64,000 bases of DNA from contig JAWBAK010000001.1 in assembly GCA_038997165.1 (NCBI GenBank), positions 338,337 through 402,336 on the forward strand. The letters are read 5' to 3'. Positions 1 to 64,000 of this stretch are shown piece after piece. Both the position numbers and the translations under genes were made by a program. The notes beneath the pieces were generated by a model. The model did no database searches and was not told the DNA's origin. It saw nothing but the letters and a program-made list of their open reading frames with translations. Origin of the DNA: Candidatus Aenigmatarchaeota archaeon (GTDB lineage Archaea > Aenigmatarchaeota > Aenigmatarchaeia > CG10238-14 > SpSt-28). How positions within the stretch are numbered: position 1 is the first letter of the stretch; each line of letters opens with the position of its first letter.

Positions 1-706
1 TACTGATACTTGTATGTGCACACAATATTATACTATTTATGATAATATAAATTTAAATAAAGAAGGTAAATGGAAAGTTATAATTAGTGCTAAAGATGCA
101 TATAAAGAATTTGAAATAGAAGTTAAACCTCAACCTCAATGTAATATAGATTGTACTGTTCCATCTGAAGCATATGTAGGAGATACTGTAAACATAAATT
201 GTAGATGTAGTGGATGTGAAGAAACTTTAGAAATATCTTCTAAATCTCCAGGATGGTTATCATCATTTAATAAAATTAGAGAAGGTAAATGTTCAATATC
301 AGGTACAACTATTTCAGCATCTATAAAATTAGATGTTGGAGGTACTTGGACAATAAAAGCAAAAGCAGGAAATACTGAAAAAACACATAATATAAATGTT
401 AAATTCTTATGTAATATAGAATGTGATCCAATTCCTTCTCAAGCAACAGTAGGTCAAACAATATCTATAAGATGTAAATGTTCAAATTGTAATGAAAAAT
501 ATATTGGATATGTTTTATCTCCAACAAATGAAAGAAAAGATTTGAAATGTGTTTTTAGAAGTGGCTATGGAATGACAACTACTGATACTTGTATGTGCAC
601 ACAATATTATACTATTTATGATAATATAAATTTAAATAAAGAAGGTAAATGGAAAGTTATAATTAGTGCTAAAGATGCATATAAAGAATTTGAAATAGAA
701 GTTAAA
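1..706 (+). repeat. Exact 127-nt direct repeat (1-127 and 580-706), period 579 nt = 193 codons
   Basis: TACTGATACTTGTATG...GAAGTTAAA is identical in both copies; first copy cut by window edge. Confidence 0.95.
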
Positions 707-1519
707 AAGTGCCAGCTCGAATTATTAAGTCTTTCTCCATCAATTATAGATATACCTTCAGATTTATGTGGAAAAACTATTAATATTCTTATGGATATAA
801 CTTATAGATTTTCTGGAGATTGTAAAGGAGAAAAAATTGTTGTTAGGAAGCAAGATGGAAGCACTTTTTGTGAGCTTTCAGTAGGAGAAACTACAAGAGG
901 TAGATGTAGTGGTGATTATAATGTTCCTCTATCTTCAGGTACATATGTGTTTACTGCAACATATAAAGGACTTTCTTCGGTTTCGAATAGTATTAATGTA
1001 AGATGTAGTACACCATCACCTACACCATCACCTACACCAGGAGAAGGTGGTAGTCCTGGAGATCGCCATAAGTTTCTTGCTCCATTTCCAATTTCCATTA
1101 ATTTAAAGAAAGGTTGGAATCTAATTTCTAATCCTACTGATTCAGAAGTTTCAGTTGAAGATTTAAAGAATTTTGGATGTTCAATAAAAGGCAAACTAAT
1201 ATATTATGATTCTGAGACAAAAAAATGGGTACGAACTGATAAAATGCTTCCAGATGATAAAGGATATTGGATTTATTTGAATAACGAATGTTCTATTACT
1301 TTGGTTCCTTCTGAAAAATTAAATGAAAGAAATTTAGTTCTTTCAAAAGGATGGAATCTAGTAAATGGTTTAGATGGAATAACATGTAAAGATTTAGAAA
1401 AATATGGATGTAAAGTTAGAATGAGAAATAATAATTGTTTTATCTCTTATATTAATAATGCATGGAGATATCTTAATAAAACAGAAATAGGAAAAGGATA
1501 TTGGATATATTGCGAATAA
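1..1519 (+). CDS. Cys-rich repetitive surface protein, probably 5'-truncated; Ig-like repeats, Pro/Thr linker, C-terminal GWNL/GYWI domain
   Basis: Frame is open from the window edge; internal repeat; TPSPTPSPTP linker; two KGWNL...KGYWIY units. Confidence 0.7.
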   Translation, partial: TDTCMCTQYYTIYDNINLNKEGKWKVIISAKDAYKEFEIEVKPQPQCNIDCTVPSEAYVGDTVNINCRCSGCEETLEISSKSPGWLSSFNKIREGKCSISGTTISASIKLDVGGTWTIKAKAGNTEKTHNINVKFLCNIECDPIPSQATVGQTISIRCKCSNCNEKYIGYVLSPTNERKDLKCVFRSGYGMTTTDTCMCTQYYTIYDNINLNKEGKWKVIISAKDAYKEFEIEVKKCQLELLSLSPSIIDIPSDLCGKTINILMDITYRFSGDCKGEKIVVRKQDGSTFCELSVGETTRGRCSGDYNVPLSSGTYVFTATYKGLSSVSNSINVRCSTPSPTPSPTPGEGGSPGDRHKFLAPFPISINLKKGWNLISNPTDSEVSVEDLKNFGCSIKGKLIYYDSETKKWVRTDKMLPDDKGYWIYLNNECSITLVPSEKLNERNLVLSKGWNLVNGLDGITCKDLEKYGCKVRMRNNNCFISYINNAWRYLNKTEIGKGYWIYCE

Positions 1520-1554
1520 AAATGAAAAAATATTTAAAGAATGAAAAAAATATT

Positions 1555-2265
1555 ATGAGAAAAAATAGAATATTTAAACAATTTACGGCAATTGAAATTG
1601 TTTTTATGATTTTTATTTTAATTGTTGTAGTTCTTATAGTTGTTAATCTTCTTATGAGAAATGTAGGAACTCAAAAAATAGAACCATATATAGAAAACAT
1701 TCAACAATTAGCAAAAGAAAGTTTTATGAGACAATATTGTGATAATTTATGTTCTGCAATAAAAACTGCAACAAATTCAAGAAGTAGGTTGCAAGCTATG
1801 GTTAGTTGGTGCTTGGCAAAAATTACAGATAGAGGCAAAGATTTTATAGATATAATTGAAGATGGTGTTCCGGGTTTTTTTGTTGTTGCAGGATATCCTT
1901 ATTGCGAAGCTGGTATATATTGTTTTAATTTTTATAGTTGTGAAATGGGAGGATTAACACTAGATATAAAGGAATGTAGAAGAATATTATGTCAATATTA
2001 CTATGAAACTGAAGGAAATACAGCTAAGGCAACTCAAAATATTAAAAATATAATTGATTGGGGAAAATGTAGCGTAGACCAAAATCTTTTAACTGGAAAG
2101 AGATTATTTAGAAATTCTGCGAAATGGTGGTATGATCAATATTTTAATAGAGTAGAGCCAGAAAATTATTGTGAAGTGTTAATAGCTGGTGGTGAGATAG
2201 AGGAAAGTGAAATAGAAGAGGGTGGTGGAGAGGAATCATTACCACCAATTCCTTCAGAAACGTAA
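1555..2265 (+). CDS. Cys-rich membrane-anchored or secreted protein with prepilin-like N-terminus
   Basis: Basic N-terminus then QFTAIE and a hydrophobic helix; start chosen by inspection (1522 also possible). Confidence 0.55.
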   Translation: MRKNRIFKQFTAIEIVFMIFILIVVVLIVVNLLMRNVGTQKIEPYIENIQQLAKESFMRQYCDNLCSAIKTATNSRSRLQAMVSWCLAKITDRGKDFIDIIEDGVPGFFVVAGYPYCEAGIYCFNFYSCEMGGLTLDIKECRRILCQYYYETEGNTAKATQNIKNIIDWGKCSVDQNLLTGKRLFRNSAKWWYDQYFNRVEPENYCEVLIAGGEIEESEIEEGGGEESLPPIPSET

Positions 2266-2539
2266 TAATTTTTCTCAATCCCTTCAGAATAAGATTGAAA
2301 AATTTTGTTGAAATTCAGTTTTATGTAAAAATGTATAATATTTTACTAATATGGTTTATTTTAATGGTAACTTTATCTACTCAATAACAAAAAAGTAGTG
2401 ATTCTTCAATTATTAAATATGCTAGTCTAAATAAAAAATAGAGATATTATTGTTCTTATAATAGCTATTAGCACTTCAGGATAAAAAGTTCATCCTCTTT
2501 TTATGTCTTTTATACTTTCAGAGAATATAACAAAATAAT

Positions 2540-2992
2540 TTATCTTTTACTTCTTTGTTTATGTCTTCTTGATCCTCTAGAACTTGCTCCTTTTCCACTC
2601 GAATGATGTGGTTCGTTCATTCTAAAATCTCTTTTTAGTAGCCAAGGATCAAAATTATAAAACAATTCTTCTATTTTTCTTCCTTTTATTATTTTAATTA
2701 AAGCTTTTGCTAATGCTTGTCTTATTGCATCAGCTTGGCTTACTAAACCACCACCTCTAACATTAATTTTTATTTCATATTTTGGTAAAACATTTTTTAT
2801 ATATTCCTCACTAATTAATAAAACTTCTCTAATTCTCCACCTTAAACTTTCAGTACCCCAATAATTTAATGGAATTGAATTAATTCTAATATTTAAACTA
2901 TTATTTTCTTTCTCTTTTAGTTTAAAAGTTATTCTAGCAATTGCTGTTTTTCTTTTTCCTACAACATGAATAATTTTTGGTAACTTTTGCAT
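2540..2992 (-). CDS. rps9: 30S ribosomal protein S9 (uS9)
   Basis: GKRKTAIAR, VRGGG..QADAIRQALA, C-terminal QRSKR. Confidence 0.95.
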   Translation of the reverse strand: MQKLPKIIHVVGKRKTAIARITFKLKEKENNSLNIRINSIPLNYWGTESLRWRIREVLLISEEYIKNVLPKYEIKINVRGGGLVSQADAIRQALAKALIKIIKGRKIEELFYNFDPWLLKRDFRMNEPHHSSGKGASSRGSRRHKQRSKR

Positions 2993-3045
2993 ACTATACT
3001 TTTAATTAAAAAAATATTTAAATACGTATAAATTTATAATTTATT

Positions 3046-5267
3046 ATGAATAAAAATATAACAACACTTTTTATTTTAATTCTTTTTTTAATTTCATTTT
3101 TATTTATTTCTTTTTCTGAAGAAACTTCAATAATGTTAGAATTAGATTTAAAAAAAGGATGGAATTTAATTTCTATACCCTTTTCTAATTATCTTATCAA
3201 AGAAAATAATTGTAAAATAAAAAATATATATTCTTATAATTCCATTAGAAAAACTTTTTGACGAATTCCAAATATAGAGTTATTAGAAGAAAATTTTGGT
3301 TATTGGATTTATGTATATAATGATTGTAAAATTATAATAGAAGGTAAAATAGAAGTGCAAAAAGAAATAAATTTAAAAAAAGGATGGAATTTAATCTCTT
3401 TTTATACTTCTCTACCATCGGATTTATTAAGAAATTCGTGTGATATCAAATCAATATTCTATTTTGATTCAAATAAAAAATCCTGGATTAAAAATCCAGA
3501 AATTTTAGAAATAGGAAAAGGATATTGGATATTTACTGAAAAAGAATGTAATATATCTTTACTCGAAATTTTGAGAGAGTATAAGACTGAAAACTTTATA
3601 AATTTAACATTAAAAGAAAGAGATTCTATAAGAAACATTTCTCTACCTATTCTACCTATAAAGGAATCGACATCTTTTTTTGTAAATTTATTGTTATTTT
3701 TTTGGAGTGAAGAAGACACAAAGATTTCAAAACTTATTCTTTTTTTGATAGGAGAGATTCAAAATTAAAAGAGGAAGAATTTAGTTTCCTAATAGATCCT
3801 ACAGGAGAAACTATATCTTTGAAAAGGTTATTTAATGCTGGAGAATATGATTTAAATATAAAAATATCTTCTAATAAATCACGGAAAGTTAAAATATATG
3901 CATTTATTTCTATAAATAAAACAATTAAATTTCTTGATTTAGGAATTTTTGAGATAAAAGAATTTAAGGTTTTAAGATTTGAGGTAAATGATGATGGAAA
4001 TATTAATGTTCAAGCAAAAAAAGAAAAATCAAAAGAATTAGAATGGTGTATTGAAGATGGTGATTGTGTAGAAAATTTAAAATGTTTTTATCAAAAGTGT
4101 GTCAATCCTAAAAAATTGATTTGTGATGAAAATGTTGAAGGAAGAATAATATATGAAAGTGGAGAAATAATAGTAGAAGACTTTGAAAAATATTGTTGTG
4201 AAAATAGAAGAGTATGCAAACCCTTTAGTGCTTGTTTGGTTGAAAATGAAAGAAAATGTAGAGAAATAGATAAATGTAAGCATAGTGTTACTCTTAATAT
4301 AGAAGTGAATCCAAGAGAAATAACAATATGTCCTTCGCGTGTTGTTATTAATGGTTCTATAAAAACAGAAAGTTGTAAAGATAATACTCCATTCATTATT
4401 AAAGTGTTATATGATTCCGGATACTTTATTTCTTCAGAAAGAGAACCACCATTTATTGAAGATATAATATGTATTAAAGAAATAAGAATTAAAAATAATA
4501 CAGGAAATTTTTCATGTGAATTTTTTGTAGATAAATTTTCTAAAAATAGGAGATTATTAGTTAGAATTTATTCTAGAGAAGGTGAAGAAGTTTTTCCTAT
4601 TCATTTTTTTGAATTAAATATTTCTTGTAATTGTAATGAGAACGAAAAAATATGTAAGAATAAAGAAATTTTTGTATGTAAAAATGGAAAATGGGAAAAA
4701 GGAGCATTGCCTTCTTGTTTACCTGATGAAGTTTTTGATTTAGATTTATGTAAATGTATAAAATTTGTAGATTTATATGACTTTGAAGTTTATTATGAAT
4801 ATTCTTTACTTCCATGTATTTTTGAGAAAGAAATAATAGGTGAAATAAAAGATAACAGAACAGATAATAGAAGTATTATAATTAAGAGAAGTGGAGAGAT
4901 AATTTTACCATCCTATCTTACTTTAATTATAGAAGTATTTAAGAAGCAAGATTTTATAGGTAAATATATTCCAATTCCAACAGAGGATGTTATAAAAAAA
5001 GAAGTGGAAGTTTACATTATACAAACAAGAAGAAAAGATTTTCCTGGTATATTAAGTCCAACAGAAGCTAGAATAATTTTACCTCCCACTAGAGTATGTC
5101 ATGGTAATGTTGAGATAATAAGTGGAGTGGGTAAATTTAAATGTAAAGTAGATCAAGAACTTATCAAGTTATATTGTAATCCTTACTTAAATCGTTTATA
5201 TTGTTTGTTTGATGTTAGAGTAGGTGAGAAAAGAAAAATAGAAAGTTTTTTAATACCAGTTTGTTAA
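3046..5267 (+). pseudogene. Interrupted Cys-rich secreted protein with GWNL/GYWI domain (in-frame TGA 3259-3261; probable frameshift at T7 3740-3746)
   Basis: ORFs 3046-3261 and 3355-3768 share a frame that continues past the TGA (RIPNIELLEENFGYWIY); frame of ORF 3819-5267 is open from 3711. Confidence 0.7.
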
Positions 5268-5273
5268 ATTACT

Positions 5274-5705
5274 TTACCATCTCTTTTTTGCTCCTAATAA
5301 TAATGATATTTCTTCTAAACTCATATAATTAGCTCTTTTTAAATCTTCAGAACTTTTAATTTTAATATTTAAAATTTTATCTTTATATTCTTCTGGAATT
5401 CCATAAAATATCTTTAAATTTTTAAGAGCAATTTTACCTCTATATTTTTTGTAGGGTAACATTCCTCTAACCATTCTTCTAAATATTTCATCTGGATATT
5501 TTGGATAAAATGGCCCTTTATATGGATCTCCTCTTTCTCTTTTTTTCTTAAATTCTTCAATTATATCTTCTTTATCTCCACTAATTATTGCTTTTTCAAC
5601 ATTTAGTACAATAACTTTATTTCCTTTTAATAATTCTTTAGCAACAAAACTAGCTAATCTTCCAGCAATTTTATCTTTTGCATCTATAACAATTTCTTTC
5701 ATCAT
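5274..5705 (-). CDS. rpl13: 50S ribosomal protein L13 (uL13)
   Basis: IDAKDKIAGRLAS, RRMVRGMLP. Confidence 0.95.
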   Translation of the reverse strand: MMKEIVIDAKDKIAGRLASFVAKELLKGNKVIVLNVEKAIISGDKEDIIEEFKKKRERGDPYKGPFYPKYPDEIFRRMVRGMLPYKKYRGKIALKNLKIFYGIPEEYKDKILNIKIKSSEDLKRANYMSLEEISLLLGAKKRW

Positions 5706-5706
5706 A

Positions 5707-6072
5707 TTATATTATAATTCTAACATTACTTCCTTTTGGATTCTTTTTAACTAATTCTTCAATACTCATATATTCAATATTTTTTTTCTTTAACTTTAAC
5801 TCTGCTAATTTTGAAAATCTCCATGCGGCAATTTTTATATTTTTATTTATTTCTCCAATACTTAAAACTTTTCCAGGAATAAGTGCAATTTCTCCATCTC
5901 TAGTATATTTATTTATTTTATAGAGATTTACCTCAATTTTTTTTCTTCTAGGTTTATTTAATAATTCAGCTACATATTTCCAAATTTTTGCATTATTTTT
6001 TTTGCTGGCTTTTTCTAAAAATATTATTAATTTTCTTAAATATGGATTTGTAGGTCCAGTAGGTCTTACCAT
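5707..6072 (-). CDS. rpl18e: 50S ribosomal protein L18e (eL18)
   Basis: PTNPYLRKLI, IPGKVL, NPKGSNVRII; adjacent to rpl13. Confidence 0.95.
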   Translation of the reverse strand: MVRPTGPTNPYLRKLIIFLEKASKKNNAKIWKYVAELLNKPRRKKIEVNLYKINKYTRDGEIALIPGKVLSIGEINKNIKIAAWRFSKLAELKLKKKNIEYMSIEELVKKNPKGSNVRIII

Positions 6073-6113
6073 AAATATACAAAAAATAAATATTTTACTT
6101 TATAATACATATA

Positions 6114-7064
6114 ATGGAAAATAAAAAAACGATTAAAATGAAAATAAATTTTTGGCAAATAACTACAATAATTCTATTTATTGCTCTTGTACTATCTCTT
6201 TATACAAATTATACTGGTAGATTCTTATTTATAAATTTAAATTATTTGAATCTAGAAGAAATAGGAAAAAAAACTGTTGATTACATTAATAAATATTTTG
6301 TTCAACCAGGAACTTCTGCAAAACTAAAAGAAGTTAAATTTGATAGCTCTTTAAATCTTTATATTGTAATTACTGAATATCAAGGAAATGAAATTCCTGT
6401 TTATGTTAGTAGCAATGGAAAATATATTGTCGGCTTTAATCAAGTTTTTGATATGGATAAACCTTTAAGAATTGAAAGAGAAGAAGCTAAACCTCAAGAA
6501 ATTCCTAAATCTGATAGACCAAAAGTAGAATTATTTATATTTAGCTATTGTCCATATGGAGTACAGGCATTAAAACCTTTTGCAAGTGTTGCAAAATTAA
6601 TGAAAGATTATGCAGATTTTTATGTTAAATTCTTTAGTCATATGCATGGAGAATTTGAAAAACAACAAAATATAATACAAGCATGCATAATTAGAATGTA
6701 TCCAGAAAAATATTGGGATTATGCAATTAAATTTGCTGATGAAGTTTTTAGAAAATGTTATGGAAATAAAGAGTGCGATAAAAATGAAAGCATAAGAATT
6801 ATGAATGAATTAGGAATTGATAGTAATAAGATTTTAAAATGTTTAGAGAGTGAAGGAGAAAAATATTATAATGAAGATATTAAAGATGCTGAAAATTATG
6901 GATTAACAGGTTCTCCTTCTTTTGTAATTAATGGAGTTTATGTAAGAGTTGTAAGAAGTGAGGAAGGAATTAAAGAAGCAGTTTGTCAAGCATTTAATAT
7001 TCAGCCATCTATTTGTCAAGAAAAACTATCTGAAGAAATTACTCAATCATCGGGAAGTTGTTAA
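6114..7064 (+). CDS. Membrane-anchored DsbA/thioredoxin-fold protein
   Basis: N-terminal TM; SYCPYG; GSPSFVING. Confidence 0.7.
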   Translation: MENKKTIKMKINFWQITTIILFIALVLSLYTNYTGRFLFINLNYLNLEEIGKKTVDYINKYFVQPGTSAKLKEVKFDSSLNLYIVITEYQGNEIPVYVSSNGKYIVGFNQVFDMDKPLRIEREEAKPQEIPKSDRPKVELFIFSYCPYGVQALKPFASVAKLMKDYADFYVKFFSHMHGEFEKQQNIIQACIIRMYPEKYWDYAIKFADEVFRKCYGNKECDKNESIRIMNELGIDSNKILKCLESEGEKYYNEDIKDAENYGLTGSPSFVINGVYVRVVRSEEGIKEAVCQAFNIQPSICQEKLSEEITQSSGSC

Positions 7065-7094
7065 TAATTTAAAGAGATAAATTTTTACTTATTT

Positions 7095-8168
7095 ATGAAT
7101 AATAAAAGAATTATTACATTAATTTATTTAATTCTTTCAACAATGATAGGTGCAGGAATCTTAGCATTACCAAATAGTTTATATTCTATAGGACTTATAT
7201 CTTTTTTATTTATTTCTTTATTGATTTTATTGATTATTTATTTCTCTTCTTTAATTCTTTTAAAATCAAGTTTAAAATGTTATAAAACGGGCTTAATAGA
7301 AGTTTTTGAAAGGTATTTAGGAAAGAATGTTGGAAAACTTTCTTTTATAATAATTTTTTTCTCAATCATATTTGTCTGTATAATTTATCTAAACATTATA
7401 AATTTTTCTCTAAAATATTTTGTTCAAGAATCAGAAATTTATACCTTATTTATTTCTTCAATCACAATGTCAGCTTCATTAGGAGGTATTAAATTAGTTG
7501 AAAAATCTAATGAATTTTTATTTACAATAAAGATTTTAATAATTATTTTTTTTCTTTTATTGGCGGTTTGTATTCCAAAGAAGTATAGTTTAAAGTGTTT
7601 TGAATTTAATTTAACAAAAATTTTTAATTCTATTTTAGTATTAGTTTTTTCTTTTTCATTTTATACTATAATCCCTTCTCTTCTATATATTACTAAAAAC
7701 GAAAGAATCTTAAAAACTTCAATAATTTATTCAATATTAATTGGATTTTTTATTTACTTCATTTTTTCTTATATAGTTTCGTTAAGAAGTGGAGATAGAG
7801 AGATTTCAACATTAGGTTATAATGAGTTATTTAATTTTTTAACAATATTTTTGGTTGTTACTCCGTATTTAACTCTTTCTTGGGTTTTGGGTGAAAATAT
7901 CAATGAAAAATTAAAAATTAAAAAAAGAGTCTCAATACTAATTTCGTATAGTTTACCCTATATTCTTTTTATATTTCTTCCAAAATCTTTTTTGATGTAT
8001 ATAGAAATAACCTCTGCATTTTTTATCTTAACGATTTATTTTTTAATAGGACTTATAGGATATAAATATTCACAAAAGCTTAAAGTTAATAGACTATATT
8101 CATTATTTTTAATTATTTTTTCCTGGATTTTAATTCTTTTTAAATTCTTAGATTTAATAATTATATGA
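7095..8168 (+). CDS. Amino acid permease (aromatic amino acid transporter-like)
   Basis: TMIGAGILALP motif; about 11 TM helices. Confidence 0.8.
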   Translation: MNNKRIITLIYLILSTMIGAGILALPNSLYSIGLISFLFISLLILLIIYFSSLILLKSSLKCYKTGLIEVFERYLGKNVGKLSFIIIFFSIIFVCIIYLNIINFSLKYFVQESEIYTLFISSITMSASLGGIKLVEKSNEFLFTIKILIIIFFLLLAVCIPKKYSLKCFEFNLTKIFNSILVLVFSFSFYTIIPSLLYITKNERILKTSIIYSILIGFFIYFIFSYIVSLRSGDREISTLGYNELFNFLTIFLVVTPYLTLSWVLGENINEKLKIKKRVSILISYSLPYILFIFLPKSFLMYIEITSAFFILTIYFLIGLIGYKYSQKLKVNRLYSLFLIIFSWILILFKFLDLIII

Positions 8169-8920
8169 AGTTAAACACAAAACCCCTAAATTTAGAATAT
8201 AGAAATAAAAAATTGTTTTTAGATAAAATTGAAATAAGGCCCACTACAAGGAAGTTAATAGATATGAAAGACGTTTTAATGGACCCTTCTTTTATAAATA
8301 AGAAAAATCAGAACGAAATTCTTTATTTAATGTATAGAGATTTGAAAAGAAAAGAAGACAAAGTCTTATTTAGAAAGTATGAAGTGAGATATGACATAAC
8401 AATAATTTTTTCTAAATATTTAGGAAAAGAATTTAATAAAACTTTTGGGCATTTACATCCTATTGCAGAAAATAATTTAACGTATCCAGAAGTTTATGAA
8501 GTTTTATATGGAAAAGCTTTATTTATATTACAAAAGTATGAAAAAAAGAAAGTTAAAGATGTTTTATTGATTTATGCCAAAAAGGGTGATAAAATTTTAA
8601 TTCCCCCAAACTATGGTCATGTAACTGTAAATATAGGCAAGAGAGATTTAATTTTATCTAACTTGGTTAGTAATAAATTTTCTTCAATTTATGAATTATA
8701 TAAAAATAAAAACGGGGCTGCTATCTATATAATTAGAAATGGAAAAAAAATTCAAATAGTTAAGAATAAAAAATATACTGAAAAGTTTAAAATTAAAATC
8801 ATCAAAAAAATTAAGTTCTTTAAATTTTTTAAGGAAAATTTGTATTCTTCTTTTATTAATTATCCACAATTTTTTAAATTTTTAAATAAACCTTCCTTAA
8901 TTATCAATTTACATTATTAA
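8165..8920 (+). CDS. pgi: Cupin-type glucose-6-phosphate isomerase
   Basis: KTFGHLH, YPEVYEV, IPPNYGH. Confidence 0.85.
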   Translation: MKLNTKPLNLEYRNKKLFLDKIEIRPTTRKLIDMKDVLMDPSFINKKNQNEILYLMYRDLKRKEDKVLFRKYEVRYDITIIFSKYLGKEFNKTFGHLHPIAENNLTYPEVYEVLYGKALFILQKYEKKKVKDVLLIYAKKGDKILIPPNYGHVTVNIGKRDLILSNLVSNKFSSIYELYKNKNGAAIYIIRNGKKIQIVKNKKYTEKFKIKIIKKIKFFKFFKENLYSSFINYPQFFKFLNKPSLIINLHY

Positions 8921-8927
8921 ATTTCTT

Positions 8928-9836
8928 CTATATTATTTCTAATCTTCTTAATTCATTATTTATATAATCCAATTCGTTTCTTAATGTTTGTCTTTCTTGA
9001 TCGCTTAAAGATGGATTTGCTAAGGCTTTTAATATTTGTTCTCTTCTTGTAAGAAGTTGTTGTATATAATCTACGTCTTGACCCCTTACTATTGCTTTTC
9101 CTATCATTCTCATTCTTTCTGTGAATTTCCAAATACTACTTATAGCTCTATAAATAATTCCAAAAAGAAGATAATTAATTGCTAATAGCGCAACTCCAGC
9201 AAAACTATAAGAAAGTAATTCTACAAACATTGATGCTAATAATCCTCTATATGCTATAAGTGCCGAAGCAAAAACAACAACTCTTCTTACATTTTCGTTT
9301 GTTAGAAAATCTATAAATTCATAAAAAAGTGCAATAATAAGTGAAAGGGGTAGTATTAAAGCAAAAATTAGAAAACTTCCTATAGTAGTTATTTCTAGAT
9401 CTTTAGGTGCATATCCTATAATTATACAACTTCCTGTTACAATCAAATTTTTTGAAATTTCGTTTGTTGTGGAAATATTTTTACATTCTTTAATAAGAGG
9501 ATCGGGTTTACCTATAAATCTTGCAGCAAAAAGTATTTCTATACCAAAAATTCCAATAAAAATTAAAAAAACACCAAATATTGCAATATATTTTCCTCCC
9601 CTTCCCCAGTATCGTGCCAAATAGGCACCACCAATTGTAATTACGGTACCTAATAAAATAAAAAGAATTGATGCTCTACCCCAAGACGGAATTTCTTCTT
9701 CAATTCCTCCAAATATTTGAAAAAAATATTTTTCTACTACAAGAGAATAAAAGAAATATACGAGGGGAATTAGAATGATTAAAGCAATTAAAGCAATTAT
9801 CATTATCCACCAGTTTCTTCCTACCATCTGGCTCAT
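8928..9836 (-). CDS. Hypothetical multi-pass membrane protein
   Basis: 302-aa ORF, several TM helices, C-terminal coiled coil. Confidence 0.6.
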   Translation of the reverse strand: MSQMVGRNWWIMIIALIALIILIPLVYFFYSLVVEKYFFQIFGGIEEEIPSWGRASILFILLGTVITIGGAYLARYWGRGGKYIAIFGVFLIFIGIFGIEILFAARFIGKPDPLIKECKNISTTNEISKNLIVTGSCIIIGYAPKDLEITTIGSFLIFALILPLSLIIALFYEFIDFLTNENVRRVVVFASALIAYRGLLASMFVELLSYSFAGVALLAINYLLFGIIYRAISSIWKFTERMRMIGKAIVRGQDVDYIQQLLTRREQILKALANPSLSDQERQTLRNELDYINNELRRLEII

Positions 9837-9861
9837 AACTTAATTATTGTTTATTAAATTT

Positions 9862-10059
9862 TTATCTTATTTCAATAGCTTTTACAGGGCAATTTTCCTT
9901 TGCTTCTTTAGCCTTTTTAATTAATTTTTCATCTTCTGTTTCAGTAATTTTTGGTTTTGAAAATCCTTCTTCATCAAATTCAAAAATTTCTGGTGCTATT
10001 GCAACACAAGCACCACAACCAATACATTTTTCACTTACACTTATTTTTATTTTTACCAT
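9862..10059 (-). CDS. Ferredoxin (single Fe-S cluster)
   Basis: CIGCGAC...CPVKAI. Confidence 0.9.
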   Translation of the reverse strand: MVKIKISVSEKCIGCGACVAIAPEIFEFDEEGFSKPKITETEDEKLIKKAKEAKENCPVKAIEIR

Positions 10060-10101
10060 AAAATTATTTTTAGAAAATATATTTTAAAATTTCATAAAAT
10101 T

Positions 10102-10491
10102 ATGGAAACTATTAGAAAAGCTATAAAAGAATTAAAAGAAGGAGATTTAGTAATAATAGAAAATGCTCCATGTAAGGTTGAAAGCGTTTCTACTTCGGTA
10201 AGTGGAAAACATGGTGCAGCTAAAACGAGAGTAGAAGCTATTGGAATATTTGATGGAAAAAGAAGAAGTATTGTTCAACCAGCTGATGAAAATGTTGAAG
10301 TCCCTATTATAAAAAGAAAAAAAGCACAAGTTTTAGCAATAATAGGAAATAATGCTCAATTAATGGATTTAGAAACTTATGAAACAATAGAATTAGAAAT
10401 TCCAGAAGAAAAAAGAAATAAGTTAAAAGAGGGGGAAGAAACTTGGTATTATGAAATAATGGGAATAAGAACTTTAAAAGAATTAAAGTGA
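10102..10491 (+). CDS. eif5a: Translation factor aIF-5A
   Basis: SGKHGAAK hypusine motif. Confidence 0.95.
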   Translation: METIRKAIKELKEGDLVIIENAPCKVESVSTSVSGKHGAAKTRVEAIGIFDGKRRSIVQPADENVEVPIIKRKKAQVLAIIGNNAQLMDLETYETIELEIPEEKRNKLKEGEETWYYEIMGIRTLKELK

Positions 10492-11327
10492 GATTATCAA
10501 ACTTTAATGGCTATTTTTATCCATTTTTAAAAGAGGAAATCGAAAAATTTATAAAGGAAAATGAAAAAGAAATTAATGAAATAGATGAAGAAATATTATT
10601 AGCTATAGTTCCTCATGCAGGTTGGAATTATAGTGGAAAATGTGCATTACATGTATATAAAAATTTGAGAAAAGTTGAAAATGTTATAATAATTGCTACT
10701 AATCATTCTTCTATAGGTAAAGTTATTTTAAGCTTGGAAGATATTAAAACTCCTTTAGGTTTAATTAGAATAAATAAAGAATTTATTAAGAAAATTCTAA
10801 ATAAAATAGATTTTAGTGAAATAGATGAAAATATTCATGAAAATGAGCATTCGATTGAAGTTCAATTACCTTTTCTTCAATACTATTTAAAAAAATTTAA
10901 ATTAGTTCCTATATTAGTTTCTAATTTAGATAAAGATGAAATAGAATTATTTACAAATTTTTTGATAGAAAATATCGATTTAAAAAATTCTGTAATTATT
11001 TTTAGTGGGGATATGATACATCATGGCAAAATTTATAATTTTGAAATTTTTAAAACTAATAAAAAAGAAAATGTAAAAAATGCAGATATGGAAATTATTA
11101 ACTCTATATTAGAAAAAAATATTGAAAAATTTAGAGAACTCACTAAAAAATATTATACTATTTGCGGCTATTACGTTTTTCAAATTTTTATAGAAATTTC
11201 TAAAAAACTAAATTTAAATAATAAACTTCTTTGCTATTATAATTCTGCAGATATAACTAATGATGAAGATATTATTGTTGGATATTCTTCAATAATAAGC
11301 TATCATCCAAATTTTACAACTTTATAA
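10488..11327 (+). CDS. MEMO1 family protein (AmmeMemoRadiSam protein B)
   Basis: PHAGWNYSG, EHSIEVQLPFLQ, TICG. Confidence 0.9.
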   Translation: MRLSNFNGYFYPFLKEEIEKFIKENEKEINEIDEEILLAIVPHAGWNYSGKCALHVYKNLRKVENVIIIATNHSSIGKVILSLEDIKTPLGLIRINKEFIKKILNKIDFSEIDENIHENEHSIEVQLPFLQYYLKKFKLVPILVSNLDKDEIELFTNFLIENIDLKNSVIIFSGDMIHHGKIYNFEIFKTNKKENVKNADMEIINSILEKNIEKFRELTKKYYTICGYYVFQIFIEISKKLNLNNKLLCYYNSADITNDEDIIVGYSSIISYHPNFTTL

Positions 11328-12397
11328 TCTTTATTTTCAATTTCTTTAATAGCTATAGGATAATCGATTTGAGAAATTTGAGATTTGCCTATTATTGGTA
11401 ATTTATAATTACAATAGACACATCTACTTCTTTTTAAATTAACCTCTTCTACTCTAAATCCATATCTTTTAACTACTATTTTTTTGCAGTGCGGACAATA
11501 AGTATTTTCTAATTTATGACCTAAAACATTTCCTATATAAACAAAATTTATTCCTTCTTCAAATGCTATTTCTGAGTGTTTTTCTAATGTTTCTAAAGGA
11601 GTTGAAGGAAAATCTAGCATTTTATAAGTTGGAAAAAACCTTAAAAAATGAATAATTGATTTTTCTCCCATTAAATCATAAATTTTTTTACAAAGTTTTC
11701 TACAATCTTCTAAATCATCTCCTACTTTTGGAATTATTAAATCTGTAATTTCTAAATGAATTTTTTTCTTAGAAAATTCTTCTAAAGTATTAAATACTGC
11801 TTCGTAAGATGGAATAGATATATAATTTCTTGCAAATTCATTATTTCCATTTCCTTTAAAATCAATTGTTATCGCATCTGCAAATTTTGAGAAAAAGTCA
11901 ATAGATTCATCGCTTAAATATCCATTAGTTATAAAAATTATTTTTATTTTTTCTTTTTTTGCAATTTTTGCAACATCGTAAATAAATTCTGCATATATTG
12001 TTGGCTCATTATAAGTAAAACATATAGAGCTAATATTATATAATTTTCTATATTTTTTTACAATTTCAACTATTTCATCTGGTAAAAATTCAAAACCTTC
12101 TATTTTTCTTCTTTGAGAAATATCATAATTACAACAATATTTACAAGCCCAATTGCAACCAAAAGTTCCAAAACTTAAAGCTATAGAACCAATATAAAAA
12201 TGAAAAAAAGGTTTTTTCTCTATTGGATCTAAATTTGCTGAACAAAATAATCCATAATTTGCTAAGTAAAGTTTATTATCTTTATTAATTCTTACTCCAC
12301 AAAAACCAATTTGATTTGGTAATAATTTACAATATCTAGCACAAGCTGTGCAAATAACTCTATTTTTTTCTATTTTATAAAGAATTGCTTCTTTCAT
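11303..12397 (-). CDS. AmmeMemoRadiSam radical SAM enzyme
   Basis: DPIEKKPFFHF, GCNWACKYC, FTYNEP. Confidence 0.9.
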   Translation of the reverse strand: MKEAILYKIEKNRVICTACARYCKLLPNQIGFCGVRINKDNKLYLANYGLFCSANLDPIEKKPFFHFYIGSIALSFGTFGCNWACKYCCNYDISQRRKIEGFEFLPDEIVEIVKKYRKLYNISSICFTYNEPTIYAEFIYDVAKIAKKEKIKIIFITNGYLSDESIDFFSKFADAITIDFKGNGNNEFARNYISIPSYEAVFNTLEEFSKKKIHLEITDLIIPKVGDDLEDCRKLCKKIYDLMGEKSIIHFLRFFPTYKMLDFPSTPLETLEKHSEIAFEEGINFVYIGNVLGHKLENTYCPHCKKIVVKRYGFRVEEVNLKRSRCVYCNYKLPIIGKSQISQIDYPIAIKEIENKDYKVVKFG

Positions 12398-12423
12398 AAA
12401 TAAATTTTTTACTACAGAAAATT

Positions 12424-12663
12424 ATGACTAAAAAAGAGGTAATAAAAGAGGTTTTTATTCCTAAATGGTTGGCTTGGTTTAATTTGGTTTTGATGATATT
12501 AATTACAGTTTTTATTCTATATATTAATTCTGTTGTTCCAGAAAATGAGAAAATACCAACACTAGGTTTAGTAATGATAATTTTGATTTTTATAATTGTT
12601 ATTGTTATTGTATTTTTATCGGCATATAAAAAATTGCCTATCTATTATTTAAGGGAAAGATAA
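12424..12663 (+). CDS. Small 2-TM hypothetical protein
   Basis: Two hydrophobic helices; heads a co-oriented gene run. Confidence 0.6.
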   Translation: MTKKEVIKEVFIPKWLAWFNLVLMILITVFILYINSVVPENEKIPTLGLVMIILIFIIVIVIVFLSAYKKLPIYYLRER

Positions 12664-12666
12664 TTA

Positions 12667-13185
12667 ATGGAAGTTTTTATTTTAAGATTGTTTCATAGAA
12701 AAAAGAGAGATAAAAGAGTTACAACACATTGTGCATTAGTAGCTAGAGCTTTTTTAGCAAAAAAAATGTTTTATTGTGGTGATGAAGATAAAGAGTTTGA
12801 AAATAAAATAAGAGATGTTAATAATAGATTTGGTGGAAATTTTGAAGTAGAATATATTAAGAATTGGAAAAAATTTTTAAAAGAATTTGATGCAATAAAA
12901 GTTCATTTAACTATGTATGGAATTCCTTTATTAGAAAAATTAGAAGAAATAAAAAAACATAAAAAAATATTAGTAATAATTGGTTCGGAAAAAGTTCCTA
13001 AAGAAGTTTATGAATTAGCGGATTACAATATTTCAATAACAAATCAGCCCCATTCAGAAATAGCTGCTTTAGCAATTTTTTTAGATAAAATTTTTGAAAG
13101 TAAAGAATTTTATACAGAATTTGAAAATGCTAAAATAAAAATAATTCCTAGCGAAAAAGATAAAAAGATTTTAAAGATTAATTAA
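12667..13185 (+). CDS. trm56: tRNA (cytidine56-2'-O)-methyltransferase
   Basis: RDKRVTTHCALVARA, HLTMYG, NQPHSEIAALA. Confidence 0.95.
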   Translation: MEVFILRLFHRKKRDKRVTTHCALVARAFLAKKMFYCGDEDKEFENKIRDVNNRFGGNFEVEYIKNWKKFLKEFDAIKVHLTMYGIPLLEKLEEIKKHKKILVIIGSEKVPKEVYELADYNISITNQPHSEIAALAIFLDKIFESKEFYTEFENAKIKIIPSEKDKKILKIN

Positions 13186-13196
13186 AGTAAATAAAT

Positions 13197-13700
13197 ATGG
13201 CAGTAGGACTTTTTGTTGCAAGGTTTCAACCTTTACATAAAGGGCATGAAAGAGCTATAAAGAAAGCTTTGAAGCTATATGAAAAAGTAATAGTAGTAAT
13301 AGGAAGTGCAAATAAAAGTAGAGAAGAGAAAAATCCATTTACAGCAGAAGAAAGAAAATTAATGTTAGAAGCAGTATTTTCTAAGGAAATTAATGAGGGA
13401 AAAATTGAAGTATTGGCAATAGAAGATAAAGAGAGTGATGAAGAATGGGCAAATGAAATAATAAATAGGGTTAATTTTGATGAAGTTTATACTGCTAGCG
13501 ATTGGGTAGCAAAAGCTTTTGAAGGAAAGAAGAGTGTTAAGAAATTTAAGCCTTTTAAATATGAAACTATTAACGGAACAAATATAAGAAGATTAATAAA
13601 AGAAGGCAATGAAGAATGGAAAAAATATGTAAATAAAAAAGTAGTTGAAATAATTCAAAAAATTGCAGTTAAAGAATTTTTCTCAAAACTTTCTCCTTAA
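13197..13700 (+). CDS. nadM: Nicotinamide-nucleotide adenylyltransferase
   Basis: RFQPLHKGH, NPFTAEER. Confidence 0.85.
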   Translation: MAVGLFVARFQPLHKGHERAIKKALKLYEKVIVVIGSANKSREEKNPFTAEERKLMLEAVFSKEINEGKIEVLAIEDKESDEEWANEIINRVNFDEVYTASDWVAKAFEGKKSVKKFKPFKYETINGTNIRRLIKEGNEEWKKYVNKKVVEIIQKIAVKEFFSKLSP

Positions 13701-13718
13701 TTTTTTTAATTTTTTAAT

Positions 13719-13793
13719 TAGCGGGGGGTGGATTTGAACCACCGACCTCCGGGTTATGAGCCCGGCGGGCACTCCAGGCTGCCCTACCCCGCT
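13719..13793 (-). tRNA. Initiator tRNA-Met (CAT)
   Basis: Cloverleaf; A1:U72 pair; GGG/CCC in the anticodon stem; CAT anticodon. Confidence 0.95.
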
Positions 13794-13848
13794 ATCACTA
13801 TAATTTATTTTATTTTTTGAATGAAATAAATTATTTTCAAAAATATTT

Positions 13849-15267
13849 ATGGAAGAAAGAATAAAAGAAGTAATTAGAGAGGCGTTAAAAATTTCTGTCC
13901 CGTCAAAAGCGGAGTATGAATATATGAATGAAATTAAAGAAAAAGTTTTGCATATTACTCAACAACATGCAAAAATTTATAATGCAGATGTTATGGTTTG
14001 TGGAAGTTTTGCAAAGAATACTTGGTTACCTAAAAAATATGAGATTGATATTTTTATTTTATTTTCTCCTAAATTAGAGAGAGAAAGATTAGAAGAACTT
14101 GGATTAATAATAGGAAAAAGAGTTGCAGAAGAGCTTAATGCTGAATATATTATAGAATATGCAGAACATCCATATGTAAGAATAAAATATAGAGATGTTC
14201 AAATAGATTTAGTTCCTGCATATAAAGTTGAAAAAGCTAGTGAAAAAATAAGTGCTGTTGATAGAACTCCTTTTCATACAAAATATGTTATAGAAAAATT
14301 AAAAAATGTATTGAATGATGAAGTTAGATTGCTAAAAAAATTTATGATTGCTAATGAAATTTATGGAGCCGATGCAAAAACAAATGGATTTAGTGGCTAT
14401 GCTTGTGAACTTTTAATAATTAATTATGGAACTTTTTTAAATACATTAATAGAAGCAGCTAATTGGAAGCCAATAACAATTATTGATATAGAAAATTATT
14501 ATTCTGAAAATGAAAAAGAAATTTTAAAAAAGATTTTTAAAAATCAACCCTTAATAATTATTGATCCTACAGATAAAGATAGAAATGTTGCTGCAGCAGT
14601 TAGTCCATATAATTATTTTAAATTTATTAGTTTAGCAAAGAAATTTTTACAAAATCCTTCAATTTCATTTTTTGAAAAAAAAGAATATAAGATAGTTGAA
14701 GAAGAAGAAATAATAAAATATCAAATTGATAGAAGAACTGAATTAATAATATTAAGATTTATTAGACCAAATATTGTTGACGATATAATTTATCCTCAAA
14801 TGAGAAGATTTGCAAATAGAATTCAAAGTATTTTAGAAAAATATGAGTTTAAAATTTTAAATAAAGATGTTTTTTGTAACGAAAAATTTTGCTATTTAGT
14901 TTTAGAAATGGAAATATCTAAGCTACCAAAAATTGAGAAAAAGAGAGGTCCAATATTTTATGATATTAATAACACAAAAAGATTTTTAGAGAAGTATAAG
15001 AATTACGTAACTTATGTTGAAAACGATAGATGGTATGCAGAAATACCAAGAAAATTCGTTAGAGCTATAGATAAGATTATAGATAGTTTAAGCAAAGATG
15101 AAAAAACTTTAAGAGAAAAAGGCATTCCTAGCTTTGTTGCACAGCAAATTTCTAAAGGTTTTGAAATTACTAATGAAACATCTAAAATATTAACTTTTGT
15201 TAAAGAAGATAATGAATTTGGCAAATTCTTAACTAAATTTTTAAATAAAGAAAAATTAGAGATATGA
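13849..15267 (+). CDS. cca: CCA-adding tRNA nucleotidyltransferase (archaeal class I)
   Basis: GSFAKNTWL, YAEHPY, VDRTPFH, GFSGY; tRNA genes here lack encoded CCA. Confidence 0.95.
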   Translation: MEERIKEVIREALKISVPSKAEYEYMNEIKEKVLHITQQHAKIYNADVMVCGSFAKNTWLPKKYEIDIFILFSPKLERERLEELGLIIGKRVAEELNAEYIIEYAEHPYVRIKYRDVQIDLVPAYKVEKASEKISAVDRTPFHTKYVIEKLKNVLNDEVRLLKKFMIANEIYGADAKTNGFSGYACELLIINYGTFLNTLIEAANWKPITIIDIENYYSENEKEILKKIFKNQPLIIIDPTDKDRNVAAAVSPYNYFKFISLAKKFLQNPSISFFEKKEYKIVEEEEIIKYQIDRRTELIILRFIRPNIVDDIIYPQMRRFANRIQSILEKYEFKILNKDVFCNEKFCYLVLEMEISKLPKIEKKRGPIFYDINNTKRFLEKYKNYVTYVENDRWYAEIPRKFVRAIDKIIDSLSKDEKTLREKGIPSFVAQQISKGFEITNETSKILTFVKEDNEFGKFLTKFLNKEKLEI

Positions 15268-16010
15268 GAGTAATTGCAATTACTAGCGGAAAAGGTGGTG
15301 TTGGAAAAACTTTTTTTTCTGTTAATTTAGCTACAGCATTAACAAAATTAGGCAAAAGCGTAACTTTAATAGATGCTAATTTTACAACTCCAAACACAGC
15401 TTTAATTAGCGGATATTTAACATTTTTTAATACAATTCACGATTTTTTAAGCGAAAGAATTAATGATATTTCTAAAGTAATATATAAAACATCCTATGGT
15501 TTTAAAATAGTTCCAGGAAGTATAGATTTAAATTCTATGATTGATGCAAGAATTGAAAGATTTAATTTATTTTTAGAAAAAATAAAAGATGAATTTATAA
15601 TACTAGATACTGCAGCTGGAATTGGAAGAGAAGCAATTTCTTCTATAATGAATTCGAAAGAAATAATAATTGTTGTTAATCCTGAAATATCTAGTATAAT
15701 AGATGCTAAAAGAGTTATAGAAGTTTGTAATAAGATTGATAAAAAAATTTTAGCATTAGTTGCAAATAAAATTAATAAGAAAGAGGATGTTAAAAAAATT
15801 GAAAAATATTTAAATTTAGAAGTAAACCTAATTTTACCAGAAGATAAAAGAGTTAAAGATTCTATTGAAAAAAGAATTCCATTTATAGAACTTTATCCAT
15901 CTTCCTATATAGCTTCTCAAATTCTAAACTTTGCAAGCTATTTAAGTGGGGAATTATACGAATTTAAACCAAACCTTTTTGAAAGAATTAAATATTCATT
16001 TTACTTATAA
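15264..16010 (+). CDS. MinD/ParA family ATPase
   Basis: SGKGGVGKT; ILDTAAG. Confidence 0.85.
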   Translation: MRVIAITSGKGGVGKTFFSVNLATALTKLGKSVTLIDANFTTPNTALISGYLTFFNTIHDFLSERINDISKVIYKTSYGFKIVPGSIDLNSMIDARIERFNLFLEKIKDEFIILDTAAGIGREAISSIMNSKEIIIVVNPEISSIIDAKRVIEVCNKIDKKILALVANKINKKEDVKKIEKYLNLEVNLILPEDKRVKDSIEKRIPFIELYPSSYIASQILNFASYLSGELYEFKPNLFERIKYSFYL

Positions 16011-16013
16011 TTT

Positions 16014-16550
16014 ATGAATGTTTTTGAAGCAATAGAAAAAAGAAAAAGTATAAGAAAATATAAAAATATAAAAGTTGATTTAAAGTACATAATGGCAATA
16101 TTAGAATATGCAATTTTAGCACCTTCTGCTGGAAATGTACAAGAATGGAGATTTATTATAATTGATGATAATAAAACAAAAGAAAAATTAGCAAAAGCAG
16201 CATATGATCAAGATTTCATTAAAGAAGCACCATATGTAATAGCTGTTTGTGCTGATGAGGAAGAAATTTATAATGCTTATGGAAAGAGAGGAAAAGAAAG
16301 ATATATGTACATGGATTGTTCCTTTGCTGCTGCTAATATACTTTTAGTGGCAGCTGCACTCGATTTAGGAACTTGTGTAGTTGCAGCTTTTGACGATTCA
16401 GAAGTAAGTAAAATTTTAGGTTTACCAGAAAGTATAAAACCGATATTTTTAATACCTATAGGTTATGCGGATGAAGATCCAATAAGACCAGAAAGAAAAT
16501 CTTTAGCTTCATTAGTTTTTTATAATCAATATGGCAAAAAACTTAAATAA
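16014..16550 (+). CDS. Nitroreductase family protein
   Basis: RKSIRKY, APSAGNVQEW. Confidence 0.9.
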   Translation: MNVFEAIEKRKSIRKYKNIKVDLKYIMAILEYAILAPSAGNVQEWRFIIIDDNKTKEKLAKAAYDQDFIKEAPYVIAVCADEEEIYNAYGKRGKERYMYMDCSFAAANILLVAAALDLGTCVVAAFDDSEVSKILGLPESIKPIFLIPIGYADEDPIRPERKSLASLVFYNQYGKKLK

Positions 16551-16571
16551 TTTTAAAAACAATAATTCATA

Positions 16572-17966
16572 ATGAGTAAAAACAAAATTTATTGTAATTT
16601 AACATTTATAAAGTTCTTTTTATTACAAATATTTTTATTTTTTGTCTTTATTCCTACATATTCACAAATTGCTATATCTTCTTTTTCAGATATTTTTATT
16701 AAAAATGTAGAGCTAAATATTCCAACATTTTATAATATAATTGCTGGTCAAAAGGCATCTATACCAATTCAGATAAAGAATTTAGAATCTAAAGAGATTA
16801 AAGTTTTTTTAAACATTTTTCCACCTTATTATGAAGGTATTTCTGCATACTTTGAAAAAAATGAAATAATAGTTAAACCAAATTCTGAAGTAACAACTCA
16901 ATTAATAATTTCTACTCCAATTGATACAAAAGACAAAATAGTGACTTATCAAATTTATGTAAATGTAAATGGAATAGAAAAAATATATAGATTAAATCTT
17001 AATGTTATTGGAATAAAGGGTGAAATAAAAATTGAAAATTTTGGAATAAATAAAATATTGTTTGATCCAGAAGAAGAATTAAAAATTTTTGTAGAATTTA
17101 AAAATACAAAAGATTATTCAACTTCTATAAAAATTAAAACAGAGATACTAAGAGAAAATGAATTAATAGATTTTTATGAGAGACACTTAAATATTTTAAG
17201 ATATTCTTTATCAAATTTTACATTTGAATATAAATTTACTTTTTATCATAAACCTGGAAAATATTTAATTAATATTTATTCTTTTGATGAAAAGGAAAAT
17301 TTAATTTCAAAATTAACGTTTGAAGTAAATCTAAAAGAAATAAGGGACATAAAAAAAGAAGTTATTAAGGAACAATCATTTTGGTTTTATAGAGTAAATT
17401 TATTTATTAAAAATATAGGTAATGTAAAGCAAACATTTACTTTAGAAGAAGAATTTCCATTAATAATAAGACCGTTCGTAGTTTTTGAAAATATAAAGCC
17501 AATAATATTTGATGGTAAAGCTATTTGGAATGTAACTCTAGATCCATTAGAAGAAATTGTTATTTCTTATTCCATTGCTTATTGGATTCCTATTTCTATA
17601 ATTAGTTTATTAATTGCATTAACCTTTTTCTACTTTTTGTTAGGCATTATATTTCCAAAAATATATAAAAGATATGAAAAAAGCGAAGATATTTACAAAA
17701 TTAAAATAATTGTTAAGAATACAACAACTAAAAGAATGAAAAACATAGAAATAACAGATTTTGTTCCTTTGCTATTTACTATTCAAAATTTTGAAACATT
17801 AAAACCTCAAATTAAAAAAACCAAAGAAGGATATAATTTAATTTGGAAAATTAGGGAACTAAGACCAAAAGAAGAAGTAATCATTTCTTATTCTATTAAA
17901 CCTATCATAGAAATTATCGGAGAGTTAAAATTTCCTAAGCCTAAAGTTAAATATGTATTGAGATAA
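16572..17966 (+). CDS. Hypothetical membrane/surface protein with beta-rich domains
   Basis: Signal-like N-terminus, internal TM, Ig-like segments. Confidence 0.6.
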   Translation: MSKNKIYCNLTFIKFFLLQIFLFFVFIPTYSQIAISSFSDIFIKNVELNIPTFYNIIAGQKASIPIQIKNLESKEIKVFLNIFPPYYEGISAYFEKNEIIVKPNSEVTTQLIISTPIDTKDKIVTYQIYVNVNGIEKIYRLNLNVIGIKGEIKIENFGINKILFDPEEELKIFVEFKNTKDYSTSIKIKTEILRENELIDFYERHLNILRYSLSNFTFEYKFTFYHKPGKYLINIYSFDEKENLISKLTFEVNLKEIRDIKKEVIKEQSFWFYRVNLFIKNIGNVKQTFTLEEEFPLIIRPFVVFENIKPIIFDGKAIWNVTLDPLEEIVISYSIAYWIPISIISLLIALTFFYFLLGIIFPKIYKRYEKSEDIYKIKIIVKNTTTKRMKNIEITDFVPLLFTIQNFETLKPQIKKTKEGYNLIWKIRELRPKEEVIISYSIKPIIEIIGELKFPKPKVKYVLR

Positions 17967-17974
17967 TAAATTTT

Positions 17975-19180
17975 ATGCTTGAAAACATATTTTTTGTTTT
18001 AGTAGATGGTTTAAGTGATTTATTAAGGGAAAAAACTCCATTAAGAGAAGCAGCGAAGCCAAATATTTCATCTATTTTATCAAAATCTATAGTTGCAAAA
18101 TTTTGGATATTTAATGAAAAAACTTGGCCAAAAAGTGGATATGCTAGTGTAAGTCAATACGCTAATTTTAGCATCTTAGGTTACGATATAAGAAGATTAT
18201 ATATAAGAAGAGGTGTAGTTGAGGCTATTGGAAGCGATTTAGAATATAAAAACGGATGGCTTGCAATTAGAGTTGATTTTGGTTGTGTTGATAATAATTT
18301 AATTGTTATTGATAGAAGAGTTGGTAGAAATATATATGGTATAGATAAAATTGTTGAAGATTTTAATAAAATTGATTTTAATGTTCCATTTATTTTAAAA
18401 AGAACATATGGTCATAGGGGAGTTTTAATATTAAAAGAAAAGTTAAGTGATGAAATTACAAATAGCGATCCGTTAGAAAATAATAAAAGAGTTAATTTTG
18501 TTTTACCAACATCGAAAAAGAAAAAAGCAAAAGAATCTGCTAAAATTGTTCAAACTTTGTTAGAAAAATTTTATTTTTTTACAAAAAAGCATGAAATAAA
18601 TAAAAAAAGAAAAGAAATGGGATTATTAGAAGTTAACTATTTATTAACGAGAGAAGCAGGTAACAAATTACCAAAAGTACCTAATTTTTTAAAAAAGTAT
18701 AGATTTAGAAATGGAATAGTAATAAGTGAAAATGGTGTTATTAAAGGAAGTTGTAAAATTGCTGGATTTAATTCTTTAACAGTTGAAGAAATGGAGCTAG
18801 AAAATCAGTTTAAATTCATTTTTGAAAAAGCATTAGAATTAAGAAAAAAATATCAAATAATTTATATGCATATTAAAGGTGCAGATGAAGCAGCACACGA
18901 TAAAAATTGTGAAAAGAAAAAAAATATTATCGAAAAAATTGATGAACATATAGGATATTTATTAAATAATGTTAATTTTGAAAATTCTGCATTAATAATT
19001 ACTGGAGATCATATTACTGATTGCATTACAGGAAAACACGAATATGGATTTGTACCAATATTAATATATAGTGAAAAAATAAAAGGAACTAAGGCTAAGA
19101 ATTTTAGCGAAATAGATGCATATAAATCTAAAAAAGAATTTAGGCCAAAAAATTTGTGGAATTTTCTTAAAAAATTATGA
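17975..19180 (+). CDS. apgM: 2,3-BPG-independent phosphoglycerate mutase (archaeal type)
   Basis: LVDGLSD, HIKGADEAAHD, TGDH. Confidence 0.85.
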   Translation: MLENIFFVLVDGLSDLLREKTPLREAAKPNISSILSKSIVAKFWIFNEKTWPKSGYASVSQYANFSILGYDIRRLYIRRGVVEAIGSDLEYKNGWLAIRVDFGCVDNNLIVIDRRVGRNIYGIDKIVEDFNKIDFNVPFILKRTYGHRGVLILKEKLSDEITNSDPLENNKRVNFVLPTSKKKKAKESAKIVQTLLEKFYFFTKKHEINKKRKEMGLLEVNYLLTREAGNKLPKVPNFLKKYRFRNGIVISENGVIKGSCKIAGFNSLTVEEMELENQFKFIFEKALELRKKYQIIYMHIKGADEAAHDKNCEKKKNIIEKIDEHIGYLLNNVNFENSALIITGDHITDCITGKHEYGFVPILIYSEKIKGTKAKNFSEIDAYKSKKEFRPKNLWNFLKKL

Positions 19181-20358
19181 TAGTTAGAGATATAAAAATT
19201 AGAGAAATTTTTTCTCATAATCTAAAGGAAACAATTGAAGTAGAGGTTGAAATTTCTAAAGGAAAAGTAAGAGCTAGTGTTCCTATAGGAACTAGTAGAG
19301 GAATTTATGAAGTTGAATATTTACCAACAAAAGAAGTTATTAAAAATTTTTTGGAAATAAGGGAAAAATTTAGAATGAAGGAATTTAAGAATTTTGAAGA
19401 AGTTGATAATATAATTTTAGAGTATGATAAATCAGAAAAATTAAATAAAATTGGTGGAAATTTAGCTTTGGCAATTTCCTTAGCAATGCTAAAAGCGTTT
19501 GCATTGCACGAAGATTTAGAAGTTTTTGAATATGTAAGTAGCTATTTTAATTTTAAAATAAAAATTCCTAAGCCAGTATGCAATGTAATAGGTGGGGGAA
19601 AACATTTTGGTGGAAGTGATTTTCAGGAATTTTTATTAATTGGAAAGACTTCAAATTTTAAAGAAGAAATAAAAAAAATAATAAATTTATACTTTAAAAT
19701 TGCTGAAAGATTAAAAAAAGAAGATAGATCATTTAATTTTGGAAGAAATTTAGAATCTGCATGGATAACGAATTTATCAACTAAAAGAATTCTAGAAATT
19801 CTTAGAAACTTTTCAAAAGAATATGAACTATATGTAGGAATAGATGTAGCCGCTTCTTCTTTTTATGATGCTTCTAAAAAAATGTATGTATATGAAAAAG
19901 AAGGATTAGAACTAAATAGAATAGAGCAACTAAGCTATTTATATGATTTGATTAAAGAGTATGAAATTTTTTATATTGAAGACCCATTTTATGAAGAAGA
20001 TTTTGTAAGTTTTGCAACATTATTATCTCATTTTCCTCAAAAATTAATTGTTGGAGATGATTTAACAACTACTAATTTAGAAAGATTAAAAAAAGCGAGC
20101 GAATTAAAGTCAATAAATGGAATAATAATTAAACCAAATCAAATAGGCTTAATTACAAAAGTTGCAGAAGTTATAAAATTTGCTAAGAAGAATGATATAA
20201 AAATAATATTTTCTCATAGAAGTGGAGAAACAGAAGATCCAGTAATTTCTCAGCTTGCTGTAGGATTTGGTAGCGAATATATAAAATTAGGAATTGCTGG
20301 AGAGAGAACCATTAAGATAAACGAAATTTTAAGAATAGAAGAAAAAATTTTAGGGTAA
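19177..20358 (+). CDS. eno: Enolase
   Basis: VGDDL, IKPNQIG, SHRSGETED. Confidence 0.95.
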   Translation: MIVRDIKIREIFSHNLKETIEVEVEISKGKVRASVPIGTSRGIYEVEYLPTKEVIKNFLEIREKFRMKEFKNFEEVDNIILEYDKSEKLNKIGGNLALAISLAMLKAFALHEDLEVFEYVSSYFNFKIKIPKPVCNVIGGGKHFGGSDFQEFLLIGKTSNFKEEIKKIINLYFKIAERLKKEDRSFNFGRNLESAWITNLSTKRILEILRNFSKEYELYVGIDVAASSFYDASKKMYVYEKEGLELNRIEQLSYLYDLIKEYEIFYIEDPFYEEDFVSFATLLSHFPQKLIVGDDLTTTNLERLKKASELKSINGIIIKPNQIGLITKVAEVIKFAKKNDIKIIFSHRSGETEDPVISQLAVGFGSEYIKLGIAGERTIKINEILRIEEKILG

Positions 20359-21621
20359 AATAAATAAATTATTTTCATAAGTTGGTACAATTGCTTGTAT
20401 TCCTCTTTCGTTTAATTCTTTTTCAAATTTTTCTAAATTTTCACCATGAACAATAAAAACAATATTTGGATTTACCTTTTCTATAAATTCGAATAATTCA
20501 CTTCTATCTGCATGTGCAGAAAATTCATAAAGTTTATATTTGCTTTTAACTTTTTTATTAAAACCATCCTTTGTAATCAATTTTCCAGTTTCTAATAAAA
20601 TTCTTCCAGTAGTTTTTTCAAGTTGATAACAAGTTAAAAATATTGCATCATTTTCGTTATTATAAATTTTTTTAACATAATATTCGGCTGGACCACCTTC
20701 TAACATTCCAGAACCACAGATAATAATTTTTGGATCTTTTTTCATTATAATTTCTTTTCTTTGTGCTTTTCTTTTAACTTTTTTCGAATTTTTTAAAGCT
20801 TCTAAAAAATATTTTTTTTCATTCAAATAATTTTCAAATTTTTGATATATTTTAGATATTTCTATTACCATACCATCTAAGTAAATATCTACTTCTTTAT
20901 GTATATTATATTTTCCTAAAATTGTCAAAATTTCTTGAGATCTTCCAACAGCTAAAGAAGGAAGTAAAATTGTACCATCTTTATCTAAAACTTCTCTTAT
21001 ATCATTTATAAATTCTTTTTCCAATTTATCTCTTTCTGGTAAATTTTTATACCAATATGTCCCTTCAATTATCAAAATATCTGGATTTTTTTCTGGAAAA
21101 TTGCAACCAAAAGTTAAATTAGTTTTTCTAAGTTTAAAATCACCAGTATATAAAATTCTCTTATTATTTATTTCTAGTTCAATCATAGAAGCTCCTAATA
21201 TATGGCCTGCATCTATAAATTTGAAACTAAAACTTTTCTTTTCAAAAACTTTTTCATAGCTAACATTTCTAAATTTTGAAATAATTTTTGAAATATCGTT
21301 TTCATCGAATGGAAAGTTAATTTTCTTTTTTCTAAGTACTTTAAGGTTATCTCTTAAAAGTATACTTGTAATTTCTTTTGAAGCTCTTAATGCATAAATT
21401 TTTGTTTTATTTTTTGAAAAATAAGTTATATAACCGCTATGATCTAAATGGGAATGAGATAATAAAATGTAATTAACATTTTCAACCTTTAAAGGTGTTT
21501 TTGGTGGATTTTCAAAAACTTTTAGTCCATAATCTAAAAGAATTTTTTCACTATTACTTTCTATTAAAATTCCACTATTTCCGATTTCGTTTAGTGCGCC
21601 TAAAAATTTAATCTTTATCAT
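20350..21621 (-). CDS. MBL-fold beta-CASP ribonuclease
   Basis: SHSHLDH, AGHILG, YTGD, FSAHAD, VHGE. Confidence 0.9.
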   Translation of the reverse strand: MIKIKFLGALNEIGNSGILIESNSEKILLDYGLKVFENPPKTPLKVENVNYILLSHSHLDHSGYITYFSKNKTKIYALRASKEITSILLRDNLKVLRKKKINFPFDENDISKIISKFRNVSYEKVFEKKSFSFKFIDAGHILGASMIELEINNKRILYTGDFKLRKTNLTFGCNFPEKNPDILIIEGTYWYKNLPERDKLEKEFINDIREVLDKDGTILLPSLAVGRSQEILTILGKYNIHKEVDIYLDGMVIEISKIYQKFENYLNEKKYFLEALKNSKKVKRKAQRKEIIMKKDPKIIICGSGMLEGGPAEYYVKKIYNNENDAIFLTCYQLEKTTGRILLETGKLITKDGFNKKVKSKYKLYEFSAHADRSELFEFIEKVNPNIVFIVHGENLEKFEKELNERGIQAIVPTYENNLFILP

Positions 21622-21631
21622 TTAATAATTT

Positions 21632-22195
21632 ATGGTTAAAATAATTAAATATTTAAGTATATTAACTTTGTTATTTTTTTTAATCTCTTTTTCACATACT
21701 TTTACTCCTTATAAATTTTCTATAATATTACCAAAAAATCTAAATACAAAATTAAATGAAGAAGTTCAAATATCTTTAATTGTAAAAAATATTGGAATGA
21801 TTGGCGATCGATATAACATATCTATTATTCCATCTACTCAAGATATATTTATTTCTTCAAATTTTTTTGAATTTTTATTAGAGCCACAAGATTCAAAAGT
21901 AGTGCCAATAAATTTAATTGTTTACTCAACACTAGGTAATAAATTTATTAATGTAACTGTGTGTAGTTTAGGTTTATTAAATCAAATTAGAGTAGAAAAT
22001 AAAGGTAGCTTTATTTGTAATTCTGAAGAATGTGAACTAAAAGAAGGTTATTCTTGTATTACATCTTTAATAAATTTAAGAGTTGCAACCTTTAGTTTAG
22101 GAGAACATATAAATGAATTTATAATATTTCTTCTATTTTTGATAATATTTGTGATTTTGTTAAGTTTTGTGGAATATAGGCGCCAGAAGCTTTAA
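21632..22195 (+). CDS. Hypothetical exported protein with C-terminal TM
   Basis: Signal peptide plus C-terminal anchor. Confidence 0.55.
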   Translation: MVKIIKYLSILTLLFFLISFSHTFTPYKFSIILPKNLNTKLNEEVQISLIVKNIGMIGDRYNISIIPSTQDIFISSNFFEFLLEPQDSKVVPINLIVYSTLGNKFINVTVCSLGLLNQIRVENKGSFICNSEECELKEGYSCITSLINLRVATFSLGEHINEFIIFLLFLIIFVILLSFVEYRRQKL

Positions 22196-23009
22196 AATGA
22201 CCACCACCATTAAAGAATTTCGCTATATTATGAACATCTATATCTTTTATACTTCTAAATTCTAATTTTACTCCTTTAAAGCCTCTATAAATTATTATTA
22301 AAAAATCTATATCTTTTTCCTTTAAATATTCAAAAACTATATATGGTGGTATAGTGTTTTTTGTTTCTAAAACTCCAACATTAAGATTTTTTATCCTAAC
22401 AATTTCAAAATTTTCTTCAATAAATTTTTCAAAATCTTTTTTTATTTTTTCAAATTCTATCATAGAGTTTTTAACATCTTCTTTATTTATAAATTCTTCT
22501 GGACTAAAATTTAAAATTTTTTTTGCAAGAAAACTAAAATATTTATTACACAATTTTCCATACTTTATTTTTAAATGTGCAAAATAATCTCTAATGATTT
22601 TTGCTTCTTCTCTTTTACAATTATTTGTATCTATTTCATTAACTATTTCTATCCAAGGAGAATAGAAATTAAAGTAATTACCAACTAAATTTGAGGCGCT
22701 TTTACTTTTTGAATCTATTATTATTTCAAAATTTTGAAAATTTGGAATTCTTTCATTTATATGATGATCTATCCAAACAACTTTTTTAAATAGAACAGAT
22801 GAAATTTTTGCAATTTCTTCTTTAATACTTAAATCAAAGAAATAAATATTATTGAAATTTTGAATTTTTGAAAGAACTTTAAAGAATGTATATTTAAATG
22901 AAAGATTTGAAGTAAAATATATTTTAGAGTTTTTTTGAAATTTTAGTGCTATTGCAGCACTTATTAATCCATCTAAATCATTATGCGAAATTATTATATT
23001 TTCCTCCAT
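22119..23009 (-). CDS. DHH/DHHA1 phosphoesterase
   Basis: HNDLDG, WIDHH, GGGHFKASG. Confidence 0.9.
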   Translation of the reverse strand: MEENIIISHNDLDGLISAAIALKFQKNSKIYFTSNLSFKYTFFKVLSKIQNFNNIYFFDLSIKEEIAKISSVLFKKVVWIDHHINERIPNFQNFEIIIDSKSKSASNLVGNYFNFYSPWIEIVNEIDTNNCKREEAKIIRDYFAHLKIKYGKLCNKYFSFLAKKILNFSPEEFINKEDVKNSMIEFEKIKKDFEKFIEENFEIVRIKNLNVGVLETKNTIPPYIVFEYLKEKDIDFLIIIYRGFKGVKLEFRSIKDIDVHNIAKFFNGGGHFKASGAYIPQNLTKSQILSKIEEIL

Positions 23010-23776
23010 TAAATAAGTAATAAAGTTTCTATAAAAGCACCTATTAATAGTAAAATAACTCCAACAAAATATAACCTTATAGAATCTATTAGAATATATT
23101 TTGAATTAAATTTTTTCTTTATAAAATAAGAAGAAAGTAGTATTCCAGCTGATGTTCCAAGAAAATATGCAATAAATTCAAAAATACCATGAGGCATAAA
23201 TGTTAAAAATCCAATTAGAATTCCTTGAATTCCATGGGAATGAATCATAATTCCTATTGCAGCTGCTAATATTGTAATATTCCAAACTAATACTATTAAT
23301 ATTCCTCCATATATAAACGAAAGAATAAATGATAATGTTAAAACACCAAAATTATTTAGGAAAATTTTTATAAATCCTTCTCCAAAAATAAAATTTCCTC
23401 TAATTTTTTCAATAGTATTTATTTGCTGCTTAAAAATTTCATTTACTATTTCTTTTGGTAAAAAAAGAAATAAGCTAGTTAAACCAAATAGAATACCAAA
23501 AAATATTATTAAAAAAGATTTTATAGTTTCATAATGTCTTTCAACGAAACTTTCTTTAAATCTATATATGGATTTTTTCATATTCACTAAAATTAATTTT
23601 CTTAATAAAGGCCAAATAGTTATGGAAATAAAAAATGTAACAAATATTCCTACAAATTCTCTAAATATTACGTATGAAATATAAACACTTATAATAGAAA
23701 CAATTGAACAGTATAAAAATGCAATAAAAGGGTTTCTTTTTAATAAATTTTCATTAATTAAAGATTCGAGTACCAT
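23009..23776 (-). CDS. SpoIIM-like membrane protein
   Basis: IFLNN, PHGIFE, AFIE. Confidence 0.85.
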   Translation of the reverse strand: MVLESLINENLLKRNPFIAFLYCSIVSIISVYISYVIFREFVGIFVTFFISITIWPLLRKLILVNMKKSIYRFKESFVERHYETIKSFLIIFFGILFGLTSLFLFLPKEIVNEIFKQQINTIEKIRGNFIFGEGFIKIFLNNFGVLTLSFILSFIYGGILIVLVWNITILAAAIGIMIHSHGIQGILIGFLTFMPHGIFEFIAYFLGTSAGILLSSYFIKKKFNSKYILIDSIRLYFVGVILLLIGAFIETLLLI

Positions 23777-23783
23777 AATATTT

Positions 23784-24203
23784 ATGAAAATAAAAATTAG
23801 TAAGAAAGTACTAGTAATGCTTTCAACAATTTTAATTATATTTCTCTTTCTTTCGTCATATTTACCTAGCTATGTAAATAATTCTTATTCTTCTTTTTTA
23901 TCAGAAGAAAATATAAATTTTTTTGAACCAACGAGAGAGTTAAAAATATATTTGTTACAAAAAGGAAAAACAATTGTTTTGATTTATGGTTATTCTAATA
24001 TTTCAATAAATGAATTAAATAACTTAGTAGAAATTTTTTCAAAAAATGTATATTTCTTTTTAATTAATTCTTCAATAACTCAAGCATTTATAATTTCTCC
24101 GATTTATGAAAAAACAATTTTCAATATTTCGTATTATAATTTGCTAAAAGAACTATGTAGAGCAAGTTTGGAAGCGCCGATAGAATGTATAGAAATAATT
24201 TAA
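23784..24203 (+). CDS. Hypothetical protein with N-terminal TM
   Basis: ORF fills the gap; signal anchor. Confidence 0.5.
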   Translation: MKIKISKKVLVMLSTILIIFLFLSSYLPSYVNNSYSSFLSEENINFFEPTRELKIYLLQKGKTIVLIYGYSNISINELNNLVEIFSKNVYFFLINSSITQAFIISPIYEKTIFNISYYNLLKELCRASLEAPIECIEII

Positions 24204-24775
24204 TTTTTTGCGGTATTGATCTAGCTGGAAGCGAGAAAAGAATTAGTGGTATAGCGTTTTTAGATAAAGATTTAAATGTTAGATGTTATTCTGTTTTTTC
24301 AAATGAAGAAATTATAGAAAAAATAGAAAAATTTAAGCCAATTATTATTTCTATAGATGCTCCGTTATCTTTACCTAAAGGAAGAAAAAGCTTAGAAGAA
24401 AAATCAAATATTCATTTCAGAAAGTGTGATTTAGAATTAAAAAAATTAAAAATAAAGTTTTTTCCACTAACGCTAGGTCCTATGAGAAAATTAACAGAAA
24501 GGGGGATTTTTTTAAAGAAGCTTTTAACTAAAAATGGTTATAAAGTTTTAGAAACATTTCCTGGAGCGTTTTATGATTTAAATAAAATAGATAGAAAAAA
24601 TTTTAGAGAAATTCTTAATTTTTTTAAAAAGATTTTAAATATAAAATCTAAAATAAAAAATCTACATGAGTTAGATGCAATAACTTGTGCTTATATTTCA
24701 TATTTATATTATAATGGCAAAACAAAAGAAATTGGAGAAAAAGAAGAAGGAACGATTATTATACCTAGAATTTAA
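24185..24775 (+). CDS. DUF429 family predicted nuclease (RNase H fold)
   Basis: GIDLAG, IDAPLS, ETFP, DAITCA. Confidence 0.8.
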   Translation: MYRNNLIFCGIDLAGSEKRISGIAFLDKDLNVRCYSVFSNEEIIEKIEKFKPIIISIDAPLSLPKGRKSLEEKSNIHFRKCDLELKKLKIKFFPLTLGPMRKLTERGIFLKKLLTKNGYKVLETFPGAFYDLNKIDRKNFREILNFFKKILNIKSKIKNLHELDAITCAYISYLYYNGKTKEIGEKEEGTIIIPRI

Positions 24776-24986
24776 TTTTTTTAATTTTTTCAAATTCTAT
24801 ATTTTATTTCAAATTCTATATTTTATTAACGATTTAATCTATTTTAAAAGTTTAACTGCTATAGTAATTTTTTTTCAAAATTTAATAAATCCTCTATCAA
24901 TTCTAATTAGATTTTTTGACGGAATAAAAAATTTAAATATTTTAGAAATAAATACTTTTTTAATAATTTTTTTCATTTCTTTCTTT

Positions 24987-25688
24987 TTATCCTTTTTTAA
25001 AATAAGAAAGAATAGTAGAAACATTAGAAAAACCTCTTAAAACATATTTTTCATTTATTACTATTGATGGAACAGAATTTATTTCAAATAATTCATTTAA
25101 AATTTTTATTTCATTTAAATTCCAATCTTTATCAATTATAAAGAAATAAGAATCTATATTATATTCTCTCAGCTTATCTAGTTCTTCTCCTTGATTTATG
25201 CAATCAGCTCCACAAAAAGATGAATAAAAGTATAAAAGCGTTGAAATATTTGTATCGCATTCTTTTTTATATTTGATTGTTAAAAAATATGAAGTTGACA
25301 TCATTTTCATATATTCCGATTTTAATTTCAAATATTCATCAGAGAGTTTACTTTCAAATTCATATTCTTCTACTCGATATGGCAAGCTTTTTGCTATTAC
25401 ATTGAAACTATAATCTCTTACTTTATTAATTATATTTTCTAATAGTTTACATTTTGTTTTTTTGTCTAAAAAATCTAGAAATATAATTTCTTTATAAGAA
25501 TTAATTTCTTCATTTAGACTTTTTGTTTGAAAGTATAGATAATTTATTTTTTCTATTAATTCTTTTGTATAAAAAAATTCGAATATTTTAAATCCCATGT
25601 AAATGCCAATAAAATAGAAAATTAGAGTTAAAATTAGGGTAAAAGAAATTATTCTAATAATATTTCTTTTTTCTCTCTTTATTTGCAT
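24987..25688 (-). CDS. Membrane-anchored protein with C-terminal thioredoxin-like domain
   Basis: YFYSSFCGADCINQG; VPSIVIN. Confidence 0.6.
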   Translation of the reverse strand: MQIKREKRNIIRIISFTLILTLIFYFIGIYMGFKIFEFFYTKELIEKINYLYFQTKSLNEEINSYKEIIFLDFLDKKTKCKLLENIINKVRDYSFNVIAKSLPYRVEEYEFESKLSDEYLKLKSEYMKMMSTSYFLTIKYKKECDTNISTLLYFYSSFCGADCINQGEELDKLREYNIDSYFFIIDKDWNLNEIKILNELFEINSVPSIVINEKYVLRGFSNVSTILSYFKKG

Positions 25689-27160
25689 ATTAATATATAT
25701 AGATTAGCTTTTTCAATTTCTTTAATTATTTCTTTACAATAATTTTTTGCTTCTTCAATATTTATAAACACCTTTTTAATATCTTCGAGCTCGAATCTAA
25801 AAACTTTTTTAAAACCAAATTCAATTGGTGATTTTTCATGCACTACATTATTTTTCCAACGATTTAAAAATAATGTTTCGTTTAATTCTTTTTCATACCA
25901 ATTAGAATCTGGAGAAAAAATTTCATAAATTGTTAGATTTCTACTTTCTACAAAATTTTCATAGTACCAAAAATGTATACTTAGATAATATGGAGTAACT
26001 ATTATTTCTTCGTTTGATAAATATTTTACTATTTCGTTAATTGGAAAATAAATAAAATTTTCATTTAAAAGTAGATTTATTCTATAAATTGTATAGTCAA
26101 TGAAACTAATTGGTAGTAAAATTATAAGAAAAATTTTATTGTATTGAGATAAAATAATTAAAAATGTTATTAAAAGGGCTAGAGAAGAGTATACGAATTG
26201 TCTTGAAAGTACCAAATATCTTGAAGTGATAAATGAAAAAAATATATTAAAAAATAATATTGTTAAAAAAATTGAAAAGTAAATGAATAAGTATTTATCT
26301 CTTCTATTTTTTATTAAATAAATAAAAATAGGTATAAGAAAAAATATTTGAGTTAATATTTTTATAAATATCGAAAAAAAAGAAGAATAATCAGAAGAAA
26401 CAACAGTTTGTTCCTTATATAATTCGATTGGAAAAGTAGAAAGAAAAGTTAAATAATAATCTTTATAATTTTCATAATGTTTTGTTACTTCGCTCCAACC
26501 TTCATATATTTGAAAAAACTTAAATAGAAAAAATAAATAAAATAATAAAACAAAACTAGAAATTGATAAAAATTTAAAACTATTTATAAAAAAATTTTTG
26601 ATTTTTCTTTTTTCAAATTTTAAAAAATAAAAGAATTTTGGAATAATTAAAATAATGTTAAAATAGAAGATTAGTAAGCTTATAGAATCAATAATAATAC
26701 TTTTCTTTAAATCTTTTAAATTTTTCTTTTTTAAATATTTAACAAAGAAGAGGAAGGAAATTGAAGAGAGAAAAAACGAGAGAGAATAAGGTCTTACAAG
26801 TATAGATGAATAAATTAGAGGAGTAAGGCATAGAGAAAAAAGAACTATTATTTCTTCTATGATTCTTAGTTTTCTTATATTATTAATAATTTCTAAAATT
26901 AAAACTATACTAAACGAAATTAAAATAGAATTTATCAATCTAATATATTCAATTCTAAATGTTAAATTAGTTATTGGTTTTATAAAAAAATAGTAAGTTG
27001 GAAGCTGTGATTCCCAAGTTATACAGTTACTAAAGTAAATAGAACAATGTAAACTAACAAGTTCATCTATAAATGGATCTTTTGAAAAGGAGAACAAAAA
27101 AATTATAACAAAACTTATTATCCAATATATTAAGTACCTTTTTGTTTTTTCTTCAAGCAT
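25679..27160 (-). CDS. GT-C type membrane glycosyltransferase
   Basis: FIDE loop, PTYY, RPY; many TM; next to a Dol-P-sugar synthase. Confidence 0.65.
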   Translation of the reverse strand: MLEEKTKRYLIYWIISFVIIFLFSFSKDPFIDELVSLHCSIYFSNCITWESQLPTYYFFIKPITNLTFRIEYIRLINSILISFSIVLILEIINNIRKLRIIEEIIVLFSLCLTPLIYSSILVRPYSLSFFLSSISFLFFVKYLKKKNLKDLKKSIIIDSISLLIFYFNIILIIPKFFYFLKFEKRKIKNFFINSFKFLSISSFVLLFYLFFLFKFFQIYEGWSEVTKHYENYKDYYLTFLSTFPIELYKEQTVVSSDYSSFFSIFIKILTQIFFLIPIFIYLIKNRRDKYLFIYFSIFLTILFFNIFFSFITSRYLVLSRQFVYSSLALLITFLIILSQYNKIFLIILLPISFIDYTIYRINLLLNENFIYFPINEIVKYLSNEEIIVTPYYLSIHFWYYENFVESRNLTIYEIFSPDSNWYEKELNETLFLNRWKNNVVHEKSPIEFGFKKVFRFELEDIKKVFINIEEAKNYCKEIIKEIEKANLYILICK

Positions 27161-27164
27161 TTTA

Positions 27165-28244
27165 TTATATGTATACTTTTTTCATACTTAAAATATAGTT
27201 AAATAGGAATACGACAAAAATTCCAAACAAGTTTGATATTAAATAATAAATTTTAAAGATCTCAGTTAAAGTTATTAGAACTACTAATCCTATAATGATT
27301 CCTATACCTCTTACTAAGTTTGTTTTAATCATCCTTATCAAAAAATTTTTTAATCCTCTTCTTCTTAAATCTGAAAAAACTAAGAATTCACATAGAATAA
27401 AATTCCATAAAATACTTATTTCGAACGAAGCAATAGCAGAAAAAACGTAAAATATATTGAAATATTCTGTTAATAAAAATAAAAAAAATTCATTAATAAA
27501 AATTCCGCTAATTCCTACCAATGAAAATTTTAATAATCTTTTATACTCTTTTGTATCTATTAGCAATACGAAAAACAATTTTATAAAGTTTATTATTTCT
27601 TTAAAATTCATTTTAGACTTTCCATATCTTCTTTTTTCAAATTCAAATGGAACTTCTATAATTTTTAGTTTTTGTTTAGAAAGCAGTTCAAAGAGAAATT
27701 TAAAGCCTATGCATCTTATATTTTTTAAGTTTATCTTTTCTTTATTTAGTATAAAAAAACCAGAAAGAGGATCAGATATATTTTTTAAGTTAGGAAAAAA
27801 CGAAGAAATAAAATAAATTGCCGTTTTTGAAAAAATTTTTCTAATTTTAAATCCATATATTTTACTTTCTCTAAGAAACCTACTAGCTATAGCTATATCA
27901 GCATCATTTTCTATTAATTTATTATATAATATTGGAATAATTTTTGGTGGATGCTGAAAATCTGCATCCATTACGCAAACATATTTATATTTAGCTTTTT
28001 CTATTCCAAATTTTATTGCACTTGCCAATCCTCTTTCTTTTTTTCTAACAAAAACTCTTATTCTATTATCTTTTATTTTTCTTGCTTCTTCATACGTTTT
28101 ATCAGGACTATTGTCATCTACAACAATAATCTCAAAAAAATCAAAATTCTTTTCACATATCTTTATTATTTCTGGAATTATTTTTTTAATATTTTTTCTT
28201 TCATTATAAGTTGGTAATATGATTGAAATACTTTTTTTATTCAT
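27165..28244 (-). CDS. Dolichol-phosphate mannosyltransferase-like GT2 with C-terminal GtrA domain
   Basis: LPTYNE, VDDNSPD, MDADFQHPP. Confidence 0.9.
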   Translation of the reverse strand: MNKKSISIILPTYNERKNIKKIIPEIIKICEKNFDFFEIIVVDDNSPDKTYEEARKIKDNRIRVFVRKKERGLASAIKFGIEKAKYKYVCVMDADFQHPPKIIPILYNKLIENDADIAIASRFLRESKIYGFKIRKIFSKTAIYFISSFFPNLKNISDPLSGFFILNKEKINLKNIRCIGFKFLFELLSKQKLKIIEVPFEFEKRRYGKSKMNFKEIINFIKLFFVLLIDTKEYKRLLKFSLVGISGIFINEFFLFLLTEYFNIFYVFSAIASFEISILWNFILCEFLVFSDLRRRGLKNFLIRMIKTNLVRGIGIIIGLVVLITLTEIFKIYYLISNLFGIFVVFLFNYILSMKKVYI

Positions 28245-28250
28245 AATATT

Positions 28251-29513
28251 ATGGATAAATTTATTTTTTACTATGTCTCTTTACTAATTCATAATATAGC
28301 ATTAATACCAGTGGTATTTTTTTCTTTTTTATTTTACTTAATGCTAATATTTCATTTATTTCTTTCTGATACTAAAGAAAGATGTAAACTTAAAAAAAAT
28401 TTTTATCCATTTATATCTATACATATTCCAGTTTATAATGATTTAATAGCTATTAGATGTATTAAAAAATGTTTAGAATTAGATTATCCAAAAAATAAAT
28501 ATGAAATAATTGTTATAGATGATAGTGATGATGAAAATGTAAAAAAAGCTATTGATAATTTTAAAGATAAAATAAAAATATTAAGAAGAAATACAAGAGA
28601 AGGATTTAAGGCGGGTGCACTAAATTATGCATTAAAATATTCAAAGGGAGATATAATTGTAATTTTTGATAGTGATGAAATTCCACCAAAAAACTTTTTA
28701 AGAGAAATTGTTAAATATTTTAGTGACAAAAAAATTGCCATGGTTCAAGCAAGACTAAATATTTACAATTCTAATCAGAATTTAATTACTAAATTTGCAA
28801 GTTTATTACTAAGTTTTTATTACAATATAATTCTTTCTTTATTTTATAGATACGAAGCATATCATTGTGCGGGTTCTGCTGTTGCAATAAGAAAAGATGT
28901 ATTATTAAAATTGGGTGGTTGGAATCAAAAAAGTGTAACAGAAGATGCCGACTTTAGTTTAAAATTAGTATTAAATGGATATAAAGCAGTTTATGTTAAT
29001 AATTTAAAAGTTAAAGCAGAAGTTCCATTTTCTTTAATTAGTTTTCTTAAACAGCAAGCAAGATGGACTTTTGGTTTGGTTAGAGGATTCATAGAAAATT
29101 GGAAAAAGATAATTTTTTCTGATCTAATCAATATTAAACAGAAAAGCCTAATATTTTTTCAAATGTTTTTAAATTATTTGCTTGGAATTTTTATATTAAT
29201 TTTTACATTTTCAGGATTTTTTGTATTTATTTTTGGTGAGCCAAGAGAAGCTACTTTAGAAGATTTAGTAAAAACTTTTTCTATATTCTTTTTGACTTCA
29301 GGATTCTTATCAAATCTATATTATATAGCTTTGAAAGAAAAAATAAAAGTTAAGTTTGAATTAATTTTTGTTCTTTTAACACTTGGATTTATTTTATTAA
29401 TAAATAATTCAATATATTTTTTGAAGGCTTTTTTTACTGATAAATTTTATTGGCATGTAACGCCAAAATCACTTAGTAAGCCATCTCAGCTTTTTAAAAA
29501 GAATAAAAAATAA
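28251..29513 (+). CDS. Processive GT2 glycosyltransferase
   Basis: FKAGALN, DSD, TED, QQARW. Confidence 0.85.
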   Translation: MDKFIFYYVSLLIHNIALIPVVFFSFLFYLMLIFHLFLSDTKERCKLKKNFYPFISIHIPVYNDLIAIRCIKKCLELDYPKNKYEIIVIDDSDDENVKKAIDNFKDKIKILRRNTREGFKAGALNYALKYSKGDIIVIFDSDEIPPKNFLREIVKYFSDKKIAMVQARLNIYNSNQNLITKFASLLLSFYYNIILSLFYRYEAYHCAGSAVAIRKDVLLKLGGWNQKSVTEDADFSLKLVLNGYKAVYVNNLKVKAEVPFSLISFLKQQARWTFGLVRGFIENWKKIIFSDLINIKQKSLIFFQMFLNYLLGIFILIFTFSGFFVFIFGEPREATLEDLVKTFSIFFLTSGFLSNLYYIALKEKIKVKFELIFVLLTLGFILLINNSIYFLKAFFTDKFYWHVTPKSLSKPSQLFKKNKK

Positions 29514-30719
29514 AGTAAACAACATTATAATATTTTGAAAAAGAAAATATGGAAAAACAAAAAAGGAAATTAGAAAATCTTTTATATCTTTTTCTTTAAA
29601 ATAAATTAAAGAAATTAAAATTAAGATAAATGTTAGAATTCCTGATAAGACTCCTAAAAAAGAGGCAATGTGAAATTGCCAAATTCCAAGTGTAACTTTA
29701 TATAAATAATTAATATTTCCAAAAAACGAGAACCAAAAGAAAAAATACATAAAAATTTCTATTAAATTTTTCTGAAATTGTAGCCAATAAAATATTTGAT
29801 AAATAATTAAAGGAAAAATTATTAAAGAGAAAGGAAACCAAAAAATAGTTAATGGTAAGCTATATAGACCTAAAGAGGAATATTTTGGATTAAAAATTAC
29901 ATTTTTATAATCTTTTATGCATTGAAAGATTAAACTATTCCATCTAATTCTTTGCTTTGCAAAACTCTTTAAATTATTAGGAGCAATTGTATATGCAATG
30001 ATATTTTTATCTATTAATACTTTATAGCCTTTCATTTGAATTCTTATTATAGTATCTATGTCTTCGCTATAACTTTCTTTGAACATTACTTTCTTCAAAA
30101 CATCTTTTCTAAACATAGTAGCGCAACCCCAAATATATAAGGTTCCTAATTTTAGCGAATTTAATCCAAATCTAATTAAATTTTGATAATTGTATTCAAC
30201 ATTTTGAAAATATGTTATTAAGTTATTCTTATTTTTTATTTTTAAGGCAGAGGTTACTACGGCAATTTTCTTATCTAAGTAAAAATTTTCTACCATTTTT
30301 TTAATAGCATTTTTATTTTCAAGAACTGTATCAGCATCGATAATAAGAATAAAATTTCCTTTACTTTTTTTTATTCCATAATTTAATGCAAAATGTTTTC
30401 CTCTGTTTTTTTCAAATCTATATACTTTTGCATATTTTTTTGCTATTTTGCTAGTATTATCTTTTGATCCATCATCTATAACAATTATTTCCAAATTTGG
30501 ATAATTTTGAGATTTTATATTTTTTAAAGTATTTTCTATATTATTTTCTTCGTTATAGGCAGGTATTAATACAGTAACTTTTGGATATTTTTTAATATTT
30601 AATTTTCTTTTTGGAGCTTTATTAAGCAAAGATTTAAGAAATAAAAATAACCAGCTTAAAAGTATTATATCTAAAGCTAATAAAGGAAAAATTGAAATAT
30701 TTAATACAATATCAATCAT
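29469..30719 (-). CDS. Processive GT2 glycosyltransferase
   Basis: PAYNEE, DAD, SED, QRIRW. Confidence 0.85.
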   Translation of the reverse strand: MIDIVLNISIFPLLALDIILLSWLFLFLKSLLNKAPKRKLNIKKYPKVTVLIPAYNEENNIENTLKNIKSQNYPNLEIIVIDDGSKDNTSKIAKKYAKVYRFEKNRGKHFALNYGIKKSKGNFILIIDADTVLENKNAIKKMVENFYLDKKIAVVTSALKIKNKNNLITYFQNVEYNYQNLIRFGLNSLKLGTLYIWGCATMFRKDVLKKVMFKESYSEDIDTIIRIQMKGYKVLIDKNIIAYTIAPNNLKSFAKQRIRWNSLIFQCIKDYKNVIFNPKYSSLGLYSLPLTIFWFPFSLIIFPLIIYQIFYWLQFQKNLIEIFMYFFFWFSFFGNINYLYKVTLGIWQFHIASFLGVLSGILTFILILISLIYFKEKDIKDFLISFFVFPYFLFQNIIMLFTLFFILFKKLRWLTK

Positions 30720-30761
30720 AATGGAAAATTAATTGATCAAAATTTATTAAATTATGTAGAT

Positions 30762-30833
30762 GGCCCGGTTAGTGTAGTGGCAGCACAGGGGCCTGTGGAG
30801 CCCCTAGGCCGGGTTCGAATCCCGGGCCGGGCC
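30762..30833 (+). tRNA. tRNA-His (GTG) with encoded G-1
   Basis: Cloverleaf; GGGGC-CT-GTG-GA-GCCCC; G-1 opposite C73. Confidence 0.95.
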
Positions 30834-30864
30834 TTAATAGAATAAAATTCATTTTAAATTGTAA

Positions 30865-31651
<787 letters not shown>

Positions 31652-31678
31652 ACATATATTAGGAAATTATATAAATTT

Positions 31679-31999
31679 ATGCTATTTAAAAAATCTTTTG
31701 TTTTGATAATTTTTCTAATTCTTTTTTTATCTATTTCTTTTTCCTTTGAGGAAAAAATAAATAATATAATTTCCTTTCCTATGAAAATTGGAGAATTTCT
31801 ATATAAAAATTTTGGTTTAGAAAATTTGGTTGGAAAATATTTAAAGACTTTAAGCGAACCAACTAAAACAATAGTAGTTATAATTTTTCTGATTATTTTA
31901 ATTTTTATTTTTATATTTTTTATAAAAAATTTAATTTTATCAATAATTGCTTTTTTAATTTTTTGTTTAATAATTTATTTATTATTTCAATTTTTTTAA
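31679..31999 (+). CDS. Hypothetical membrane protein
   Basis: Hydrophobic ORF; start moved to the ATG after rpl23. Confidence 0.5.
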   Translation: MLFKKSFVLIIFLILFLSISFSFEEKINNIISFPMKIGEFLYKNFGLENLVGKYLKTLSEPTKTIVVIIFLIILIFIFIFFIKNLILSIIAFLIFCLIIYLLFQFF

Positions 32000-32000
32000 T

Positions 32001-32522
32001 ATGGTAAAAAAATTTTATTATATTCTTCATCCAAGACCTGTATATATTATAGGTTCTGGAAGTGTTAAAAATAATGAAATAAATTTTATGGCAGCATCTT
32101 GGGTAATGCCAGTAGCAGAGGATGTACCTTCAATATGTTTAGCATGTGATAAAGAGCATAAAACTTTTGAATTAATTGAAAAATATAAACAATTTTCTGT
32201 TAATGTTGTGGAGGATATAAATTTAATTTGGAAAGTTGGAAGTATAAGTGGGAAAAAAATAGATAAAGTAAGAGAATTTGGACTAAAAGTAATTAGTGGA
32301 AAAGTTTTAGATGTTCCTATTTTAGAAAATAATTTAGCTTTTTTAGAAACTAAAGTTATAAATTTTATAGATATAGGTGAGGTTAGATTATATATATCAG
32401 AAGTAAAGAATTTTGGAGGAAACTTAGAAGAATATGGAATAAAAGAATATTGGAAAATTCCATTACATAGAGGCGGAAAAGTTTTTGTAAACATTTCAAA
32501 AGGATTAAAGTTTATTAAATAG
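32001..32522 (+). CDS. Flavin reductase family protein
   Basis: HPRPV, NFMAASW, GSISG. Confidence 0.85.
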   Translation: MVKKFYYILHPRPVYIIGSGSVKNNEINFMAASWVMPVAEDVPSICLACDKEHKTFELIEKYKQFSVNVVEDINLIWKVGSISGKKIDKVREFGLKVISGKVLDVPILENNLAFLETKVINFIDIGEVRLYISEVKNFGGNLEEYGIKEYWKIPLHRGGKVFVNISKGLKFIK

Positions 32523-32535
32523 TTAAAAATATTAT

Positions 32536-33153
32536 ATGACAAAAACATTTAAAATCAAAATTAAATTATCTTATATAATAGCAATTCTAATAGTTTCTTT
32601 AATTTTTATTATTATCTTTTTTAATTCTTTTAGATTTAGTGAAAATGAAATTAAATTAAAAGATTTAATAGACAGTAATGATATAATAATTGGAAACACT
32701 TCTTCTAATATAATTTTAATTGAATATAGTAGTTTTGATTGTTCAGCATGTAGATTTTTTCATTTAAATTATTTTGATAATATAGAAGATGCAATAAAAA
32801 ATAATAAAATAGCATATGTTTTAAGATTAATACCTCTAAAAAGAAATGAATTAAGTATAAATCTTATTAAAATTGCTTATTGTTCTATGAAATTAAAAAA
32901 CTCTTTAGATGTTATTAAGTATATTTTCAAAAATTATGTAGATATAAATTCTGTTGAAGATATTTATAAAGTTTTTAATGAAGATATTTCTGAATTAAAA
33001 ACTTGCGTAAATAGTATAGAAGCTGAAAATTATGTAAAGAGTTGTTATAAAAAATTTATTGAAAATAAAATTGAAGGTACACCAACCTTTGTTTTAATTA
33101 AAGATGGTGAAATTAAAAAAATTGTTGGTGCTCAACCAATAAATTTAAATTAA
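32536..33153 (+). CDS. DsbA family oxidoreductase
   Basis: EYSSFDCSAC, GTPTF. Confidence 0.8.
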   Translation: MTKTFKIKIKLSYIIAILIVSLIFIIIFFNSFRFSENEIKLKDLIDSNDIIIGNTSSNIILIEYSSFDCSACRFFHLNYFDNIEDAIKNNKIAYVLRLIPLKRNELSINLIKIAYCSMKLKNSLDVIKYIFKNYVDINSVEDIYKVFNEDISELKTCVNSIEAENYVKSCYKKFIENKIEGTPTFVLIKDGEIKKIVGAQPINLN

Positions 33154-34734
33154 GAGGCTAATATTTATTTCAGCTATAATTGTTGGCATAAAAATTTCAA
33201 AGTCTGTTAAAATTTCTGGATGTATTTCTCCTAAAAATCCAACAATTTTATTATTTGAAATTATATATGCTTGCCTTCCTTCAATAAAAAATTCTAAATT
33301 ACTTTCTTTTAATTCAAAATTAATTTTCAAATTTCTAAATAATTCTTCTAGAACTGAAATCATTTCTGATAAATTTGCTTTATCGTAACATAATGCTATT
33401 GCTAAACTTCTATATTCTTCTAAATCCCTAACTATATAACCAATTTCAAAAATATTTTGTGGATATTCTTTTGATGTATTTTTTGATAAGAATAATAATA
33501 AACTTGGAAATAAATAATTTCTTAAAACGCTATATTCTTCGCTTACAGGATTTAATAATTTTGTTGGTTTATCTTTTATTTTAGCTTTTTCCAAAGTTTT
33601 TTGATTTATTAATGTTGGATTGATAACTTCTAGAAATTTCATTCCAATAAGAATTTCTCTTATTTTATTTTCAAACTCTTCTCTTTCATGAATTTTTCCG
33701 ATAGTTATGGTTCTGGGTTCTTTTAATTCAAAATTATTATAACCATAAGCAATTGCAATATCTTCAATTACATCTCTTTTATGTAATATATCAACTCTAT
33801 AATAAGGAATTATAACATCAATATCTTCTTCATTTAAAGTTATTACTTCATATCCCATTTTTTCTAATAGTCTTTTTATTTCTTCTACTTTCAGTTCTAA
33901 TCCTAAGATTTTGTTAACTTCACTTCTTTTTATTCTAATTATTTCATTATCTATTTCTGGGAATTCTTTTTCGTTAAGATAAACTTTTTGTGGTATTCCA
34001 AAAAAAGAAAAGAAATAAATTAAAATTTTAGTTACAATATCAACACTTCTTTTATCAGTTCCAGTAATATCAACGAAAATATTTTTAGTATTAACTGTTA
34101 ATTTTGTTTTTTCAGAATTTAAAATAGGGGGAAAAGAAATAATAGATTCTTCATCATAAATTGCTGGATATGGCTCATAAATTAAATTTCTATATTCTTT
34201 TCCCTTATCTGTTATTTCCAAAATTTCTTTTAATGTCATTTCATTTTCATAGGTTAGCGGAATCATTTTTTCATTTGGCAAAGCCTCTCTATAGAAAATT
34301 TTTCCCTTTATTTTATCTAGATCATGAATTCCTATTGCAACTAATTTTCTATTTCTTCCGACATATTTATGTAAAATTTCTTGAAATTCAATAATTTTTC
34401 TGAGAAGAGATTCATTCATAGATACATTTTTAACTACAAAACATGAAAAAAACTCTCTACATCTAACTTTATTACTATAATAAACTTTTACATTAGAATT
34501 TTCCATTTCAATTTTTTTAATACTTCCGCCAAAAACAAAATCTTTAATACCTTTTAAAAATCCTTCTTCAAAAAATAAATCTATTCTATCAGAAGTTATT
34601 GTAATTTTAATTTTATTATCGCTAATTTCTTCTACTTCTGGCTTAAAATTTTCTATAATTTCTATTATTTTTTCGTTATTATCAATTTCCAATTCTTTTT
34701 TTATTTTTTGTAGATCAAATTCAAGTGTTGGCAT
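33145..34734 (-). CDS. pheT: Phenylalanine-tRNA ligase beta subunit
   Basis: AIGIHDLD, RVDILHKRDVIEDIAIAYGY. Confidence 0.95.
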   Translation of the reverse strand: MPTLEFDLQKIKKELEIDNNEKIIEIIENFKPEVEEISDNKIKITITSDRIDLFFEEGFLKGIKDFVFGGSIKKIEMENSNVKVYYSNKVRCREFFSCFVVKNVSMNESLLRKIIEFQEILHKYVGRNRKLVAIGIHDLDKIKGKIFYREALPNEKMIPLTYENEMTLKEILEITDKGKEYRNLIYEPYPAIYDEESIISFPPILNSEKTKLTVNTKNIFVDITGTDKRSVDIVTKILIYFFSFFGIPQKVYLNEKEFPEIDNEIIRIKRSEVNKILGLELKVEEIKRLLEKMGYEVITLNEEDIDVIIPYYRVDILHKRDVIEDIAIAYGYNNFELKEPRTITIGKIHEREEFENKIREILIGMKFLEVINPTLINQKTLEKAKIKDKPTKLLNPVSEEYSVLRNYLFPSLLLFLSKNTSKEYPQNIFEIGYIVRDLEEYRSLAIALCYDKANLSEMISVLEELFRNLKINFELKESNLEFFIEGRQAYIISNNKIVGFLGEIHPEILTDFEIFMPTIIAEINISLLI

Positions 34735-34735
34735 A

Positions 34736-36190
34736 TTACATATTTCTTAAAATATCAATATTTTGAGACATTATGTCTCTTATATCATTTATTCCTGTTT
34801 TTAGCATAACTAGTCTACCTATTCCAATTCCCCAAGCTAATACTGGCAAATCAATATTAAATGGTTTTGTAACTTCTTCTCTAAATATTCCTGCACCACC
34901 AACTTCGATATATTTATTTCCAATTTTTACGAAAACTTCAACACTAGGTTCTGTAAAAGGAAAATAAGCAGGTTTAAACTTAACTTCTTCGCTTCCAAAA
35001 ATTTTAACTAATTCTTTTAAAATATAGAGTAGATTACTGAAGTTTAAATCTTTATCAACTATAATCCCTTCTAATTGATCGAATTCAACAAAATGTTTTG
35101 CATCAATAGTATCTGGTCTAAATACTCTATCAATTGCAAACATTTTTAATGGAATTTTTACTTCTTTTTTACTTATTTTATATAAAACTCTAGCACTTAT
35201 TGCTGTATTATGACTTCTTAATATGTATTTCTTAGCTAATTTTTCATCGAAATATTCCCAACTCTTAGAAAATTTCCCAAGATGAGATTCTTTAACATTT
35301 TCAAAAATTTCTTTATCTATTTCAGCTTCTTTGTCTGTATCAATATAATAAATGTCATGAATATCTCTAGCTACATGTCTACTTGGCATAAATAGTGCGT
35401 CGCAATTCCAAAAGTTACATTCTATAATTTTTCCTTTAAATTCTTGAAATCCTAATGAAATTAAAAATTTTCTTACTTCATTCAAAATTCTATTATAGAA
35501 ATGAATTTTTCCAGGATAAATTCTACCAGCGCTAACTAGTTCATATTTTTTAAATTTTTTGTTTTTCCATAATCCTTTCTTTAGAATTTCTGAAGTCAAA
35601 ACAGTAATTTCTTCTTCAACTTCAAATTCTTGATTTTTTGCGAACTCTGTTAATTTTATAAATCTTTTTTTAATAATCTTTTCTTCAACAATTTTCCTTT
35701 TTATAAATTCTGCTAAAATTTCTTTTTCCCCTTCTTTAATGTCTTCTTCATTCTTTTCAAATTTTAATTCTTCTAGAAATATTTCTTTTGGCATTTTTTT
35801 GTTTAAATATTCTATGGCATTTTCACTTAGTTGTATTTCCCCTCTTATAATAGAAATTAATTTATCATTTTTTAGCCAAATAATTCCTATTTCAGCGTTT
35901 TTATATTTTGTACTAAGTTCGCCTGCATTAGTAATACCTTTTGAAATTAATTCTAAAACTTTTCTTTCTGGTAGCCCCTCTTCTAAATATTTTTTTCCTT
36001 CTTGAGATAGAGAAAAAACCTTTTTTTCTTCAATTTCTATTTCAATTAAGTTTTTTAATTTTAAATTTTGTAATAATCTTTCAACTAAATCTTTATTTAA
36101 TTTACATTTCTCTACTAAATCTTCAAAACTAATTTTTTCATTTTCTTTTAATACATTAATTATTTCATATTCTTCTTTTGAAATCCTCAT
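34736..36190 (-). CDS. pheS: Phenylalanine-tRNA ligase alpha subunit
   Basis: EFDQLEG, YFPFTEPS, GGAGIFR. Confidence 0.95.
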   Translation of the reverse strand: MRISKEEYEIINVLKENEKISFEDLVEKCKLNKDLVERLLQNLKLKNLIEIEIEEKKVFSLSQEGKKYLEEGLPERKVLELISKGITNAGELSTKYKNAEIGIIWLKNDKLISIIRGEIQLSENAIEYLNKKMPKEIFLEELKFEKNEEDIKEGEKEILAEFIKRKIVEEKIIKKRFIKLTEFAKNQEFEVEEEITVLTSEILKKGLWKNKKFKKYELVSAGRIYPGKIHFYNRILNEVRKFLISLGFQEFKGKIIECNFWNCDALFMPSRHVARDIHDIYYIDTDKEAEIDKEIFENVKESHLGKFSKSWEYFDEKLAKKYILRSHNTAISARVLYKISKKEVKIPLKMFAIDRVFRPDTIDAKHFVEFDQLEGIIVDKDLNFSNLLYILKELVKIFGSEEVKFKPAYFPFTEPSVEVFVKIGNKYIEVGGAGIFREEVTKPFNIDLPVLAWGIGIGRLVMLKTGINDIRDIMSQNIDILRNM

Positions 36191-36229
36191 AAAAATTCTA
36201 AATTATAGACATAATTTTATTAATTTATT

Positions 36230-36303
36230 GGGGCCGTAGTCTAGCCTGGTAGCGACGCCGGCTTGGGGTGCCGGTAGCCCGAGTTCAAATCTCGGCGGCC
36301 CCA
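36230..36303 (+). tRNA. tRNA-Pro (GGG)
   Basis: CCGGC-TT-GGG-GT-GCCGG anticodon arm; full cloverleaf. Confidence 0.95.
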
Positions 36304-36352
36304 AGTATTATACTAAATGATTTTTCAAAAAGTCTTAGATTAATATTATTAT

Positions 36353-36501
36353 GCCGGGGTCGCCTAGTGGACATGGCGGCGGACTTGAGTGATAGATTGG
36401 CGTGAAACTGATAAGAGATATAAAAAATGATGTGGGTGTCGAAATAAGAAAGAAATCCGCTGGGCTCTAAGCCCGCGTGGGTTCGAATCCCACCCCCGGC
36501 G
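36353..36501 (+). tRNA. tRNA-Ser (TGA) with 65-nt intron at 37/38 (36390-36454)
   Basis: GCGGA-CT-TGA-G|intron|A-TCCGC; long variable arm; G73. Confidence 0.92.
36389..36454 (+). ncRNA. Intron-encoded box C/D-like sRNA
   Basis: GTGATAG-12nt-CTGA-15nt-ATGATGT-12nt-AAGA. Confidence 0.6.
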
Positions 36502-36531
36502 AAATTCTTTGAATTTTTTAAAATTATTTTT

Positions 36532-36602
36532 TGGGCCCGCTGGGAGTTGAACCCAGCTCTCTGCCGCGTGAAGGCAGCGTCCTACCGCTAGACTACGGGC
36601 CC
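36532..36602 (-). tRNA. tRNA-Val (CAC)
   Basis: CTGCC-TT-CAC-GC-GGCAG; cloverleaf. Confidence 0.95.
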
Positions 36603-36607
36603 AAAAA

Positions 36608-37021
36608 TTATTTTCTTATTTTTCTCCAATGAATGCTTGTATGAAGAAGTATTCTATCTTCAAAAAAATCAAAAATAAGATGAATTAAAAATGCTAAAAA
36701 AAGAAGAGATAAAAATAAATTTAGGAACATAATTATTGGCACTAATATTAAAAGAATTGTAATAAAATAAATATTATGAAATATTAAAAATCCTCTTCTT
36801 TCTCTATCACTTTTTATATTAAAAATTAAAAATTCTTTAAGTGACGTAAATTTAATATATTTTAAATAAATAAAATGATCTATATCAGGTAAAAAAGCTC
36901 CTATAAAAATAGCAACAATTCTTTCTATTAAAGATAATTCTTGAATGTATAGAAAAGAGAGAATAAAAAGTATTGTTGGAATTATAAAATGTAGTACTGT
37001 ATGCAATTTCCAACTTTCCAT
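36608..37021 (-). CDS. Membrane-bound metal-dependent hydrolase (YdjM-like)
   Basis: LPDIDH, FHN, HLIFD. Confidence 0.7.
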   Translation of the reverse strand: MESWKLHTVLHFIIPTILFILSFLYIQELSLIERIVAIFIGAFLPDIDHFIYLKYIKFTSLKEFLIFNIKSDRERRGFLIFHNIYFITILLILVPIIMFLNLFLSLLFLAFLIHLIFDFFEDRILLHTSIHWRKIRK

Positions 37022-37024
37022 AAG

Positions 37025-37585
37025 TTAAAAAAAGAAAAATAAAAATAATAAAGAAATTATTAAAAAAATAATAGAAGATATGATAAAAAAAGATAGATAT
37101 AGCGGCGAATAAAAAAATAAGATAGAACCAAAAGAGTTTTTATAAGGAAATAAAAAAGAAAGAATTAATATAGAAGGTAAAAATGTAAGTAAAAAGCTCT
37201 TAATTACTATTCCAAAAATTGCAAATATAAAAAGTGTTAATATAAAAATAAAGGATACCTTTCCAATTTCTTTTGAAGTAATTTTGTTTTCAAAAATTTT
37301 TCTTGCTTTTGAATAATAATATATTTCTTCTAAAGATAATATTGGAAAAAAAGGAATTTTAAAAATTATAAATACTATAGAAATTAACATACCAAAAATA
37401 TTTAGTTTAAAGATTGGTTTTATATAGATTTTTTCCGAATATAAAAAAGATGTTATAAAAGGAAAAAACAGAACTAAAAATGATGTTATTAATGAAATAA
37501 AATAATTGAAAGAAAAAATATAGGCTATTGAAATTCCACAAAATAAAGATGCAATAATTATTGTTAAAAAATTTTGAATAAACAT
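37025..37585 (-). CDS. Hypothetical membrane protein
   Basis: Multi-TM ORF in a co-oriented run. Confidence 0.5.
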   Translation of the reverse strand: MFIQNFLTIIIASLFCGISIAYIFSFNYFISLITSFLVLFFPFITSFLYSEKIYIKPIFKLNIFGMLISIVFIIFKIPFFPILSLEEIYYYSKARKIFENKITSKEIGKVSFIFILTLFIFAIFGIVIKSFLLTFLPSILILSFLFPYKNSFGSILFFYSPLYLSFFIISSIIFLIISLLFLFFFF

Positions 37586-38373
37586 TAAGAAAAGAAATAT
37601 TTTAGTGCATCCTCTATATTATAAACTTCTATAACTTTTATTCCAATTTCCTTTGAAATATCTATTTCTTTTGTTTCAAAAGTTATTCTACAAAATTCAA
37701 AATTTCCGATTCTAGTACAATCTCTTTTTGGAATAAGTTCAAATTCTATTGATTGACCTTTTGGAACTAAACATATTTTTGCACCATAATTTTTTGCTGC
37801 TAAGCACTTTTCTTTTATAGCTCCAACTCTTCCTATATTTCCATTTTCATCTATAGTACCTGTAATTACAACATCTTTTTTAAATTCTTTTTGAGTTAGT
37901 GCAGCTATAGTTGCAATAGTAATTGCTGAACCAGCAGATGGGCCACCAATTATTGAAGCATTAGCTTCTATAGTATAAATAATATCTAAATTCGATGTGT
38001 TAATTTTTGTAATTTTTTCAGCCAAATTTTTTGCTATTCTTATTGAGTTTTGTGTATCGATCCAAAACAATAAATTTTCAATATTTACTAAAATTTTTCC
38101 ACTACCATTTTTAACCTCAACAATTAATTTTGTTATAACTCCATTTCCATTTTCATCAACAGCTAATAATGGGAACTCTACTTTTGAATAATTAGAAAAA
38201 TATTGAGAAACAAAATCAATTTTAGATGGTAAATTATTTGTGCTTTCAAGTTTAATTTTTTTGAAAATAATTTGAAGGTTATAATATATTGAAAAAACGC
38301 TTAAAATTATTACTAAGAATGAGAGTAACAAAATAATATTATTGTTATTTTTATTCTTCTTTTTTCCTCTCAT
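37585..38373 (-). CDS. Membrane-anchored S16 (Lon proteolytic domain) serine protease
   Basis: GPSAG, ITGTI...VGAIKEK. Confidence 0.85.
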   Translation of the reverse strand: MRGKKKNKNNNNIILLLSFLVIILSVFSIYYNLQIIFKKIKLESTNNLPSKIDFVSQYFSNYSKVEFPLLAVDENGNGVITKLIVEVKNGSGKILVNIENLLFWIDTQNSIRIAKNLAEKITKINTSNLDIIYTIEANASIIGGPSAGSAITIATIAALTQKEFKKDVVITGTIDENGNIGRVGAIKEKCLAAKNYGAKICLVPKGQSIEFELIPKRDCTRIGNFEFCRITFETKEIDISKEIGIKVIEVYNIEDALKYFFS

Positions 38374-38406
38374 ATAAGATAATTAGCGGAAGAATTTAAA
38401 ATAATT

Positions 38407-38689
38407 GGTGGGGGCACGCTTAGGGTCGATAGATTAACCCACTACGATTTACCCAACCCTCGGCTAATAAGCATATCCGTGAACGCAGATATTATAGCTT
38501 ATGGCTGCTTCCTTTCGGACCTCACCAGGTTCGCTATAATATCTGCCCCACGGATATGCTTATTTCATAGCCTAAGGTTGGATCGTAGTGAGTTAATCTA
38601 CCTTCCCTAAGCTACGGCGGCCGTTATGGACCGTTTGCCCTGGCATTTTGCCAGAGGGGAGGCCCAGCCCCCCGCCGGAGGCCCCCACC
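38407..38689 (-). ncRNA. ffs: Signal recognition particle RNA
   Basis: Helix-8 motif AGGUCC-GAAA-GGAAGCAGC; 9-bp terminal helix; Alu-like 5' domain; long helix 5. Confidence 0.9.
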
Positions 38690-38720
38690 TAATTATTTTA
38701 TAGTTTTATTAAATAATAAA

Positions 38721-38735
38721 CGAAAGCTTTAAATA
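38721..38735 (+). promoter_or_regulatory. Putative BRE-TATA promoter
   Basis: CGAAAGC-TTTAAATA about 30 nt upstream of ATG 38766. Confidence 0.5.
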
Positions 38736-38765
38736 ATTTATTTATAGAAATAAATAGTAAGTAAT

Positions 38766-38894
38766 ATGAACTACTTACTTTTTGAAGAAGAGGAGGAAGA
38801 GGAAGAAGAAGAAGACTTTGAAGAAGAAGAAGAGTGGGAAGAAGAAGAGCTGGAAGAAGACTTTGAAGAAGAAGAAGAGTGGGAAGAAGAGTAA
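38766..38894 (+). CDS. 42-aa poly-glutamate microprotein
   Basis: MNYLLF-E10-DF-E5-W-E4-LEEDF-E5-WEEE*; mixed GAA/GAG codons; missing from the ORF track. Confidence 0.65.
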   Translation: MNYLLFEEEEEEEEEEDFEEEEEWEEEELEEDFEEEEEWEEE

Positions 38895-38898
38895 TAGA

Positions 38899-39726
38899 CT
38901 AAAAAACTTTAAAATCTATCCTTACTTTATATATTTTTGGTGCATAAGGCAAAACTTTTATTTTTTCAAGGATTTCATAATTAAAGTTAAATAGTTTAGT
39001 AGCTTCTTCAATATCATTTAACGCTTTTTCAAATAAATTATCTTCTTTACCCCAATTATAGTAATGAATAATTGTATTTTCTTTAGCAAATTCTAATGCT
39101 TTAATTAAAAAATTTTCTGTAGAAATTGGTAATGTAACTAAAATTCTGTCAAATTTTTCTTTTAAATTTAAATATCTTACATCGCAAATTATATTAAATA
39201 ATTTATTTTCCACCTTATTTATTTTTTTATTTTCTTCTGCATATTTTATTGCGTATTTATTAATTTCTATACAATAAACTTTTACATTTTTTATTTTTTT
39301 AAAAATTGCAAATGCAAACGGAGCAATACCACTAAATAAATATAGTATCTTTTCGTTTTCTTTAACTTTTGATGCTATTCTTTGTCTTTCAGTTGATTCT
39401 CTCGGAGAAAAATAAACTTTTGTTGGATCTAATTTTAGAAAATAACCATATTCTTTATGAATTACTTCAGTATTTTTATCTCCGATTATTTCAAATTCAT
39501 ATAATCTTAGATTACCTTTTCTTGGCGTTTTTTTAAATAATACAGATTTAACATTCTTATTCAATTCCATTATAGCTTTTGCTATTTCGTTTTTATATCT
39601 ATCATATATTTCATTCCAATCTATAATAGCAACAGCTTTTTCTTTATTACCAATTATATCAAAACTTCTAGGTATTTTATCTAAAATTTCTTTAGGAATT
39701 TTATCCTTTAATTTCTCTTTTAACAT
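38899..39726 (-). CDS. Trm5/Taw2-family tRNA methyltransferase
   Basis: SFDIIG, HKEYG, VYFSPR...ERQRI. Confidence 0.85.
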   Translation of the reverse strand: MLKEKLKDKIPKEILDKIPRSFDIIGNKEKAVAIIDWNEIYDRYKNEIAKAIMELNKNVKSVLFKKTPRKGNLRLYEFEIIGDKNTEVIHKEYGYFLKLDPTKVYFSPRESTERQRIASKVKENEKILYLFSGIAPFAFAIFKKIKNVKVYCIEINKYAIKYAEENKKINKVENKLFNIICDVRYLNLKEKFDRILVTLPISTENFLIKALEFAKENTIIHYYNWGKEDNLFEKALNDIEEATKLFNFNYEILEKIKVLPYAPKIYKVRIDFKVF

Positions 39727-39730
39727 AATT

Positions 39731-40384
39731 ATGAATATGATAGTTGCACTAAATTTCAAAGCTTTTAAAGAATTGATTGGATATAATTCTATAAGAGTTA
39801 TTAGAAAAATTGATAAAAAATTTAAAAATATAAGTATAATTGCTATAATAAATCCAGCCGATATATCTTTAGTTTCTAGATTTAAAAGAAAAAATTTAAA
39901 AATTTATGTATCTTTAAATAGATATTGCGAAACTTATGGTTCCTTTACAGGTTGTATTCCTTTGGATTATATAAAAGAAATAGGTATTGATGGCGTTCTG
40001 TTAAATCATTATGAAAATAGAATAGACTTAAAAACTATTAAACAATTTATCGAGTACTGTAAAAAAGTTAATTTAGAAACAATGGTTTGTGCAAAAAACT
40101 TAAAAGAAGCTAAAAAAATAGATAAATTAAATCCAAATAGTATAGCATATGAAGTACCAGAATTAATAGGTAGTGGAAAAGCAATTTCAAAATATAAAGC
40201 AGAAAGTTTAAAAAAATTTGTTAAAATTGTTAAAAATATTCCTATATGTGGTGCTGGAATTTCTGAAGCTATTGATGTAAAAATTGCTAAAGAATTAGGA
40301 GTTAAAGGTGTATTAATTGCTAGTGCTTTTGCTAAAGCTAAAAATAAATTAGAATTTCTTAACCAAATAGACAAAATTTTATGA
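39731..40384 (+). CDS. tpiA: Triosephosphate isomerase (archaeal type)
   Basis: LNFK, LLNHYENR, EVPELIGSG, CGAGIS. Confidence 0.9.
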   Translation: MNMIVALNFKAFKELIGYNSIRVIRKIDKKFKNISIIAIINPADISLVSRFKRKNLKIYVSLNRYCETYGSFTGCIPLDYIKEIGIDGVLLNHYENRIDLKTIKQFIEYCKKVNLETMVCAKNLKEAKKIDKLNPNSIAYEVPELIGSGKAISKYKAESLKKFVKIVKNIPICGAGISEAIDVKIAKELGVKGVLIASAFAKAKNKLEFLNQIDKIL

Positions 40385-41310
40385 GAGCACTAGTTGTTGG
40401 AAGTTCTTTAATAGATATAGTTTGTAGATTTGAAGATAAAATCATAACGAAGAAAAATAATTTAATATTAAACTTGGGATCAAAATATAATTTAGATTTA
40501 ATAGAATTTTCTGTAGGAGGTTCTGCTTTAAATATTGCTTGTGATCTAGCTAATTTGAATAACGAAGTTAGTTTAATCTCTAGAATTGGAAAAGATATCT
40601 ATGGAAACTATATATTAGAAACTTTGAAAAAATATAAGGTAAATCCTCTAATTAAAATCGATAAAGAATCTACTGGTTTTTCAGTAATTTTGTTGAAAAA
40701 TGGAGAAAAAATTGTTCTATCTAGCAAAGGAGCTTCTGAAAATTTAGAAGAAAATGATATAAATGAGGAAACGATAAAGAAAAATGATATAATAATCGCA
40801 ACTAGTTGTGGAAAAAATTCTAAAAAAATTTATAAAAAAATTTTTAAATTATCAAAAAAATATAATAAATTTTTTGTTTTTAATCCAAGCATTTCAATAA
40901 TAAGGAAAGAAAGAAATTTATTAGAGATATTTAGTGATGGCGAAATAATTATTTTAAATGAAGAAGAAGCTAAAGAACTGACTAAAAAAAGAAATATTAA
41001 TAAAGCTGCTAAAAAATTACTAAAACATTTTAGAAGAGTAATAATTACATTAGGAAAAAGAGGTTCGATTTATTTTGATTATAATAATAAAATTTATCAA
41101 AAAGCATATAAAGTAAGAGTTGTTAGCACAATAGGGGCAGGTGATAGTTTTACTGCAGGTTTTGTTCATTATTATTTTAAAACAAGAAATATAATTGATT
41201 CTTTAAAATTTGCAGCTGCATATGCAGCAATTAACGTTTCTAATTTTGGAAGTATAGTTGAGGCAAAAGAATTTGAAGTTTTAGATTTTATTAAAAAATT
41301 CAAAATTTAA
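40381..41310 (+). CDS. PfkB family carbohydrate kinase
   Basis: GGSALN, LNEEEA, TIGAGDSF. Confidence 0.9.
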   Translation: MRALVVGSSLIDIVCRFEDKIITKKNNLILNLGSKYNLDLIEFSVGGSALNIACDLANLNNEVSLISRIGKDIYGNYILETLKKYKVNPLIKIDKESTGFSVILLKNGEKIVLSSKGASENLEENDINEETIKKNDIIIATSCGKNSKKIYKKIFKLSKKYNKFFVFNPSISIIRKERNLLEIFSDGEIIILNEEEAKELTKKRNINKAAKKLLKHFRRVIITLGKRGSIYFDYNNKIYQKAYKVRVVSTIGAGDSFTAGFVHYYFKTRNIIDSLKFAAAYAAINVSNFGSIVEAKEFEVLDFIKKFKI

Positions 41311-41313
41311 ATC

Positions 41314-41574
41314 TTAGATGGTAAAAAACTTTTTAAATTCTTCTTGTATTTCAATTTTTTTAAAATGGAGACACGCATCAATATATGCCCAAGAAATCGT
41401 TATTGCTTCGAAAGAGTTTAAATAATCTTCCTTTTCAAAAAAATATTTTGCATCATAAAAATAACTTTTTGCTAACTCTATTAATTCATTATCTTCTAAT
41501 ATTTTTAAATTCTTCATAACTTCTTCAATAATTTTTATTTGCTTTTCTGCTAATTCTTTTAGTTTTTCCTTCAT
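41314..41574 (-). CDS. DUF357 family protein
   Basis: AKSYFYDAKYF...WAYIDA. Confidence 0.8.
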   Translation of the reverse strand: MKEKLKELAEKQIKIIEEVMKNLKILEDNELIELAKSYFYDAKYFFEKEDYLNSFEAITISWAYIDACLHFKKIEIQEEFKKFFTI

Positions 41575-42342
41575 TTAAATGTTTAAATTTAAAAGCTTTA
41601 TTATATTTTCATCTATTGTTTTTTCCACAGTTTCTAAACTAATATTCTTTAATTTTGAGATATATTCTAAACAAATTTTTACATTCGTAGGTTCATTTAT
41701 TTCTTTTCCAATTCCACACCAAGGAGAATCAGTTTCTGTAACTAAAAACTCTAGAGGAATTTCTTTAGCTACATTCTGTATTGCAGGATTTTTATATATT
41801 TGATTGTTTATACTTATAAAGTAATTTTCCTTTATGGTTTCTTTTGCAATTTTGATTTTTCCATCAAAAAAATGAAAAACAGCACTTTTAACATCTTCAT
41901 TAACAATAATTTTGAAAACATCCTCAATTGCTAATCTTGCATGCAATATTATAGGTTTTTTAATATCTTTAGAAATTTCAATAAATCTTTTAAAAACTTC
42001 TATAGATTTTTTAATTTTTTCACTTTCTTTTATCCAATAATAATCTAATCCAATTTCTCCAATTGCAACTATTTTATCTCTATTTTGATAAATAAATTCT
42101 AGATATTCATCTATCTCCCTTTCTGTATAGTTAATTGCTTCAATAGGGTGCAAACCTAAAGAACTAAATACAAAATTCTTATATTTTTCTGATAGTTGAA
42201 TAGAATGTTTTGCATCTTCAAAATTAGTTGCAGAATCTATAATAGCTTTTAAGTGTTTTTTATATTCTTCAATTTTATTAACTAATGGGTTATAATTTTT
42301 ATTAAATGTTTTAGTACTTAAATGACAATGTATATCTATCAT
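41575..42342 (-). CDS. tatD: TatD family hydrolase
   Basis: DIHCH, GLHP, GEIGLD, ETDSP. Confidence 0.92.
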   Translation of the reverse strand: MIDIHCHLSTKTFNKNYNPLVNKIEEYKKHLKAIIDSATNFEDAKHSIQLSEKYKNFVFSSLGLHPIEAINYTEREIDEYLEFIYQNRDKIVAIGEIGLDYYWIKESEKIKKSIEVFKRFIEISKDIKKPIILHARLAIEDVFKIIVNEDVKSAVFHFFDGKIKIAKETIKENYFISINNQIYKNPAIQNVAKEIPLEFLVTETDSPWCGIGKEINEPTNVKICLEYISKLKNISLETVEKTIDENIIKLLNLNI

Positions 42343-43397
42343 AAATTTTTATTTGAATGCTTTAAATAGTTTAAAAGCTTATCTATTTTTAGTTGAAATT
42401 CCTCGTATTCACTATTGTAATATTCTATGTTCATACTCATATCTAAATCAAAGATATATAAATTACTTACTACTCTAACATTTTTTATTCCATTATTTTT
42501 TAAAATTTCTCTGATATTTTTTGCATGAGCCGCACCTACAATAACTAATATTCTATATTTTCCAAACTCTCTTTTAAGCTCTTCAACAGATTTCATAATT
42601 TCGTAAGCCATTTCTCTTTCTCTCAGATTATTTATATATCTTATAAGTTCTATATTATTTTCATTATATGCCTTATTAAGTTCTTCTCTCAGATGTTCAT
42701 TATTGTCTATAATCTTTTCTTCAGACCCAACTTTGAGAATTGCTTCTTTTATATAAAAATCTCTTATTGTAAGTCTATAAATTATTCTCGAAGGTATAAG
42801 AAGCTCTAAATATTTATATAGATCAGAAAGATATGTTAAATATTTTTCTATATCAGTATCTAATTTTTCATAGATAAAAGAGTTTATTGATTCTTCTACA
42901 AACTTACGTAAATTATAAAATTCTTTGCCATTTAAATCAAACAAATTAGTATCGATATTAATTTCATACTTTTTTCTTTTATTTTTTATTGAATATCTTT
43001 TCAAAATTTCTGATATAATATTTTCTAATTTTTGTCTTTCTTCTTCTGAAATTCTATCACTAATAGTTTCTAGATAATATTTAATAGTTCCTATTTCTTT
43101 CATGTTTTCTATAAATTCCTTCTTAAAATCTTCTATACTACCTTCAACTTCTCTTAAATCTTCCGATTTCAAAATATAACCTTCCGATAAAACTTTATAA
43201 GGTTTGAGTCTTTTTATTAACCAACTTATTATTTTTGCATCTAATTCTGATAAGTGATTCTCGCCATATATTACGATTAGATCTCTATTAATTTTTTTAT
43301 CAATTACAGATGAAACTATTTCTTTGATAGAGCTAATAGCAAACGGTACTTCAAATAGAATATTCAAAATCTTTTTTATTTCGTTTCTTACGTTCAT
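42339..43397 (-). CDS. Hypothetical protein, TraB/ChaN-like hydrolase fold
   Basis: YGENH, RE..MA, IVGAAH. Confidence 0.5.
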   Translation of the reverse strand: MNVRNEIKKILNILFEVPFAISSIKEIVSSVIDKKINRDLIVIYGENHLSELDAKIISWLIKRLKPYKVLSEGYILKSEDLREVEGSIEDFKKEFIENMKEIGTIKYYLETISDRISEEERQKLENIISEILKRYSIKNKRKKYEINIDTNLFDLNGKEFYNLRKFVEESINSFIYEKLDTDIEKYLTYLSDLYKYLELLIPSRIIYRLTIRDFYIKEAILKVGSEEKIIDNNEHLREELNKAYNENNIELIRYINNLREREMAYEIMKSVEELKREFGKYRILVIVGAAHAKNIREILKNNGIKNVRVVSNLYIFDLDMSMNIEYYNSEYEEFQLKIDKLLNYLKHSNKNL

Positions 43398-43486
43398 AAA
43401 TGATTACAAATACATCCTCTATTATGCTTTTTAATGATTAGCGTTATTATTTAGAACTAAAATTAAAAATATTATATATGAAGATT

Positions 43487-43586
43487 GCCGGGGTGGCGGA
43501 GCGGTTTCACGCGGCGGGCTGCAGGGTTTTGCGATTTATGAGCGATAGAAACCCGCAGATCCCGGGTTCAAATCCCGGCCCCGGCT
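43487..43586 (+). tRNA. tRNA-Cys (GCA) with 26-nt intron (43525-43550)
   Basis: GCGGG-CT-GCA-G|intron|A-CCCGC; U73. Confidence 0.92.
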
Positions 43587-43791
43587 TTTTCCCTATTTAG
43601 ATATTAAATTTTAAATACATACATTTTGTCGTGGATCTCCTAAGATCTATTTATTCCTAACTTTTTAAATTTGAATTTAGGTGTTTAGGTGTTTCAATTA
43701 GAATAAACAAAAGTTAAAAAATTGTAGACCCTTTATTATAGATTTTTTCATACGTTTGCAGCTTATAAACTTGTTCAAATGATTAAATTTT

Positions 43792-44007
43792 ATGAAGAAA
43801 ATACGTAGCAACGAAGATATAAAAGAAATAGGAATAGCATTAATAATAGCAGTTATGGTTGTGGCTATAATAGGAATAATGTTTACTAGGGATTATCTTA
43901 AATTAGGAATATGTATCTTAGGTCTAATAATAGTAGCATATATAGTCTATAAAATGGTATCTAAAACTAAAATCTATAGTAGAAAAAGTAAGAAAATAAC
44001 TTTATAA
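43792..44007 (+). CDS. Small 2-TM hypothetical protein
   Basis: Two hydrophobic helices. Confidence 0.5.
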   Translation: MKKIRSNEDIKEIGIALIIAVMVVAIIGIMFTRDYLKLGICILGLIIVAYIVYKMVSKTKIYSRKSKKITL

Positions 44008-44058
44008 TTTTTAACTGAGAAAATTTAATCAAATTTAAAAATCTCTTTTAATTTTATT

Positions 44059-45375
44059 ATGAGTAATAGCGAATTTTTAGTTCCTTTAAAAGGTTTAAGA
44101 GATTTTCCGCCAGAAATTGAAATTCTTAGAAGAAAAGTTTTTTCAAAAATAGAAAAAATTTTTCAAATATATGGATTCGATCCTATAGAAACTCCAATAG
44201 TTGAAAAATGGGAAGTTTTAAAAGGTAAATATGGAGATGAAGCTGAAAATAGATTAATTTGGAGATTTAAATTACCTTATAGCGAAAAAGAATTTGGATT
44301 AAGATATGATTTAACTGTTCCTTTAGCTAGATTTTATGCAAGATTTAGACCAAAATTACCATTTAAGAGATATCAAATAGGTAGAGTTTTTAGATATGAA
44401 GAACCGCAAAAAGGAAGATATAGAGAATTTTGGCAGTGTGATTTTGATATTTTAGGTTCAAAAAGTTTTTTAGCTGATGTAGAAATTTTAAATGTAGTTA
44501 TTGATGTATTTAAAAAATTTAATTTTAAAGATTATTTAATTAAAATTAACGATAGAAATTTATTAACCCTTATTTTTGAGAAAAAAATTGGAATCGAAAA
44601 AGAAAAAATAATTAAGGTCTATAGAATTATTGATAAATTGGATAAAATAGGAATAGAAAATGTTATAAAAGAATTAGAAAAAGAGTTGAATAAGGAGCAA
44701 TTAAATGAAATCAAGAAAATTATTAGTATTTCACAATTAAGAAACGAAGAAATATTTGTTGAATTAGAAAAACTTAATTTAAAAGAAATAGATGTTTATT
44801 TAGAGAATCTAAAAAATATAATAGATTTTGTAAAAGATAAAAACAGAATTAAGATAGATTTATGTTTAGTTAGAGGTTTAGATTATTATACTTCAACAAT
44901 ATTCGAAGCTGTAGTTGAAAAACCAAAAATTGGAAGTTTAGCTGGTGGTGGTAGATATGATAATTTGATTTCTAAGTTTATAAATCAAGATATTCCAGCT
45001 GTTGGAGGAAGTATAGGAATAGAAAGATTAATTGATGCTTGCTTAGAACTAGGAATTTTAAAAGTAGAAGAAAAAACTTATTCTGAAGTTGGTGTAATTT
45101 ATTTAGAAAATGTAGATTTAAAAAAAGTACTAGAAGTTGTAAATAAATTGAGAGAAAACGAAATTAATACTTATTTTCATTTTGAAGGTTTTAGGAATGT
45201 TTTGGAAGGAATAAAAGAATTAGAAAGAAGAGGAATAAAATATGCGTTAATAATAGGGGAAAAAGAAATTAATGAAAATGTTTTTACTTTACAAAATATT
45301 AGAACAAAAGAAAGAAAAAATTTAAGTTTGGAAGAAGTAATAAATTATCTAAAGCATCTAAAGCAAAAAGTTTAA
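44059..45375 (+). CDS. hisS: Histidine-tRNA ligase
   Basis: LRYDLT, GRYREF, RGLDYY, GGGRYD. Confidence 0.97.
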   Translation: MSNSEFLVPLKGLRDFPPEIEILRRKVFSKIEKIFQIYGFDPIETPIVEKWEVLKGKYGDEAENRLIWRFKLPYSEKEFGLRYDLTVPLARFYARFRPKLPFKRYQIGRVFRYEEPQKGRYREFWQCDFDILGSKSFLADVEILNVVIDVFKKFNFKDYLIKINDRNLLTLIFEKKIGIEKEKIIKVYRIIDKLDKIGIENVIKELEKELNKEQLNEIKKIISISQLRNEEIFVELEKLNLKEIDVYLENLKNIIDFVKDKNRIKIDLCLVRGLDYYTSTIFEAVVEKPKIGSLAGGGRYDNLISKFINQDIPAVGGSIGIERLIDACLELGILKVEEKTYSEVGVIYLENVDLKKVLEVVNKLRENEINTYFHFEGFRNVLEGIKELERRGIKYALIIGEKEINENVFTLQNIRTKERKNLSLEEVINYLKHLKQKV

Positions 45376-46374
45376 TTAATTATATCCTGTTATAACTATT
45401 TCTTTTATATTTGGTGGAATTATTATTTTTGGATTTCTAATCGCAAATCTAATCATAATTAATCTCTTTTTGGGTCCTGGAACACTTCCTTCAATTAAAA
45501 TATAATCACTTCTTACTAAACCATAATGAGAGAAACCACCTTTTGGATTAATTTCTTGTCCATTAGAGGAAATTTTTAAAATTCTTTTATTTAATTCTGT
45601 TCTTCTTTGAAATCCAAGTTGACCCTGCATAGGTACTCTACCTGGTAAAACTCTACCTACACCTTGAGCTCCTAAAGATCCAACATGTCTAATTCTTTGT
45701 GTTGCTTTTCTTCTTTGCTCTTTTACACCAAATCTTTTTACAGGCCCAGCAGTACCTTTACCTTTAGTTACTGCTATTACATCTACCAATTGACCTTCTT
45801 TAAATATTTCGCTAACCTTTATCTCTTTTCCTAAAACATTAAAAGCATAATTTACAGCATCTTCAACTTTTCCTCCAATTTCTATTTCAAAAACTTCTGG
45901 TTTTTTCTTTTTTATTCCAGCTAACCACGGTTGTGTAGCTACTACTATTCTAACCTTTTTTATTTTAGATTTGTCTAATTTTTCAAATTCTTTAATAGCT
46001 TCATCATAGTTGCTTTTAAAGTTAGTTATTTTTCTTTTCAAATATTTCGGAATGTTTTCATCTTTTGCGTAAATGTCCAAAATACTTCTATATCCTTTTG
46101 TTGTTAATTCGTAAAATCTTATCCCTATAACCTTTAATGGTGGAACTTCTATTACTGTAGCTGGAACAAAATATTCTTCTTCTATTTCCTTTTTTAGAAC
46201 TTTTCTTTTTCTTATTTCTATAACATGAACCATACCAGCTTTATAGCCAGCAAACGCCAAAGGTATAGCTTTATCATAATTAGGATAAGATTTTATAGTT
46301 GGATAGATCCTTTTAGCTCTTTTTCTAGGCCAAAATGCTCTACTTCCTGCTAGTGGTTTTGAATCTTTTACCAT
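45376..46374 (-). CDS. rpl3: 50S ribosomal protein L3 (uL3)
   Basis: FAGYKAGM, TKGKG..GPVKRFG, GSVPGPKKR. Confidence 0.97.
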   Translation of the reverse strand: MVKDSKPLAGSRAFWPRKRAKRIYPTIKSYPNYDKAIPLAFAGYKAGMVHVIEIRKRKVLKKEIEEEYFVPATVIEVPPLKVIGIRFYELTTKGYRSILDIYAKDENIPKYLKRKITNFKSNYDEAIKEFEKLDKSKIKKVRIVVATQPWLAGIKKKKPEVFEIEIGGKVEDAVNYAFNVLGKEIKVSEIFKEGQLVDVIAVTKGKGTAGPVKRFGVKEQRRKATQRIRHVGSLGAQGVGRVLPGRVPMQGQLGFQRRTELNKRILKISSNGQEINPKGGFSHYGLVRSDYILIEGSVPGPKKRLIMIRFAIRNPKIIIPPNIKEIVITGYN

Positions 46375-46438
46375 AAATTATAAGAACTAAAAATTATTTA
46401 GCTTTTTATTTCTTAAATATAATGAAGCATTAATAACA

Positions 46439-46488
46439 TCTGATAAATAGTTTTTCTTCATCATCTCTGTTGACCGTCGTTTCTTCAT
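46439..46488 (-). ncRNA. Box C/D sRNA
   Basis: ATGAAGA-AACGACGGTCAA-CAGA-GATG-ATGAAGA-AAAACTATTTAT-CAGA (12-nt guides). Confidence 0.7.
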
Positions 46489-46496
46489 TCATAAAT

Positions 46497-47069
46497 TTAA
46501 TCTAAGATAGAAGAAATTATAAGATCTAATTTCTTATAGAATTCTTCTAGAGAAGAATTGTTTTCAACTATAAAATCTGCTATTTCTTCTAATTTATCTA
46601 GACCTAATATCTCTTTATCTCTTTTATCCCTTTCTAAAAACTCTTCAAAACTTAGATTAAAATTTTTATCTTGTATTTTTCTTCTTTCATATCTTATTTT
46701 TGCGGGCGCAAAAATAAAAATTAAATAAAAATTTTTGTTAAACTCATTTTTGAATGCTTTAATTTCACTTAAGCTTCTTATTCCATCAACAATAATTTTG
46801 TTAGTTTTAATATCTTTTATTTTTTCAATAATTTTTAGTGCAAATATTTCTTCTTTTCCATATCTTTCTCTTATAATTTTTCCAACTTCACTCAATTTTC
46901 TTTTTTTCTCTTCTAAACTTAAATCTTCTTGAATTAAGTTTAATTTAATTGCTTCTTCTTCAATAATTTTGGAAAATTCAAAAATTTCAAAATTGTACTT
47001 TTCTTTTAAATATTTTGCAGCTTCACTTTTGCCGCTTGCTGCATATCCAGACAAACCTATTATTAGCAT
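46497..47069 (-). CDS. UPF0200/dephospho-CoA kinase-like P-loop kinase
   Basis: GYAASGKS, VDGIR. Confidence 0.75.
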   Translation of the reverse strand: MLIIGLSGYAASGKSEAAKYLKEKYNFEIFEFSKIIEEEAIKLNLIQEDLSLEEKKRKLSEVGKIIRERYGKEEIFALKIIEKIKDIKTNKIIVDGIRSLSEIKAFKNEFNKNFYLIFIFAPAKIRYERRKIQDKNFNLSFEEFLERDKRDKEILGLDKLEEIADFIVENNSSLEEFYKKLDLIISSILD

Positions 47070-47091
47070 AAATATTATTAAAGAATAAATT

Positions 47092-47784
47092 ATGAGACTA
47101 ATAATATTTGGACCTCCAGGAAGCGGAAAAGGAACATATTCATCGATTCTAAAAGAAAAGCTAGGAATTGAGAAAATATCTACTGGAGATATCTTTAGAG
47201 CTGAGGTAAAAAAACAAAGTGAACTAGGGAAAAAAGTTGAAAACTATTTAAAGCAAGGATTATTAGTACCTGATGAAATAGTTATAGAAATAGTTAAAAA
47301 GATTATAGATGAAAAAAAAGATAATTTTATTTTAGATGGTTTTCCAAGAACTGTTAATCAGGCAGAATGGTTAATAAATTATATAAAAATAGATGCAATA
47401 ATAAAAATTAATGTACATGATGAAATTTTGATTGAAAAAATTAGTGGAAGAAGAGTTTGTAGTAATCCTAACTGCGATGGAAATTATAATGTTGTTGATA
47501 TAGATAAGGTAATTGATGGAATTCATTATAAATTACCTTCTATTTTACCAAAAAATGATATGATTTGTGATAAATGTGGCTCTAAATTAATTCAAAGAGA
47601 TGATGATAAACCAGAAATTATAAGAGAAAGACTCAAAATTTATTATCAGCAAACAAAACCAGTAGAGGAATATTTACGTAAAAAAGAAATATTTTTTATT
47701 GAAGTTTGGATGAATAAAGAGCCAAAATTTGTTGTTGAAGAAATAATAAATAAATTAAATAGTGCATACTTCAAAACATTCTAA
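47092..47784 (+). CDS. adk: Adenylate kinase (bacterial-type with Cys lid)
   Basis: GPPGSGKGT, STGDIFR, LDGFPRT, QRDDD. Confidence 0.92.
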   Translation: MRLIIFGPPGSGKGTYSSILKEKLGIEKISTGDIFRAEVKKQSELGKKVENYLKQGLLVPDEIVIEIVKKIIDEKKDNFILDGFPRTVNQAEWLINYIKIDAIIKINVHDEILIEKISGRRVCSNPNCDGNYNVVDIDKVIDGIHYKLPSILPKNDMICDKCGSKLIQRDDDKPEIIRERLKIYYQQTKPVEEYLRKKEIFFIEVWMNKEPKFVVEEIINKLNSAYFKTF

Positions 47785-48597
47785 AAGTAATTCTTTTATA
47801 TTTTTTATTACAACTTTCTTGTTTTCTTCTGGTATTGACCTTATACATTCTTCTATAGTAGCTTTATTATAGGAGCAACAATAATTTTCATATGCTATTG
47901 GATAGATGCCTTCATCTATTTTTAATCCTAATGGCTTAAATACATATTTCTCCCAATAATTATAAAATTCTTCGAGATTATATAATCTTATTCTATTTTT
48001 TACTCTAAGATGATTATAGTGTTCTCTAGGATAATGTTTTTTAATTTCTTCGAACTCATTTCTAACTATTTTATAACTTTCAAATCCATCTTCATATTTT
48101 TTAATTACAATCCCCTCTATAACATTTTCAGTTTTACTTATTTTTATTTTATTTTCTTTTTTAATAAGTTTTATCAAATTTGGATTGATAGTATTTTTAA
48201 AAGCAGAATCTCTATTTAAAGATTCATCTATTATTTTTTTAGTTAGTGGACCTGCATAAAAAGTAGGTACAATAATCAGCCCCAAACATAAACACATTTT
48301 CGAAGTAACTTCTGGGGGAAGATAAATAAGTTTTCCATCCTCTAATATTGCTCCTTCAATAACAATTCTATTTGCTGGAGCTTCATACATTATTACATGT
48401 AAATCTTTTATATTTACTAGTTCACCAAAGAGACATAGATATAACTTTTTTTCAATTTTTATACATGATTCTATAAAACTATCTGATAGTTTGCCATCAA
48501 TTTTTTCTTGAATATAAATTTTTTTTATATTTTTTTCAAGTTCTTTTAATTCGTTAATTTCTTTCGGTTTTTTATAAGAGATTTTTATTATTGACAT
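47755..48597 (-). CDS. ATP-dependent RNA ligase-like nucleotidyltransferase
   Basis: QEKIDG (motif I), LFGE, EGIVIK, YKIV. Confidence 0.7.
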   Translation of the reverse strand: MSIIKISYKKPKEINELKELEKNIKKIYIQEKIDGKLSDSFIESCIKIEKKLYLCLFGELVNIKDLHVIMYEAPANRIVIEGAILEDGKLIYLPPEVTSKMCLCLGLIIVPTFYAGPLTKKIIDESLNRDSAFKNTINPNLIKLIKKENKIKISKTENVIEGIVIKKYEDGFESYKIVRNEFEEIKKHYPREHYNHLRVKNRIRLYNLEEFYNYWEKYVFKPLGLKIDEGIYPIAYENYCCSYNKATIEECIRSIPEENKKVVIKNIKELLLECFEVCTI

Positions 48598-49376
48598 AAT
48601 CTAGATGTTTTTCTTTTTCTTTTATTTTTATTTTTATTAATGGATTTGGATATATATCCATAACTTAAAATTTTCAGAATTTCATTTATATAATCATCTA
48701 GTTTTTTTTCGTTATTTGGTAATTTTTCCATTTTTTCTGAAAATCTATTAAGACCTTCTTGATCTAAAATATAAATCTTATTTCTTACATGTTCGTTAAA
48801 TATAGTAGAAAAGTTTTTTATTATTCTTTCATCATTTGTTAGAAATATATATATTCCTCTTCCATTTTTTTCCTGAGAGTAAATTAATATCGTTTTAATG
48901 TAATCAGTATCATCTTTATCAACACTTTGAGAAAGAATTTCTGAAAGGTTTCTATATTTTCTATCAAAAATTTCCTGGTATTTTTTTTCATATTTCTCTC
49001 TAATTATATTTATAGGAATTCCATCAATTTTTATTACATATTCTTTTTGTTCAAGGTATTTGGCCTTTCTTCTTTGAAGATATTTATGAAAATTTTCTAT
49101 TTTTTTACTGTCTAAATATTTCCTATATTCTTTTTCTTTTATTTTTTTTAGTGCACCTTCCAAAGCTGATTCAAAAGAAATAAATTTAACTGGTATTTTA
49201 TACATACTTTTTTCTAGAATATTACAAAAATTTTTCAAACTTTTAAAACTTTCAATATATGATCTCTGAGAATTATTTAAAAACTTTTCTTCTAAATTTT
49301 TCTTTTGAAAATTTTCTACTAATTTATCAACTAATATACATTCATCAAGAAATACATATATCGTTTTTTGCTTCAT
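48588..49376 (-). CDS. PIN-like domain protein
   Basis: VFLDECIL...DDTD...FLTND acidic pattern. Confidence 0.45.
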   Translation of the reverse strand: MKQKTIYVFLDECILVDKLVENFQKKNLEEKFLNNSQRSYIESFKSLKNFCNILEKSMYKIPVKFISFESALEGALKKIKEKEYRKYLDSKKIENFHKYLQRRKAKYLEQKEYVIKIDGIPINIIREKYEKKYQEIFDRKYRNLSEILSQSVDKDDTDYIKTILIYSQEKNGRGIYIFLTNDERIIKNFSTIFNEHVRNKIYILDQEGLNRFSEKMEKLPNNEKKLDDYINEILKILSYGYISKSINKNKNKRKRKTSRLCQ

Positions 49377-49483
49377 AAAAATAACAATAAATTGAAAAAT
49401 ATATTTATATTAAACTTAACCATTAATATTTAAAATTATAATAAACTATTTATTATTATATTTATTGTTTCAGAAAAATTTTT

Positions 49484-50452
49484 ATGATTTCTGAGTTTTT
49501 AAATATAATAAACAAATTAAAAGAAAGAAATATTAAAAAAATTTTTGTTCAAATTTCAGAAGGTTTAAAAATTAAAATAGAAGAAATACAAAAAATTTTT
49601 GAAGAAAATAATATAGAAGTTATTTTTAGTTTAGAACCTACTTATGGAGCTTGTGATGTAAGGGATGAAGAAGCAAAAAGATTAGGTTGTGAAGCATTAA
49701 TTCATATTGGTCATTCTAATTTTGGAGTTAGGTCTTCTATACCAGTTTTTTATATTCATTATATTTTTGATGCTGAAGAAGAAAAAATTGAAAAATTATT
49801 AGAAAAATATGAAAATATGTTTATTTACAATTCATATGCAATAGTTTCAAGCTTGCAATATATTAACTATGTTAAATATGTAAAAAATTTTTTAGAAACA
49901 AAAAATAAGAAAGTTTATACTAAAAAAGTTTTAGAGTATGAAGCTCAAATATTAGGTTGTAATGTAAATGCTGCTAAAATAGACGAGGCAGAAGCAATAA
50001 TAGTTATTTCTGAAGGATTTTTTTATCCTTTAGGCTTATTGCTAGAAATTGAAAACAAACCAATAATATATATTGATCTTGAAAAACAAGAGGTTAGAGA
50101 CATTAGTTTTTTAAGAGAAAAGTTTCGAAAGATAGTAGCGTGGAACTTAGTAAGATTTAAAGAGGCTAAAAAAATTGGATTGTTAGTTAGTTGGAAGAAA
50201 GGTCAAACATTTTATGATGTTTTTAAGATAAAAAAAGAAATTGAAAAAATTGGAAAAAAAGTATATATTTTTGCTTTTGATGAGATCGTACCTGAAAAAT
50301 TAGAAGGTATAAATGTAGATTTTTTAATAAATTTAGCATGTCCAAGAATTTTTCCAGATGATATAGAAAGATATAAAATTCCTTTGCTAAATTATTCAAT
50401 CCTACTAAAAAGTTTTTATGAAGAAAAAAGAGTTAGAAATAATTCTATCTAA
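49484..50452 (+). CDS. dph2: Diphthamide biosynthesis enzyme Dph2
   Basis: YGACD, HIGHS, QILGC, ACPRI. Confidence 0.92.
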   Translation: MISEFLNIINKLKERNIKKIFVQISEGLKIKIEEIQKIFEENNIEVIFSLEPTYGACDVRDEEAKRLGCEALIHIGHSNFGVRSSIPVFYIHYIFDAEEEKIEKLLEKYENMFIYNSYAIVSSLQYINYVKYVKNFLETKNKKVYTKKVLEYEAQILGCNVNAAKIDEAEAIIVISEGFFYPLGLLLEIENKPIIYIDLEKQEVRDISFLREKFRKIVAWNLVRFKEAKKIGLLVSWKKGQTFYDVFKIKKEIEKIGKKVYIFAFDEIVPEKLEGINVDFLINLACPRIFPDDIERYKIPLLNYSILLKSFYEEKRVRNNSI

Positions 50453-51056
50453 TTTAAAAGGTTTTGAAAAACCAAAGATAGAACTAGAACAATATGAAAC
50501 TCCTAGCAATTTAATAAGCGAAATAGTTAATGAACTAAATTTAATGAATTTAATTGAAAATAAAAAAATTTTGGAGATTGCTTGTGGAACTGCTAAATTT
50601 TCAATAGCATTATCTTTTTTTAATCCAAAATTAATTTTTGCTTTCGATATAGATAAAGATGCTATAAAAATTGCTAAAGAAAATTATGAAAAAATAAAAA
50701 ATGAATACGAAAATTATAATATTTCAAAGATATTTTTTTGCATAGGCAATATAAAACAAATTAAATTCAAAGAGTATTTTGATTTATCGATAATGAATCC
50801 TCCATTTGGAATTCAGGGAAAAATTAAAGATTTGGAATTTTTAGAATTTGCTTTTAATTATTCAAATTTTGTTGTTTCAATAAATCCGAATGGTAAAAAC
50901 ATAGAATTTTTTATAAAATTTTCAAAAAAATATAATTTTGAGCTAATAAAATATAAGAAATTTTTATTTCCTATTAAGAGAATTTTTTGGTTTCATAAGA
51001 AAAAAGAAAAAATGATAGAAACTTTAGTTTTGTTTTTTAGAAAATTATTTTCTTGA
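50418..51056 (+). CDS. METTL5-like N6-adenine methyltransferase
   Basis: LEQYETP, NPPFG. Confidence 0.85.
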   Translation: MKKKELEIILSNLKGFEKPKIELEQYETPSNLISEIVNELNLMNLIENKKILEIACGTAKFSIALSFFNPKLIFAFDIDKDAIKIAKENYEKIKNEYENYNISKIFFCIGNIKQIKFKEYFDLSIMNPPFGIQGKIKDLEFLEFAFNYSNFVVSINPNGKNIEFFIKFSKKYNFELIKYKKFLFPIKRIFWFHKKKEKMIETLVLFFRKLFS

Positions 51057-51587
51057 TACGAACTTATTGTTTTTTATATAAAATCTCAAATTTTCTTCTA
51101 AATCTCTTTTTACACCAATTCTTTTTGAGCTCTCTATTTCAAATTTTTCTTCTTTACTCTTTGCTATATATAATAAGCCCTTTTTATAAACTTTTATTCC
51201 ATTTAAACTTTTATCAATTTTTAATGCTTTCGTTAATTTTCCAGGACCATTAGTTTCAAAATTAATGTTTTTTATTGGTTCAATCGCTCTTATTAATACA
51301 GCACCTGCTTTATTTTTTTGATGCGCAACAATATTTAATAGCCAATTGGAATGAACCATATAAATTAGAGTTATTCCTACATCTCCATATAAGGAATTTA
51401 CAACATATTTTGGAAATCCCAAATAAGCTCTAGATGCAGGATCTTCTTTTCCATAGTATGCTTCAACTTCAACAATCTTCCCAATTAATTTTTTATTATT
51501 AAATTCCCTAATTAAATACTTTCCTAATAAATTTTTTGCAATCTCTTTAGTATCTTTTTTATAAAAGCTTTTTTTCAAAATTTTCAT
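51045..51587 (-). CDS. mpg: DNA-3-methyladenine glycosylase (AAG/MPG)
   Basis: IVEVEAY, AVLIRAIEP, NGPGKLTKAL. Confidence 0.92.
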   Translation of the reverse strand: MKILKKSFYKKDTKEIAKNLLGKYLIREFNNKKLIGKIVEVEAYYGKEDPASRAYLGFPKYVVNSLYGDVGITLIYMVHSNWLLNIVAHQKNKAGAVLIRAIEPIKNINFETNGPGKLTKALKIDKSLNGIKVYKKGLLYIAKSKEEKFEIESSKRIGVKRDLEENLRFYIKNNKFVSRK

Positions 51588-51594
51588 TTAAAGT

Positions 51595-52116
51595 TTAACA
51601 ATATTTTTCTCCGCTCGATACTAATAAGCTATTCCTTATATAAATTGGAGCATCCAATCTTAATGCTAGTGCAATTCCATCACTAGGTCTAATATCAATT
51701 TCTCTTATTTTATTTCCTTGAGAAATAAAAGCTCTTGCAATATAGGAATTATTTCTAATTTCTTCAATTCTTACATCAATAAGCTTTATATTAAATTCTT
51801 TAAAAATATCAGAAGTTACATCATGCGTATTTGGTCTCCATTCTCTTCTTTTTTGTAATGCATTACTAATTGATCTTATTTGGGCATCTTCTATATAACC
51901 AATTAATCTATAACATCCCGAATATAAAATTAATGCACCATTTTCTGGAATTACATCAATTTTTTCAACTCTAGAATATTCTTCTGTTGAAAGTTGTGGA
52001 AAAATTTTTATTAATTCAGAAATATCTTGTAAAATTTCTTTTTGATAAAGAGATAAAATTAATGATAAGATAGAAATAAATAATGCAATTATAACAGCGA
52101 TTAATACTTTTTCCAT
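51595..52116 (-). CDS. Bifunctional nuclease (DUF151) with N-terminal TM
   Basis: RPNTHD, DIRPSDGIALA. Confidence 0.85.
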   Translation of the reverse strand: MEKVLIAVIIALFISILSLILSLYQKEILQDISELIKIFPQLSTEEYSRVEKIDVIPENGALILYSGCYRLIGYIEDAQIRSISNALQKRREWRPNTHDVTSDIFKEFNIKLIDVRIEEIRNNSYIARAFISQGNKIREIDIRPSDGIALALRLDAPIYIRNSLLVSSGEKYC

Positions 52117-52127
52117 AAGAATTAATT

Positions 52128-53213
52128 TTAAAAATACTTTAAATATTCAATTAATCTTCTTTTTTCTTTCTTTATATCTAAATAATTTTCGAAAATTTCA
52201 TTTTTAATTATATCAAAACATTCTTGTAAAACTTCTAAAAATTCTCTACCTTCTCTTATTGTGACAAATCTATTCTTATAATCACTAAAGATTAAATGAA
52301 CAGTATAAATATCTCTATGTTTTTCTATATGTAATTTCAAAAATCCTCGATTAAATATTTTTCTTATTTTTTTAATAAAATTCTTTATATAGAAGTCAAC
52401 GTAATCAGAATAATATTTCTTTATATTCTCTTTTCCAATAATTATTACATTTATTTTTTCTTTTCTCTCTTTTATTAAAACTTTTAATAAATCTTTTTTA
52501 GTTATTATTCCTTGTAAATTTTCATTAACAACACAAGAAATTTTATAATAAAACATTTTTTTAATTATATTAGAAATTTTTTCATCACTAGAATATGTTA
52601 TAACATTTTTAGTTGCAATTGATATTATAGGATTTTCAAAGATTTTAAATTTTTTTCCTATTAGTTCTCCTAATGTTGTCTTTTCTTTAAATTCCTTTAG
52701 AATAAAATCTGTTATATCTTTAGATGAAACTATTCCAGCAAGTTTTTTATTTTCTATTAATGGAATATGAGAAATATTATATTTTGCCATATATTTTATC
52801 GCTTTATAAATTGGTTCTTTCGATTGTAAAATAATTATATTTTTTGTTTCAATCTCTTCTGCTTTAACATTTCCAAATTTTTCTTTTATTATTTCTAAAA
52901 GCGAATCGATCTTAATAATTCCTTTAACTTTATTTTCTTTGTCTAATAATGCAGCTAAATAACAATCATTTTCTATCATTCTTTTAGCAATTTCAATTTC
53001 ATTAATTTCATAAACTTTACAATCTCTCTTTTTAACTTTTTTCAATTTTTCTTTTAAATTTTTTTCAGTAATTAAATCTCTTAGTCTTACTATTCCTTTA
53101 TATTTATTTTCTTCATCTGTAACTACTATTTCTCTTAGATCTAGATCTTTAATCAATTTTAAAGCTTCTCCTATTGTCTTATTTTCATCTATTGTAATTG
53201 CTTCTGAAATCAT
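52128..53213 (-). CDS. CBS-domain protein with putative C-terminal HPF/RaiA-like domain
   Basis: Four CBS-like repeats plus a ~110-aa C-terminal alpha/beta extension. Confidence 0.75.
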   Translation of the reverse strand: MISEAITIDENKTIGEALKLIKDLDLREIVVTDEENKYKGIVRLRDLITEKNLKEKLKKVKKRDCKVYEINEIEIAKRMIENDCYLAALLDKENKVKGIIKIDSLLEIIKEKFGNVKAEEIETKNIIILQSKEPIYKAIKYMAKYNISHIPLIENKKLAGIVSSKDITDFILKEFKEKTTLGELIGKKFKIFENPIISIATKNVITYSSDEKISNIIKKMFYYKISCVVNENLQGIITKKDLLKVLIKERKEKINVIIIGKENIKKYYSDYVDFYIKNFIKKIRKIFNRGFLKLHIEKHRDIYTVHLIFSDYKNRFVTIREGREFLEVLQECFDIIKNEIFENYLDIKKEKRRLIEYLKYF

Positions 53214-53335
53214 CTTGCCCTTACTCTTATAATTTTTGAAGGTCTAATTTTTTCAAAAATTCTACCACCACAATTTAAACAAACTAATCTATCTAATTTA
53301 TCATAAACTCTTTTGCAATTAATACATCTGTACAT
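53210..53335 (-). CDS. rpoP: RNA polymerase subunit P (Rpo12), 41 aa
   Basis: MYRCINCKR...CLNCGGRIFEKIRP; downstream of rpl37ae; missing from the ORF track. Confidence 0.88.
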   Translation of the reverse strand: MYRCINCKRVYDKLDRLVCLNCGGRIFEKIRPSKIIRVRAR

Positions 53336-53336
53336 A

Positions 53337-53561
53337 TTATTTAATTTTTACTCCAGGAGGTAAATATGCTGAAGATGCTACTTTTTTATTACATTTTTTG
53401 CAATACCATATACCTGTTGAAATTCTTTTTAACTTTTTAAAACCACAACTTGGACATTTATGGAATTTTCTTTGAATAATTTCTATTTCATCGATTTTTT
53501 CTCTTAATTTCATTCCATATCTTGCACCAAATCTTCCACTAGGTCCAACTTTTCTTACCAT
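53337..53561 (-). CDS. rpl37ae: 50S ribosomal protein L37Ae (eL43)
   Basis: GRFGARYG, CPSC, GIWYCKKC. Confidence 0.95.
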   Translation of the reverse strand: MVRKVGPSGRFGARYGMKLREKIDEIEIIQRKFHKCPSCGFKKLKRISTGIWYCKKCNKKVASSAYLPPGVKIK

Positions 53562-53747
53562 AGAGAATATATATTTTAATAAAAATTAATATATTTTTGA
53601 GTTATCATTTTGAGTTGTTTGTAGAAGAACTACGTCATCATTTTTATTTAAATCAATTACTTAAAAATGTTAGAACTCCTAATTTTAACTTTAAAAAATT
53701 TCAAAATTCTATTTTTAGTGTTGAATTGCTAGCGATTTATAAATTGA

Positions 53748-53874
53748 TGCGGGGGGTGGGATTTGAACCCACGACGGCTCTACGCCATCGGGTTTCTTAT
53801 CATTTATTCAAAGCTTAAGATTTTATATCTTTATCTTAAGCCCGACGCCCTTGGCCAGGCTAGGCGACCCCCGC
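53748..53874 (-). tRNA. tRNA-Leu (TAA) with 41-nt intron (53794-53834)
   Basis: TCGGG-CT-TAA-G|intron|A-CCCGA; long variable arm; CUUA/UAAG splice helix. Confidence 0.92.
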
Positions 53875-53917
53875 TTATAATTTAAATTACATCAAATTAA
53901 TTTAAATTAATTTAATT

Positions 53918-55327
53918 TTAAGCTTGATCTTGAATATACTTTTCTCCTCTTTTTAATTTTTCAAAAGCTTTTGTTATTTCTTTTCCTAAATATAAGGCAT
54001 GATCATATAAACTAAAAAAACTTCCGCCTTTTAAGGAATTGTATATTTCCCAAAAATCTTTACTTTCGATTTTAAAATCTATTAAAGAATTATCTGGGGT
54101 TCTATGTTCTAAAACTATTTTATCATTCTCTTGATAAATTAAAAATAAACCTTTTGGATCTTCTACAAATTCTTTCATTTTAAATGAATATTTGTTCAAT
54201 ATTTCTCTTACTAAATTCCAATCATGTTTATAAATATGTGCACTTGTAGAAATTGTTGTTATTGTTCCAATTTCAAAATTTGATTTAGTTTCTTTATTTA
54301 TTTCATTAACGATATATTCTGCTAATTTTATTTGTGCTACAATATTTACTGGCCACGCTTTAACCATATCATTACTTCTAATCCAAACAGTATGATTATA
54401 ATAATTTTCTGTTATTATTCCTTGAATACCTATTATGCATGGTGGATTTGAAGAATTTTGATCTATTAAATGATCCCAAGAAATAATTAAAGCTCTTCTT
54501 GAATAAGGAGCTTTAGATAATTTATCAATTAAATATTTAACTTGATTTTTTCCAAATCTATGTTCAAAAATTCTTTCTCCATATGTATATTCTACACTTT
54601 CTAATTTTTTTGGATATAGAACTTCATTAATGTGCCTTTCAAAATCTTCTCTTTTCAAAAATTCAAAAAATTCTTCTTCAATTTTATATTCTTTACCATA
54701 TAGACCTATAGTAATCATTAAATTTAAAAATTCTTTTTGTGGTTCTTCGTATTCTGAAAATTTTATACTTCCAAATTTCATTATTAAATCTAAAATTTTT
54801 ATCCATGCTCTAAAAATACTTGTATCATATATAAAGCTACCGCTTAATGGAATTGGCCAAGAAGTTAATTCTACTTTTTCTTCAACTATTATATCAATTT
54901 TTTCTCTAACTTTTTTTGCATTTATTTTAAAATTTTTTTCTATTTCTTCTTCGAGTTTTTTAATATTATTTCTTTTAAATTCTTCTCTTAAATCAATAAT
55001 TTTAACTGTATTTAAAATATTTTCAATTTTATTTATTGGAAAAACTATTTTATAATCTTTAAAATTTTTGTTTTTAAAAACATCGATTAAAGCTTTTCCA
55101 CTCAAAGATAAATCAGCACCGTAAATTATTAAAGTATCTATTTTTGGAAATTGTGCTAATGTTTCTAAAATAAAATTAATTCCGTAAGTTGTATAAGTAG
55201 TTCCAATAATTCCAATTTTACTTCTTATTTTCTCTTGTAGTTGATTTAAAATTATTTCTTTTTTTGACCATAGAGTTGATATAGCAATATTACTATTTTC
55301 ATTTAAGATTATTATATCTTTTTTCAT
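53918..55327 (-). CDS. Thymidylate synthase-like protein with MtrA-like N-terminal and DUF4346-like C-terminal domains
   Basis: YTYGER, SRRA, PPC, RSND, SAHIY; C-terminal DPKG...HALYLGKE. Confidence 0.75.
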   Translation of the reverse strand: MKKDIIILNENSNIAISTLWSKKEIILNQLQEKIRSKIGIIGTTYTTYGINFILETLAQFPKIDTLIIYGADLSLSGKALIDVFKNKNFKDYKIVFPINKIENILNTVKIIDLREEFKRNNIKKLEEEIEKNFKINAKKVREKIDIIVEEKVELTSWPIPLSGSFIYDTSIFRAWIKILDLIMKFGSIKFSEYEEPQKEFLNLMITIGLYGKEYKIEEEFFEFLKREDFERHINEVLYPKKLESVEYTYGERIFEHRFGKNQVKYLIDKLSKAPYSRRALIISWDHLIDQNSSNPPCIIGIQGIITENYYNHTVWIRSNDMVKAWPVNIVAQIKLAEYIVNEINKETKSNFEIGTITTISTSAHIYKHDWNLVREILNKYSFKMKEFVEDPKGLFLIYQENDKIVLEHRTPDNSLIDFKIESKDFWEIYNSLKGGSFFSLYDHALYLGKEITKAFEKLKRGEKYIQDQA

Positions 55328-55363
55328 ATGTTTTTATTTGTTTGAATTAATAAATAGTTATAA

Positions 55364-56515
55364 ATGATTGAAATTGCATTAGTCGGAAAGCCAAACTCTG
55401 GAAAATCTACATTTTTTAAAGCAGCAACTCTAATGGATGTTAAAATTTCAAATATTCCTTTTACAACATTAAAACCAAACAAAGGAATTGCTTACGTATC
55501 AACTCAATGTGTTTGTAAAGAATTTAACGTTAAGTGTAATCCACAAGATGGATTTTGCATAGATGGATTAAGATTTGTTCCAATAGTTCTTTGGGATGTT
55601 CCAGGATTAATTCCAGAAGCTCATAAAGGAAAAGGTTTAGGAATAGAATTTTTATCAGCTATAAATCATGTAGATGGAATTGTTTATATAATTGATATAA
55701 GTGGTAAAACTGATTTAGAAGGAAAAGAGATAGAATTTTTAAATCCAATAGAAGAAGTAAAATTTCTTATAAATGAATTGGTTCAATGGTATAAACAAAA
55801 TATACAAAAACACATTCCTAAATTTTTTAAAGATAAAAAAGAATTAATAGATGTTTTATCTCAAAAACTTAGTGGATTAAAAATTAAAAGGGAACATTTA
55901 GAAAAACATATTGATAAAATAGATGATTTAAATAATTTTTCTAAAGCGCTTTTGTTTGAAAGTAAAAAAATGATTATTGCTGCAAATAAAATTGATGAAA
56001 AAAATTCTGAAAAAAATTTAAAAGAATTAAAAGAATTTTTAGAGAAAGAAAATATTAATATAAAAGTTGTTGAATGTAGTGCATTAAGTGAATTAATTTT
56101 AAGGACTTTAGATCAAAAAGGAATAATAAAATACAATTTTAAAGATTTTGAAATTTTAAAGAAAAATGAATTAAGTAATGAACAAATAAACGCATTAGAA
56201 AAAATTAGAGAATTGTTAAAAAAATATAATGGAAGTTTTATATTGAATGTTTTAAATACTTTAGTTTTTGATGTTATGCAATATAAAGTTGTTTTTCCTG
56301 TTGAAAATGAAAATAAATTAAGCGATAAAAAGGGAAATATTTTACCAAATGCAATTTTATTAGAAAAGGATGCAAAAACAATAGATTTAGCAGAAAAAAT
56401 TCATTCTGAAATAGCTAAAAATTTCTTATATGCAATAGAGGTTAAAAGTAGAAAAAGATTAGGTAAAGATTATATTTTAAATCATAGAGATATAATAAAA
56501 ATATATCATGCATAG
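55364..56515 (+). CDS. ychF: YchF/OBG family P-loop NTPase
   Basis: GKPNSGKST, PFTT, DVPGL, ANKID, TGS domain. Confidence 0.88.
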   Translation: MIEIALVGKPNSGKSTFFKAATLMDVKISNIPFTTLKPNKGIAYVSTQCVCKEFNVKCNPQDGFCIDGLRFVPIVLWDVPGLIPEAHKGKGLGIEFLSAINHVDGIVYIIDISGKTDLEGKEIEFLNPIEEVKFLINELVQWYKQNIQKHIPKFFKDKKELIDVLSQKLSGLKIKREHLEKHIDKIDDLNNFSKALLFESKKMIIAANKIDEKNSEKNLKELKEFLEKENINIKVVECSALSELILRTLDQKGIIKYNFKDFEILKKNELSNEQINALEKIRELLKKYNGSFILNVLNTLVFDVMQYKVVFPVENENKLSDKKGNILPNAILLEKDAKTIDLAEKIHSEIAKNFLYAIEVKSRKRLGKDYILNHRDIIKIYHA

Positions 56516-56564
56516 TCAGAAGTACTCCTTTTCATCATTATTCAGATGCGGCGGCATTCTTCAT
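56516..56564 (-). ncRNA. Box C/D sRNA
   Basis: ATGAAGA-ATGCCGCCGCAT-CTGA-ATA-ATGATGA-AAAGGAGTACTT-CTGA. Confidence 0.88.
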
Positions 56565-56598
56565 AAAGTAATTTAAATAATTTTTATAAATTTTTTAA

Positions 56599-57879
56599 TC
56601 AAATTAAATGTGTTGGAAGCTTTTTTATAAGTCCGTTATCATATAATAATTTTAAATATTTACCTTCAAGAAGTTCGTTCAACACATCTTTTTGCTCTTT
56701 TCCTTCTTTTACTTCTCTTTTAATATAATCTAAAGTAAGCTTTAAAGATCTAAGAATATCTGTACTATTTATTTTTTCTTTTTCACAGAGACTTAAAAGA
56801 TCTTCATTTAAAAGTCTTTCTATTTCTTTACTTGTTAGATCACCTCCCAAAAAATGTATTTTAATTATTTTTTGAAATATTAGATCTATACTTATTGCAC
56901 TTTTAGAAAATAATAAACTATTAACAATATATTCAGTCAAGTTTTTAATCAATTTTGTTTTTGGTTTTATTCTACCGGAAATTACTAAGGGAGAAAAGGC
57001 TGCTAAAGTTAGTAAATCTTTTTCTTCTTTTGATAAAGAGTTTTCTCCATAAGCAAGTACAATTGGTTCAGCATGAAAACATAAGGGTCCTTTCATTATT
57101 TGTTCTCCATCTTTTATTATAATAAATCCTTTTATTTCATTACAAAAAAGAAAGCAAGAATATTTATCTTTTTTATCTTCTTTATAAATGGAAATTGAAA
57201 CTGAAGGATAATAATAATGAAGGTATTTTTTCATTTCCTCTTTATGTTTTAGTACGTCATCCAATATAAGATAGCTATTTTGAGAAAGTAGATATTCTAT
57301 TTTTTCCTTCAAAATAGAATAATGAAACCACAAAACAAAATTTTTAATATTAGAAATACCATATATTTGAGCGATTTGAATTAGAAATTGTGGAAAAAGA
57401 GATAAAAAAAATATATTTTGAGAAATAAGTTCACCTATTTCTTTTATTTTTTCTTCTCCTATTTTTTCTTCTAATTCTAATCTTTTTGCTTCGAGATATT
57501 CTCTCATTTTTTTTTAATTTTTCTCTACTTTTCTCATCAATTTCTATTATGTTTTCCCTTATTTTATTTCTTATTGAAGATGTTAGCTCTTCCAATTCTT
57601 CTTGAATAGGTTTGCAAACTCTCATAAAAATTTCATAAGATACTAATGCGCTTGCAAAATCACTAGTATCACATTTGGACGAAATAATAATTTCATTTGT
57701 TGGTACATAATAAAAACTACTGGGGGGGGGGGGAATTTTGCCAATATAATATTAAGATTTATCCTTTCCCAATCAATATTTAATGAAAGATTTTCTTTTA
57801 TTCTATAAAGTTCTTTTTCAAATCGATTTATAATTTCTTTGGAATTTTGAAAGTTATTGTATTCATTATGTTTATTCAT
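56599..57879 (-). pseudogene. Hypothetical ~426-aa gene split into three ORFs by frameshifts at C12 (57722-57733) and A9 (57507-57515)
   Basis: C13 plus A8 joins ORFs 57879, 57625 and 57507 into one open frame. Confidence 0.7.
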
Positions 57880-57942
57880 AATTTGTATAAGGATAGATTA
57901 TTAAAATAAGTATTAGAAGTATCAAAGAACTATTTTTATTAT

Positions 57943-58082
57943 GCCGGGGTCGCCTAGCGGAAATGGCGCCGGCCTCGAGTTAAATGATAAGCTCTGGGGT
58001 AGCTGAAAGATAATGATGATTTTGTTATAAGAGAAAGCCGGTGGGCTCTAAGCCCGCGTGGGTTCAAATCCCACCCCCGGCG
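57943..58082 (+). tRNA. tRNA-Ser (CGA) with 56-nt intron (57980-58035)
   Basis: CCGGC-CT-CGA-G|intron|A-GCCGG; long variable arm. Confidence 0.92.
57984..58032 (+). ncRNA. Intron-encoded box C/D sRNA
   Basis: ATGATAA-GCTCTGGGGTAG-CTGA-AAGATA-ATGATGA-TTTTGTTAT-AAGA. Confidence 0.75.
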
Positions 58083-58198
58083 AAATTTTATTTTAGATTA
58101 ATATTAGAAAAATTATTTAATTCATTTGATTTAAATGTTTAAAATTTAGTTTTAATTTTCTTTAAAAATAATCGATTTAAAAGAAATCAAAAAATGTT

Positions 58199-59176
58199 TT
58201 AAAGTTTCTCTATAATATTATCTTTAACTCTAAAAACTTTTCCTAAGAATTTTTCTATAGTATAAATATTTGTGAGCGTATGATTTGTAATTTCTTCAAC
58301 TTTTACTATAGACTTTTCTTCACATAATGCCAAATAAATTAAAATTTGATCTGCCATATACTTATCTAAGCACGCATTAGAATTTTCAGCATTTTTTAAA
58401 TTGTTAATAGCAATCTTTGAATTTTCTAAACTATCGCTTCCTAAAACGCAATTTTCATAATAAGATGCAATAGTAACAGAAAAACCTTTACTTAATGTTT
58501 TTTCATTTCTTACATATAGTTCAACTTCTTTTAATTCGTTTTTTATGATTTCAGTTTCTTCCCTTATTCTTTTTTCATTTTCAAATGCAGATATTCTTGC
58601 TACATACTTTATAAAATTCTTTCTTTCAATCATTTCTACACCATTTAATTTTTTTATTGGGTAAATTTCTATTTCAACTATTCCTCCACCTTTTGGATAA
58701 AACCCATGTCTTACTATATTAATTTCTGGTTTTTCTATGCCTAAAAATTTTAAGTTTTCGAATTTAACTAAATCTATATAATCTATTGTTGGTGCATGTA
58801 ATACACATGTACCACCAATTATTCTTAGTTTAACTTTTTTATTTGATAAAAAAGCTATTATTGGATATATAGTTTGCAAAAATAGAGAAATGCTACCAGC
58901 AGTTCCAATATTAATTTCTTCAAAATTTGGAATATTTTCTTCTTTCGGAATAAATTCGACTTCAGTACTTCCAATAAATAATCCTTTAACTTCCGCATTT
59001 AATAATTTAGCTGCAAATTTTGCTCCAGCCAAGTGCTGAGCTTTCAATCCTGGTTGTGGTCTATTTTTTCTAATATTATAAATTCTAAAAGGTTTTTTAA
59101 GAATGCAAGATAAAGCTATTGAAGTTCTTAAAATTTGACCACCACCTTCTAAATAGCTACCATCGATTTCGATCAT
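58199..59176 (-). CDS. rtcA: RNA 3'-terminal phosphate cyclase
   Basis: DGSYLEGGGQILR, GFYPKGGG, TNHTLTN. Confidence 0.95.
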   Translation of the reverse strand: MIEIDGSYLEGGGQILRTSIALSCILKKPFRIYNIRKNRPQPGLKAQHLAGAKFAAKLLNAEVKGLFIGSTEVEFIPKEENIPNFEEINIGTAGSISLFLQTIYPIIAFLSNKKVKLRIIGGTCVLHAPTIDYIDLVKFENLKFLGIEKPEINIVRHGFYPKGGGIVEIEIYPIKKLNGVEMIERKNFIKYVARISAFENEKRIREETEIIKNELKEVELYVRNEKTLSKGFSVTIASYYENCVLGSDSLENSKIAINNLKNAENSNACLDKYMADQILIYLALCEEKSIVKVEEITNHTLTNIYTIEKFLGKVFRVKDNIIEKL

Positions 59177-59201
59177 AAAATAATTTTGATTTTTTAAAAA
59201 A

Positions 59202-59272
59202 TGGGTCCGCCCGGAGTCGAACCGGGATCTCCGCCTCGTAAGGGCGGCGTCCTACCGCTAGACTACGGACCC
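59202..59272 (-). tRNA. tRNA-Val (TAC)
   Basis: CCGCC-CT-TAC-GA-GGCGG; cloverleaf. Confidence 0.95.
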
Positions 59273-59322
59273 ATAAATTTATAAAAAAGATTAAAGTTAA
59301 ATTCATCTTTATACAATATTGT

Positions 59323-59421
59323 TGGGGCCGCTGGGATTTGAACCCAGGTTAACGGGTTTCCTCATTTTATCGGTGCTCCATTTCTGGAGCCCGCCGTCCT
59401 ACCTGGCTAGACTACGGCCCC
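59323..59421 (-). tRNA. tRNA-Trp (CCA) with 26-nt intron (59358-59383)
   Basis: GCGGG-CT-CCA-G|intron|A-CCCGT. Confidence 0.92.
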
Positions 59422-59460
59422 AATAATAAAAAATTTTTATATTTTTCGATATTAATTTAT

Positions 59461-59859
59461 ATGGCAGAATTTAGATTAAGAGGATATACATTAGAAGAAT
59501 TGGAAAAGATGAGTATAGAAGATCTTGCAAAAAAAGTATTTGATTCTAGAACTAGAAGAAAAATTCTAAAAAGAGGATTTACTGAACAAGAAAAAAAGTT
59601 TTTGGAAAAAATTAAAGAAATAAAACAAAAGAATCCAAATAAATTTATAAAAACACATTTAAGACAAATGGTAATTTTACCTATAATGGTTGGATTAACA
59701 ATTGGAGTTCATAACGGAAAAGAATTTGTGCCAGTGAAGATTAAACCAGAAATGATAGGCAGAAGATTGGGCGAGTTTTCAATTCCTATAAAAGAGGTAA
59801 AACATGGTGGTCCAGGAATTGGAGCTACTAGAGGAACTAAATTCTTATCTGTTAAATGA
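59461..59859 (+). CDS. rps19: 30S ribosomal protein S19 (uS19)
   Basis: [22 protein letters not shown]. Confidence 0.95.
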
Positions 59860-60209
59860 TTGCTTCAGCATATATTAAAAATCTTAGAATTTCTACTAAG
59901 CATGCAACATACATATCTAAAATTATTAGAGGCAAAAATGCGTTAAAAGCAAAAAAATTTTTAGAATTAGTTGCTAAGCAAAAATTAACTTTAGATGGTA
60001 AAAAGTATTATTTAAAGGCTACTAAAGCTATACTTAAAGCTTTAGAAAGCGCATTAGCTAATGCAAAGCAAAAAGGTTTAGATGAAAATAAATTAAAAAT
60101 AAAAATAATAGAAGCTCATAAAGGTTTTAAATTGAGAACTCCAAAAAGATGGAAATTTAGAGGTAGAGAAAAGAAAAATACACATATTAAAATTGTCTTA
60201 TCATATTGA
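59856..60209 (+). CDS. rpl22: 50S ribosomal protein L22 (uL22), short form
   Basis: [24 protein letters not shown]; operon position. Confidence 0.9.
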
Positions 60210-60210
60210 T

Positions 60211-60798
60211 ATGGGAGCAACAGAGAAAAAAATAATAGCTCAAAAAATTATTGAAGTTGAATTAGAAGATTATTTAAAAAGCATATTTGAAAGAGCTGAA
60301 TATAGCAATTTAAAAGTAGAGAAAACCCCAATATTAACTAGAATAATAGTTTTTGTAGGAAAACCTGCTATAGCAATTGCTAAATTAAGGAAAAGAGAAG
60401 AGGAAATAAAAGAGATACTTATAAAAAAATATAATATTTTAAATCCACAAATTGTAATTCAAGAAGTTCAAAATCCATATTTAGATGCAAGAATAGTTGC
60501 ATATAGAATAAAAAGAGCTATAGAAAGGGGTATAAATTTTAAAAAAGCAGCTTTATTTTATATAGAGAAGTGTATGGAAAGTGGTGCTACTGGAATAGAA
60601 GTTAGAATCTCTGGAAAATTATTAGGTAAAGAAAGAAGTGCAGCTTACAAATTTAGTAAAGGATATATTTTACATACAGGATTTTTAAAGGAAGTTTATG
60701 TTGATGAAGCACTACAACAAGCAATAATACCTGTTGGTATTGTAGGAATAAGAGTTCGAATATTAAAATATTTACCACAAATAATTTCTGCAAAATAA
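60211..60798 (+). CDS. rps3: 30S ribosomal protein S3 (uS3)
   Basis: NPYLDARIVA, GIEVRISGKL, GIVGIRVRI. Confidence 0.92.
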   Translation: MGATEKKIIAQKIIEVELEDYLKSIFERAEYSNLKVEKTPILTRIIVFVGKPAIAIAKLRKREEEIKEILIKKYNILNPQIVIQEVQNPYLDARIVAYRIKRAIERGINFKKAALFYIEKCMESGATGIEVRISGKLLGKERSAAYKFSKGYILHTGFLKEVYVDEALQQAIIPVGIVGIRVRILKYLPQIISAK

Positions 60799-61007
60799 TG
60801 GCAATTTTAAAAATTAAAGATATAAGAAATATGAAAACTGAAGAATTATTAGAAAAATTAAAAAATTATAAGGAAGAACTTAGAAAATTAAAGATGCAGA
60901 CAGAAATGAAAAGGCCTATAAAAAATACAAGTAGAATAAGAGAACTAAGAAAAACTATTGCAAGAATTCTTACAGTTTTGAAAGAAAGAAATATAAAAAT
61001 TAAATGA
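60798..61007 (+). CDS. rpl29: 50S ribosomal protein L29 (uL29)
   Basis: IRELRKTIARILT. Confidence 0.95.
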   Translation: MAILKIKDIRNMKTEELLEKLKNYKEELRKLKMQTEMKRPIKNTSRIRELRKTIARILTVLKERNIKIK

Positions 61008-61300
61008 GTGAAATTTGTCAAATTTGTGGTTTACCAAAGGATTTATGTATTTGCGAGAGGAAAATAGAGGAAAAAATTATTATTAGAACAGAAAAAAGGA
61101 GTTATGGAAAAGTTGTTACTTTAATTAATGGTATTCAAAGAGATAATAAAGAATTAAAAGAAATAGCAAGTAAGCTAAAAAGTAAGTTGGGTTGTGGGGG
61201 AACTATAAAAAATGGAATTATAGAATTACAAGGCGATCATAGGAGAAGAATTAAAGAGCTACTTATTGAATTAGGATTTAAAAATATTGAAATTTATTAA
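61004..61300 (+). CDS. Translation initiation factor aIF1 (SUI1)
   Basis: CGLPKDLC, LGCGGT, ELQGDH. Confidence 0.95.
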   Translation: MSEICQICGLPKDLCICERKIEEKIIIRTEKRSYGKVVTLINGIQRDNKELKEIASKLKSKLGCGGTIKNGIIELQGDHRRRIKELLIELGFKNIEIY

Positions 61301-62418
61301 CTAATGGCTTCAAAACAAATATTTTTTGATTTTGCATATTCATATGCTTTTTTAATTTCTTCATAATTTAGTTTTCTGGCAATTTCATCAAATTTTTCTG
61401 GAAATTTTAAAACTAAATATTCTGGATGATATTGATCCATAATGTTTACTAAAACATTTGGTATATTTTTTGAAATCCAATCCAAAACTTTATAGGTGCA
61501 ACATTCTAAATGATTTGGTAAGACTAAATGTCTAACAATTATATTTTCTCCAAAATCGTAAATTATCTTATGATTTCTTGAGACAATTTCAAAGTAATTC
61601 TTTATTTTACTATATTTATATGCACATTTATTATTTCCATATTTAAAATCTGGTAACCAAATATCAATAACATCTAATAATAACTCTAGACTTTCTTTTG
61701 TCATATACATATTCGAATTCCAAAGCAACGCAATGTTTTCATTAAAATATTTTAAGCTTTCTAAGATTGTATGTAAATTTTGATCAGGATTACCACCTAC
61801 AAAATTTATATTTATTGCTCCTTTATCATATAATTCTTTTTCTATTTCTGCAAGTTGTAAAGAATTTATTTCAAATCCATTTTTTGGATTTTGACTTATG
61901 TCCCAATTTTGACAATATACACATTTAAAACTACAGCCAGTAAAGAAAATTGTACCAGATGGAATTAGTGGAGCTTCTTCTCCATAATGTAAAAAAGCAG
62001 ATGCAACTCTAGCAATATTATCTAATCCACATTTTCCTTTTTTTCCTTCTAATCTTTTTGCTAAGCATAAATTTTCGCAAAATTTACAAGGAGATAGCAT
62101 TTTATAAGCTAATTCTATTTTAACATCCAAAAAATTGTTTTTATTATTATTATTTTTATCTATTTCCTTAATTTCGATATTTTTACCATTTTTTATTTTT
62201 TCAAATTTATCTAAAAATTCATTTCTTAATTCAGAATGAATTTTCCAAAGTTCTTTCTCTTCCAATTCTTTTAAATTTAAATTTTCTTTTAATTTTATGC
62301 TCTTTACAATTAAATATTTTGCTTTAACTTCATTTTTTAAAACTTTATAATACCAATTAAGTCTTTCTTTAACTTCTTTATTTTTCCAAATGTTTATTGC
62401 ATCTAATCTAAAAATCAT
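61297..62418 (-). CDS. PflX-like radical SAM protein
   Basis: HYGEEAPLIPSGTIFFTGCSFKCVYCQN, VRHLVLP; start trimmed to ATG 62418. Confidence 0.85.
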   Translation of the reverse strand: MIFRLDAINIWKNKEVKERLNWYYKVLKNEVKAKYLIVKSIKLKENLNLKELEEKELWKIHSELRNEFLDKFEKIKNGKNIEIKEIDKNNNNKNNFLDVKIELAYKMLSPCKFCENLCLAKRLEGKKGKCGLDNIARVASAFLHYGEEAPLIPSGTIFFTGCSFKCVYCQNWDISQNPKNGFEINSLQLAEIEKELYDKGAININFVGGNPDQNLHTILESLKYFNENIALLWNSNMYMTKESLELLLDVIDIWLPDFKYGNNKCAYKYSKIKNYFEIVSRNHKIIYDFGENIIVRHLVLPNHLECCTYKVLDWISKNIPNVLVNIMDQYHPEYLVLKFPEKFDEIARKLNYEEIKKAYEYAKSKNICFEAIS

Positions 62419-62434
62419 AAAATTTAATATTTTT

Positions 62435-63565
62435 ATGAAATTTAGAGAAATTCCAAAAGAATTGATTAAAAATGTATATAAATGGAAAATTCTAATAGAA
62501 AATAAAAAAGATTTTGTTGGAAGTTCTCCTCCAAGCATTTTTATTTCTTCAGTTAATTATCCAAATGTTAATTTGGGTGTTTTGTCTTTACCTATAATAG
62601 ATGAAAGAAGTTATTATTTAGATTTTCCAGAATTATGGTATAAAGATAAATTAAGTTTTGAAAAGATAATTGAATTAAGAGCAAGTTTAATATATTCTTT
62701 TAAAAATGTTAATATAAAAAAACAATTTAGTTTATCAGAAAAAATTCAAGAATTGGCATTAGCAAAAAATGTTGTAGATTTGGAAGTTAATTTAAAAAAT
62801 TATCCTAAATTTAAATTTTTGTTTAATAAATATTTTGCTCCTATTGGAAATCCTGCAAAAATAGAAAATTTAAAAATTCAAAGCAATATAAAAATTGAAA
62901 ATTTTGTTGAAAAAATTGTTAATGATGAAATTAAAGCTTCTGAGGCAACATTTTTATTATATAAAAAAGGATTGGAAATATCTAGAATTCAAAAAATTTT
63001 TTCTGCTGGATTATTGGGTATCGAAAAGAAATTTGTTCCAACTAGATGGAGCATTACAGCTATAGATAGTATTATTAGCGAGAAATTAATCAAAAAAATT
63101 AGAGATTATAAAATCTTAGATAAATTTCAAATTTTTTATAATGAATATTTAGGAAACAAATTTTGGATTGTTCTATTACCATATGTTTTTGGTTTTGAAA
63201 TGATAGAGTTTATTGGAAATAAATTTTATCAAGATTATGAAATATTTTTTGAGAGAAAAAAATATGCAGAAAGTGTTGCAGGTGGTTACTATGCAGCTCG
63301 ATTAGCATGTTGCGAATATTTAGAAAGAATAAAAAGGCAAGCTGCTATAATTGTTTTTAGAAAAATAGAAGAGTTTTATACAATTCCTTTAGGTGTATGG
63401 AAAGTTAGAGAATGTATAAGAGATGCTCTTAACAAAAAACCTATTGAGTTAAATTCTTTAGAAGAATTGTTAAAATATTTAAGCAATACAAATTTAAATA
63501 TAGAGTTAAGTAAGATTTTAAGAATTTATACTAAACAAAAAAGAGTAATTTATTTTAATATTTAA
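62435..63565 (+). CDS. nreA: Nre family DNA repair protein with C-terminal PIP-like motif
   Basis: GSSPPSIF, VPTRWSITA, GGYYAARL, GVWKVRE; C-terminal QKRVIYF. Confidence 0.88.
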   Translation: MKFREIPKELIKNVYKWKILIENKKDFVGSSPPSIFISSVNYPNVNLGVLSLPIIDERSYYLDFPELWYKDKLSFEKIIELRASLIYSFKNVNIKKQFSLSEKIQELALAKNVVDLEVNLKNYPKFKFLFNKYFAPIGNPAKIENLKIQSNIKIENFVEKIVNDEIKASEATFLLYKKGLEISRIQKIFSAGLLGIEKKFVPTRWSITAIDSIISEKLIKKIRDYKILDKFQIFYNEYLGNKFWIVLLPYVFGFEMIEFIGNKFYQDYEIFFERKKYAESVAGGYYAARLACCEYLERIKRQAAIIVFRKIEEFYTIPLGVWKVRECIRDALNKKPIELNSLEELLKYLSNTNLNIELSKILRIYTKQKRVIYFNI

Positions 63566-63665
63566 AAATATTTTAAAGGCAAATTACAAAACAATTAAAT
63601 GCATACCATTATGGAAATGGTTGCTAGAAATTTAAAAGTTATTTTTTTCTGAAATTTTAATAAAC

Positions 63666-63710
63666 TTCCCTATATATAGGGAAATATTTATTTAAATCTT
63701 TCCCTATATA
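63666..63710. promoter_or_regulatory. Palindromic operator-like site plus a second half-site
   Basis: Perfect palindrome TTCCCTATATATAGGGAA (63666-63683); TTCCCTATATA repeated at 63700-63710. Confidence 0.6.
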
Positions 63711-63713
63711 TTT

Positions 63714-64000
63714 ATGGTAGGGGACTTAAAAAGATATTTTCTAAACAAAAAGGAAGAAATAAAAAATTTGAAAGTTGAAAAAAGGTTAATACCTCATTCT
63801 TTTTCTATAGAGTTTATTTCTTGTATAATAGGTCCTAGAAGAGCTGGAAAAACTTATTTTTTATATGACTTAATTCTCAATAAATTACATTTGAAGGATT
63901 CCGATTATCTTTTTGTGAATTTTGAGGATTATGAAATCAAAGGAAGAAATAGAAAAGAAATTTTTAATATCATTCATTATCACAACGAAATATATGGAAA
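63714..64000 (+). CDS. AAA_14 family ATP-binding protein (3' truncated)
   Basis: MVGDLKRYF...GPRRAGKT...FVNFED; open to window end. Confidence 0.8.
   Translation, partial: MVGDLKRYFLNKKEEIKNLKVEKRLIPHSFSIEFISCIIGPRRAGKTYFLYDLILNKLHLKDSDYLFVNFEDYEIKGRNRKEIFNIIHYHNEIYG

Follow-up and report, generated by a model that had tools for sequence, protein, structure and literature searches.

Eukaryotic box C/D snoRNAs are rRNA methylation guides that are released from introns of their host genes. In archaea, the intron-encoded C/D RNA of pre-tRNA-Trp was reportedly described by Clouet d'Orval et al. 2001 and by Singh et al. 2004. In the portions of the later literature that were available to us, the euryarchaeal pre-tRNA-Trp intron (Pyrococcus sR50; Haloferax volcanii) encodes a box C/D RNA (PMC7994747, PMC11408192), and a tRNA-Met intron of N. 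equitans, about 66 nt long, encodes a stable C/D-like RNA (Randau 2012, PMC3491384). The available text of PMC3491384 adds that, before that work, only tRNA-Trp introns were known with a functional C/D sRNA. As far as the accessible parts of these papers go (PMC7994747, PMC11408192, PMC3491384), intron-encoded archaeal C/D RNAs are described only for tRNA-Trp, where they are self-targeting, and for the N. equitans tRNA-Met. For E. coli A1408, Dennis et al. 2015 (PMC4644070) predict targeting by two C/D RNAs, sR13 in N. equitans and sR129 in S. acidocaldarius, and in the sections of that paper at hand archaeal A1408 methylation is published as a prediction and not as a measurement.

The locus that we describe here is the intron of a tRNA-Ser(UGA) gene. 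It lies in a 64,000-nt stretch of a Candidatus Aenigmatarchaeota genome (GCA_038997165.1, JAWBAK010000001.1:338337-402336), which we call the window and which is present in hot-spring metagenomes. Judging from its sequence, this intron is very probably an archaeal box C/D sRNA with two guides, which acts in trans and has the organism's own 16S rRNA as its target. Like the tRNA-Trp intron RNA, which can act in trans once excised according to the text available to us, it is a complete dual-guide C/D RNA at the canonical 37/38 position. It is unlike that RNA in its host, tRNA-Ser(UGA), in its guides, which match 16S rRNA and not the host tRNA (3 nt at most), and in its terminal C/D motif, which is degenerate and abuts the splice sites. 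The guides complementary to the host pre-tRNA (C34, U39) that mark the tRNA-Trp type are absent from the Ser(UGA) intron. An earlier note on this DNA had stated that the intron does not target its own anticodon loop, and this agrees with the longest complement between the intron and nt 30-37, which is 3 nt.

The RNA shares with the RNA from the intron of tRNA-Met in N. equitans, as presented in the part of that paper we had, that it is a C/D RNA in a DPANN tRNA intron; the tRNA is a different one, and no target is named there, whereas here both are assigned, with support from covariation. As with eukaryotic intronic snoRNAs (PMC7994747, available in part), the guide would come from an intron of a translation-apparatus host gene and act in trans. 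Unlike them, it would be released from a protein-spliced archaeal tRNA intron (EndA/RtcB) and not a spliceosomal one, by endonuclease cuts at box-flanking bulges and not by exonuclease trimming. With an rRNA guide that acts in trans encoded in a tRNA intron, this archaeon would have the arrangement typical of eukaryotic intronic snoRNAs.

In the available part of the supplement to PMC4644070, the sR13 sequence has GGCUUGAC before the D' box and GGAGGUGAU before the D box. This is also the guide pair of the Ser intron in a genome of the neighbouring genus (G008) and of most Aenigmatarchaeota cassettes. As in sR13 and sR129, going by that source, the D' guide is complementary to helix 44 (16S 1405-1413) with N+5 on A1408, and the second sR13 guide, GGAGGUGAU, is the ancestral Aenigmatarchaeota D guide, seen in G008 and many families. 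In contrast to sR13 and sR129, which appear as stand-alone genes in the text at hand, the Ser(UGA) RNA is a tRNA intron, and unlike sR13 the second guide of this genus points to helix 31 and no longer matches the 16S tail. C967 was not found among the 16S targets in the table entries C92x-C95x of the accessible part of PMC4644070, a table whose numbering is not mappable.

What is new here is the kind of host and the replaced second guide, while the sR13-like helix-44 guide was known already. In the full-text literature, which leaves subscription journals outside its coverage, no C/D sRNA was placed in a tRNA-Ser intron or a 16S intron, and a paper on Thermoproteales 16S introns (PMC4496867) does not mention an sRNA, a guide or methylation. 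Since the literature searched holds no such host and there is no Rfam family, we refer to the RNA as a box C/D sRNA, a local form of the sR13-like helix-44 guide. The cassette is conserved across a whole DPANN phylum and is backed by guide-target covariation. Where it sits inside its own 16S target gene, it offers a natural system for guide-gene movement and for guide swaps between scaffolds. It also makes approachable, in genomes of about 0.65 Mb, the question of whether A1408 decoding-site modification is tied to tRNA/rRNA processing.

The cassette in the tRNA-Ser(UGA) gene

Rfam placed a tRNA with a 68-nt anticodon-loop insertion at 36353-36501 on the plus strand of the window, and ARAGORN run with introns called it as tRNA-Ser(UGA) with a 65-nt intron after position 37. 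It is the single gene for this tRNA in the genome; two further ARAGORN 'Ser tga' calls were rejected because their anticodons read UGU and UAU on inspection. From the Rfam match and ARAGORN, exon 1 (36353..36389) covers positions 1-37 and ends in G37, and exon 2 (36455..36501) runs from A38 to the discriminator base. We count G37 as exonic because the intron-less paralogue tRNA-Ser(GGA) has the loop CUGGAGA. The 37/38 boundary is unable to slide because the bases that flank each boundary differ.

The 65-nt intron at 37/38 (36390..36454) is a box C/D sRNA cassette, an architecture that is kept in 8/8 aligned relatives. It starts with a degenerate terminal C box, GUGAUAG (36389..36395), of which the first G is the exonic G37 and the UGA (T38 G39 A40) is invariant in all eight. 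The 12-nt D' guide AUUGGCGUGAAA (DNA ATTGGCGTGAAA, 36396..36407), assigned from 16S pairing and covariation, is followed by a consensus D' box, CUGA (36408..36411), a 15-nt D'-C' loop (36412..36426) and a near-consensus C' box, AUGAUGU (36427..36433). Both of these boxes are read from the sequence and the alignment of relatives, and the loop from the alignment; population variants and indels are located in the loop. Next come the 12-nt D guide GGGUGUCGAAAU (DNA GGGTGTCGAAAT, 36434..36445), identified from 16S pairing and from a stand-alone sRNA of two congeners (G002 and G004), and a degenerate terminal D box, AAGA (36446..36449), placed from the aligned intron 3' ends. The invariant intron 3' tail AAGAA (36450..36454), defined by the consensus fold, closes the cassette and A38 follows at 36455.

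The C-D' and C'-D spacers are 12 and 12 nt. The pattern GTGA-15N-CTGA-N3-20-RTGATG-15N-GA has one match in the 64-kb window, which is the Ser(UGA) intron, and none in dinucleotide-preserving shuffles (0/100). In the terminal boxes (GUGAUAG/AAGA), the G-A dinucleotides for tandem G.A pairs are kept in 7/7 genomes of the genus and the rest is off consensus. By inspection of the alignment the D box is NNGA, with GA retained in 7/7 genus genomes; G008 has UUGA, further upstream. No Rfam box C/D family matches the intron (36340-36510, E up to 10), and in this interval the tRNA model alone was convincing; four more matches were listed, but all of them score well under the gathering threshold of their family.

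The C/D strings and 12-nt guides at 36389-36449 are exactly as the earlier note gave them. It had described a dual-guide C/D cassette that differs from the one in the intron of tRNA-Ser(CGA) (window 57943-58082, plus strand; AUGAUAA, 12 nt, CUGA, 6 nt, AUGAUGA), and this is what we found; the Ser exons are as similar as it had said (76/84 identical between Ser(UGA) and Ser(CGA)). Its further point, that the two introns share a D box, holds only in part. The Ser(CGA) intron does contain AAGA, yet just 9 nt downstream of C', and it fails the 12-nt pattern.

A canonical hBHBh' splicing motif has two 3-nt bulges, a 4-bp helix between them and flanking helices. In the consensus fold of the relatives, the anticodon stem leads to a 3-nt bulge, AA|A, and then to the pairs C32-G, U33-A and U34-A, which are kept in 8/8 (34-103, 35-102 and 36-101 in alignment numbering). 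The AAG of the intron tail pairs with U34, U33 and C32 to form the central helix of the splicing motif, and the final AA of the tail together with A38 forms the 3-nt bulge that holds the 3' splice site. Beyond these three pairs, G35.A comes first, followed by the bulge A36-G37|U, after which the GA of C lies opposite the GA of D. Compared with the canonical motif, the 3' bulge and three Watson-Crick pairs are invariant, G35.A stands as the fourth pair, and the C/D G.A pairs take the place of the outer helix. Our reading of this fold is that the C/D kink-turn may stand in place of the bulge-helix-bulge outer helix.

The earlier note had the C box straddling the 5' splice site, which is true at the sequence level (G37|UGAUAG). 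Joining 36454 to 36390 would give A-UGAUAG, so the first purine of the C box would come from G37 in the precursor or, as that note had proposed, from the junction in the circle. Folded by itself, the intron shows no significant structure (z = -0.58), and this is as expected for open guides. The genome (652 kb in 4 contigs, 24% G+C) encodes the machinery: fibrillarin adjoins Nop5 and L7Ae is also encoded, EndA has two catalytic-type domains in one 398-codon frame, and RtcB is encoded.

Probable targets in the 16S rRNA and guide-target covariation

The organism's own 16S rRNA gene is at C1:490232-491710. Positions 3-11 of the D' guide, counted from the box, pair with 16S 1364-1372 (UCACGCCAA) in 9 contiguous Watson-Crick bp, and N+5 falls on 16S A1366, which is E. 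coli A1408 in helix 44, at the decoding site. The same positions of the D guide pair with 16S 923-931 (UUCGACACC), again in 9 contiguous Watson-Crick bp, with N+5 on 16S C925, which is E. coli C967 in the helix 31 loop. The E. coli numbering is from a MAFFT alignment with E. coli 16S (1519 nt between the end motifs in that copy), and both mapped positions fall at the expected landmarks. A 9-bp run in 16S was reached by 11 of 1000 shuffled D' guides and by 14 of 1000 shuffled D guides. The earlier note had held that guides of this kind should have a target of about 9 bp, and each of the two has a 9-bp Watson-Crick match in the organism's own 16S. We rejected 23S, where the best Watson-Crick-only runs are 5 and 6 bp, and tRNAs, where the best such run is 8 bp.

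Several points count against the guide reading. By the standard of archaeal guides, duplexes of 9 bp lie at the bottom of the range. In the terminal C/D motif, UGAUAG/AAGA takes the place of UGAUGA/CUGA, and the N+5 rule is assumed for this degenerate motif. The D guide that matches helix 31 is common only to the three closest genomes (G000, which is the genome of this study, G001 and G005), and in G005 the helix-31 target has a U-to-C change for which the guide does not compensate, leaving 8 bp.

Conservation is strongest around the D' guide. Six congeners (G001-G006) and G008 have the same architecture in tRNA-Ser(UGA), and in 8/8 aligned sequences there is no change in the UGA of C, the UUGGC-UGA of the D' guide, the UGA of D' or the tail AAGAA|A, while the loop and the D-guide region diverge. 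The D'-C' loop is 3-15 nt across relatives (15 nt here, 3-4 nt in four congeners). Population variants from DNA contigs of three runs are in the loop and at degenerate box positions, and none are in the guides, D' or C'. Among the runs listed as containing the stretch none is an RNA run, and a metatranscriptome (X22) gave a single contig, which touches only the conserved 3' exon.

A 13-mer of guide plus D' box, GGCTTGACNCTGA, is present in 66/118 genomes of the order and 149/371 of the phylum, and its reversed control is rare. Pairing between the guide and helix 44 was assessed wherever a genome provides the cassette as well as its own 16S (the 16S of G008 and G003 is absent from their assemblies). 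It is at least 8 contiguous bp in 28/28 genomes, and 27 of these pairings are Watson-Crick only, with G010 needing one G.U. Compensatory changes occur at three helix-44 positions: this genus (g1) has UCACGCCAA with the guide UUGGCGUGA, most other genomes have GUCAAGCC with GGCUUGAC, genus g4 has UCAACCCAA with UUGGGUUGA, and family f5 has GCCAUC with GAUGGC. By reading the guide-box junctions, we found N+5 on A1408 in every host inspected, with no register shift. The guide variant GCUUGA of G008 predicts that its 16S has GUCAAGCC and not GUCACGCC. We regard the D' guide as a phylum-wide element of Aenigmatarchaeota.

A genome_contigs scan with TGANAGNTTGGCNTGANNCTGA gave 76 loci, of which six are Aenigmatarchaeota MAGs (G001-G005 and G008), four are other archaeal loci that on inspection have no tRNA context, and the remaining 66 are bacterial, a number close to the chance estimate. 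A metagenome_contigs scan gave 4 loci, none of which is a tRNA. A loose pattern with one mismatch was also tried across the order, and was too noisy for use.

The D guide has a different history. The ancestral type pairs with the genome's own 16S 3' tail over 7-12 bp in 20/20 genomes outside g1 for which the tail is available, and multi-base compensation between tail and guide is seen in G009 (UCACCAUAAA with UUUAUGGUGA) and in G011 (AUCACUACAAA with UUUGUAGUGAU). In 5/5 g1 genomes with the tail available, no more than 4 nt of the D guide are complementary to that tail. We take the ancestral guide pair to have been helix 44 plus the 16S 3' tail, and this genus has lost the tail target and refilled the D slot. 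We also observed that the g1 16S 3' tails (GGAUCACUCAGC, GGAUCACUUAAU and GGAUCCCUCUCAGC; C1:491690-491720, L034, L036, L054, L062) are without the CCUCC anti-Shine-Dalgarno, and that the 16S tails of genus g4 are also divergent and are matched by g4 D guides.

Within and near the genus the slot holds several different guides. Its target is helix 31 in G000, G001 and G005, and the D guide differs in G002, G003, G004, G006 and G008. In G003 it has 9 bp to the 16S A361 site and in G006 10 bp to 16S 866-877, and none of the own-genus rRNAs searched offers a match of 8 or more to the AT-rich intron D guides of G002 and G004. We argue that the helix-31 match is not a chance one because the GGGUGUCGAA core, with the same N+5 (C967), recurs in G002 and G004, where a stand-alone sRNA has it in front of a consensus CUGA. 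The homologue of this stand-alone C/D sRNA in the genome of this study (window 46439-46488, minus strand; C1:384775-384824) has a D guide that is AT-rich and lacks any rRNA match of 7 or more. As a side observation, 10 bp of its D' guide match 23S near position 2050. A second stand-alone dual-guide C/D sRNA, outside the window at C1:263694-263742 (plus strand), has 10-bp matches to 16S positions 489 and 361, the second being the A361 site that the intron D guide of G003 also reaches. It is conserved, including the D-guide sequence, in G002, G004 and G005; its homologue was not found in G003, where there was only a weak match to a different sRNA.

Hosts of the cassette and its proposed function

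We classified 51 loci from the 149 guide-holding genomes. Of the 31 in the order, 15 are in a tRNA-Ser(UGA) intron as called by ARAGORN, 4 more are miscalled by ARAGORN and have CUUGAG before the cassette, 9 are within a 16S gene, and 3 are chance matches without boxes. The 20 loci from other families of the phylum include 4 called tRNA-Ser(UGA) introns, 3 in 16S genes, 5 chance matches, and 8 that are uncalled or miscalled. In most of these 8, CTTGAG (or CTTGAA) stands upstream and the downstream flank resembles a tRNA 3' half (L239 shows only this downstream feature).

The sister genera g2 and g4, as well as G039 and G033, have the cassette inserted close to the 3' end of 16S, with a long inverted repeat closing the insertion. 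Insertions into 16S were listed for genus g2 (L038, L041, L042, L048, L053, L056), genus g4 (L037, L052), family f2 (L044, L057, L197-L200, L203-L205, L208, L179) and other families (L230, L231, L233). From a reading of the flanking motifs, they are at three or more different positions. The tRNA-Ser(UGA) of genus g2 has a short intron instead, whose guide matches its own anticodon loop. More broadly, many Aenigmatarchaeota 16S genes are interrupted close to the 3' end by about 90-130 nt that encode a box C/D sRNA, and the two guides of the 16S-inserted sRNA have their matches in helix 44 and in the 3' tail of the 16S concerned. Annotators should be aware that long tRNA-Ser introns and odd 16S 3'-end insertions in these lineages are probably functional RNAs.

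These loci bear on the suggestion in the earlier note that the guides are exchangeable cargo. As an exchange between the two Ser genes we found no evidence for it, each having its own long-standing cassette. In a wider sense it survives: the whole cassette moves between the tRNA-Ser(UGA) intron and 16S-gene insertions, depending on the lineage, and single guides move between the Ser(UGA) cassette and stand-alone sRNAs. A tentative and rather doubtful extension is that bulge-helix-bulge introns are movable carriers of guide-RNA genes, with the cassette relocated between the Ser(UGA) intron and at least three 16S positions, guides that hop, and excision coupled to L7Ae. As the C/D kink-turn would take the place of the outer helix in the splicing motif, excision may require L7Ae to bind. 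If this were true, the maturation of an essential tRNA, or of 16S itself, would be coupled to the production of a decoding-site guide.

We propose that the Ser(UGA) intron RNA most likely directs ribose methylation of two functional small-subunit rRNA sites. The box architecture, complementarity, covariation, the conserved N+5 register and the machinery genes are what the sequences show, and expression, excision, circularisation, RNP assembly and the methylations themselves are inferred. Pre-tRNA-Ser(UGA) would be transcribed, and the splicing endonuclease would cut a bulge-helix-bulge-like motif made of the anticodon stem, the AA|A bulge, a 3-bp helix and then the C/D G.A/A.G pairs. RtcB would join the exons and probably circularise the intron, and L7Ae, Nop5 and fibrillarin would assemble on the C/D and C'/D' motifs. 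The D' guide would then pair with 16S helix 44 and direct a 2'-O-methyl to A1408 (E. coli numbering) in the decoding site, and the D guide would pair with the helix 31 loop, leading to methylation of C967.

Other readings of the same features are possible. The cassette could be a 16S folding or processing chaperone and not a methylation guide, holding helix 44 and a second site during assembly. Such a role would suit the ancestral guides, which grip two 3' minor domain segments that are close in sequence, the many lineages where the cassette is inside the 16S precursor between its two targets, and the degenerate terminal C/D motif. We consider it very unlikely, as A1408 is at N+5 in every host and lineage inspected, which a pure pairing role would not require, and the 12-nt spacers and consensus C'/D' motif are retained in an organism that encodes fibrillarin and Nop5. 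The boxes could also be only an L7Ae-binding structural module that aids the endonuclease at a weak splicing motif, with the guides as target-less spacers. Many other tRNA introns here do have a D'-loop-C' like element beside the 3' splice site, and G.A/A.G pairs stand where the splicing motif would have its outer helix. However, guides without targets do not fit the covariation in 28/28 genomes, and a splicing aid does not fit a cassette that is also found away from tRNA genes, inserted into 16S and, in N. equitans, as a gene of its own; we strongly disfavour this reading and think it highly improbable.

A narrower doubt concerns the second guide, since it may be that only the D' guide works and that the 9-bp helix 31 match of the D guide in G000, G001 and G005 is fortuitous, in a slot that is decaying after the loss of the tail target. 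We believe this is unlikely, but there is more than one observation in its favor. The D guide varies in G002, G003, G004, G006 and G008, those of G002 and G004 are AT-rich with no rRNA match of 8 or more, the target change in G005 is uncompensated, and about 1.4% of shuffled guides give 9 bp by chance. Against decay, the same core and N+5 stand before a consensus D box in the stand-alone sRNA of G002 and G004, whose introns are without it, while the copy of this sRNA in G000 is without the helix-31 guide. The D guides of G003 and G006 also match 16S, with 9 and 10 bp.

Other guide-like RNAs of the genome

Six tRNA introns of this genome share a smaller arrangement. Each has a 6-7-nt complement to its own nt 31-36/37, one base, YUGA, 4-6 nt and then UGAxxG, and the N+5 rule leads to the wobble nucleotide 34 in 6/6. 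One is the intron of tRNA-Leu(UAA) in the window (53748-53874, minus strand), and the others are at C1:136196 (Leu(CAA)), C1:245970 (Gln(UUG)), C1:422074 (Met(CAU)), C1:475885 (Glu(UUC)) and C1:549078 (Lys(UUU)). The tRNA-Trp intron (window 59323-59421, minus strand) is similar by eye. Going by their motifs, we regard these D'-loop-C' like introns as a half-size, self-targeting version of the tRNA-Trp intron guide, spread across many tRNAs.

The window also has a stand-alone box C/D sRNA on the minus strand (56516-56564), whose boxes are consensus: AUGAAGA, 12 nt, CUGA, AUA, AUGAUGA, 12 nt and CUGA, and its best rRNA matches are only 8 bp. Cassettes related to the one in the Ser(CGA) intron were seen in the Ser(CGA) introns of three other families (L016, L021, L024). 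The Ser(CGA) D' guide has only an 11-bp match, containing G.U, to 23S around positions 2550-2560, and the same 23S region is also matched by a stand-alone candidate at C1:270135.

Follow-up and report, generated by a model that had tools for sequence, protein, structure and literature searches.

A predicted cis-acting guide for wobble-nucleotide methylation within the intron of an archaeal tRNA-Leu(UAA)

Introduction

The kink-turn (K-turn) of box C/D RNAs is built on a non-canonical stem in which a G.A and an A.G pair are followed by a U.U pair and then a C-G pair, and the nucleotide targeted by a C/D guide is the one opposite the fifth base upstream of box D or D' (the N+5 rule). The closest described system to the locus studied here is the euryarchaeal tRNA-Trp intron, known from Haloferax volcanii and as Pyrococcus sR50 (Clouet d'Orval et al. 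2001), a C/D guide of 65-105 nt that has all four boxes (C, D', C', and D) and, for U39, a further guide (PMC2584109, PMC4090602). In Haloferax, the second site is likewise given as nt 39 (PMC2584109). The same source describes the Trp guides as 'always intronic' and the Met guide as 'always exonic' (PMC2584109), and the tRNA-Trp intron guide is called 'a unique example' in a 2014 review (PMC4090602).

Several other systems bear on the locus. Pyrococcus C/D sRNAs target the wobble nucleotide, nt 34, of tRNA-Leu(CAA), Leu(UAA), Met, and Trp (PMC7994747). In Nanoarchaeum equitans, the tRNA-Met intron was proposed to be a C/D sRNA, a stable and abundant RNA of 66 nt with box C and box D (PMC3491384). 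Synthetic half-mer or hemi C/D RNPs are active in vitro with loss of site specificity (Hardin and Batey 2006; PMC1635284). Both Um34 and Cm34 have been found in archaeal tRNAs (PMC7668247), and in yeast Trm7-Trm734 methylates nt 34 of tRNA-Phe, Trp, and Leu. Here we describe a 41-nt intron in the tRNA-Leu(UAA) gene of an Aenigmatarchaeota archaeon that probably serves as a cis box C'/D' guide for Um34 acting before splicing, a prediction drawn from comparative sequence analysis.

Results

The tRNA-Leu(UAA) gene and its intron

The genome assembly contains 651,930 bases in four contigs at 24.5% G+C, with an archaeal SRP RNA and archaeal rRNAs. ARAGORN with introns allowed identified 47 tRNA genes, 15 of which have introns; run at default settings, the program missed tRNA-Leu(UAA) and all other intron-bearing tRNAs of the window, the 64,000-nucleotide stretch of DNA that was analysed. 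As the anticodon labels that it assigned were wrong for several intron-bearing genes (e.g. 'Stop(tta)'), the loops were re-read from sequence. The Leu gene with a UAA anticodon is present in a single copy, the remaining Leu genes being caa, tag, gag, and cag.

The features of the gene are collected in Table 1. Reading 5' to 3', the intron consists of 13 nt that include the spacer, the antisense element AUCUUAAGCU, UUGA, AUAA, AUGAUAA, and GAA. An earlier sequence-only reading of this DNA had placed the intron at 53794..53834 with this order of elements, an exact match with placement at the 37/38 site. The leading AUAAAGA and the trailing GAA are not box-like; the leading segment is variable, and the spacers of relatives range from 2 to 18 nt. 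A strain variant of the intron from metagenome data is missing 9 nt of the spacer. The 16 matches to the locus in public sequence data included no RNA run, all being DNA contigs from hot-spring metagenomes, and four DNA metagenome runs at 85% likeness yielded mixed tRNA-Leu genes of other organisms, some of them intronless or with other anticodon arms.

Table 1. Positions in the window of the tRNA-Leu(UAA) elements and of the related tRNA-Trp(CCA) arm
Feature	Position	Strand	Basis
tRNA-Leu(UAA) gene with intron	53748..53874	-	Rfam tRNA model, 43.9 bits (gathering score 29); ARAGORN -i Leu(taa), c[392084,392210] on C1
41-nt intron, canonical 37/38 site	53794..53834	-	Sequence; ARAGORN with introns allowed
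Target strand: G30, G31, C32, U33, U34 (53838), A35, A36, G37 and intron nt 1-2	53833..53842	-	Computed pairing list
Spacer, intron nt 3-13; loop of the hairpin when guide pairing is in cis	53822..53832	-	Length not conserved in relatives
Antisense (guide) element AUCUUAAGCU, intron nt 14-23	53812..53821	-	Pairs with own anticodon arm
D'-like box UUGA, intron nt 24-27	53808..53811	-	Alignment of homologous introns
K-loop linker AUAA, 4 nt	53804..53807	-	K-loop motif search
C'-like box AUGAUAA; positions 5-6 (UA) opposite D' positions 2-1 (UU)	53797..53803	-	K-loop motif, covariation
Intron tail GAA; G pairs with C32 closing the BHB helix; two As and A38 form the 3' bulge	53794..53796	-	BHB analysis
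tRNA-Trp(CCA) anticodon arm with 26-nt intron, module UGGAGCA, CCGA, UAAA, AUGAGGA	59352..59394	-	Model R1, 34.6 bits

Pairing of the intron with its own anticodon

Against G30-G37 and the first two intron nucleotides, the 10 positions of AUCUUAAGCU form nine Watson-Crick pairs and one G-U pair, reproducing the 10-bp antisense pairing of the sequence-only reading. The register that it gave also holds, the fifth base upstream of UUGA (53808-53811) being an A that pairs with U34 (53838). Counted from guide base 2, the in-register run is 9 bp, with base 5 opposite U34; U34 takes this position because the duplex adjoins the D'-like box. The whole pre-tRNA folded with an energy of -53 kcal/mol (z = -4.72, as stable in 0 of 200 shuffles), and the minimum-energy structure includes the guide-anticodon duplex.

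Such complementarity could result from chance in AT-rich sequence, motifs containing UGA being common at 24.5% G+C, or as a by-product of duplication around CUUAAG, which is its own reverse complement and had been raised as a caveat when the pairing was first reported. Among 200,000 mononucleotide shuffles of the Leu(UAA) intron, 10 combined a K-loop having both flanking pairs with an in-register run of at least 6, and a single shuffle reached a run of 9. The Leu(CAA) pair, CUCAAG with UUGAG, is non-palindromic, and five more anticodons each have their own matching antisense; none of these six is palindromic. Since the antisense differs with each anticodon, the palindrome artefact is disposed of. 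The module is in addition kept across families with compensatory changes in both antisense and boxes, and we consider an origin by chance or duplication very improbable.

The internal K-loop and the C/D machinery

The K-loop motif was defined as NNGA, 2-8 nt, and RUGANN, where N1 pairs with N6 and N2 with N5 (U.U allowed). UUGA-AUAA-AUGAUAA in the Leu(UAA) intron is an internal D'/C' K-loop of this form, and the antisense adjoins D' so that U34, the predicted target, occupies its fifth paired position. The motif was found 700 times in 1,303,860 positions genome-wide, a rate from which ~0.27 would be expected in the 15 tRNA introns (507 nt in total); it is present in 10 of them. Within this genome, UUGA is found with ..UGAUAA or ..UGAAAG, CUGA with AUGAAGA, CCGA with AUGAGGA, and GCGA with AUGAGCG, so that bases 1-2 of D' change in step with bases 6 and 5 of C', GA and UGA being invariant. 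This covariation is the pattern expected of the non-canonical stem of a box C/D K-turn.

In a complete archaeal C/D sRNA, box C (RUGAUGA) close to the 5' end and box D (CUGA) close to the 3' end build a K-turn that a terminal stem closes. This terminal K-turn is absent from the Leu(UAA) intron: the spacer contains no UGAUGA-like box, and nothing NNGA-like follows C' except the tail GAA. The intron is therefore not a complete C/D RNA and is instead a natural "half-mer". A strict four-box C/D regular expression run over the genome returned two stand-alone sRNAs and no introns. The Rfam C/D families gave no match to the introns at E values up to 10, except for sR35 in the tRNA-Ser(CGA) intron (13.9 bits, E = 6.5). 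A terminal box C/D built from the intron ends was also considered by inspecting the tail and the exon-intron junction for GA dinucleotides, and was rejected because the base at the junction after nt 37 is variable (A, U, or G) among the seven introns that carry the module.

The two stand-alone sRNAs target ribosomal RNA. In the C/D sRNA at C1:263694-263742, both guides match 16S rRNA at 10 of 10 positions with Watson-Crick pairs. The D' guide of the second (C2:17980-18029) likewise matches 16S rRNA 10/10 Watson-Crick, and its internal UUGA-UUUA-AUGAUAA is a K-loop of the same type as that of the Leu(UAA) intron, which implies that a degenerate K-loop serves a bona fide guide RNA in this organism. 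Genome-wide, 5 of the 700 K-loops have an upstream 10 nt exactly complementary to rRNA or tRNA compared with 2 for shuffled guides; three of the five come from the two sRNAs above, another is antisense to 16S itself, and the last is AT-rich. At exact 10-nt complementarity, the genome showed no separate sRNA directed at U34 of tRNA-Leu(UAA).

Genes for the partner proteins were detected with Pfam models above their cut-offs, namely fibrillarin (269.5 bits), Nop5 (155.3 bits), and L7Ae (106.3 bits), and the fibrillarin and Nop5 genes are adjacent. An FtsJ-like methyltransferase gave a weak match (27.4 bits, cut-off 24.1), making a protein-only Nm enzyme possible, and a SpoU-like match fell below cut-off.

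The module in other tRNA introns of the genome

The sequence-only reading had drawn a parallel between the Leu(UAA) and Trp introns in their antisense, D'-like box, short loop, and C'-like box with nt 34 at N+5. This architecture is real and extends to five more introns: seven of the 15 tRNA introns, those of Leu-UAA, Leu-CAA, Trp-CCA, Met-CAU, Gln-UUG, Glu-UUC, and Lys-UUU, carry the module with self-antisense of 6-9 bp to their own nt 31-37, nt 34 always lying opposite the fifth base, and compensatory changes are seen in relatives. Nt 34 is a pyrimidine in each of the seven host tRNAs, which read purine-ending codons of split boxes.

The Ala, Asp, Thr, and Ile introns have no K-loop, box-like motif, or antisense, and the tRNA-Ser(UGA) intron is the fifth without a strict K-loop. 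The two long tRNA-Ser introns have fuller sets of box-like motifs, for which no targets were found. In the Cys and Tyr introns, bases upstream of the K-loop are complementary to the final two nucleotides of the intron and to A38, C39, and C40 (in Tyr also G41), a register that places C39 at N+5. The Cys module is kept in seven genomes of the genus, where D' and C' covary (GCGA/AUGAGC versus GUGA/AUGAUC).

Comparison with described guides

Like the tRNA-Trp guide, the Leu module lies in a 37/38 intron, has antisense upstream of D' to the anticodon loop of its host, and places nt 34 at N+5. In both, the pairing includes intron bases and hence points to action before splicing, and the guide and bulge-helix-bulge (BHB) structures are exclusive. 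Unlike the tRNA-Trp guide, the Leu(UAA) intron is 41 nt long and has only the internal D'/C' pair and one guide, for nt 34. Its host is tRNA-Leu(UAA), where the described system has a tRNA-Trp host with guides for nt 34 and nt 39, and the module is present in seven tRNA species of one genome. Relative to the tRNA-Trp design, the Leu module thus keeps the nt-34 part (antisense, D', C'), and boxes C and D and the second guide have been dropped.

The trans-acting Pyrococcus sRNAs have the same target nucleotide, and their four tRNAs are all among the seven hosts identified here. However, with the exception of Trp, these sRNAs are encoded separately and have both the C/D and the C'/D' motif in full, whereas the guide here lies within the intron of its target and lacks C/D. 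The Nanoarchaeum tRNA-Met intron resembles the Leu intron as a DPANN, non-Trp tRNA intron with C/D-like boxes; it differs in that box C and box D are described, and the available part of the report states no self-target (PMC3491384). The synthetic half-mers share with the Leu module one K-turn and one guide, but the Leu module is natural, has a K-loop (C'/D') instead of a terminal K-turn, and is tethered to its substrate.

The view that self-guides are known for Trp and not for Leu agrees with the parts available of PMC4090602, PMC2584109, PMC7994747, and PMC3491384. Our literature search, in which subscription journals were thinly covered, returned no earlier account of an intron guide in tRNA-Leu or of intron guides with a single K-loop. 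In a 2026 preprint on Asgard tRNA introns, the terms box C, guide, methylation, K-turn, and L7Ae had 0 occurrences. We found no report of a Leu host or of a single-K-loop intron module, which therefore appear to be new; intron-borne C/D guides were known before for Trp and had been proposed for Nanoarchaeum Met.

Conservation in relatives

The whole 127-nt gene was compared by BLAST with 61 genomes of the same order, 52 of which gave matches. A set of 30 tRNA-Leu(UAA/CAA) loci was retrieved through the exons, independently of intron architecture, and all 30 have an intron with antisense, NNGA, and RUGA in that order; an orthologous intron lacking the boxes, which would count against a self-guide, was seen at none of these loci. 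The strict K-loop rule is passed by 27 of the 30, the exceptions being L022 and L030, with an N1.N6 mismatch, and L034, with a 12-nt linker. A second intron is present in L032 and L034. Intron length in relatives falls as low as 23-26 nt.

Changes in these loci are compensatory in both parts of the module. At locus L027, nt 31 is A and the guide base opposite is U; in L031, UCGA is found with AUGAGAU, and several other loci have CUGA with AUGAAGA. The complementarity to intron nt 1-2 also covaries in relatives (AU/AU, UU/AA, CA/UG), and since the pairing extends into these nucleotides, the partner of the antisense must be an unspliced precursor.

This last result bears on the possibility that the guide acts in trans, with an excised and possibly circularised intron or a second pre-tRNA directing the methylation. 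Here a Nop5 dimer may bridge two single-K-loop RNAs. In vitro work in Haloferax favoured a trans mechanism (PMC2584109, PMC7994747), and in several relatives (L028, L030, L079) a fully paired cis hairpin would have a loop of only 2-4 nt. The covarying complementarity into intron nt 1-2, however, argues that the target still holds its intron. Cis and trans pairing fit the present observations alike; on balance we consider a trans-acting guide unlikely.

Survey across the phylum

A covariance model, R1, was built from 17 arms and recovers six seeded introns in the genome itself. The sequence-only reading had proposed a survey for anticodon-complementary segments at +5 from a D-like box, and of 151 genomes drawn from across the phylum, 68 had R1 matches, including 7 of 7 genomes of family f1 and 31 of 31 of family f2, with fewer elsewhere and at most seven matches per genome. 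We aligned 101 R1 matches from 100 sources, including 80 further fetched stretches, and used 100 distinct rows for pair counts. The anticodons of the aligned introns are CAA (36), UAA (18), UUG (14), CAU (13), CCA (9), UUU (6), and UUC (5).

Opposite the guide, nt 34 forms a C-G pair in 57 rows and a U-A pair in 43 and is unpaired in none of the 100 distinct rows, in which nt 35 shows four pair types and nt 36 five. In the 94 in-register rows, nt 31, which normally belongs to the anticodon stem, pairs with guide base 2 as G-C (83), C-G (5), A-U (4), or U-A (1), with one mismatch. The guide base next to D' is unconstrained, as is the base adjoining D' in canonical guide-substrate duplexes. The nt-34 register was assigned by script in 94 of the 101 introns, and in the other seven, inspection by eye pointed to a C' box that extends over the splice junction, to a linker of 25 nt, or to one mismatch involving guide base 2.

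The D' box is UUGA in 71 introns, CUGA in 16, and another NNGA in 14, and the K-loop linker is 2-9 nt, save for one structured linker of 25 nt. The N1:N6 pair of D'/C' is U-A in 72 rows, C-G in 13, U-G in 4, and another combination in 10 (paired in 89 of 99 scored rows). Both K-loop pairs together with an in-register run of at least 4 were found in 93 of the 101 introns; the eight exceptions comprise five with one flanking mismatch, one with C' across the splice site, one with the 25-nt structured linker, and one with the guide-base-2 mismatch. Structure-wide, 93.6% of cells are paired; after column shuffling the share is 70.8%, and shifting the 3' partners by 1-3 columns gives 22-53%. These percentages are partly circular because the 101 sequences were chosen by a model that rewards pairs and spacing. 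The unbiased support is the 30 of 30 Leu set and the complete intron census of the genome.

A narrow exact pattern of the Leu module was also scanned against 185,579 species genomes, giving 80-81 loci. Within tRNA-Leu calls there were 47 loci, 33 from Aenigmatarchaeota/Aenigmarchaeota and 14 labelled 'uncultured archaeon', and anticodon and antisense bases match in 47 of 47. The other 33 loci lie outside tRNA calls, are mostly bacterial, and are taken to be chance hairpins.

The splicing motif and the alternative conformer

The intron can also adopt an archaeal BHB splicing motif at 37/38. In the predicted conformer, the central helix joins C32-A35 to intron nt 39-36 (G, A, A, U) with all four pairs present, and the two 3-nt bulges, A36-G37-i1 and i40-i41-A38, carry both splice sites. 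The BHB helix reuses C' bases 5-7 and the next G, so that the K-loop and the BHB are mutually exclusive; the guide duplex and the anticodon stem are likewise mutually exclusive. For the 58-nt arm alone, the guide hairpin has a calculated energy of -10.4 to -11.0 kcal/mol compared with -5.5 kcal/mol for the best BHB fold. This difference suggests that the guide hairpin forms by default and that the 5' splice site is then hidden. Across the 101 aligned introns, the tail GAA followed by A38 is found in 93, and 38, for the most part U34 tRNAs, have every pair of the central BHB helix, most C34 tRNAs having an A.C mismatch at nt 34 in this helix. The splicing endonuclease of the genome is a single 398-aa open frame with two PF01974 matches.

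These properties raise the alternative of a structural or timing switch, with no role for fibrillarin, that would govern how the RNA folds or when it is spliced at high temperature: the anticodon and 5' splice site would be covered by the hairpin, and L7Ae would act as an RNA chaperone brought in by the K-loop. The exclusive conformers, both of which use the 3' half of C', and the greater stability of the hairpin fit such a switch, as does the absence of terminal C/D boxes, and the imperfect BHB helix of most C34 tRNAs makes help with splicing conceivable. In one relative (genome G003), the Leu(CAA), Trp, and Met introns (L079, L083, L084) pair over 4 bp only (nt 31-34), a duplex that stops at the target itself and is more readily understood as a hairpin than as a guide. 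However, a switch leaves unexplained why the duplex constantly abuts the D'-like box with nt 34 (nt 39 in Cys and Tyr) at N+5, and why the host tRNAs overlap with the known C/D-guided Nm34 targets. The Ala, Asp, Thr, and Ile introns, moreover, are presumably spliced with no such device. We regard a purely structural role as rather unlikely.

Discussion

The features of the Leu(UAA) intron suggest the following course for a cis-acting guide. In the unspliced pre-tRNA, intron nt 15-23 would pair with G31-G37 and the first intron bases, opening the lower anticodon stem, and the partners of this duplex may belong to one molecule or to two. UUGA, the 4-nt linker, and AUGAUAA would fold as a K-loop in which U.U and U-A border two sheared G.A pairs. 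L7Ae would then bind the K-loop and be joined by Nop5-fibrillarin, and fibrillarin would 2'-O-methylate U34 opposite the fifth guide base. After the RNP leaves, the arm would refold to the anticodon stem and BHB, and the endonuclease would cut out the intron, methylation thus probably preceding splicing.

The case for a guide draws on the architecture with its fixed register, the covariation, the 30 Leu loci retrieved through their exons, the shared K-loop type of the 16S-directed sRNA, the genes for fibrillarin, Nop5, and L7Ae, and the greater stability of the guide hairpin relative to the BHB conformer. A guide function is also supported by the identity of the targets, which fit known C/D or Nm34 targets: those of the Pyrococcus sRNAs, the archaeal Um34 and Cm34, and the substrates of yeast Trm7-Trm734. 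It is supported further by the K-loops of the Cys and Tyr introns, as the C39 that they place at N+5 is the second site of the Haloferax tRNA-Trp guide. Five observations weaken it. Terminal boxes are absent, and hemi C/D complexes lose site specificity in vitro; the 4-bp antisense in the introns of G003 is less than a canonical guide needs; the introns do not match an Rfam C/D family; the weak FtsJ-like match makes a protein-only Nm enzyme possible; and a hairpin beside a K-loop that controlled folding or splicing would covary equally.

The host tRNAs suggest what a guide for nt 34 would accomplish, since a rigid wobble base in purine-ending split boxes may guard against missense. Taking the observations together, we tentatively propose a broader reading, which we hold to be possible though far from assured. 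The C/D machinery of this lineage, whose genomes are very small, may be used mainly on tRNA wobble bases, through natural single-K-loop half-guides in the introns of every pyrimidine-34 decoder of purine-ending split boxes (Leu UUR, Gln CAA, Glu GAA, Lys AAA, Trp, and Met), with nt-39 half-guides in Cys and Tyr. The introns would be kept because they are guides, and the tether, or a pair of pre-tRNAs bridged by a Nop5 dimer, would replace box C/D in the choice of site.

Why archaeal tRNA genes retain introns is an old question, and tRNA-Trp has so far been the one clear case of an intron serving its tRNA. Here, a module of 20-25 nt, seemingly built to methylate the wobble base of its own tRNA, is present in seven tRNAs of one 652-kb genome and in their orthologues throughout an archaeal class. 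If the module works, a single K-loop would be enough in vivo for site-specific guidance, which work with half-complexes in vitro had called into question, and programmable 2'-O-methylation would gain a natural scaffold of very small size. The module would also explain intron retention in just those tRNAs whose wobble restriction prevents missense. Should the broader reading hold, these introns would represent RNA-guided methylation in a minimal and possibly ancestral-like form, and the retention of tRNA introns would have a direct functional explanation.

Putative guides facing nucleotide 39

The intron of tRNA-Cys(GCA) holds a single-K-loop module, upstream of which the segment GGUUUU is complementary to the final intron bases and to A38, C39, and C40. 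This pairing places the fifth base upstream of the D'-like box (N+5) opposite C39. Position 39 is the second target of the Haloferax tRNA-Trp guide (PMC2584109). The tRNA-Cys module is kept in seven genomes of the same genus, among which its boxes covary (GCGA/AUGAGC versus GUGA/AUGAUC). At locus L043 of the organism's own genome, the bases upstream of the K-loop in the tRNA-Tyr(GUA) intron form a 6-bp pairing that spans the last part of the intron, A38, and C39-G41, and here too C39 lies at N+5.

Location and box content of introns, stand-alone sRNAs, and the splicing endonuclease (G000, the organism's own genome; C1 and C2, its contigs)
Feature	Location	Strand	Description
tRNA-Cys(GCA)	window 43514-43556; intron 43525-43550	+	26-nt intron; K-loop GCGA-UUU-AUGAGCG
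tRNA-Tyr(GUA)	G000 C2:11128-11269		70-nt intron; K-loop AUGA-UAAG-AUGAUUA at intron end
tRNA-Trp(CCA)	window 59352-59394	-	26-nt intron; single-K-loop module CCGA / AUGAGGA, directed at C34
tRNA-Ser(CGA)	window 57943-58082	+	56-nt intron; fuller C/D-like box set
tRNA-Ser(UGA)	window 36353-36501	+	65-nt intron; fuller C/D-like box set
Box C/D sRNA	G000 C1:263694-263742	+	canonical, stand-alone
Box C/D sRNA	G000 C2:17980-18029	-	canonical, stand-alone
Splicing endonuclease	G000 C2:3278-3769	-	one 398-residue open frame; two PF01974 matches

Other introns and their processing

The tRNA-Trp(CCA) module, of the same type as that in the tRNA-Leu(UAA) intron, looks like a reduced version of the classical Trp intron guide. 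In the tRNA-Ser(CGA) intron, a 12-nt spacer separates AUGAUAA from CUGA, and a 6-nt linker leads on to AUGAUGA; a search of the host tRNA and, at 10/10, of rRNA turned up no convincing target for its guides or those of tRNA-Ser(UGA). Two tRNA-Leu genes of relatives, L032 (genome G043) and L034 (G028), are interrupted twice, by the guide-bearing intron and by another within the 5' half, and L034 also comes with two tandem tRNA-Leu(CAG) copies whose 18-nt introns lack a K-loop. A shortened antisense, ..CGAGCU, is common to the introns of Leu(CAA), Trp, and Met (L079, L083, and L084) in the congeneric genome G003; its pairing is limited to nucleotides 31-34, which is unexplained if a guide duplex must be at least 7 bp. 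The splicing endonuclease of G000 is a fused multi-unit form, either two-unit or three-unit.

The window has five intron-bearing tRNAs, all of which ARAGORN missed at its default settings. When run to permit introns, the program mislabeled several tRNAs in the window and genome: Gln(UUG) and Lys(UUU) as 'Stop(tta)', Met(CAU) as 'Ser(cga)', and both Thr(UGU) and a UAU tRNA resembling Ile as 'Ser(tga)'.

Stand-alone box C/D sRNAs

Three of the four guides in the two stand-alone sRNAs match 16S rRNA at 10/10 Watson-Crick positions. Since a strict four-box pattern search of G000 returned these two only, stand-alone sRNAs are, by that pattern, fewer than the half-guides, the single-K-loop guides in tRNA introns that are proposed to direct 2'-O-methylation.

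Follow-up and report, generated by a model that had tools for sequence, protein, structure and literature searches.

Candidate single-K-loop methylation guides in the tRNA introns of Aenigmatarchaeota share nucleotides with the splicing fold

Introduction

The closest described relatives of the introns reported here are the box C/D guides of euryarchaeal pre-tRNA-Trp introns (103 nt in Haloferax volcanii; sR50 in Pyrococcus). According to the parts of that literature that bear on the comparison, these guides lie in a 37/38 intron, are antisense to the anticodon loop of their own tRNA and act by the N+5 rule on C34 through a duplex that crosses the exon–intron junction, with methylation preceding splicing; the introns described below resemble them in each of these respects, the order of events being a prediction. 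Bortolin et al. reportedly found, in 2003, that the methylation and splicing folds of the euryarchaeal pre-tRNA-Trp are mutually exclusive.

Guides for the same nucleotide are also found outside introns. The relevant sections on Pyrococcus describe C/D guides directed at nt 34 in four tRNAs, Leu(CAA), Leu(UAA), Met and Trp, the Trp guide being intronic (PMC7994747), and the trans-acting C/D sRNAs for Leu(CAA), Leu(UAA) and elongator Met share both target nucleotide and tRNAs with our introns (PMC7994747, PMC2584109, in the passages on these guides). For pre-tRNA-Trp and pre-tRNA-Met the pertinent part of PMC2584109 treats methylation before splicing as accepted, so the general idea of methylation first is not new; the same part calls the Met guide ‘always exonic’ in the genomes that its authors surveyed. 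A further likeness comes from another DPANN archaeon, Nanoarchaeum equitans, whose elongator tRNA-Met has a 66-nt intron described, in the portion of PMC3491384 concerned, as containing a C/D box-like RNA, an intronic case outside Trp.

Two other bodies of work bear on these introns. Relaxed bulge-helix-bulge introns are cleaved by EndA enzymes of broad specificity (alpha2beta2, epsilon2; relevant passages of PMC3488258 and PMC5829648). The introns here compare with them in having the anticodon stem, a 3-nt 3' bulge and a fully or partly paired 4-bp helix, often without a closing inner helix on the 5' side, and the EndA encoded here is of the epsilon2 type. Engineered half-mer or C/D-free guides indicate, in the portion of PMC9670817 devoted to them, that reduced designs can direct fibrillarin.

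Results

Two intron-bearing precursors in the window

The window, the whole 64,000-nt stretch of DNA that was analysed, carries on its minus strand a pre-tRNA-Leu(UAA) gene (53748..53874; Rfam tRNA, 43.9 bits; aragorn -i, Leu(taa)) whose intron of 41 nt occupies the canonical position 37/38 (53794..53834), and a pre-tRNA-Trp(CCA) gene (59323..59421; Rfam tRNA, 56.3 bits; aragorn -i) with a 26-nt intron, also at 37/38 (59358..59383). Both introns read as putative one-K-loop (C'/D'-only) guides, and both are matched by model R1, a covariance model built from the seven copies of the design in this genome, at 63.1 bits (E 6e-14) for Leu and 47.4 bits (E 7.6e-10) for Trp. In each, sequence antisense to nt 31-36 follows straight after the anticodon loop, and is itself followed by one base and an NNGA box; the single base between antisense and D'-like box places nt 34 under the N+5 rule. 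A loop of 4-5 nt separates the D'-like box from the C'-like UGA box. All features given below are likewise on the minus strand.

The Leu guide AUCUUAAGC (53813..53821) pairs perfectly, forming 9 bp from G31 to intron nt 2, with U34 (53838) opposite the fifth base upstream of a D'-like box, UUGA, which stands where expected (53808..53811). The C'-like box is AUGAUAA (53797..53803), the position-5 A of which, counted from the U, pairs with U1 of D' in the K-loop. Exon nt 32-35 (CUUA, 53837..53840) are used by both folds, making four Watson–Crick pairs out of four with the splice-helix 3' strand UAAG (53796..53799), which has 3 nt in common with the C' box. The 3' bulge AAA (53793..53795), consisting of the last two intron bases and A38, contains the 3' splice site.

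The Trp guide UGGAGC (59375..59380) pairs 6/6 with G31-A36, closing a GAAA loop and placing C34 (59387) opposite the fifth base upstream of the D'-like box CCGA (59370..59373). The two G after UGA in the C'-like box AUGAGGA (59359..59365) are able to pair with both C of D', and in the wider set described below a CCGA box is accompanied by UGAGG in four of five copies. The splice-helix 3' strand GAGG (59360..59363) lies inside AUGAGGA and takes in two bases, G and A, of the UGA core of C'; the 3' bulge is again AAA (59357..59359). With exon nt 32-35 (CUCC, 59386..59389) this strand forms C32:G, a U33-G wobble, a C34/A mismatch and C35:G, three of four positions being paired if the wobble is counted. 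The first-pass annotation had claimed that in both precursors the C'-like box overlaps the splice strand, and that nt 32-35 pair either with the guide or with that strand; both points are borne out in Leu and Trp. Its splice helices hold for Leu, at 4/4, but the Trp helix is weaker than claimed because of the mismatch and the G-U pair.

No second box pair or terminal C/D K-turn was found by eye in the Leu and Trp introns or their flanks, and cmscan, at the gathering score and at E <= 1 over 53600-59600, placed no Rfam C/D family, the tRNA-Trp intron sRNA included, on either intron, the only matches on the two genes being to tRNA. Weak Rfam C/D matches in this region fall on a separate sRNA at 56514-56568.

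Copies of the design

The same intron design occurs in five further tRNAs of the genome (Leu-CAA, Gln-UUG, Met, Glu-UUC and Lys-UUU), that is, in seven of the 15 intron-bearing genes among 47 tRNA genes in total (aragorn -i). Model R1 finds these seven copies alone in its own genome (E <= 6e-9), the next match in the 652 kb searched having E 0.47, and it finds copies in 34 of 40 related Aenigmatarchaeota genomes (35 of the 41 searched, own genome included). This specificity at home, together with the recurrence among relatives, argues that the design is not due to chance. Strict copies, defined by 6/6 pairing at nt 31-36 and a D' box placed for N+5 at nt 34, number 117 of 127 and span nine anticodons. 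Introns range from 22 to 41 nt, the shortest anticodon arm plus intron being 43 nt. The host of these introns is a tiny hot-spring archaeon; three metatranscriptome runs gave 0, 0 and 6 reads, each read lying only partly on the stretch.

Covariation in the methylation fold

In the alignment, 99.9% of the cells in the anticodon stem and guide helix are paired, with a covariation of 0.608 compared with 0.151 for shuffles, and none of 500 shuffles reached the observed score. Of the alignment rows, 49 have a C:G pair between nt 34 and the guide and 48 have U:A. Covariation is also seen between nt 31 and guide base N2 (G:C 98, C:G 18, A:U 1). The guide duplex comprises 6-10 bp. In 39 of the 117 copies it reaches 1-3 nt into the intron, and those pairs are possible only before splicing; the other 78 use exon bases alone (6-7 bp).

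An NNGA box stands at the register-fixed position in all 117 copies (UUGA 80, CUGA 24, CCGA 5, UCGA 4, CAGA 2, AUGA 2), and a UGA lies 2-10 nt downstream of D' in all 117, box presence being partly selected for, as the copies were collected with a design-based model that includes the GA of NNGA; the full consensus UGAUGA is rare. D' position 1 and C' position 5 are paired in 115/117 copies (shuffle mean ~92, maximum 100, 2000 shuffles), and the boxes fall into matched sets: UUGA with UGAnA, CUGA with UGAnG, CCGA with UGAGG and UCGA with UGAGA. The two bases after UGA thus covary with the first two NNGA bases, in a manner that, by analogy, would correspond to the non-canonical stem of an L7Ae-bound K-loop. 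The tRNA-Cys intron in these genomes has the same K-loop, with N+5 falling on C39.

The splice fold

The outer helix of the splice fold, the anticodon stem, is 100% paired in the alignment, and a 3-nt 3' bulge A-N-A is present in 117/117 copies (AAA in 106). The central 4-bp helix is fully paired in 48 copies, 3/4 paired in 57 and 2/4 paired in 12, with 32:G in every copy and a partner for nt 33 in 108. Covariation links nt 35 to its splice partner, the two being paired in 97 of the 117 copies (shuffle mean 56, maximum 74, 5000 shuffles), and C34 is opposite A in 50 of the 59 copies with C34. In 37/117 copies, mainly Gln, Met and Glu, a 5' bulge of exactly 3 nt is closed by an inner helix with 3 bp or more, as against 5-9/117 for bulges of 1, 2, 4 or 5 nt; in the Gln, Met and Glu precursors it is the UGA core itself that pairs with intron nt 2-4 to form this helix. 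The inner helix is absent in Trp, Leu(UAA), Lys and Ser (0-1 bp in 18/20 Trp and 8/9 Leu(UAA) copies); the splice fold of those tRNAs, and that of the C34 tRNAs with their C/A mismatch, is therefore a relaxed motif.

The type of EndA suggests, by analogy with characterized enzymes, that such a relaxed motif would be cleavable. The encoded EndA (397 aa, epsilon2-type) matches PDB 4fz2 over residues 19-397 (E 8.7e-83), an accession that occurs in the relevant passages of a paper on the ARMAN-2 epsilon2 EndA and its broad substrate specificity (PMC3488258). Fibrillarin (PF01269, 269.5 bits), Nop5 (PF01798, 155.3 bits) and L7Ae (PF01248, 106.3 bits) are encoded as well.

Mutual exclusion and predicted folding

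The two folds draw on the same exon bases, the guide taking nt 31-36 and the splice strand nt 32-35, and the methylation fold, which combines guide hairpin and K-loop and has the 31:39 pair opened, cannot coexist with the splice fold. Bases of the C' box are shared by both folds in 108/117 copies; in the remaining 9 the C' box lies wholly upstream of the splice strand, so the overlap is not obligatory. The offset between the two elements goes with the D' box: where the C' box lies 1 nt before the splice strand, D' begins with C in 27 of 29 copies, and at offsets of 2-3 it is UUGA in 57 of 61. With comparative signal in both folds, both appear to be under selection. An earlier suggestion, that the C' box deviates from AUGAUGA in just the ways that allow pairing to each anticodon loop, stands in part: the covariation at nt 35 supports it, but C34 mostly faces A, and the departures track the D' box, through the C'5:D'1 pair, as much as the anticodon.

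Nearest-neighbour folding indicates that the naked RNA prefers the guide hairpin, which is present in the minimum-energy fold of five of seven anticodon-arm-plus-intron constructs; the exceptions are Glu, in which nt 32-36 pair with the C'-side strand, and Gln, which combines both helices. The strict splicing motif, when enforced, lies 2.0 to 6.8 kcal/mol above a fold in which only the anticodon stem is enforced, although the energies of enforced helices with mismatches are unreliable, which accounts for some negative values obtained on folding the 117 copies. For 86 of these copies nt 34 is predicted to pair with the guide, and for 3 it is predicted to pair in the splice register.

Discussion

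The reading that we favour, and consider rather probable, is that these introns are minimal cis-acting box C'/D' guides (a single K-loop, or ‘half-mer’) for ribose methylation of nt 34 inside their own pre-tRNA, with methylation and splice folds that exclude one another and an order set by folding kinetics and RNP occupancy. The order of transcription (target, guide, D' box, C' box), together with the guide hairpin as predicted ground state, would favour formation of the methylation fold first. L7Ae, Nop5 and fibrillarin would then assemble on it and methylate nt 34, after which the RNA would have to refold, with the C'-side strand displacing the guide from nt 32-35, for the broad-specificity epsilon2 EndA to be able to cut. 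A methyl-group sensor would play no part in this order, and the sequence has no element that would respond to 2'-O-methylation. The proposal of the first-pass annotation, that RNP binding holds the precursor unspliceable until nt 34 is modified, stays an inference; the naked RNA is already predicted to prefer the guide hairpin. Several points weigh against the favoured reading. The duplexes are short, at 6-10 bp, and a terminal C/D K-turn is lacking, so that the introns are no more than candidates for one-K-loop RNAs that support fibrillarin activity in their host; the splice fold of several of these tRNAs is a relaxed motif; C' box and splice strand do not overlap in 9 copies; and the in vitro work on Haloferax favoured action in trans.

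A different division of labour, in which an RNP formed on the excised intron (22-41 nt, linear or circular), or on a second precursor molecule, acts on nt 34 of other tRNAs and the folds do not set the order, seems to us unlikely. In vitro work on the Haloferax pre-tRNA-Trp favoured a trans-acting RNP, according to the reviews where they touch on it, and the 78 exon-only guide helices would allow the mature tRNA as a target too. The 39 helices that include intron bases nevertheless point to an unspliced target, which would still have to leave the splice fold, and a 6-7 bp intermolecular duplex would be weak (related RNA runs are labelled hot-spring), whereas the hairpin formed within one molecule is the predicted ground state. 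The hairpin and K-loop might instead serve precursor folding, protection or splice-site presentation with no methylation at all: L7Ae is bound by single K-loops elsewhere, and Nm34 in this host is a prediction. We regard this as distinctly improbable: a chaperone hairpin needs no fixed register, yet nt 34 stands at N+5 in 117/127 copies across nine anticodons, the set of tRNAs corresponds to that known for C/D-guided Nm34, and the K-loop of the tRNA-Cys intron likewise places a base, C39, at N+5. Least credible, and already contradicted, is the view that the complementarity is ordinary splicing-motif pairing and the boxes are accidents of an AT-rich sequence. The genome is ~24% G+C, so UGA and GA motifs are frequent, and pairing of nt 32-35 is required of every canonical intron; however, there are two distinct complementary strands, guide and splice, covariation is seen in the guide helix and at both positions of the K-loop, and model R1 matches nothing else in 652 kb.

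A stronger form of the cis-guide reading is possible but, in our estimation, doubtful. Wobble-ribose methylation might be hard-wired into the maturation of at least seven Aenigmatarchaeota tRNAs, with an intron of 22-41 nt as the smallest natural fibrillarin guide; since the K-loop shares its nucleotides with the splicing motif, occupancy by L7Ae, Nop5 and fibrillarin would then be an obligatory licence for splicing. If so, the modification would be no optional extra but a built-in quality checkpoint, no tRNA being spliced before it had passed the methylation complex.

Textbooks have treated self-guidance by an intron as a curiosity, and the literature drawn on here describes it only for tRNA-Trp and for one Nanoarchaeum tRNA-Met intron; in the present lineage, with its reduced genomes, an entire set of split-codon-box tRNAs appears to follow it as a rule, and it offers a concrete reason for keeping these canonical-position introns. 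Natural minimal substrates, from 43 nt up, are provided for asking if a single K-loop is enough for fibrillarin and how a product linked in cis exits the active site. The introns also supply a clean two-state RNA in which splicing and protein binding compete for the same bases, and the three-way covariation of exon, C' box and D' box shows with unusual clarity a double structural constraint on nucleotides.

Set beside known systems, these introns read as a variant of the intron-encoded guide in which the C' box contributes to the splice-helix strand, in several tRNAs. Unlike the euryarchaeal Trp guide, the introns here are 22-41 nt long, with one K-loop, one guide and no terminal C/D pair; they occur in seven tRNA species in this genome and with nine anticodons across relatives, not in Trp alone; and the Leu(UAA) and Trp introns match no Rfam C/D family at the gathering score or at E <= 1. 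The C' box itself supplies the splice-helix strand in 108/117 copies. The Pyrococcus sRNAs are free-standing and have two K-turns, whereas here the guide lies inside the intron of its own target. The Nanoarchaeum equitans intron is longer, with boxes C and D described and targets not established in the portion of the account concerned (PMC3491384), and shared use with the splice helix, a feature of the introns here, is not mentioned in that portion. The relaxed bulge-helix-bulge introns differ in that here the 3' strand of the helix would double as part of a protein-binding K-loop. Finally, the engineered guides are laboratory constructs acting in trans, whereas those described here occur in nature, linked in cis to their target, and are conserved across a clade.

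The tRNA-Leu and tRNA-Trp precursors

The source genome is 652 kb in size, with roughly 24% G+C, and Rfam searches of the window returned an archaeal SRP RNA and ten tRNA matches, five of which exceed plain tRNA length. In its default mode, ARAGORN missed every intron-bearing tRNA gene in the window and the -i option was needed; this option mis-names the Gln, Lys, Met, Thr, Ile and Ala tRNAs, the anticodons of which were re-read by eye. On the minus strand, tRNA-Leu(UAA) (53874..53748) carries a 41-nt intron (53834..53794) and tRNA-Trp(CCA) (59421..59323) carries a 26-nt intron (59383..59358); the limits of the feature described in the first-pass annotation, 53794 and 59383, correspond to the 3′ end of the Leu intron and the 5′ end of the Trp intron, respectively.

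In the Leu precursor, the stem UCGGG leads into the loop C32-U33-U34-A35-A36-G37, followed by the intron, in the order AUAAAGAUAUAAA-AUCUUAAGC-U-UUGA-AUAA-AUGAUAAG-AA, and then by A38 and the stem CCCGA. The guide, AUCUUAAGC, is a perfect 9-bp complement of the stretch from G31 through intron nucleotide 2 and, because UUGA lies one base past it, the fifth guide base upstream of this box, which under the N+5 rule faces the methylation target, is opposite U34. The C′-like box AUGAUAA begins four bases after UUGA and has three bases in common with UAAG, a perfect complement of C32–A35 that is followed by an AAA bulge containing the 3′ splice site. The Trp precursor has the same plan, with GCGGG-CUCCAG upstream of the intron AAA-UGGAGC-A-CCGA-UAAA-AUGAGGA-A and A-CCCGU downstream; the guide UGGAGC makes six of six pairs with G31–A36 and its fifth base upstream of CCGA is opposite C34.

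The first-pass annotation proposed that the C′-like box doubles as a strand of the splice helix, such that nucleotides 32–35 pair either with the guide or with that strand. This observation is real, and the either/or use of these nucleotides is present in both precursors. For Leu, it is stronger than was stated. For Trp, the splice strand GAGG does lie within AUGAGGA, taking in the G and A of the UGA core, but its helix is weaker than stated, as C32 and C35 each pair with G while U33 forms a wobble with G and C34 is mismatched with A.

A family of predicted guides for nucleotide 34

Across the whole genome, ARAGORN with intron detection gave 47 tRNA genes, 15 of them with introns, and inspection by eye showed the same design in seven: Leu(UAA), Leu(CAA), Gln(UUG), an elongator-type Met(CAU), Glu(UUC), Lys(UUU) and Trp. 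A covariance model seeded with the anticodon arms and introns of these seven recovered exactly the same seven in the source genome (E <= 6e-9; next match, E 0.47), and had matches in 35 of the 41 genomes searched, source genome included, among them every other genome of the genus (six, with six to nine matches each) and every other genome of the family (18). The best 120 matches outside the source genome were parsed together with the seven seeds, giving 127 copies, and 45 weaker matches, 30 of them with E of at least 2.4e-4, were left out. Six of six guide pairs at nucleotides 31–36, with an NNGA box that places N+5 on nucleotide 34, were found in 117 of the 127 copies; those set aside were five fetched loci with fewer than six guide pairs (L095, L117, L121, L170 and L181) and five with an odd parse or without UGA (L173, L176, L186, L187 and L188). 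The 117 copies represent nine anticodons, including Ser(UGA) and Arg(UCU) beyond those of the seed set, and their introns are 22–41 nt long (median 31 nt).

The tRNAs with such a guide in the source genome read split codon boxes through U34 or C34 and comprise Leu UUR, the U34 forms of Gln, Glu and Lys, Met and Trp; the C34 sister tRNAs Gln(CUG), Glu(CUC) and Lys(CUU) are without an intron. The idea that Um34 serves as a replacement for xm5U chemistry was dropped, an Elp3 homologue (571 bits) being present.

In a model-based alignment of 101 matches, which is fitted to the model and is thus biased towards structure, the anticodon stem and guide helix are 99.9% paired, with a covariation score of 0.608 compared with 0.151 in shuffles (none of 500 as high), and pairing falls to 42–51% when partners are slid by one column; at nucleotide 34, 49 rows have C:G and 48 have U:A. 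The parse of the 127 copies, which is independent of that alignment, agrees on the guide helix. Nucleotide 31 covaries with the guide base opposite (G:C in 98 copies, C:G in 18 and A:U in one) and, since the guide duplex takes this nucleotide, the top pair of the anticodon stem must open. In 39 of the 117 copies the guide helix takes in one to three intron bases, and these pairs can therefore exist only before splicing.

A D′ box is present at the expected site, as UUGA (80 copies), CUGA (24), CCGA (5), UCGA (4), CAGA (2) or AUGA (2). Its first position pairs with the second base past the C′ UGA in 115 of the 117 copies, 114 of these pairs being Watson–Crick, compared with a mean of about 92 and a maximum of 100 in 2000 shuffles, and the boxes occur as the matched sets UUGA/UGAnA, CUGA/UGAnG, CCGA/UGAGG and UCGA/UGAGA. 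By their covariation, the two boxes behave as a K-loop, and the intron as a whole is predicted to be a single-K-loop guide for methylation of nucleotide 34. Fibrillarin, Nop5 and L7Ae are all encoded in the source genome, and a free-standing, canonical C/D sRNA with two K-turns (C AUGAAGA, D′ CUGA, C′ AUGAUGA and D CUGA), with weak, sub-threshold Rfam matches to sR2, sR12 and sR5, lies on the minus strand of the window at 56568..56514.

The splice fold and its overlap with the C′ box

For the splice fold, the 3′ strand of the central helix was defined as the four bases preceding the 3-nt bulge. C32 is opposite G in all 117 copies, U33 is paired in 108 and nucleotide 35 in 97 (shuffle mean 56, maximum 74; 5000 shuffles); nucleotide 34 is paired in only 65, with U34 opposite A in 56 of 58 copies and C34 opposite A in 50 of 59. 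Next to the central helix and beyond a 5′ bulge of exactly 3 nt, 37 of the 117 copies form an inner helix of 3 bp or more, compared with five to nine copies for bulges of 1, 2, 4 or 5 nt. Gln, Met and Glu account for most of this signal, and in the source genome copies of these three the C′ UGA itself provides the 3′ strand of the inner helix. The inner helices of Trp, Leu(UAA), Lys and Ser have 0–1 bp, making their motif one of the relaxed kind.

The EndA of the source genome is a single protein of 397 aa (G000:C2:3206-4399, minus strand; fetched locus L035:1189-2382) with a full-length match (E 8.7e-83) to the ARMAN-2 enzyme of PDB 4fz2, which is of the three-unit epsilon2 type. The 4fz2 accession appears in the accessible part of the paper on that enzyme (PMC3488258), and the ARMAN-2 enzyme is reported, in the parts available of PMC3488258 and PMC5829648, to cut relaxed motifs. 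Homologues 43–97% identical to the EndA were found in 17 MAG loci, 15 of them titled Aenigmatarchaeota; in the accessible portion of a 2018 paper, Micrarchaeum and Mancarchaeum are the only taxa named as having an EndA of the epsilon2 type.

When the C′ box is counted as UGA and three further bases, 108 of the 117 copies show overlap between box and splice strand; in the other nine, mostly Gln of a second genus, the box lies fully upstream. The distance from box to strand is tRNA-specific, being mostly 1 in Trp, Lys and Ser, 2 in Gln and 3 in Leu, Met and Glu. With an offset of 1, one and the same G serves both structures, as the C′ base required to pair with D′ position 1 and as the partner of C32, and 27 of 29 copies have C as the first base of D′. 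With offsets of 2–3, the corresponding C′ base is one of the A residues in the RAAG strand, and 57 of 61 copies have UUGA as D′. The dual role of the box finds its best support in this three-way coupling, and covariation shows two predicted folds, mutually exclusive and both selected. Departures of the box from UGAUGA, attributed in the first-pass annotation to pairing with the anticodon loop, are in part explained in that way, but the D′ partner explains as much, and C34 is left unpaired.

In G006, a related genome of the source genus, the C′ UGA lies directly on the 3′ splice site (..UUGAUUGGUGA before the site and AAC.. after it; fetched loci L156, L166, L169 and L172). The placement is alike in Leu(CAA), Trp, Met and Glu, the central splice helix of which pairs at no more than two to three of four positions, with U33 always opposite U.

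Order of methylation and splicing

In nearest-neighbour predictions on nucleotides 27–43 plus the intron, the guide hairpin is part of the minimum-energy fold in five of seven constructs; in Glu, nucleotides 32–36 pair instead with a C′-side strand, and in Gln the guide hairpin is combined with part of the splice-side strand. When a strict splicing motif is imposed, the fold is 2.0–6.8 kcal/mol less stable than when the anticodon stem alone is enforced. With that stem enforced in the 117 copies, the partner of nucleotide 34 is the guide in 86, the splice register in three and otherwise in 28. The median splice-helix penalty of 3.3 kcal/mol is a rough trend, unreliable for helices with mismatches, as some of these, when enforced, gave negative differences. 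Three metatranscriptome runs from the same study yielded no usable reads, with counts of 0, 0 and 6, all of them lying only in part on the stretch and running into unlike sequence, and so carry no information on splicing or expression.

The target is transcribed before the guide, which is followed by the D′ box and then the C′ box. From this order and the predicted folding, the methylation fold would form first and splicing would require a later strand exchange. The first-pass annotation held that RNP binding maintains an unspliceable fold until nucleotide 34 is modified. This interpretation is partly supported: the two folds exclude each other and covariation indicates that both are selected, but a switch thrown by the modification is not borne out, since the sequence contains no methyl-sensing element; the order would instead be set by folding and RNP occupancy. 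An ordered pathway of this kind, in which the RNP would block EndA and enforce methylation before splicing, is a plausible prediction.

Other introns in the window

On the plus strand, tRNA-Cys(GCA) (43487-43586) has a 26-nt intron at about 43525-43550 with the same K-loop, GCGA ... UGAGC, in which both pairs are Watson–Crick. Its guide, GGGUUUU, starts at G37 and pairs with the 3′ splice junction and C39–C41, placing N+5 on C39. The boxes covary in seven genomes of the genus (GCGA/UGAGC versus GUGA/UGAUC), and in one genome of another genus the guide is 10 bp long with the register unchanged. The intron would thereby direct Cm39 and, for as long as its guide is paired, disrupt the splicing motif.

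The tRNA-Ser(CGA) (57943-58082; 56-nt intron, 57980-58035) and tRNA-Ser(UGA) (36353-36501; 65-nt intron) genes, also on the plus strand, have introns of a fuller C/D layout: close to the 5′ splice site lies a C box of degenerate sequence, CUGA serves as a canonical D′ and AUGAUG(A/U) as C′, and a further guide extends into the 3′ splice site, where a clear D box is lacking. The guides of these introns have no complementarity to their own anticodon loops, and no targets were found for them; the search, which also took in the free sRNA, gave mostly antisense matches to the genes of origin and one 13-nt match elsewhere (C1:465640).

Comparison with known systems

Bortolin et al. reportedly found, in 2003, that the methylation and splicing folds of pre-tRNA-Trp are mutually exclusive. 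In the accessible parts of PMC7994747, PMC11408192 and PMC4090602, Pyrococcus C/D sRNAs are described as aimed at nucleotide 34 of Leu(CAA), Leu(UAA), Met and Trp, the Trp guide being the intron, and Cm34 and Um39 as confirmed by experiments in Haloferax. Nm34 derivatives are listed for several archaeal tRNAs, including Um34 in Gln(UUG), in the available part of PMC7668247. Grosjean et al., in the portion accessible (PMC2584109), describe the guide as invariably intronic for Trp and invariably exonic for Met; since bases of the intron contribute to the pairing, they hold that methylation has to come before splicing. Randau, as far as the available text goes (PMC3491384), describes a C/D-like RNA in the tRNA-Met intron of Nanoarchaeum, such RNAs having earlier been known only in tRNA-Trp introns. 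Compared with these known systems, what is new here is the use of one K-loop within 22–41 nt, the spread over seven or more tRNA species, and the placing of the K-loop and splice helix in the same bases. A literature search with subscription journals mostly outside its range brought up no account of these features, nor of intron guides with one K-loop in tRNAs for Leu, Gln, Glu or Lys. The system is of good interest for archaeal RNA processing and for the mechanism of C/D RNPs.

Follow-up and report, generated by a model that had tools for sequence, protein, structure and literature searches.

A tRNA-Ser intron conserved across an archaeal order has box C/D architecture and a probable guide function directed at 23S rRNA

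We analysed a stretch of 64,000 nucleotides (the window, G000 C1:338337-402336) from the archaeal genome under study, G000, and found in it a tRNA-Ser(CGA) gene whose intron is laid out as a box C/D sRNA. Judging from the comparison of related genomes, we consider it probable that this gene doubles as the host of a box C/D guide RNA aimed at the 23S rRNA nucleotide equivalent to E. coli 2441. The genome comprises 652 kb in four contigs with 24 % G+C, and its rRNAs have 60-62 % G+C. A search of sequencing runs for the stretch returned DNA contigs of hot-spring metagenomes and no RNA run.

The host gene occupies positions 57943-58082 on the forward strand and was matched by the Rfam tRNA model with 42.5 bits (gathering score, 29); ARAGORN made no call for this gene. 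The exons, read by eye, form a class II cloverleaf in which the anticodon loop is CU-CGA-G, the variable arm is long and the discriminator is G, and the gene is a tRNA-Ser(CGA). With the loop read in this way, the intron falls between positions 37 and 38. Specifically, the 5' exon (57943..57979, forward strand) covers tRNA positions 1-37 and ends in CU-CGA-G, and the 3' exon (58036..58082, forward strand) contains A38, the anticodon stem, the long variable arm, the T arm, the acceptor and the discriminator G. Both assignments draw on the Rfam tRNA match, the sequence reading and the aligned orthologues. The G+C content is 30 % in the intron versus 73 % in the exons.

The 56-nt intron (57980..58035, forward strand, as are all its elements) scored 86.8 bits (E 1.6e-21) against the covariance model described below. 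It reads UUAA, AUGAUAA, GCUCUGGGGUAG, CUGA, AAGAUA, AUGAUGA, UUUUGUUAU, AAGA and GAA. The box C, AUGAUAA (57984..57990), differs from the RUGAUGA consensus by G6 to A and aligns with ATGAAGA or ATGATGA in relatives. It is followed by a 12-nt D' guide, GCUCUGGGGUAG (DNA GCTCTGGGGTAG, 57991..58002), which is unchanged or nearly so in all seven genomes of the genus, and by a box D' with the consensus CUGA (58003..58006), present as CTGA in 31 of 33 family members. After the 6-nt D'-C' spacer AAGATA (58007..58012; 3-7 nt among relatives) comes the box C', AUGAUGA (58013..58019), which is at consensus by sequence reading and by comparison with relatives. The D guide has 9 nt (UUUUGUUAU, DNA TTTTGTTAT, 58020..58028), varies within the genus and finds no better rRNA match than its shuffled versions do. 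The last element is AAGA (58029..58032), which aligns with the CAGA or CTGA of relatives, and is therefore a true, degenerate homologue of box D. In the terminal pair of boxes, AUGAUAA and AAGA, the GA dinucleotides of both are kept and the pair between G6 of box C and C1 of box D is gone. Curated Rfam C/D families searched against 57980-58030 gave sub-threshold matches only (snoPyro_CD, 15.4 bits with a cut-off of 45; sR35, 13.9 with a cut-off of 60). The first-pass annotation of this DNA had proposed a tRNA-Ser(CGA) intron with C/D architecture at 57980-58035, including both guides and a "degenerate D (AAGA)"; each of its motifs is present, its span is exactly the intron, and the alignment of AAGA with the box D of relatives agrees with its description.

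The architecture is shared well beyond this genome. A BLAST search of the gene against 40 relatives returned full-length orthologues in all six remaining members of the genus as well as in three further families. We then built a covariance model from the intron and the anticodon stem and searched 118 genomes of the order at a threshold of E <= 0.01, and 39 of them matched. In 33 of these 39 the full succession of C, guide, D', C', guide and D was found at the same place of the tRNA (37/38); these 33 members consist of the 30 best matches (45-87 bits, with 45-84 bits in the 29 genomes other than ours) together with G036, G040 and G050. Their common layout has box C, a guide of 11-13 nt, D', a spacer of 3-7 nt, C', a guide of 9-12 nt and D; 3' of box D, the 33 members have GA(A/U/C/G)A and then the 3' strand of the anticodon stem. 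According to the anticodon loops, the host is a tRNA-Ser(CGA) in nearly all members, with UGA in G028 and CAA in G113.

Outside the window's genus the boxes follow the consensus, ATGA(A/T)GA for C, CTGA for D', (A/G)TGATGA for C' and C(A/T)GA for D. Within the genus, box C is (A/G)TGATAA (ATGATTA in G006) and box D is AAGA or GAGA throughout; the D guide measures 9-12 nt there and 10-12 nt in the other families. All five pairs of the anticodon stem show compensatory changes on both sides. In a sample of 151 genomes from the phylum, strong matches occurred within the order only, with three weak ones (27-33 bits) in other orders. By this pattern of conservation, the intron family is a real conserved C/D RNA, beyond what chance would give.

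The cognate 23S rRNA gene was located at G000 C1:322485-325518, 71 kb upstream of the tRNA gene and outside the window, as the first-pass annotation had said. At the place in question it reads GCUACCCCGGGGAUAAUGGGUCC. The annotation had worked from a conserved archaeal 23S sequence, CUACCCCRGGG-AUAACAGR, the first half of which matches the cognate gene; the second half does not, the cognate sequence being AUAAUGGG instead of AUAACAGR. The predicted target of the D' guide is 23S CUACCCCGGGGA (G000 C1:325034-325045), with the methyl group expected on the C at C1:325038. Alignment to the E. coli 23S equates G000 LSU 2550-2561 with E. coli 2437-2448 and LSU 2554 with E. coli 2441, so that the earlier placement of the +5 site of the first guide near 2441 is confirmed in its numbering as well as in its complementarity. 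Between GCUCUGGGGUAG and CUACCCCGGGGA there are 11 pairs, nine Watson-Crick and two G-U: positions 1-7 counted from D' form contiguous Watson-Crick pairs, then come U-G, C-G, U-G and C-G, and the end position is a G-A mismatch. The N+5 position of the guide is in a G-C pair, which makes the C at LSU 2554 the predicted target nucleotide.

Taken alone, the match between the D' guide and the 2441 site in G000 is within chance: 86 of 300 shuffled 12-mers found an rRNA match scoring 24 or more. The case for the 2441 site is a comparative one. All seven members of the genus have the same or almost the same D' guide, while the D guide varies and the flanking intron drifts. Across the order, the D' guide ends in G(G/A)GGUA in 30 of 33 members.

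We ranked the 2441 site among all positions of each genome's own 23S in the 17 genomes with both the intron and the 23S assembled; the 23S of G002, G003, G006, G024 and G026 is unassembled. The site took rank 1 or 2 in 10 of the 17 and stood among the top 10 in 14. Rank 1 was obtained in G004, G043, G036 and G028 (in the last once a 31-nt hairpin insert interrupting the site is removed), rank 2 in G000, G001, G005, G020, G109 and G008, and ranks 4 to 10 in G054, G044, G032 and G110. The site ranked 37 in G056 and far down in G034 and G040, whose guides are diverged. A column scan over 14 genomes, in which each genome's own D' guide was scored against every column of the 23S alignment, placed the 2441 site first, with a mean of 15.07 against 10.5 for the next best column. 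Under a permutation null that applied the same position permutation to all guides of 11 genomes (one from each close group, without G028), 13 of 1000 permutations reached the observed 15.55.

Guide and target also differ together at one position. Guide position 6 is G opposite C2442 in all four genomes of the genus with a 23S, and A opposite U in ten others (G020, G110, G109, G054, G044, G008, G043, G032, G036 and G028, the last counted after removal of its 31-nt insert). G056 violates this covariation, having a GAGG guide opposite 23S CCCC, with A opposite C. Guides of the GGGG type also occur outside the genus, for instance in G024. Because the members of the genus are kin, the switch between G-C and A-U amounts to about one evolutionary event. 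Guide positions 8-11 show mostly C/U variation, and either base pairs with the GGGG of the target; G020, G054 and G036 have a mismatch at position 8, and the D' guides of G034, G040 and G050 did not fit the 2441 site. From these sequence comparisons, 2'-O-methylation of the 23S C equivalent to E. coli 2441 is the most likely aim of the D' guide.

The decay seen in the window's genus suggests another reading, namely that the intron still has C/D-like boxes there and no longer guides, being a decaying relic or an element for folding or protein binding. All seven members have degenerate terminal boxes (C and D) and a short, variable D guide, the D' match includes two G-U pairs and lacks significance by itself, and splicing or structural constraints may hold the D' sequence in place. 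Against this, C' and D' are at consensus, the D' guide is conserved in seven of seven members while the flanking intron drifts, and the joint change of guide and 23S, G-C for A-U, is hard to explain without pairing. We regard the loss of guiding as unlikely, and a D' guide acting on 23S as the better account of the genus.

A second place in 23S competes for the D' guide within G000. This site B, CUGUCCCAGGGC (G000 LSU 2118-2129), has a target nucleotide (LSU 2122) equivalent to E. coli 1994, and all 12 of its positions are paired in G000 (nine Watson-Crick, three G-U) for a score of 28, reached by 10 of 300 shuffles. It outscores the 2441 site in G000 and is the top match genome-wide; in the whole-genome scan with the D' guide, the G+C-rich matches were these two 23S sites only. 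In G020, site B likewise has a U at position 6. The guide in the window's genus could thus act on site B instead of the 2441 site, or on both, but pairing there requires G-U at guide positions 3 and 4, beside the target nucleotide. Moreover, the homologous column averages 8.5 across the order versus 15.07 for the 2441 site, and guides of the GAGG type mostly face CCC at site B, which gives an A-C mismatch. We consider an action on site B rather unlikely, and keep the 2441 equivalent as the preferred target.

Other rRNA candidates were rejected. A 16S target near CUAAUACCCCAUAGG has three mismatches in G000, and the best 16S match of the D' guide was weaker than the 23S 2441 site in all six genomes with a 16S. 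High scores at a "third site" of 23S, seen in G008, G109, G056, G020 and G054, each alone, fell in columns that are not homologous.

The D guide fared differently from the D' guide. When both guides were aligned to the genome's own 23S, as the first-pass annotation had proposed as a check, the D' guide gave the 11 pairs described above, and UUUUGUUAU on the cognate AUAAUGGGU gave four Watson-Crick pairs, four G-U pairs and one mismatch; the nucleotide that would be the target is in a G-U pair. The annotation had assigned this guide to a site near E. coli 2452 and had described a double guide pairing with directly adjacent 23S segments. With methylation at the equivalents of both 2441 and 2452 (the latter LSU 2565 in G000), such a double guide would fit the statement in PMC7994747 that archaeal double guides often target neighbouring sites, and the 9-mer does fit AUAAUGGGU, directly 3' of the first target, at eight of nine positions when G-U is allowed. 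However, its score of 9 at this place is below the 9-mer's own best rRNA match (16), a value that 209 of 300 shuffles reached in turn. The guide is also unconserved: across the seven genomes of the genus it is UUUUGUUAU, UUUUGCUAU, GUAAAAUAUCA, ACAAAUAUUA, AUAAAUCUCAAA or AAGGUCGAUGUU, while the 23S at the 2452 place is nearly identical in the four members with an assembled 23S. Placed on the 23S of G000, the D guides of G002, G003, G004 and G006 score 1 or less there, and that of G005 scores 6, at the edge of the scanned stretch. Box D is AAGA or GAGA in the whole genus. An aim of the second guide at 2452 is unsupported, and with it the double guide to adjacent segments; we hold methylation of both sites by this intron to be very improbable. 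The 9-nt D guide of the window is probably orphaned or decayed.

In other lineages the D guide, there a 12-mer, has good matches in 23S domain V, at three different places. A first type, ACGCUCUUGAU(U/G) in G020 and G028, pairs with UAUCAAGGGCGC at about E. coli 2272-2283, at rank 1 and with 10-11 contiguous pairs, of which one or two are G-U. In G043, G032, G044 and G040 the guide is (U/A)(A/U)CGUCGAU(G/U)UU and its candidate target is CA(C/A)AUCGACGA, at about E. coli 2475-2486, with 9-10 Watson-Crick pairs. The guide UACAACGGAGA(U/A) of G054 and G036 has its match on the 3' strand of helix 89 in 23S domain V, again at rank 1, with 10-11 Watson-Crick pairs. No good 23S match was obtained for the D guide of G008 or for those, 10 nt long, of G109, G110 and G056. 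Taken together with the D' results, the family appears to be a guide RNA of 23S domain V, in which the D' guide has stayed fixed, and the D guide seems to have been retargeted several times and to have been orphaned or to have decayed in some lineages, the window's genus among them.

The last reading has the intron guide ribose methylation of its own pre-tRNA (for example at C32 or C34), as the Euryarchaeota tRNA-Trp intron does, and we give it scarcely any credence. The anticodon loop and the 5' half of the D' guide are base-paired in the minimum-energy fold of the pre-tRNA, and most members can have C32-U33-C34 opposite guide positions 5-7, but the pairing of the single-sequence fold is not kept in relatives, the paired run with guide position 5 set on C32 is just 4 in most of 32 members (6 with three G-U in G000), and ungapped comparison of both guides with the host's mature exons gave weak best matches whose place differs between genomes.

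A splice-site fold at the intron ends bears on how a 23S guide could be made. A standard bulge-helix-bulge has two 3-nt bulges around a 4-bp helix. The consensus fold, found in 30 of 30 aligned members, consists of the anticodon stem, three pairs and, at the 3' site, a 3-nt AAA bulge that has A38 as its final nucleotide. The three pairs, C32-G, U33-A and C34-G, are kept in all 30 with two G-U exceptions and are otherwise invariant. In the window, read by eye, the fourth pair would be G-A and a weak helix lies past the 5' bulge, so that the motif would be a relaxed bulge-helix-bulge. The G and A of box D (58031 and 58032) take part in the splice-site helix as well, as partners of C34 and U33. 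Because box D overlaps this helix, the helix and the C/D k-turn should be unable to coexist, and since the two would be mutually exclusive, the likely order is that cutting comes first and RNP assembly takes place second, on the freed intron.

The genome encodes the proteins that such a route would require. Fibrillarin and Nop5 are adjacent genes (Pfam Fibrillarin, 269.5 bits; Nop, 155.3 bits), and L7Ae is also encoded (Pfam, 106.3 bits). A splicing endonuclease (EndA) carries the tRNA_int_endo domain twice within one frame of 398 aa, and the RtcB ligase was found with 579 bits. From these parts we infer a pathway in which the splicing endonuclease would cut the pre-tRNA at the relaxed bulge-helix-bulge and the exons would be joined into a normal tRNA-Ser. 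The 56-nt intron would be set free and, as in other archaea, probably closed into a circle by RtcB, and would bind L7Ae, Nop5 and fibrillarin. The D' guide, beside its consensus C'/D' motif, would then pair in trans with 23S CUACCCCGGGG, which corresponds to E. coli 2437-2447 and borders the peptidyl-transferase ring on its 5' side, and fibrillarin would 2'-O-methylate the C that faces guide position 5, the 2441 equivalent. The decayed half, with its A/U-rich D guide of 9 nt and its AAGA, probably just supplies the second protein-binding motif. As a separate observation, the degenerate terminal AUGAUAA and AAGA together with the 9-nt D guide could weaken RNP assembly in the genus.

A broader reading, which we find plausible and put forward tentatively, is that serine tRNA genes of this order host rRNA-modifying guides. 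The CGA intron would act on 23S beside the peptidyl-transferase ring, and a second intron guide, in a tRNA-Ser(UGA) gene (window 36353-36501) and best fitting 16S, would be another case. Through the overlap of box D with the splice helix, cutting and RNP assembly would exclude each other and the supply of guide would be tied to splicing. The D' guide of the CGA intron would have remained fixed while its D guide moved among nearby 23S sites in different families and died in the window's genus. If true, archaea also use the introns of other genes to carry ribosome-modifying guides, like the snoRNAs of eukaryotes, and tRNA splicing would be linked to the maturation of ribosomes in genomes which, at about 0.6 Mb, can spare little space for separate sRNA genes. 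The family offers a clean comparative series for the keeping, retargeting and loss of guides, with one fixed and one labile guide in the same RNA. It would also mean that the C/D guide sets of such genomes are under-counted when tRNA introns go unsearched.

The first-pass annotation had called a serine tRNA intron hosting a trans-acting rRNA guide unfamiliar. A full-text literature search, covering few subscription journals, likewise found no description of a guide in a tRNA-Ser intron or of a tRNA-intron guide aimed at rRNA. According to PMC3491384, functional C/D sRNAs in tRNA introns were known before 2012 in tRNA-Trp only.

A close parallel is the C/D RNA in the pre-tRNA-Trp intron of Haloferax volcanii and of Pyrococcus (sR50), where the guide also lies in an intron at 37/38 (Clouet d'Orval et al. 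2001 and Singh et al. 2004, via PMC7994747 and PMC3326292). That RNA is released by the splicing endonuclease and forms a stable circle in Haloferax (PMC7994747, PMC3326292); circular forms have been described for the Haloferax tRNA-Trp intron and for many thermophile C/D sRNAs (PMC3326292, PMC7994747). The modifications directed by the tRNA-Trp intron, Cm34 and Um39, are in its own tRNA (PMC7994747, PMC3326292), both guides acting on the host (C34 and U39), whereas the tRNA-Ser intron has no usable complementarity to its host and fits 23S. The elongator tRNA-Met of Nanoarchaeum equitans, also a DPANN archaeon, has a 66-nt intron with C/D elements in a tRNA other than tRNA-Trp (Randau 2012, PMC3491384). 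This intron holds a C/D-like RNA that accumulates as a stable RNA (PMC3491384). It has one C and one D, its C box is mutated, and no target is named for it in the available part of that paper (PMC3491384). In contrast, the tRNA-Ser intron has the full C/D'/C'/D layout, is conserved across its order and has a predicted target in rRNA.

Free-standing double-guide sRNAs of archaea resemble the intron in their length of about 50-60 nt, their 12-nt guides, the N+5 rule and their targets at the peptidyl-transferase centre (PMC7994747; Lui et al. 2018, PMC6009581). The rRNA targets of archaeal guides cluster around this centre, and the sites of the two guides of one sRNA are often within 100 nt of each other (PMC7994747, PMC6009581). 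Some relatives of the window's intron match this spacing: the D-guide sites of types II and III lie about 40-60 nt from the D' target, and that of type I (G020, G028) about 165 nt. Compared with the free-standing sRNAs, the tRNA-Ser intron RNA lacks its own promoter and ends, would be made by tRNA splicing, and has a box D that overlaps the splice-site helix. Eukaryotic intron-hosted snoRNAs and the dicistronic tRNA-snoRNA genes of plants are alike in that an rRNA guide is freed by processing of the host transcript (PMC7994747). Those systems use spliceosomal introns or processing of the RNase Z/P type, whereas here an archaeal tRNA intron and the tRNA splicing endonuclease would be used. The parts and the chemistry are familiar, and what is new is the tRNA-Ser host and the relation between host and predicted target, conserved across the order.

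A second serine tRNA gene in the window, tRNA-Ser(UGA) at positions 36353-36501 on the forward strand, also contains an intron, and a C/D-like RNA lies within it. The intron reads, in order, (G)UGAUAG, a guide of sequence AUUGGCGUGAAA, CUGA, AUGAUGU, a second guide of sequence GGGUGUCGAAAU and AAGA. All seven genomes of the genus share the D' guide core UUGGCGUGA, while the D guide varies among them. In the source genome, each of the two guides forms nine contiguous Watson-Crick pairs with 16S rRNA, at SSU 1362 for the D' guide and at SSU 921 for the D guide (numbered along the 16S rRNA of this genome). SSU 1362 is the top rRNA match of the D' guide; for the D guide, SSU 921 scored 18, one below a match to 23S rRNA at LSU 2616 (score 19).

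C/D elements were also found in further tRNA introns of the order, in five genomes (G029, G008, G021, G097 and G062). The tRNA-Ser(UGA) introns of G029 (L023) and G008 (L024) have a guide containing AAGGAGGUGA, which we take to be antisense to the 16S rRNA 3' end. The full C/D layout was present in a tRNA-Ser(GGA) intron of G021 (L104), and tRNA-Leu introns of G097 (L100) and G062 (L102) have C'/D-like halves. Within the window, three other tRNA genes contain introns and, judged by their anticodon loops, are tRNA-Trp(CCA) at 59323-59421 (reverse strand), tRNA-Cys(GCA) at 43487-43586 (forward strand) and tRNA-Leu(UAA) at 53748-53874 (reverse strand); ARAGORN made no call for any of these intron-containing tRNAs, and a strict box pattern found no C/D RNA in their genes. 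Since AUGAUAA, the genus's own variant of the C box, is present inside the tRNA-Leu(UAA) intron, this intron may carry half of a C/D element, judging from its sequence. The tRNA splicing endonuclease of the source genome (C2:3278-3769, reverse strand) is a single 398-aa frame with two endonuclease domains, and this enzyme may be relevant to the relaxed bulge-helix-bulge at the splice sites of the tRNA-Ser(CGA) intron.

At 56516-56564 on the reverse strand, 1.4 kb from the tRNA-Ser(CGA) gene, lies a free-standing C/D sRNA in which all boxes are consensus (AUGAAGA, 12 nt, CUGA, AUA, AUGAUGA, 12 nt, CUGA). The best fit of its first guide is 23S rRNA near LSU 353. By the strict box pattern, only three free-standing C/D sRNA genes of such consensus form occur in the whole source genome.

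In four relatives, the 23S rRNA carries inserts in or adjoining the target of the tRNA-Ser(CGA) guide. That of G028 (L087) is a perfect hairpin of 31 nt within GCUAC/CUCGGGG, those of G032 (L084) and G040 (L081) lie directly 3' of GGGGAUA, and G020 (L043) has a long ORF-bearing insert 3' of GGGGC (P-loop region) together with further inserts. The peptidyl-transferase ring itself departs from the usual consensus in the source genome (L001, LSU 2557-2625) and also in the stretches L040-L043 and L074-L095. UAAU replaces UAAC in nearly all inspected 23S sequences of the order, and G005 has GUAGCUUUCGGCUC where other genomes have GUAGAUGUCGGCUC. Compared with E. coli, the source genome has GGGGAUAAUGGG in place of GGGGAUAACAGG, with UG for CA at positions 2452-2453, and GUUGAUACGUAGAUGUCGG in place of GUUUGGCACCUCGAUGUCGG, with differences at 2495, 2496, 2499 and 2501.
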